Positions 1 through 3,464 of a DNA stretch of 3,464 bases are shown here, in pieces (the first letter of the stretch is position 1; each line of letters starts with the position of its first letter). The translations under genes and the position numbers were made by a program. The notes under the pieces were generated by a model. The model saw only the letters and a program-made list of their open reading frames with translations, ran no database searches and was not told where the DNA came from. This DNA comes from Giardia intestinalis (lineage: Eukaryota). The stretch lies in assembly GCA_000002435.2 (NCBI GenBank), contig AACB03000015.1; one strand, given 5' to 3'.

Positions 1-221
1 GCGGCCCCAACGACCAGACGTGCCTGGACTGCAAGACTCCTGGCGAGAACGTGCAGCTCGATAAAGAAAGCTGCGGCCCCACCTGCCCGCAGAACTCCTC
101 CCCCAACCAAACGTCTGCGAGTGCAACCCGGGATTCAACCTGAACGATAGAAAAGACGCGTGCGAGGCGGTTGCCAACACAAACTGCGCACAAGAGCTGC
201 AGAATGCGGGCTGCAAGACGT
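1..221 (+). repeat. Repeat copy 1, 221 bp, 5'-truncated by the window edge in phase.
   Basis: One deletion in the A-run 109-111 (A3 versus canonical A4). A local aaaga to aagaa change at 65-69 turns canonical LDKR into LDKE in frame. Confidence 0.9.
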
Positions 222-3200
222 GCGGCCCAACGACCAGACGTGCCTGGACTGCAAGACTCCTGGCGAGAACGGTGCAGCTCGATAAAAGAAGCTGCGGCCC
301 ACCTGCCCGCAGAACTCCTCCCCCAACCAAAACGTCTGCGAGTGCAACCCGGGATTCAACCTGAACGATAGAAAAGACGCGTGCGAGGCGGTTGCCAACA
401 CAAACTGCGCACAAGAGCTGCAGAATGCGGGCTGCAAGACGTGCGGCCCCAACGACCAGACGTGCCTGGACTGCAAGACTCCTGGCGAGAACGTGCAGCT
501 CGATAAAAGAAGCTGCGGCCCCACCTGCCCGCAGAACTCCTCCCCCAACCAAAACGTCTGCGAGTGCAACCCGGGATTCAACCTGAACGATAGAAAAGAC
601 GCGTGCGAGGCGGTTGCCAACACAAACTGCGCACAAGAGCTGCAGAATGCGGGCTGCAAGACGTGCGGCCCCAACGACCAGACGTGCCTGGACTGCAAGA
701 CTCCTGGCGAGAACGTGCAGCTCGATAAAAGAAGCTGCGGCCCCACCTGCCCGCAGAACTCCTCCCCCAACCAAAACGTCTGCGGAGTGCAACCCGGGAT
801 TCAACCTGAACGATAGAAAGACGCGTGCGAGGCGGTTGCCAACACAAACTGCGCACAAGAGCTGCAGAATGCGGGCTGCAAGACGTGCGGCCCCAACGAC
901 CAGACGTGCCTGGACTGCAAGACTCCTGGCGAGAACGTGCAGCTCGATAAAAGAAGCTGCGGCCCACCTGCCCGCAGAACTCCTCCCCCAACCAAACGTC
1001 TGCGAGTGCAACCCGGGATTCAACCTGAACGATAGAAAAGACGCGTGCGAGGCGGTTGCCAACACAAACTGCGCACAAGAGCTGCAGAATGCGGGCTGCA
1101 AGACGTGCGGCCCCAACGACCAGACGTGCCTGGACTGCAAGACTCCTGGCGAGAACGTGCAGCTCGATAAAAGAAGCTGCGGCCCCACCTGCCCGCAGAA
1201 CTCCTCCCCCAACCAAAACGTCTGCGAGTGCAACCCGGGATTCAACCTGAACGATAGAAAAGACGCGTGCGAGGCGGTTGCCAACACAAACTGCGCACAA
1301 GAGCTGCAGAATGCGGGCTGCAAGGACGTGCGGCCCCAACGGACCAGACGTGCCTGGACTGCAAGACTCCTGGCGAGAACGTGCAGCTCGATAAAAGAAG
1401 CTGCGGCCCCACCTGCCCGCAGAACTCCTCCCCAACCAAAACGTCTGCGAGTGCAACCCGGGATTCAACCTGAACGATAGAAAAGACGCGTGCGAGGCGG
1501 TTGCCACACCAAACTGCGCACAAGAGCTGCAGAATGCGGGCTGCAAGACGTGCGGCCCCAACGACCAGACGTGCCTGGACTGCAGACTCCTGGCCGAGAA
1601 CGTGCAGTCGATAAAAGAAGCTGCGGCCCCACCTGCCCGCAGAACTCCTCCCCCAACCAAAACGTCTGCGAGTGCAACCCGGGATTCAACCTGAACGATA
1701 GAAAAGACGCGTGCGAGGCGGTTGCCAACACAAACTGCGCACAAGAGCTGCAGAATGCGGGCTGCAAGACGTGCGGCCCCAACGACCAGACGTGCCTGGA
1801 CTGCAAGACTCCTGGCGAGAACGTGCAGCTCGATAAAAGAAGCTGCGGCCCCACCTGCCCGCAGAACTCCTCCCCAACCAAAACGTCTGCGAGTGCAACC
1901 GGGATTCAACTTGAACGATAGAAAAGACGCGTGCGAGGCGGTTGCCAACACAAACTGCGCACAAGAGCTGCAGAATGCGGGCTGCAAGACGTGCGGCCCC
2001 AACGACCAGACGTGCCTGGACTGCAAGACTCCTGGCGAGAACGTGCAGCTCGATAAAAGAAGCTGCGGCCCCACCTGCCCGCAGAACTCCTCCCCCAACC
2101 AAAACGTCTGCGAGTGCAACCCGGGATTCAACCTGAACGATAGAAAAGACGCGTGCGAGGCGGTTGCCAACACAAACTGCGCACAAGAGCTGCAGAATGC
2201 GGGCTGCAAGACGTGCGGCCCAACGACCAGACGTGCCTGGACTGCAAGATCCTGGCGAGAACGTGCAGCTCGATAAAAGAAGCTGCGGCCCCACCTGCCC
2301 GCAGAACTCCTCCCCAACCAAAACGTCTGCGAGTGCAACCCGGGATTCAACCTGAACGATAGAAAGACGCGTGCGAGGCGGTTGCCAACACAAACTGCGC
2401 ACAAGAGCTGCAGAATGCGCGGGCTGCAAGACGTGCGGCCCCAACGACCAGACGTGCCTGGACTGCAAGACTCCTGGCGAGAACGTGCAGCTCGATAAAA
2501 GAAGCTGCGGCCCACCTGCCCGCAGGCTCCCCCCCAACCAAAACGTCTGCGAGTGCAACCCGGGATTCAACCTGAACGATAGAAAAGACGCGTGCGAGGC
2601 GGTTGCCAACACAAACTGCGCACAAGAGCTGCAGAATGCGGGCTGCAAGACGTGCGGCCCCAACGACCAGACGTGCCTGGACTGCAAAGACTCCTGGCGA
2701 GAACGTGCAGCTCGATAAAAGAAGCTGCGGCCCCACCTGCCCGCAGAACTCCCCCCCAACCAAAACGTCTGCGAGTGCAACCCGGGATTCAACCTGAACG
2801 ATAGAAAAGACGCGTGCGAGGCGGTTGCCAACACAAACTGCGCACAAGAGCTGCAGAATGCGGGCTGCAAGACGTGCGGCCCCAACGACCAGACGTGCCT
2901 GGACTGCAAGACTCCTGGCGAAACGTGCAGCTCGATAAAAGAAGCTGCGGCCCCACCTGCCGCAGAACTCCTCCCCAACCAAAACGTCTGCGAGTGCAAC
3001 CCGGGATTCAACCTGAACGATAGAAAAGACGCGTGCGAGGCGGTTGCCACACAAATGCGCACAAGAGCTGCAGAATGCGGGCTGCAAGACGTGCGGCCCC
3101 AACGACCAGACGTGCCTGGACTGCAAGATCCTGGCGAGAAACGTGCAGCTCGATAAAGAGCTGCGGCCCCACCTGCCCGCAGAACTCCTCCCCAACCAAA

Positions 3201-3464
3201 ACGTCTGCGAGTGCAACCCGGGATTCAACTGAACGATAGAAAAGAGCGTGCGAGGCGGTTGCCAACACAAACTGCGCACAAGAGCTGCAGAATGCGGGCT
3301 GCAAGACGTGCGGCCCCAACGACCAGACGTGCCTGGACTGCAAGACTCCTGGCGGAACGTGCAGCTCGATAAAAGAAGCTGCCGGCCCCACCTGCCCGCA
3401 GAACTCCTCCCCCAACCAAAACGTCTGCGAGTTGCAACCCGGGATTCAACCTGAACGATAGAAA
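1..3464 (+). CDS. Internal fragment, 5' and 3' partial, of a gene for a large tandem-repeat cysteine-rich protein with 74-aa EGF-like modules of 10 Cys each. The frame is interrupted by about 43 indels, which are either sequencing errors in an intact gene or a degenerate, pseudogenised array.
   Basis: In the canonical unit only one + frame lacks stops. The +1 frame has TGA in aacctgaacg, and the +2 frame has TAA in cgataaaag and TAG in cgatagaaa. The open frame shows GC3 of about 80%, with 59 of 74 third positions G or C, and an invariant TGC Cys codon ten times per unit. It carries the EGF_2-type pattern CECNPGFNLNDRKDAC. The longest uninterrupted in-frame stretches of this frame are about 300-784, 996-1324, 1609-1872 and 1900-2219. 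The window begins in codon phase 3 with gc|ggc|ccc|aac. No start or stop of the real gene lies in the window. Confidence 0.6.
222..442 (+). repeat. Repeat copy 2, 221 bp.
   Basis: Deletion of c in run 226-228; insertion of g at 271-272; deletion of c in run 298-300. Confidence 0.9.
443..664 (+). repeat. Repeat copy 3, 222 bp, canonical unit with an intact 74-codon frame.
   Basis: Identical to copy 10 (1993-2214). Translates in frame, with codon starts at 442, 445 and so on, to CGPNDQTCLDCKTPGENVQLDKRSCGPTCPQNSSPNQNVCECNPGFNLNDRKDACEAVANTNCAQELQNAGCKT. Confidence 0.95.
665..886 (+). repeat. Repeat copy 4, 222 bp, with a compensating indel pair.
   Basis: Insertion of g at 784-785; deletion of a in run 817-819. 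The shifted stretch between them contains an in-frame TAG at 814-816, which is the end of track ORF 493..816. Confidence 0.9.
887..1106 (+). repeat. Repeat copy 5, 220 bp.
   Basis: Deletion in C-run 963-965; deletion in A-run 994-996. Confidence 0.9.
1107..1329 (+). repeat. Repeat copy 6, 223 bp.
   Basis: Single insertion of g at 1324-1325 (caaggacg versus caagacg). Confidence 0.9.
1330..1551 (+). repeat. Repeat copy 7, 222 bp.
   Basis: Insertion of g at 1341-1342; deletion in C-run 1430-1433 (C4 versus C5). ccaacacaaa becomes ccacaccaaa at 1504-1513, a deletion of a plus an insertion of c, or two substitutions. Confidence 0.88.
1552..1772 (+). repeat. Repeat copy 8, 221 bp.
   Basis: Deletion of a at 1584 (tgcagactcc); insertion of c at 1594-1595 (tggccgag); deletion of c at 1607/1608 (gcagtcgat). 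Confidence 0.9.
1773..1992 (+). repeat. Repeat copy 9, 220 bp.
   Basis: Deletion in C-run 1872-1875; deletion in C-run 1899-1900 (caaccggg). C to T substitution at 1911, which is CTG to TTG and synonymous for Leu in the coding frame. Confidence 0.9.
1993..2214 (+). repeat. Repeat copy 10, 222 bp, canonical.
   Basis: Identical to copy 3. Confidence 0.95.
2215..2434 (+). repeat. Repeat copy 11, 220 bp.
   Basis: Deletions in C-run 2219-2221, at 2249/2250 (aagatcctgg), in C-run 2312-2315 and in A-run 2363-2365. A 2-bp insertion at 2418-2420 (gaatgcgcgggc). Confidence 0.88.
2435..2653 (+). repeat. Repeat copy 12, 219 bp.
   Basis: Deletion in C-run 2511-2513. At 2523-2535, cagaactcctccccc is replaced by caggctccccccc, a net loss of 2 bp together with an a to g change. 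Confidence 0.85.
2654..2875 (+). repeat. Repeat copy 13, 222 bp.
   Basis: Insertion in A-run 2686-2688 (tgcaaagac). Loss of t near 2752, so cct ccc cc becomes ccccccc. Confidence 0.88.
2876..3092 (+). repeat. Repeat copy 14, 217 bp.
   Basis: Five single-base deletions: g at about 2921 (ggcgaaacg), C-run 2960-2961, C-run 2973-2976, a at 3049 and c at 3055/3056 (acaaatgcgc). Confidence 0.88.
3093..3309 (+). repeat. Repeat copy 15, 217 bp, the most damaged copy.
   Basis: Deletion at 3128/3129; insertion in A-run 3139-3141; 2 bp lost in 3155-3160 (gataaagagctgc); deletion in C-run 3190-3193; deletion of c at 3229 (caactgaac); deletion of c at 3245/3246 (aagagcgtg). Confidence 0.88.
3310..3464 (+). 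repeat. Repeat copy 16, 155 bp, 3'-truncated by the window edge.
   Basis: Deletion of a at 3354/3355 (ggcggaacg); insertion of c at 3382-3383 (gctgccggc); insertion of t at 3432-3433 (gagttgcaa). Confidence 0.88.

Follow-up and report, generated by a model that had tools for sequence, protein, structure and literature searches.

A contig made of a single repeat

Which gene does a stretch of DNA belong to when it consists of nothing but one cysteine-rich repeat, and how many copies of that repeat does the gene carry? The window, i.e., the whole 3464-bp stretch analysed here, is an entire unplaced contig of the PacBio assembly (AACB03) of Giardia intestinalis ATCC 50803 / WB C6, and it holds repeats only, with no non-repeat flank at either end. 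TRF reported one array over 1..3464 with a period of 222, 15.7 copies, 97% matches and a score of 6568, and splitting the sequence into units gave 16 of them, the last one truncated, together with a single 222-nt consensus. The AACB03 reads were produced on a PacBio RS II and assembled with HGAP and Quiver, reads that failed to map were re-assembled in a second pass, and the 3.6 Gb in 411,835 reads correspond to a mean read length of ~8.7 kb (PMC7000408). The window is a small contig built from the PacBio leftovers after chromosome assembly; it was never effectively polished, and its frame is broken by ~1.4% homopolymer-biased 1-nt indels, a residual error that implies very low read support. 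Among metagenome contigs, an exact 44-mer of the 222-bp unit had no match.

1..3464, + strand: tandem array of ~15.6 copies of a 222-bp unit, the ectodomain repeat region of a Giardia VSP (TRF, unit split and consensus translation)
1, 222, 443, 665, 887, 1107, 1330, 1552, 1773, 1993, 2215, 2435, 2654, 2876, 3093, 3310, + strand: start positions of the DNA units, in the register set by window position 1 (unit split)

The initial annotation, made from the sequence alone, had set the period at exactly 74 codons, which is correct for the consensus but not for the actual units, whose lengths in the window range from 217 to 223 nt. It had also taken the gene to continue past both window edges, where the record itself stops. 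The restriction sites it had proposed were found, SmaI, PstI and MluI each cutting once per consensus unit (15, 16 and 14 sites in the window, respectively).

Differences between the copies follow the profile of long-read errors

Comparing the window with the consensus revealed 48 differences, comprising 46 1-nt indels and two substitutions. Runs of length 1 carried an indel in 0.9% of cases, whereas homopolymer runs of length 4 did so in 14% and those of length 5 in 31%, and the density of events climbed toward one end, from 3-6 per 500 bp early in the contig to 12 in the last 464 bp. Because indel frequency scales with homopolymer length, what separates the copies is long-read indel error and not divergence, and the true copies are probably identical. 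The initial annotation had overlooked this source of variation, which breaks the frame about 46 times, and its description of near-perfect identity between copies was an understatement.

1911..1911, + strand: substitution C>T (CTG>TTG, synonymous Leu in the sense frame), one of only two substitutions relative to the consensus
~2526: second substitution, A>G, within an indel cluster and probably an error
298..783, + strand: longest uninterrupted true frame, 162 aa (frame tracing against the consensus protein, indel catalogue)
995-1324 (110 aa) and 1899-2222 (108 aa), + strand: other long clean stretches of the true frame, with 1-nt indels breaking the frame between them

With 46 single-base indels, no frame of the raw window is open: the three plus frames contain 14-18 stops each, the longest open plus stretch covers 297 codons, and the longest open stretches, of up to 662 codons, lie on the minus strand. 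In the consensus unit, three of the six frames are free of stops, namely the sense frame and two antisense frames, and the earlier statement of a single open strand and frame is therefore wrong for both the raw window and the consensus. Open frames also arise in shuffled units, 54% of which have at least one and ~2% at least three, which makes frame openness weak evidence and leaves the coding call to homology. On the consensus, GC3 is 0.80 and TGC serves all ten Cys codons, as had been described from the sequence, and a positional GC of 0.80 was reached by none of 5000 shuffles of the unit, which argues against chance composition. Searching the two open antisense frames against Pfam returned sub-threshold noise only, and these frames are by-products of the GC3-rich, stop-poor sense frame.

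The repeat is the ectodomain of an annotated VSP

An exhaustive phmmer search identified XP_037901961.1, a 1029-aa VSP of the same strain, with 99% identity in seven matched stretches. The protein (KAE8303776.1, UniProt A0A644F577) is encoded on a 2,761,001-bp scaffold of AACB03 and consists of a 22-aa leader (MLVGFLLVCATVLAKYSGKTSS), 13 identical 74-aa modules, each an exact copy of the consensus module of the window, 19 further residues, a TM helix and CRGKA. Very little of the exposed portion is anything but repeat, and the protein contains 133 Cys and 26 CXXC in total. Word-indexed searches with the consensus and with 2- and 9-sequence profiles had missed this protein, and the idea that no other protein carries the repeat was discarded. 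The window and the placed gene come from the same strain and assembly and agree in the 74-aa module throughout all 13 repeats, whereas the gene has 13 copies with leader and TM-CRGKA end and the window at least 15.6 copies and neither end; this identity refers to the protein level only.

The Cys-rich ectodomain with frequent CXXC agrees with the range of about 11-13% Cys given for the VSP family (PMC2996952), and the C-terminal TM helix and CRGKA are both present in XP_037901961.1, these ends lying outside the repeat-only window. The hydrophobic leader MLVGFLLVCATVLAK, a putative N-terminal signal peptide likewise lying outside the window, is common to other annotated VSPs, including vsp113 and vsp3, and the name VSP in the assembly annotation required a SignalP-positive leader (PMC7000408). 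Furthermore, XP_037901961.1 scored 39.4 bits against Pfam PF03302 (VSP; cut-off 31.4), while the repeat consensus alone gave no match to PF03302, since this model draws mostly on the conserved C-terminal part. Ending in CRGKA, the protein falls outside the HCMP class, type I membrane proteins with a cytoplasmic tail other than CRGKA (PMC7000408). The module, which had not been recognised as a named family, is thus the ectodomain unit of the Giardia VSP family, and the earlier guess of a surface antigen was right, the gene encoding a large surface antigen with repeats maintained as identical copies; the coding, Cys-rich array proposed at that time is likewise borne out, on the basis of homology and not of frame openness. 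A literature search by protein accession found no expression data, protein data or papers for the gene.

Two NCBI protein models are annotated on the contig, and both map exactly onto the window:

647..1480, + strand: KAE8301199.1/XP_037901525.1, "High cysteine protein", 277 aa, a frameshift chimera in which the true VSP frame accounts for 122 of 277 residues
1755..2276, + strand: KAE8301200.1/XP_037901526.1, "High cysteine protein", 173 aa, starting at an out-of-frame ATG, with 108 of 173 residues in the true VSP frame

High cysteine proteins form a residual Cys-rich class without TM domain or CRGKA (Xu et al. 2020). Both models start at out-of-frame ATGs and do not belong there: as the complete gene with the same repeat carries a TM helix and CRGKA, the label on XP_037901525.1 and XP_037901526.1 is an artefact of truncation and frameshifts.

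Taken together, the window is very probably an internal piece of the repeat ectodomain of a WB VSP, representing the same gene as XP_037901961.1, an allele or an unresolved copy of it, and this gene is probably vsp13.

Relation to vsp13 and other repeat-containing VSPs

In the survey of Adam et al. (2010), vsp13 is a TR222 gene on chromosome 4 with eight copies, 725 aa, 93 Cys and 18 CXXC, bears no GL50803 number and falls, together with vsp3, between clades II and III (PMC2996952). It shares with XP_037901961.1 the 222-nt period and a chromosome-4-sized location, and a hypothetical 9-copy version of XP_037901961.1 has exactly 93 Cys and 18 CXXC. At 733 aa, however, this version is 8 aa off the 725 aa of vsp13. 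The lack of a GL50803 number is consistent with the databases containing no protein from the older annotation. XP_037901961.1 is probably vsp13, a match resting on arithmetic and context. The Cys and CXXC arithmetic would fit any member of the module class. Also among the matches was vsp3 (GL50803_137740, 451 aa), which has the same leader as XP_037901961.1.

A single-module relative is found in vsp113 (GL50803_26894, XP_001705829.1, 142 aa), the whole ectodomain of which is one 10-Cys module, 63% identical to the repeat (E = 2e-28), between a leader and a tail shared with XP_037901961.1. Further single-module VSPs have the same 10-Cys skeleton, and mini-VSP relatives occur in isolates P15, DH and GS-B; these carry one copy instead of 13 to at least 16, and their sequences have diverged. 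Other VSPs dominated by repeats are vspC5 (105-bp repeat, >20 copies), vspA6/CRP170 (195-bp, ~23 copies) and CRP136 (120-bp, ~22 copies), all of which share the layout in which a long run of identical Cys-rich repeats follows a short leader and the TM-CRGKA end is conserved, although their repeat units differ in length and sequence from the one described here. In vspC5 the repeats reach the conserved 3' end, as in XP_037901961.1, whereas in vspA6 ~1.3 kb of non-repeat sequence follows the array. In Giardia, descriptions of tandem-repeat VSPs, homogenised repeats and copy-number alleles go back to the late 1980s and 1990s. All three, the last as allelic copy-number variation, have been reviewed (PMC2996952), and the repeats of VspA6 are immunodominant (PMC2996952). 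The gene reported here is already known and annotated and adds little new biology in itself.

The 74-aa module and its predicted fold

The natural register of the module was set by the single-module VSP vsp113 and by XP_037901961.1, and one module of the window is free of errors in this register:

385..606, + strand: one error-free protein module, EAVANTNCAQELQNAGCKTCGPNDQTCLDCKTPGENVQLDKRSCGPTCPQNSSPNQNVCECNPGFNLNDRKDAC (translation)

It contains 10 Cys in 74 aa (13.5%) and two CXXC per unit, one of them across the junction, and the 10-Cys skeleton is conserved in its relatives and across isolates. The AF2 model has a core pLDDT of ~90 and shows a small disulfide-rich stack of beta-hairpins. 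Searching the PDB with Foldseek, the best match was RSPO2 Fu1-Fu2 at E = 0.08, with no match at E <= 0.001; for the RSPO2 Fu1-Fu2 matches the probability was 0.85-0.89 and the rmsd 2.5-3.0 A over 55-58 columns, but TM-scores were only 0.36-0.42. Weak Pfam matches to cEGF (27.1 bits, cut-off 26.6, with a 4-copy query and only as the sum of repeats) and to TNFR_nem (33.9 bits, cut-off 27) fall on the segment CECNPGFNLNDRKDAC, and a PDB sequence search gave marginal EGF matches only (E >= 0.05), the best being a factor IX EGF domain at E = 0.051. The predicted module thus resembles the furin-like / EGF-like fold class (R-spondin Fu1-Fu2, insulin-receptor and ErbB CR domains, cEGF), a likeness that falls short of established membership.

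Copy number in the contig and in the placed gene

The contig contains at least 15.6 copies and the placed gene 13, and the extra copies could stem from a longer allele, from collapse of the placed array or from an artefact of assembly. The length of at least 1,150 aa previously given for the gene rests on the 15.6 copies of a leftover contig, as opposed to the 13 copies and 1029 aa of the placed gene. With 3464 nt and at least 15.6 copies, the window is not simply a sub-sequence of the placed array (13 copies, ~2.9 kb).

We see about an even chance that a longer array of at least 16 repeats is real: Giardia being tetraploid, one of its four genomes may carry it, or some cells of the culture may, or the placed array may have been collapsed. 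This reading refines the assignment of the window to this VSP gene. The contig offers 15.6 flank-free copies of pure repeat compared with 13 in XP_037901961.1, and reads with extra repeats would align poorly and could join the unmapped reads that were re-assembled (PMC7000408). For vspA6 and vspC5, alleles with different repeat numbers are on record, and Adam et al. (2010; BMC Genomics 11:424) warn that the assembly may condense repeat numbers (PMC2996952). The same gene seemingly had 8-9 copies in the Sanger assembly and has 13 in the PacBio assembly, and vsp3 rose from 451 to 598 aa between the two. The low read support that follows from 1.4% residual error counts against a longer array, as does the ability of a few noisy reads to mis-overlap in a perfect repeat. 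The odds are a little below even that a longer allele or subclone, of at least 16 repeats and ~1,230 aa or more, is represented in the reference by this contig alone, the 13-copy gene then being one state.

That the extra length arose when Canu overlapped a handful of low-quality reads of the 13-copy array out of register appears rather unlikely. The contig is tiny, repeat-only and unpolished, it stems from a second-pass assembly of leftover reads, and its errors are denser toward one end, all of which would suit such an origin; yet any read confined to a 2.9-kb array would be expected to map to the placed copy instead of being left over, and given the mean read length most reads of the locus would include unique flanks. 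Less probable still is an origin from a paralogous second locus that has this 222-bp repeat, be it a pseudo-VSP, a vsp15-like gene or sequence in one of the four assembly gaps. Chromosome 4 does have a second TR222 gene, vsp15 (3 copies, 300 aa, 33 Cys, 6 CXXC), and the 74-aa vsp14 adjoins vsp13 (PMC2996952), but no other protein was more than 63% identical, in searches where one might be masked by the 50% clustering or the word index and where pseudogenes have no protein record. Lastly, non-coding satellite DNA with an accidental open frame and GC3, the scenario that the initial annotation had set against its own reading, can be ruled out for all practical purposes, because, although at 60% GC an open frame of 74 codons is nothing unusual, the period equals 3 x 74, the shuffles did not reproduce the GC3, the antisense frames lack a credible Pfam match, the 13 repeats of an annotated VSP with leader and TM-CRGKA tail show no difference from the sense translation, the whole ectodomain of vsp113 is related to it, and homologues with the same 10-Cys skeleton occur in other isolates. 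A surface antigen of a ciliate or another protist, a further candidate, was dropped once the DNA was known to come from Giardia.

Implications for the small contigs and surface antigens of WB

Judging from general VSP biology, the 10-Cys module may form a compact furin/EGF-like unit stabilised by disulfides or metal, and a string of identical modules would provide a protease-resistant, immunodominant coat. Each trophozoite would express one VSP, with epigenetic switching of the gene expressed, and unequal recombination or replication slippage may keep the array homogeneous while changing its copy number.

For users of the WB reference, the contig illustrates that redundancy at the contig level swells the "High cysteine protein" class by two bogus frameshifted models, and that a short orphan contig of near-identical repeats differing only by homopolymer indels should be read as unpolished long-read sequence and not as evolutionary divergence. 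For XP_037901961.1, 13 copies are best taken as a minimum pending a count of spanning reads. If the contig does preserve a longer allele or subclone, repeat number would differ between the four copies of the genome or between cells of the WB C6 culture, and the gene would encode a length-variable surface antigen.

The array matches an annotated VSP gene
The window is an already known, annotated repeat of a Giardia variant-specific surface protein (VSP), read through an error-laden leftover contig. An exhaustive phmmer search of 1.84 billion representatives found, at 99% identity over seven matched stretches, P0004 (KAE8303776.1 / XP_037901961.1), a protein annotated 'VSP' on a 2,761,001-bp record of the same strain. 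It consists of an N-terminal leader (MLVGFLLVCATVLAKYSGKTSS), the 74-aa module EAVANTNCAQELQNAGCKTCGPNDQTCLDCKTPGENVQLDKRSCGPTCPQNSSPNQNVCECNPGFNLNDRKDAC repeated 13 times without change and a tail of 45 residues, the repeats making up 962 of its 1029 residues, and it scores 39.4 bits with the Pfam VSP model (cut-off 31.4). P0004 follows the canonical VSP architecture (PMC2996952, PMC7000408), in which a Cys-rich ectodomain stands between a leader and a TM helix with its CRGKA tail. The initial annotation had taken the array for coding sequence and guessed at a surface antigen, and both suggestions are borne out by this annotated protein.

Identical units beneath long-read errors
Tandem Repeats Finder resolved one array over window 1..3464 (period 222, 15.7 copies, 97% matches, 2% indels, score 6568) with all copies head-to-tail, and splitting on a unit anchor gave a clean 222-nt consensus and 16 units with lengths of 217-223 nt, except for a final one truncated at 155 nt; the array exists as first described, with the same extent and period. 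Differences from the consensus number 48, namely 33 deletions and 13 insertions of one base each plus 2 substitutions, and two units (3 and 10) are error-free. An identical base adjoins 36 of the 46 indels, and indel frequency depends on homopolymer length as follows.

Indel frequency per homopolymer run
Run length 1: 0.9%
Run length 2: 2%
Run length 3: 3.8%
Run length 4: 13.9%
Run length 5: 31%

This dependence, together with the 23:1 ratio of indels to substitutions, is characteristic of unpolished long-read sequence and not of evolution, and the true copies are probably identical beneath the errors. The substitution at 1911 turns CTG into TTG and leaves the sense-frame amino acid unchanged, and the second, at about 2526, lies within an indel cluster. 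Errors per 500-bp bin amounted to 6, 4, 3, 8, 6 and 9, followed by 12 in the final 464 bp, and this climb toward the 3' end suggests thinner read support there.

Origin of the contig and its gene models
With the consensus as query, a protein search led to P0001, annotated in Giardia intestinalis ATCC 50803 / WB clone C6 as a 'High cysteine protein' and recorded on a contig of exactly 3464 bp. P0001 and its cluster mate P0003 both map onto the window, which is therefore one complete unplaced contig from the reference assembly of WB C6. This assembly was built from PacBio RS II reads with HGAP and polished with Quiver, and Canu served for a second assembly of the reads that did not map to any of the five chromosome scaffolds (PMC7000408). 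Homopolymer frameshifts of the PacBio data were noticed and fixed only where Illumina pile-ups backed the change (PMC7000408). Short reads find no unique placement in a perfect 222-bp array, a probable reason why the contig was left uncorrected. The two annotated gene models are the following.

Gene models annotated on the window
647..1480, + strand: P0003 (XP_037901525.1), 'High cysteine protein', 277 aa, 122 of 277 residues in the real frame
1755..2276, + strand: P0001 (XP_037901526.1), 'High cysteine protein', 173 aa, 108 of 173 residues in the real frame

Both models start at an out-of-frame ATG (MRAARRAAPTTRR...) and drift in frame at indel errors, and real VSP residues account for less than two thirds of each. 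They are frameshift chimeras and hence annotation artefacts, and have been carried into UniProt as A0A644EXM5 and A0A644EYM0.

The initial annotation had predicted a single cut per unit by SmaI, PstI and MluI, and each enzyme indeed has one site in the consensus unit; for MluI (ACGCGT), 14 sites are intact across window 1-3464. A figure legend in PMC7000408 describes an in silico MluI digest of the genome sequence, set against the optical maps. A site in every unit yields 222-bp fragments that would escape optical mapping, and this may be one reason why the contig is unplaced or the array length unchecked.

Reading frames of the unit
A single open strand and frame, as first claimed, is found neither in the raw window, where each + frame contains 14-18 stops, nor in the consensus, where three of six frames are stop-free (two on the antisense strand besides the Cys-rich sense frame). 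The longest open stretch in the raw window is 297 codons on the + strand and 662 codons on the minus strand, and mechanical ORF calling likewise gives its longest ORFs on the minus strand, e.g., 578-2515 (645 aa) and 1686-3062 (458 aa). Shuffled units show at least one open frame in 54% of cases and three or more in about 2%, so openness by itself is weak proof of coding. Codon usage in the sense frame agrees with the earlier description and sets this frame apart: all ten Cys codons of the consensus unit are TGC, and its GC3 of 0.80 was reached by none of 5000 shuffles. The unit holds two CXXC motifs in this frame. One stop-free antisense frame also has a GC3 of 0.80. A Pfam search of both antisense frames returned noise only, with no credible match, and the antisense ORFs look like a by-product of a stop-poor, GC3-rich sense frame.

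Relation to vsp13 and repeat number
Adam et al. 2010 (PMC2996952) catalogued 30 WB vsp genes with repeats, two of which, vsp13 and vsp15, contain a 222-nt repeat, both on chromosome 4 and both without a GL50803 number. The first of a linear array, vsp13 has 8 repeats, 725 aa, 93 Cys, 18 CXXC and an Inr motif, and vsp15 has 3 repeats and 300 aa (PMC2996952). With 9 copies in place of 13, the counts for P0004 come to exactly 93 Cys and 18 CXXC in 733 aa. Furthermore, vsp13 and vsp3 are among three genes placed between clades II and III (PMC2996952), and vsp3 and P0004 have their leader peptide in common. Taken together, the placed gene is very probably vsp13, an assignment made by counts and context rather than from the vsp13 sequence, and with an 8-aa mismatch in length. 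The consecutively numbered vsp13, vsp14 and vsp15 all lie on chromosome 4 (PMC2996952); vsp14 has 74 aa, the length of one module, with 8 Cys and 2 CXXC, and likewise has no GL50803 number. The three entries might be pieces of one mis-assembled array (9 + 1 + 3 = 13).

The window spans 15.6 units or more, about 3.48 kb once net deletions are corrected, versus 13 (about 2.9 kb) in the placed array, and the contig therefore cannot be a plain sub-sequence of the placed gene. A longer allele or subclone and a collapsed placed array, taken together, are given about an even chance; allelic repeat-number variation is described for vspA6 and vspC5, and the 2010 catalogue cautions that the assembler may have condensed repeat numbers (PMC2996952). 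An artefact, with a few noisy reads joined out of register, is a less probable explanation, and a second locus an improbable one.

Structure and relatives of the module
The AlphaFold2 model of the module (window 385-666, 16-sequence alignment of VSP relatives; mean pLDDT 80.9, about 90 at residues 10-75) predicts six short strands and one short helix. Foldseek returned no significant match to the PDB for this model; its top hits were R-spondin 2 furin-like repeats (E = 0.08-0.3, probability 0.85-0.89, rmsd 2.5-3.0 A over 55-58 columns), followed by the Cys-rich domains of insulin receptor and ErbB receptors and by the EGF domains of factor IX / X. Pfam matches to cEGF and TNFR_nem and a marginal match to the factor IX EGF domain all fall on the CECNPGFNLNDRKDAC segment. 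These matches amount to a resemblance to the furin-like/EGF-like fold class and do not establish family membership.

Several small VSPs have an ectodomain made up entirely of this same 10-Cys module. One of them, P0002 (XP_001705829.1; 142 aa, 14 Cys, 2 CXXC), agrees with the Adam table entry for vsp113 / GL50803_26894 and shares 63% identity with the module over its full length (E = 2e-28). Single-module VSPs were found in the WB, P15, DH and GS-B isolates and in ENA and Logan assemblies, and their ten Cys positions are invariant or almost so. The very small members (P0002, P0014-P0024; 127-166 aa) carry a single 10-Cys module between a leader and TM-CRGKA, and span assemblages A (WB, DH), B (GS-B) and E (P15) as well as metagenome assemblies. 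Tandem-repeat VSPs look like an amplified form of this minimal unit. In other WB VSPs, 69-aa to 76-aa versions occur in tandem, e.g., three 69-aa repeats in P0005 and a 228-nt repeat in P0007 (vsp3, GL50803_137740 / XP_001709860). From the old (P0013) to the new (P0007) WB annotation, vsp3 grew from 451 to 598 aa, 46 to 74 Cys and 8 to 14 CXXC, and is thus another VSP whose repeat number changed with long-read assembly.

The multi-repeat P0004, P0005 and P0007 were recovered by exhaustive HMMER search only; a word-indexed search of 5.8 billion proteins listed single-module relatives and never these three, and word indexing seems to lose highly repetitive proteins.

Discussion
For curation, both 'High cysteine protein' models are bogus and should be flagged, and the repeat number of this VSP in the reference should be treated as uncertain; taken at face value, the contig would imply a protein of about 1,228 aa or longer. 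The perfectly identical units and a copy number that is unequal between assemblies point to unequal recombination or replication slippage that is still active in the array. The array codes solely for identical VSP ectodomain units. Each cell expresses a single VSP, with epigenetic switching (PMC2996952), VSPs are described as protease-resistant (PMC6341118), and the repeats of VspA6 are immunodominant (cited in PMC2996952). Judging from established VSP biology, each unit would form a compact Cys-stabilised module, the chain of units an extended, protease-resistant coat, and the repeated epitope of this coat may dominate the antibody response.

What the first reader, a model, noticed from the sequence alone, without database searches (positions are those of the whole stretch)
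1..3464. Copies differ almost only by small homopolymer indels, about 43 indels against at most 3 substitutions, which points to sequencing or assembly error rather than a natural pseudogene
I aligned each copy to the two identical canonical copies, 443-664 and 1993-2214. The differences are about 32 single-base deletions and about 11 insertions. Most are in C-runs such as tcctccccc (C5 to C4 in copies 7, 9, 11, 14 and 15), ggcccc and cccggg, or in A-runs such as caaaacg, agaaaag and gataaaag. Only 2-3 substitutions are present, for example 1911 C to T. Natural divergence of coding repeats normally accumulates substitutions at least as fast as indels, and selection removes indels that are not multiples of 3. 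A deletion-biased, homopolymer-associated, substitution-poor profile matches long-read raw error or an unpolished assembly. The true gene is probably an intact perfect-repeat ORF, and all ORFs in the supplied track are artefactual frame-hopping fragments.
Basis: seen in the sequence. Interest (0 to 1): 0.55.

Follow-up and report, generated by a model that had tools for sequence, protein, structure and literature searches.

The report
Error-ridden duplicate of Giardia VSP repeats
The window is a small leftover PacBio contig of the Giardia WB reference genome that duplicates the repeat array of a known surface-antigen (VSP) gene, and its roughly 44 frameshifts are almost certainly uncorrected sequencing errors, so the finding is ordinary.

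Summary
The window is 15.6 tandem copies of a 222-bp unit. Against the two identical canonical copies they differ by 32 single-base deletions, 12 insertions and at most 4 mismatches. Deletion frequency rises steeply with homopolymer length, from 0.5% per single base to 32% per C5 run.

The window is a whole 3464-bp unplaced contig of the Giardia intestinalis WB-C6 PacBio RS II assembly (AACB03). It carries two RefSeq "High cysteine protein" entries that hop in and out of the true reading frame.

The same assembly encodes an intact 1029-aa VSP (XP_037901961.1) on a 2.76-Mb chromosome. That protein has a leader, 13 exact copies of the same 74-aa unit, a transmembrane segment and a CRGKA tail.

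The assembly paper says the small contigs were built with Canu from reads that did not map to the chromosomes. It reports PacBio homopolymer frameshifts, of which only 85 indels were fixed using 75-bp Illumina reads.

Real paralogous units differ by 14-44 substitutions and 0-3 in-frame gaps, which is the opposite profile.

Verdict: a sequencing and assembly artefact laid over a known VSP tandem-repeat gene. The reads themselves could not be inspected. The contig holds more copies (15.6) than the chromosomal gene (13), so the true copy number is open.

The parts
1..3464 (+). Tandem array of 15.6 copies of a 222-bp unit. It is the internal repeat region of a Giardia VSP gene, with no gene start, gene end or unique flank. 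The window equals a whole unplaced contig.
   Evidence: TRF. The consensus + frame is open and has GC3 of 0.80. The encoded proteins sit on a contig of 3464 bases.
443..664 (+). Canonical error-free unit (unit 3). In the true frame it encodes the 74-aa module with 10 Cys and 2 CXXC motifs.
   Evidence: Identical to 1993-2214. Its translation equals the unit repeated 13 times in P0004.
1993..2214 (+). Second canonical error-free unit (unit 10).
298..783 (+). Longest stretch in which the true reading frame is uninterrupted (486 nt).
   Evidence: Frame segmentation. Translation of 301-783 has no stops.
647..1480 (+). Annotated CDS for 'High cysteine protein' KAE8301199.1/XP_037901525.1 (P0003, 277 aa). 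It is an artefactual frame-hopping ORF.
   Evidence: Mapped to the window. Only 362 of 834 nt are read in the true frame. Accessions.
1755..2276 (+). Annotated CDS for 'High cysteine protein' KAE8301200.1/XP_037901526.1 (P0001, 173 aa). It is an artefactual frame-hopping ORF.
   Evidence: Mapped to the window. Only 320 of 522 nt are read in the true frame. Accessions.
1430..1430 (+). Example of the most frequent lesion: the C5 run at unit position 100-104 is read as C4. The same lesion occurs at 1872, 2312, 2973 and 3190.
   Evidence: 5 of about 15.7 instances are shortened.
1911..1911 (+). The only clean substitution, C>T, which is synonymous (CTG to TTG, Leu).
   Evidence: with the frame.
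578..2515 (-). Longest mechanical ORF (645 aa), on the antisense strand. It is not a gene. The unit lacks stop codons in two antisense frames, so the indels stitch those frames together.

Best explanation
The window is a redundant, poorly corrected long-read contig. It represents the tandem-repeat region of a real Giardia intestinalis WB variant-specific surface protein (VSP) gene.

Shown:
- The real gene, on a 2.76-Mb chromosome of the same assembly, encodes a hydrophobic leader, 13 perfect 74-aa Cys-rich modules, a transmembrane segment and the CRGKA tail.
- The contig holds 15.6 copies of the same unit, with 44 single-base indels and essentially no substitutions.
- Indel frequency scales with homopolymer length.
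- The assembly is PacBio RS II. By the authors' description, its small contigs were built with Canu from reads that did not map to the chromosome scaffolds.

Inferred:
- The indels are residual consensus errors from a few noisy reads.
- They survived polishing because the contig consists only of a repeat that is also present elsewhere in the assembly. Long and 75-bp short reads therefore map ambiguously, or prefer the error-free copies. As a result, Quiver had little uniquely mapped evidence to correct with, and the authors' short-read rule of at least 10 reads with at least 50% support was not met.
- The two RefSeq 'High cysteine protein' entries on this contig are by-products of gene calling on frameshifted sequence.

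Open: whether the contig comes from the chromosomal array itself (which would then be under-counted at 13 copies) or from a longer allele.
For: - Identity of the contig: P0001 and P0003 ('High cysteine protein', G. intestinalis WB C6) lie on a contig of 3464 bases, which is the window length.
- Intact gene: P0004 (VSP, KAE8303776.1) is from the same strain and assembly, on a contig of 2,761,001 bases. It contains 13 exact, evenly spaced copies of the window's canonical unit translation, plus a TM segment and CRGKA. It passes Pfam VSP PF03302 at 39.4 bits against a cut-off of 31.4.
- Error signature: 32 deletions, 12 insertions and 4 or fewer substitutions. Deletions are enriched in runs of 3 or more (p = 8e-6). 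The dose-response with run length is monotonic (z = 11.5).
- Natural-divergence control: units of eight or more real paralogues differ from this unit by 14-44 substitutions and only 0-3 in-frame gap events. All 10 Cys are kept wherever the local alignment covers the whole unit.
- Provenance: PMC7000408 describes PacBio RS II data and HGAP/Quiver assembly. Unmapped reads were assembled with Canu 1.4. [quoted passage not shown] - General precedent: the Polypolish abstract (PMC8812927) states that residual long-read errors are mostly homopolymer-length errors, and that those in repeats often survive short-read polishing.
- A preprint on Giardia Cys-rich families concludes that most annotated HCPs are probably pseudogenes, and that no complete VSP lies on the 30 unplaced scaffolds.
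Against: - No reads or base qualities could be inspected, so the indels are not directly shown to be absent from the DNA.
- 15 of 32 deletions and most insertions are outside runs of 3 or more.
- Two non-homopolymer deletions recur: T at unit position 99 in adjacent units 12 and 13, and C at unit position 37 in units 11 and 15. This recurrence could also arise by inheritance of real variants between units.
- It is unexplained why reads from an array already present on the chromosome scaffold 'failed to map' to it.
- The contig has more copies (15.6) than the chromosomal gene (13), so it is not simply contained in it.
Confidence: 0.9

Rival explanations
1. The contig is a genuine second locus: a decayed, frameshift-riddled pseudo-VSP repeat array whose units accumulated slippage indels in short homopolymers.
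For: Giardia WB has many pseudo-VSPs (208 annotated; PMC7000408). The contig is not contained in the 13-copy chromosomal gene, since it has 15.6 copies. Some identical non-homopolymer deletions recur in different units.
Against: 44 indels against one clean substitution is the reverse of what real divergence in this family shows, which is 14-44 substitutions per 0-3 gaps. Runs of only 4-5 bases are hit in 13-32% of instances, which is implausibly high for biological slippage with no accompanying point mutation. Two units are still perfect, and all units are otherwise identical at every nucleotide. The data type and the authors' own remark on homopolymer errors supply a sufficient cause.
Confidence: 0.05
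2. The indels are errors, but the contig reports a real structural variant: an allele, or a subpopulation of cells, with a longer array (at least 16 units) than the 13-unit copy placed on the chromosome.
For: The contig has 15.6 copies and no flank, against 13 copies in P0004. Allelic copy-number variation is documented for vspA6 and vspC5, and repeat numbers in assemblies are described as approximate (PMC2996952). Another repeat VSP grew from 4 to 7 copies between the old and new WB assemblies. The 2010 catalogue lists the 222-nt-repeat genes vsp13 (about 8-9 copies) and vsp15 (3 copies).
Against: Copy number in a contig built from a few noisy reads lying wholly inside a perfect repeat is unreliable. 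No spanning read or flank is available. This rival is compatible with the best explanation and refines it rather than competing with it.
Confidence: 0.4
3. The frameshifts are functional, through programmed ribosomal frameshifting or phase variation at homopolymers that produces variable surface proteins.
For: None, beyond the location of many indels in short C and A runs of a surface-antigen gene.
Against: The true frame changes 43 times in 3.4 kb, and no translation system could follow that. The out-of-frame stretches hit stop codons in two of the three sense frames. Giardia VSP switching is described as epigenetic/RNAi-based rather than slippage-based (PMC2996952 background). An intact copy exists.
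Confidence: 0.01

Closest known systems
VSP KAE8303776.1 / XP_037901961.1 (P0004), Giardia intestinalis WB C6, on the 2.76-Mb chromosome of assembly AACB03
   Same: Its 74-aa repeat unit is identical to the translation of the window's canonical unit, and the copies are perfect and head-to-tail. It comes from the same strain and assembly.
   Different: It has 13 copies, is in frame throughout, and has a leader, a TM segment and a CRGKA tail. The window has 15.6 copies, 44 indels and no gene ends. The comparison is at protein level only.
vsp13 and vsp15 of the WB vsp catalogue (Adam et al. 2010, PMC2996952): 222-nt tandem repeats on chromosome 4
   Same: Both have a 222-nt repeat. Their Cys and CXXC counts (93/18 and 33/6) are exactly what the P0004 architecture gives with 9 and 3 units. 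In the machine-read C-terminal alignment, both show the KSSGLSTGA variant that begins P0004's last 38 residues, a variant shared with several other vsp genes. vsp13 is the first gene of a linear array on chromosome 4.
   Different: The reported lengths (725 and 300 aa) differ by 8-11 residues from the model (733 and 289 aa). The copy numbers are lower, and the authors caution that repeats may have been condensed by assembly.
Repeat-containing VSPs vspA6 (CRP170, 195-bp repeat) and vspC5 (105-bp repeat)
   Same: They share the architecture of a short leader, many identical tandem units and a conserved 3' end. Allelic copy-number variation is documented, and the vspA6 repeats are immunodominant (PMC2996952).
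   Different: The unit lengths and sequences differ.
Paralogue P0014 (VSP, 1602 aa, same chromosome)
   Same: It has a 74-aa unit with the same 10-Cys pattern, in 15 exact copies.
   Different: Its unit differs at 14 of 74 residues with no gaps, and a roughly 400-aa non-repeat ectodomain follows. It shows that real divergence between arrays proceeds by substitution.
Residual homopolymer-length errors of long-read-only assemblies in repeats
   Same: The errors are dominated by indels, biased towards deletions, dependent on run length, and located in a repeat where short-read polishing is unreliable (PMC7000408; PMC8812927 abstract).
   Different: About half of the events here lie outside runs of 3 or more, which fits a very low-coverage consensus better than a well-covered polished one.

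Membership tests
Giardia variant-specific surface protein (VSP, Pfam PF03302) | Cys-rich ectodomain (about 11-13% Cys) with multiple CXXC motifs | tested here: met
   The consensus unit has 10 Cys in 74 aa and 2 CXXC motifs. P0004 is 12.9% Cys with 26 CXXC motifs.
Giardia variant-specific surface protein (VSP, Pfam PF03302) | Conserved C-terminal transmembrane segment followed by CRGKA | tested here: met
   The window is internal repeats only and does not contain this feature. It is present in the intact gene product with the identical unit, P0004...GLVGFLCWWFLCRGKA.
Giardia variant-specific surface protein (VSP, Pfam PF03302) | N-terminal signal peptide | not tested
   The window lacks the 5' end. 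P0004 starts with the hydrophobic leader MLVGFLLVCATVLAK that other VSPs share, but no signal-peptide predictor was run.
Giardia variant-specific surface protein (VSP, Pfam PF03302) | Score above the Pfam gathering threshold for PF03302 | tested here: met
   P0004 scores 39.4 bits against a cut-off of 31.4. Three consensus units alone give no PF03302 hit, only borderline TNFR_nem and cEGF hits.
Residual long-read consensus error (assembly artefact) | Indels greatly outnumber substitutions, with deletions in excess | tested here: met
   32 deletions, 12 insertions and 4 or fewer mismatches. Deletions against insertions give p = 0.004.
Residual long-read consensus error (assembly artefact) | Error probability rises with homopolymer length | tested here: met
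   0.5%, 1.1%, 2.5%, 12.7% and 31.9% per run instance for lengths 1 to 5, with trend z = 11.5.
Residual long-read consensus error (assembly artefact) | The sequence derives from error-prone long reads with weak polishing | tested here: met
   The contig belongs to the PacBio RS II WB assembly. The non-chromosomal contigs are Canu assemblies of unmapped reads, and the authors report homopolymer frameshifts (PMC7000408).
Residual long-read consensus error (assembly artefact) | An accurate version of the same sequence exists without the lesions | tested here: met
   P0004 has 13 perfect in-frame units identical to the canonical translation. This is shown at protein level only.
Residual long-read consensus error (assembly artefact) | Accurate reads contradict the contig at the indel sites | not testable with these tools
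A metagenome scan for an independent copy found nothing.
Naturally decayed pseudogene (pseudo-VSP) | Lesions include point substitutions at least as often as indels, as in real divergence within the family | tested here: not met
   There is one clean substitution against 44 indels. Real paralogous units show 14-44 substitutions per 0-3 gap events.
High cysteine protein (HCP), as annotated in RefSeq for this contig | A genuine ORF encoding a Cys-rich protein | tested here: not met
   The annotated CDSs read the true Cys-rich frame for only 43% and 61% of their length, and the rest is out-of-frame Arg/Ala/Pro-rich text. P0001 has no Pfam hit.

The most novel reading that the evidence does not exclude
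The contig is a real, separate locus: a recently duplicated VSP repeat array inactivated almost purely by homopolymer slippage. That would imply an unusual indel-dominated mutational process in Giardia, for example a mismatch-repair weakness at short runs.
Probability: 0.04. Interest if true: 0.4.

Novelty: not a real feature. Interest (0 to 1): 0.08.

Why it matters
The importance is practical rather than conceptual.

- Two RefSeq/UniProt proteins, XP_037901525.1 and XP_037901526.1 ('High cysteine protein'), are translation artefacts of a redundant, error-laden contig in the reference genome of a major human parasite. They inflate the HCP family and should be flagged or removed.
- The contig holds more repeat units than the chromosomal gene. 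This hints that the copy number of this VSP array in the reference (13) may be an underestimate, or that alleles differ in copy number. That matters for anyone using this VSP's size or repeat epitopes.
- The case also illustrates that polishing fails on contigs made only of repeats.

Tried and rejected
- The first word-indexed protein search, using three consensus units, returned only the two artefactual proteins' cluster and one 63%-identical small VSP. It missed the intact gene. The exhaustive representative search then found it.
- The look-up of encoding contigs gave 'not on record' for P0001, P0002 and P0004. The chromosomal DNA of the intact gene could therefore not be fetched, and the comparison stayed at protein level.
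- A scan of JGI metagenome contigs with a homopolymer-free 46-mer of the unit found nothing. A second scan was judged futile, because any true copy would contain that 46-mer.
- A PDB sequence search with P0004 gave no hits.
- AlphaFold2 on the one-module VSP P0002 with an 8-sequence alignment gave mean pLDDT 47 and pTM 0.25. That is too poor for a fold search, so no fold claim is made beyond the weak Pfam cEGF/TNFR-like hits.
- The 2024 Be-2/WB comparison paper contains none of the search terms tried (tandem repeat, unplaced, frameshift, homopolymer, small contigs, High cysteine protein).
- Programmed frameshifting or phase variation was considered and rejected, because the frame changes 43 times and an intact copy exists.
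- The long antisense ORFs were considered and rejected. The unit simply lacks stop codons in two antisense frames.
Full report
**What is in the window.** Tandem Repeats Finder reports one array over the whole window: period 222, 15.7 copies, 97% matches, 2% indels. Units 443-664 and 1993-2214 are identical, and they are the only exact full-length copies.

I aligned the window globally to 16 concatenated canonical units. This gave 32 single-base deletions, 12 single-base insertions and 4 mismatch columns.
- Two mismatches (66/67) amount to one A-run shortened and the neighbouring A-run lengthened.
- One mismatch (2526) lies inside a complex indel.
- Only 1911 C>T is a clean substitution, and it is synonymous.

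This includes C5 to C4 in units 7, 9, 11, 14 and 15.

**Is the pattern non-random?**
- Runs of 3 or more bases make up 18% of the unit but take 17 of 32 deletions (p = 8e-6).
- Deletions per run instance rise monotonically with run length: 0.5%, 1.1%, 2.5%, 12.7% and 31.9% for lengths 1-5 (trend z = 11.5).
- Deletions outnumber insertions 32:12 (p = 0.004).
- The discrepancy rate is 1.39%, about QV 18.6.
- One qualification: about half of the events lie outside runs of 3 or more, so 'almost only homopolymer indels' overstates the case.

**What the repeat encodes.** One sense frame of the consensus unit is open, with GC3 of 0.80. It gives a 74-aa module with 10 Cys and two CXXC motifs.

In the window this true frame changes window frame 43 times, and the longest intact stretch is 298-783. 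Two antisense frames of the unit also lack stop codons. This explains the long mechanical ORFs on the minus strand.

**Where the window comes from.** A protein search returned two 'High cysteine protein' entries of Giardia intestinalis WB clone C6: KAE8301200.1/XP_037901526.1 and KAE8301199.1/XP_037901525.1. Both lie on a contig whose length, 3464, equals the window. They map to 1755-2276 and 647-1480. They read the true frame for only 320 of 522 nt and 362 of 834 nt.

The assembly paper (Xu, Jex and Svard 2020, PMC7000408) describes the following:
- PacBio RS II data were assembled with HGAP3/Quiver.
- Reads that failed to map to the five chromosome scaffolds were assembled separately with Canu 1.4 and added.
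[quoted passage not shown] - They corrected only 85 indels genome-wide, using 75-bp Illumina reads and requiring at least 10 reads with at least 50% support.

**The intact gene exists.** The exhaustive representative search with the error-free stretch 301-783 found P0004. P0004 is VSP KAE8303776.1/XP_037901961.1 of the same strain and assembly, on a 2,761,001-base contig. It has four parts:
- a 22-aa hydrophobic leader;
- 13 exact, evenly spaced copies of the 74-aa unit obtained by translating the window's canonical copy;
- a transmembrane segment;
- the CRGKA tail.

It passes the Pfam VSP model at 39.4 bits against a cut-off of 31.4.

The 2010 WB vsp catalogue lists two chromosome-4 genes with 222-nt repeats and no gene number: vsp13 (93 Cys, 18 CXXC) and vsp15 (33 Cys, 6 CXXC). 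These are exactly the counts that the P0004 architecture yields with 9 and 3 units. The machine-read C-terminal alignment shows the KSSGLSTGA variant for both genes, which is the start of P0004's last 38 residues; several other vsp genes share that variant. That paper warns that repeat numbers may have been condensed by assembly. It also notes that vspA6 and vspC5 alleles differ in copy number.

**Natural-divergence control.** Real relatives of this module differ from it by 14-44 substitutions and only 0-3 in-frame gap events, with all ten Cys kept wherever the local alignment covers the whole unit. Examples:
- P0014: 15 exact copies of its own unit on the same chromosome, 60 of 74 residues identical to this unit, no gaps.
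- P0015, P0016, P0002 and others show the same substitution-dominated pattern.

Each real array is internally perfect. The window shows the reverse profile, 44 indels to one clean substitution. This does not look like evolution in this family.

**Mechanism (inference).** The contig was built from a few noisy reads lying wholly inside a perfect repeat. After it was merged with the chromosomes, every long or short read from the array could map equally well to many positions, or better to error-free units. Neither Quiver nor the authors' pileup rule then had usable evidence at the erroneous sites. The Polypolish abstract (PMC8812927) states the general point: residual long-read errors are mostly homopolymer-length errors, and those in repeats often survive short-read polishing. 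Gene callers then produced two bogus 'High cysteine proteins'. A preprint on Giardia Cys-rich families independently concludes that most annotated HCPs are likely pseudogenes, and that no complete VSP lies on the 30 unplaced scaffolds.

**What remains open.**
- The reads could not be inspected, and the chromosomal DNA could not be fetched. An independent copy was not found in metagenomes.
- The contig holds 15.6 units against 13 in the chromosomal gene. Either the chromosomal array is under-counted, or a longer allele exists, or the contig's copy number is itself unreliable. Another repeat VSP grew from 4 to 7 units between the old and new assemblies, so under-counting has precedent.
- It is also unexplained why reads from an array already present on a scaffold were left unmapped.
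- Two non-homopolymer deletions recur. T at unit position 99 is lost in adjacent units 12 and 13. C at unit position 37 is lost in units 11 and 15. I read these as context-specific consensus errors, but a real variant is not excluded.

**Comparison with the known, and verdict.** The underlying biology is a known kind of gene: a tandem-repeat VSP, like vspA6 and vspC5, most likely vsp13 or vsp15 of the 2010 catalogue. The frameshifted copies that prompted the finding are best explained as sequencing and assembly artefacts (confidence 0.9). A genuine slippage-decayed pseudo-array keeps about 0.04-0.05.

A structure prediction of the single-module relative P0002 was too poor to use (pLDDT 47), and no solved relative exists by sequence. 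Interest is low. The practical value is in flagging a redundant contig and two spurious database proteins, and in noting that the array's copy number is uncertain.

Noticed in passing
window 1-3464 compared with P0004: The contig contains 15.6 repeat units and no flank, whereas the chromosomal gene product has 13 units. The reference copy number may be under-counted, or alleles may differ in length.
   Followed up: partly
window 2531 and 2753; 2250 and 3129: Identical non-homopolymer deletions recur. The T at unit position 99 is lost in adjacent units 12 and 13, which fuses C2 and C5 into C7. The C at unit position 37 is lost in units 11 and 15. These may be context-specific consensus errors or, less likely, real variants shared between units.
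   Followed up: partly
window 1-3464, + strand: Deleted bases are strongly asymmetric: C 18, A 11, T 2, G 1, although the unit has 72 C and 61 G. Part of this is because the long runs on this strand are C and A runs. It could also reflect a consensus drawn from very few reads of one orientation.
   Followed up: no
window 1-1732 compared with 1733-3464: Discrepancies are denser in the second half (30 against 18; 12 in the last 464 bases). This is not significant (p = 0.11) but fits read support falling towards one contig end.
   Followed up: partly
window 578-2515 and 1686-3062, minus strand: There are very long antisense ORFs (645 and 458 aa). They exist only because the unit has no stop codons in two antisense frames, so they are not genes.
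   Followed up: yes
P0014 (1602 aa) and P0004 (1029 aa), same 2.76-Mb chromosome: These two VSP genes carry arrays of 74-aa units that are each internally perfect (15 and 13 exact copies) but differ from each other at 14 of 74 residues with no gaps. This is a clear case of homogenisation within arrays and divergence between them.
   Followed up: partly
P0007 (XP_001709860.1, 451 aa) compared with P0013 (XP_001709860.2, 598 aa): The same VSP gene has 4 exact 76-aa repeats in the old WB annotation and 7 in the PacBio-based one. This shows that the Sanger assembly condensed repeat arrays.
   Followed up: yes
consensus unit, residues ...NVCECNPGFNLNDRKDAC: The C-terminal half of each module gives weak, repeated hits to Pfam cEGF and TNFR-like Cys-rich models (summed 123.9 bits for cEGF over P0004). 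The fold could not be confirmed because the AlphaFold model was poor (pLDDT 47).
   Followed up: partly
tool behaviour, one search compared: The word-indexed protein search with three consensus units missed the 1029-aa intact VSP, although that protein is in the collection. Only the exhaustive search found it. Perfect internal repeats may defeat the candidate filter.
   Followed up: no

Follow-up and report, generated by a model that had tools for sequence, protein, structure and literature searches.

Results

An unplaced scaffold built from a single tandem repeat

The window analysed here, meaning the whole stretch of 3,464 nucleotides, is NW_024037086.1, an unplaced scaffold of Giardia intestinalis WB C6 (Table 1). 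Tandem Repeats Finder describes its full length (1-3464) as 15.7 copies of a 222-bp period with 97% matches, and a pair of identical 222-mers starts at positions 443 and 1993. Repetition of the unit is well past chance. The consensus unit is open in a plus-strand frame with a GC3 of 0.80 against a GC1 of 0.51 and a GC2 of 0.49. Across all six frames, the window contains no coding sequence for a signal peptide, a transmembrane (TM) helix or a CRGKA tail; the TM/CRGKA region is missing because the window is an internal repeat fragment. A search of the window against Rfam gave no matches at gathering thresholds.

Table 1. Position of the repeat array, its modules and the database gene models in the window.
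Feature	Position	Strand	Remarks
Tandem array of 74-codon units	1..3464	+	Unique flank missing at both ends
Longest frameshift-free stretch, 162 aa (2.2 units)	298..783	+	Served as query and structure-model input
Module in native phase (EAVANTNC...NDRKDAC)	385..606	+	Delimited in the full-length VSP (P0004)
Canonical 74-aa module in the phase of the initial annotation (CGPNDQ...AGCKT)	442..663	+	Translation
GL50803_0050443 = KAE8301199.1 / XP_037901525.1 (P0003), 'High cysteine protein', 277 aa, 834 nt	647..1480	+	ORF listing and preprint supplement
GL50803_0050444 = KAE8301200.1 / XP_037901526.1 (P0001), 'High cysteine protein', 173 aa, 522 nt	1755..2276	+	ORF listing and preprint supplement

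Translation of 442-663 on the plus strand gives CGPNDQTCLDCKTPGENVQLDKRSCGPTCPQNSSPNQNVCECNPGFNLNDRKDACEAVANTNCAQELQNAGCKT, a module of 74 residues that includes 10 cysteines (13.5%) and 11 asparagines. Length, composition and cysteine spacing are as the initial annotation had claimed; the interval it gave, 443-664, is one base off and yields an out-of-frame product with a stop, the correct codon phase being 442-663. Each unit carries two CXXC motifs, CLDC and a CKTC at the junction. Both traits agree with VSP ectodomains, which are about 11-13% cysteine and contain multiple CXXC motifs. The native phase of the module also marks the single unit of a 142-aa VSP (P0002).

The module is the ectodomain unit of an annotated VSP

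The initial homology search returned only an artefactual gene model from the window itself and the 142-aa VSP. An exhaustive HMMER search of representatives then identified a protein of 1029 aa (P0004) with 99% identity to the query (E = 0). This protein, KAE8303776.1 / XP_037901961.1, is named 'VSP [Giardia intestinalis]', lies on a 2.76-Mb contig and is the product of GL50803_0050165. The supplement of a recent preprint (bioRxiv 10.1101/2022.03.07.483299) places the gene on NC_051859.1 (chromosome 4) and credits it with 133 cysteines, 26 CXXC motifs, a signal peptide, a TM domain and CRGKA; its supplementary tables give taatgtt as the initiator and CACTTAGGTAGTAAACGTAT as the 3' motif, VSP genes being characterised by an initiator element (T/CAATGTT) at the start codon and a conserved extended polyadenylation signal behind the stop.

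The protein is laid out as 22 aa ahead of the repeats (MLVGFLLVCATVLAKYSGKTSS), 13 identical 74-aa units and a 45-aa segment comprising stalk, TM helix and CRGKA. It begins with MLVGFLLVCATVLA, a signal peptide scored 'Y' in the preprint supplement, and has a single C-terminal TM helix with the invariant CRGKA cytoplasmic tail. Pfam PF03302 (VSP) matches residues 600-1029 at 39.4 bits (cutoff 31.4), and matches residues 20-142 of the 142-aa VSP at 69.7 bits. Because isolated modules gave no VSP profile match, the family was assigned from these full-length relatives. The ectodomain of this VSP-family type I membrane protein is thus made almost wholly of repeats of the module, which bears out two earlier claims: that the CxxC spacing is 'VSP-like', the full-length protein being a Giardia VSP, and that the product is an extracellular cysteine-rich modular protein.

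Window and gene come from the same organism and isolate and share an identical 74-aa module. Their DNA was compared over one quoted stretch of the GL50803_0050165 coding sequence, and these 333 nt are identical to window positions 385-717. In contrast to the 13 units, signal peptide, TM helix and CRGKA of the gene, the window has 15.7 or more units, lacks flanks (the unique 5' leader of the gene is missing) and contains 48 sequence errors. The window is very probably an internal piece of the tandem-repeat ectodomain of a WB VSP, matching GL50803_0050165 or an allele or copy of this gene that is longer.

Homologous modules recur in other VSPs in variable copy number

The 142-aa VSP (XP_001705829) contains one module, 63% identical to that of the window (BLASTP E = 6e-29) and flanked by a near-identical signal peptide and TM/CRGKA end. 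In other VSPs from assemblage A, homologous modules that measure 69, 75 or 76 aa are repeated in tandem 2 to 7 times, and a further protein (P0009, locus tag GSB_153417) and two ENA/Logan proteins likewise bear homologous tandem modules. Copy numbers are one in XP_001705829, two in ESU37980, three in XP_001708046 and seven in XP_001709860.2, and a 1983-aa VSP with 26 copies is given in the supplement of bioRxiv 10.1101/2022.03.07.483299. Overall, related modules in other VSPs measure 69-76 aa, and their number per protein ranges from 1 to 26. Module copies inside one gene are mostly identical.

These related VSPs have in common a 10-Cys skeleton, the landmarks CKTC...C.xC...C.C..G[YF] and a membrane-adjacent module, and several have a near-identical MLVGFLLVCA signal peptide. 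They are 32-63% identical to the window module and vary in loop length and copy number. In an alignment of 10 sequences, nine module cysteines show no variation and the remaining one is almost invariant. Two module-like units also adjoin the TM helix of a high-cysteine membrane protein (HCMP), XP_001705521. Metagenome contigs scanned for exact 35-mers contained no match.

Two previously described genes, likened here by description, share the overall design. Both vspA6/CRP170, with about 22 copies of a 195-bp repeat, and vspC5, with about 25 copies of a 105-bp repeat, begin with a short 5' leader and continue as many identical repeats, which in vspC5 reach the conserved 3' TM/CRGKA region (PMC2996952). 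Unlike these, the window unit is 222 bp long, and its sequence presumably differs as well.

Indels probably reflect sequencing error and account for the annotated gene models

Differences between copies were counted by aligning the window to an ideal array made from the canonical unit. In this alignment, 32 deletions and 12 insertions of one base each make up 44 indels, against only 4 substitutions; the error rate is 1.4% per base, with a density that climbs toward the 3' end. Homopolymer context, that is, a position beside an identical base, accounts for 31 of the 44 indels, and none has a length divisible by three. On the 44:4 ratio of indels to substitutions we rejected true divergence among copies, and the indel pattern is that of uncorrected long-read errors rather than of diverging coding repeats. 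In the assembly of this genome, 30 small scaffolds came from a separate canu assembly of those PacBio RS II reads that had failed to map to the five chromosome scaffolds, and homopolymer indels caused gene truncation (PMC7000408). The frameshifts of the window would then be non-biological: PacBio errors left uncorrected in a leftover contig of unmapped reads.

A genuine, separate and degenerate VSP pseudogene array, with the frameshifts as true mutations, would have some precedent. Pseudo-VSPs number about 208 in Giardia WB (PMC7000408), the scaffold has no assigned chromosome and exceeds the chromosome-4 gene in unit number, and HCP models that lack a signal peptide have been grouped as 'pseudogenes type II' (bioRxiv 10.1101/2022.03.07.483299), the supplement of the same preprint listing neither a signal peptide nor a TM domain for the two gene models in the window. 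However, decay should have produced substitutions alongside the indels, and the few observed, together with the preference for homopolymer runs and the rise in error density to one contig end, argue against it. Error-free parts of the window also match the DNA of the intact gene exactly across the 333 nt, and the assembly paper itself reports both homopolymer errors and the unmapped-read source of the small scaffolds (PMC7000408). We consider a decayed array improbable.

Sequencing error also bears on the two 'High cysteine protein' models, which the preprint supplement places on NW_024037086.1 as an 'unplaced scaffold' (bioRxiv 10.1101/2022.03.07.483299). Both open with the out-of-frame peptide MRAARRAAPTTRRAW... 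and then gain and lose the true frame wherever a single base is inserted or deleted. GL50803_0050443 and GL50803_0050444 are frameshift artefacts, and neither is a genuine cysteine-rich ORF without a TM domain, as an HCP would be. Most HCPs are probably pseudogenes according to the same preprint, which found zero complete VSPs on unplaced scaffolds (bioRxiv 10.1101/2022.03.07.483299). For curation, the scaffold and both models are best regarded as an error-laden repeat of VSP GL50803_0050165.

The minus strand of the window holds ORFs of 645, 458 and 310 aa, and the consensus unit is free of stops in two of its three minus-strand frames, which could be taken to mean that the expressed product lies on that strand. 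These antisense ORFs reach up to 645 aa because two minus frames of the unit lack stops; they are open merely through the stop-free repeat frames, switch frame at indels and encode low-complexity sequence rich in arginine, alanine and leucine. The plus frame, in contrast, has a signal peptide, TM helix and CRGKA in the full gene, invariant cysteines in homologues and the high GC3. An expressed minus-strand product is exceedingly improbable, and we rejected the long antisense ORFs as genes. To our knowledge, antisense VSP RNAs are regulators and not coding sequences.

The repeat has different copy numbers in three representations

Tandem-repeat vsp genes were catalogued in WB by Adam et al. in 2010, who described 30 of them with units of 105-516 bp and warned that repeat numbers are condensed by assembly (PMC2996952). 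In a later survey, tandem-repeat VSPs make up 36 of 136 (bioRxiv 10.1101/2022.03.07.483299). Two genes in the 2010 table have 222-nt units: vsp13, on chromosome 4, with 8 copies, TAATGTT, 725 aa, 93 cysteines and 18 CXXC motifs, and vsp15, with 3 copies, 300 aa and 33 cysteines (PMC2996952).

A version of the full-length protein with n units would contain 3 + 10n cysteines and 2n CXXC motifs. Nine units give 93 cysteines and 18 CXXC motifs, exactly as in vsp13, and the vsp13 length is off that of the nine-unit protein by 8 aa. Because of this mismatch in length, we regard the equivalence of vsp13 of Adam et al. 2010 with GL50803_0050165 as probable and not as proven. In the 2007 Sanger assembly, the repeat apparently had 8-9 units.

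The repeat is thus represented by 8-9, 13 and at least 15.7 units. Since the window has at least 15.7 units against 13, it is not a simple duplicate of the assembled locus, and explaining it takes a longer allele, a second locus, or a read set that is chimeric or mis-assembled. The presence of at least 15.7 units without any flank suggests that the tetraploid genome contains a longer allele or copy, with chimeric or poor assembly as the alternative. The gene, its family and the existence of tandem-repeat VSPs of variable copy number are all previously described.

The module is predicted to fold as a series of short hairpins

AlphaFold2, run on the 2.2-unit stretch with a module-level alignment, gave a confident model (mean pLDDT 86.9, no segment below 50), in support of the initial annotation on this point. 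In each module the model shows a short helix (AQELQ) and, after it, several short beta-hairpins. Foldseek found no match in the PDB at E <= 1e-3. The weak matches listed (E from 0.028) comprise EGF arrays (Pfs25, LDLR and EMR2), furin-like or receptor cysteine-rich regions (RSPO2, insulin receptor, HER3 and EGFR), TNFR-type proteins and other EGF-domain-bearing ectodomains. TM-scores do not exceed 0.24, as is expected because the modules would form a flexible rod.

Profile searches place the module near these families and within none of them. Against Pfam, one module scores below threshold for both cEGF (16.4 bits, cutoff 26.6) and FXa_inhibition (14.2, cutoff 33.4). With one and three modules, the matches are limited to sub-threshold or borderline cEGF, TNFR_nem, RANK_CRD_2 and hEGF; PF03302 is absent, and no furin-like or GF-receptor family appears at E <= 10. 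The Pfam check suggested earlier, on one unit and a 3-unit concatenation, accordingly produced no single-module match above threshold. On the full-length protein, the EGF-family profile passes with 123.9 bits summed over 13 repeats, no single stretch being significant. A PDB sequence search returned nothing at E < 0.05 and only factor IX EGF2 at E = 0.089-0.2.

At the level of short patterns, the PROSITE EGF_2-type expression C-x-C-x(2)-[GP]-[FYW]-x(4,8)-C matches CECNPGFNLNDRKDAC, as had been noted, and the EGF_1 pattern has no match in the module. The EGF-like core proposed for the module therefore stands as a pattern match and fails at the profile level, where the cEGF score and the factor IX EGF2 match (E = 0.089) both fall short. 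The structural reading of the initial annotation was broadly right; for furin-like repeats, the Foldseek matches are weak and Pfam gives no match. Neither furin-like repeats (R-spondin Fu1-Fu2 and the CR regions of EGFR/HER and the insulin receptor) nor EGF-like domains (factor IX EGF2, Pfs25 and NELL1) give a significant profile or fold match for one module, and unlike these domains the window module is predicted to have an extra short helix. The module may work like a furin-like or EGF-like disulfide-rich hairpin unit, although profile-level membership of both families fails.

The lack of any significant single-module match in Pfam, in PDB sequences or with Foldseek at the thresholds above, together with a literature search limited to 2021 onward that turned up no solved VSP ectodomain structure, could be taken to support the initial proposal of a possibly undescribed cysteine-rich repeat family. 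However, the identical unit is already present in the annotated VSP GL50803_0050165 / XP_037901961.1, and the 63% identical relative is the sole ectodomain module of XP_001705829, which PF03302 covers. Additionally, vsp genes with 222-nt repeats were tabulated in 2010 (PMC2996952), and many annotated VSPs, as well as one HCMP, contain relatives of 69-76 aa. We therefore consider an undescribed family highly improbable; the proposal is wrong because the repeat is an annotated Giardia VSP repeat in a noisy leftover contig.

Discussion

The analysis points to a protein in which each 222-bp unit encodes one 74-aa, 10-Cys module. In the intact form, 13 identical modules lie between a signal peptide and a short stalk, to which one TM helix and a cytoplasmic CRGKA tail are joined, and on the trophozoite surface the modules would make up a coat of disulfide-rich rods. 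Tentatively, and as a joint reading that we regard as possible but would not favour, the real array may have at least 16 units, with copy-number heterogeneity among the tetraploid WB C6 genome copies or in culture, and the 74-aa unit may combine a short helix, furin-like hairpins and an EGF-like hairpin in one composite fold.

By analogy with established VSP biology, this protein may be one of the mutually exclusively expressed coat antigens that serve antigenic variation. Its CXXC-containing, disulfide-rich fold could confer protease resistance, with a disulfide connectivity and a metal binding that are presumed for the module. Perfect identity between units at the DNA level would favour unequal recombination and hence changes in copy number, and the identical repeats could present a multivalent, probably immunodominant epitope. 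Among the genes of similar design, allelic variation in copy number is documented for vspA6 and vspC5, and immunodominance for the repeat of vspA6 (PMC2996952). A confident model of a VSP module could aid the design of constructs for a first experimental VSP structure or of repeat-based antigens.

Results and discussion

We find that the 74-aa, 10-cysteine module encoded by each 222-bp repeat is a membrane-proximal element common to the VSP and high cysteine membrane protein (HCMP) families, because the HCMP XP_001705521 (P0011/P0014) carries two module-like units (38% identity, residues ~386-479) immediately before its transmembrane helix. This protein is not a VSP, and its cytoplasmic tail is unlike those of VSPs.

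Module number varies widely among the module-bearing VSPs, with one copy in P0002 (XP_001705829), three in P0005, seven in P0013 and 13 in P0004 (GL50803_0050165, XP_037901961.1), and the module sequences themselves differ among these proteins. The four appear to form a subgroup of VSPs that share their 5' end and may resemble the vspC5 group. A near-identical signal peptide and leader (MLVGFLLVCATVLAK[DY]SGKT..) was seen at all four N-termini.

Three representations of what is apparently one gene disagree in unit count: 8-9 units in the 2007 assembly (vsp13), 13 in the 2020 chromosome 4 sequence (GL50803_0050165), and at least 15.7 in the scaffold window, from which the flanks are absent. Copy-number differences between alleles, or collapse during assembly, may account for this disagreement.

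Both 'High cysteine protein' gene models on the scaffold begin in the wrong reading frame (MRAARRAAPTTRRAW...) and contain true module sequence only in stretches between indels; they therefore look like annotation artefacts arising from sequencing errors. Indel density climbs along the scaffold toward its 3' end, with 21 of the 48 error events (indels and substitutions relative to an ideal array) falling within the last ~960 bases (window 2500-3464). The climb in indels would be consistent with dropping read support at a contig end. Three long open reading frames on the opposite strand, which hop frame at indels, are a mechanical by-product of the repeat, as the consensus 222-bp unit has no stop codon in two of its three minus-strand frames.

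Gene models and long antisense open reading frames on the scaffold
Feature	Length (aa)	Window	Strand	Source
GL50803_0050443, 'High cysteine protein'	277	647-1480	+	RefSeq/GenBank gene model
GL50803_0050444, 'High cysteine protein'	173	1755-2276	+	RefSeq/GenBank gene model
Antisense ORF	645	578-2515	-	
Antisense ORF	458	1686-3062	-	
Antisense ORF	310	2347-3279	-	

The 1029-aa VSP P0004, although 99% identical, was missed by a word-indexed protein search and recovered by an exhaustive HMMER search; the word index seems to under-collect highly repetitive queries or targets.

Each module contains one N-x-S/T sequon, at module residue 32 (NSS; for example, window 535-543). Across 13 modules, this motif would give the full-length protein 13 potential N-glycosylation sites.
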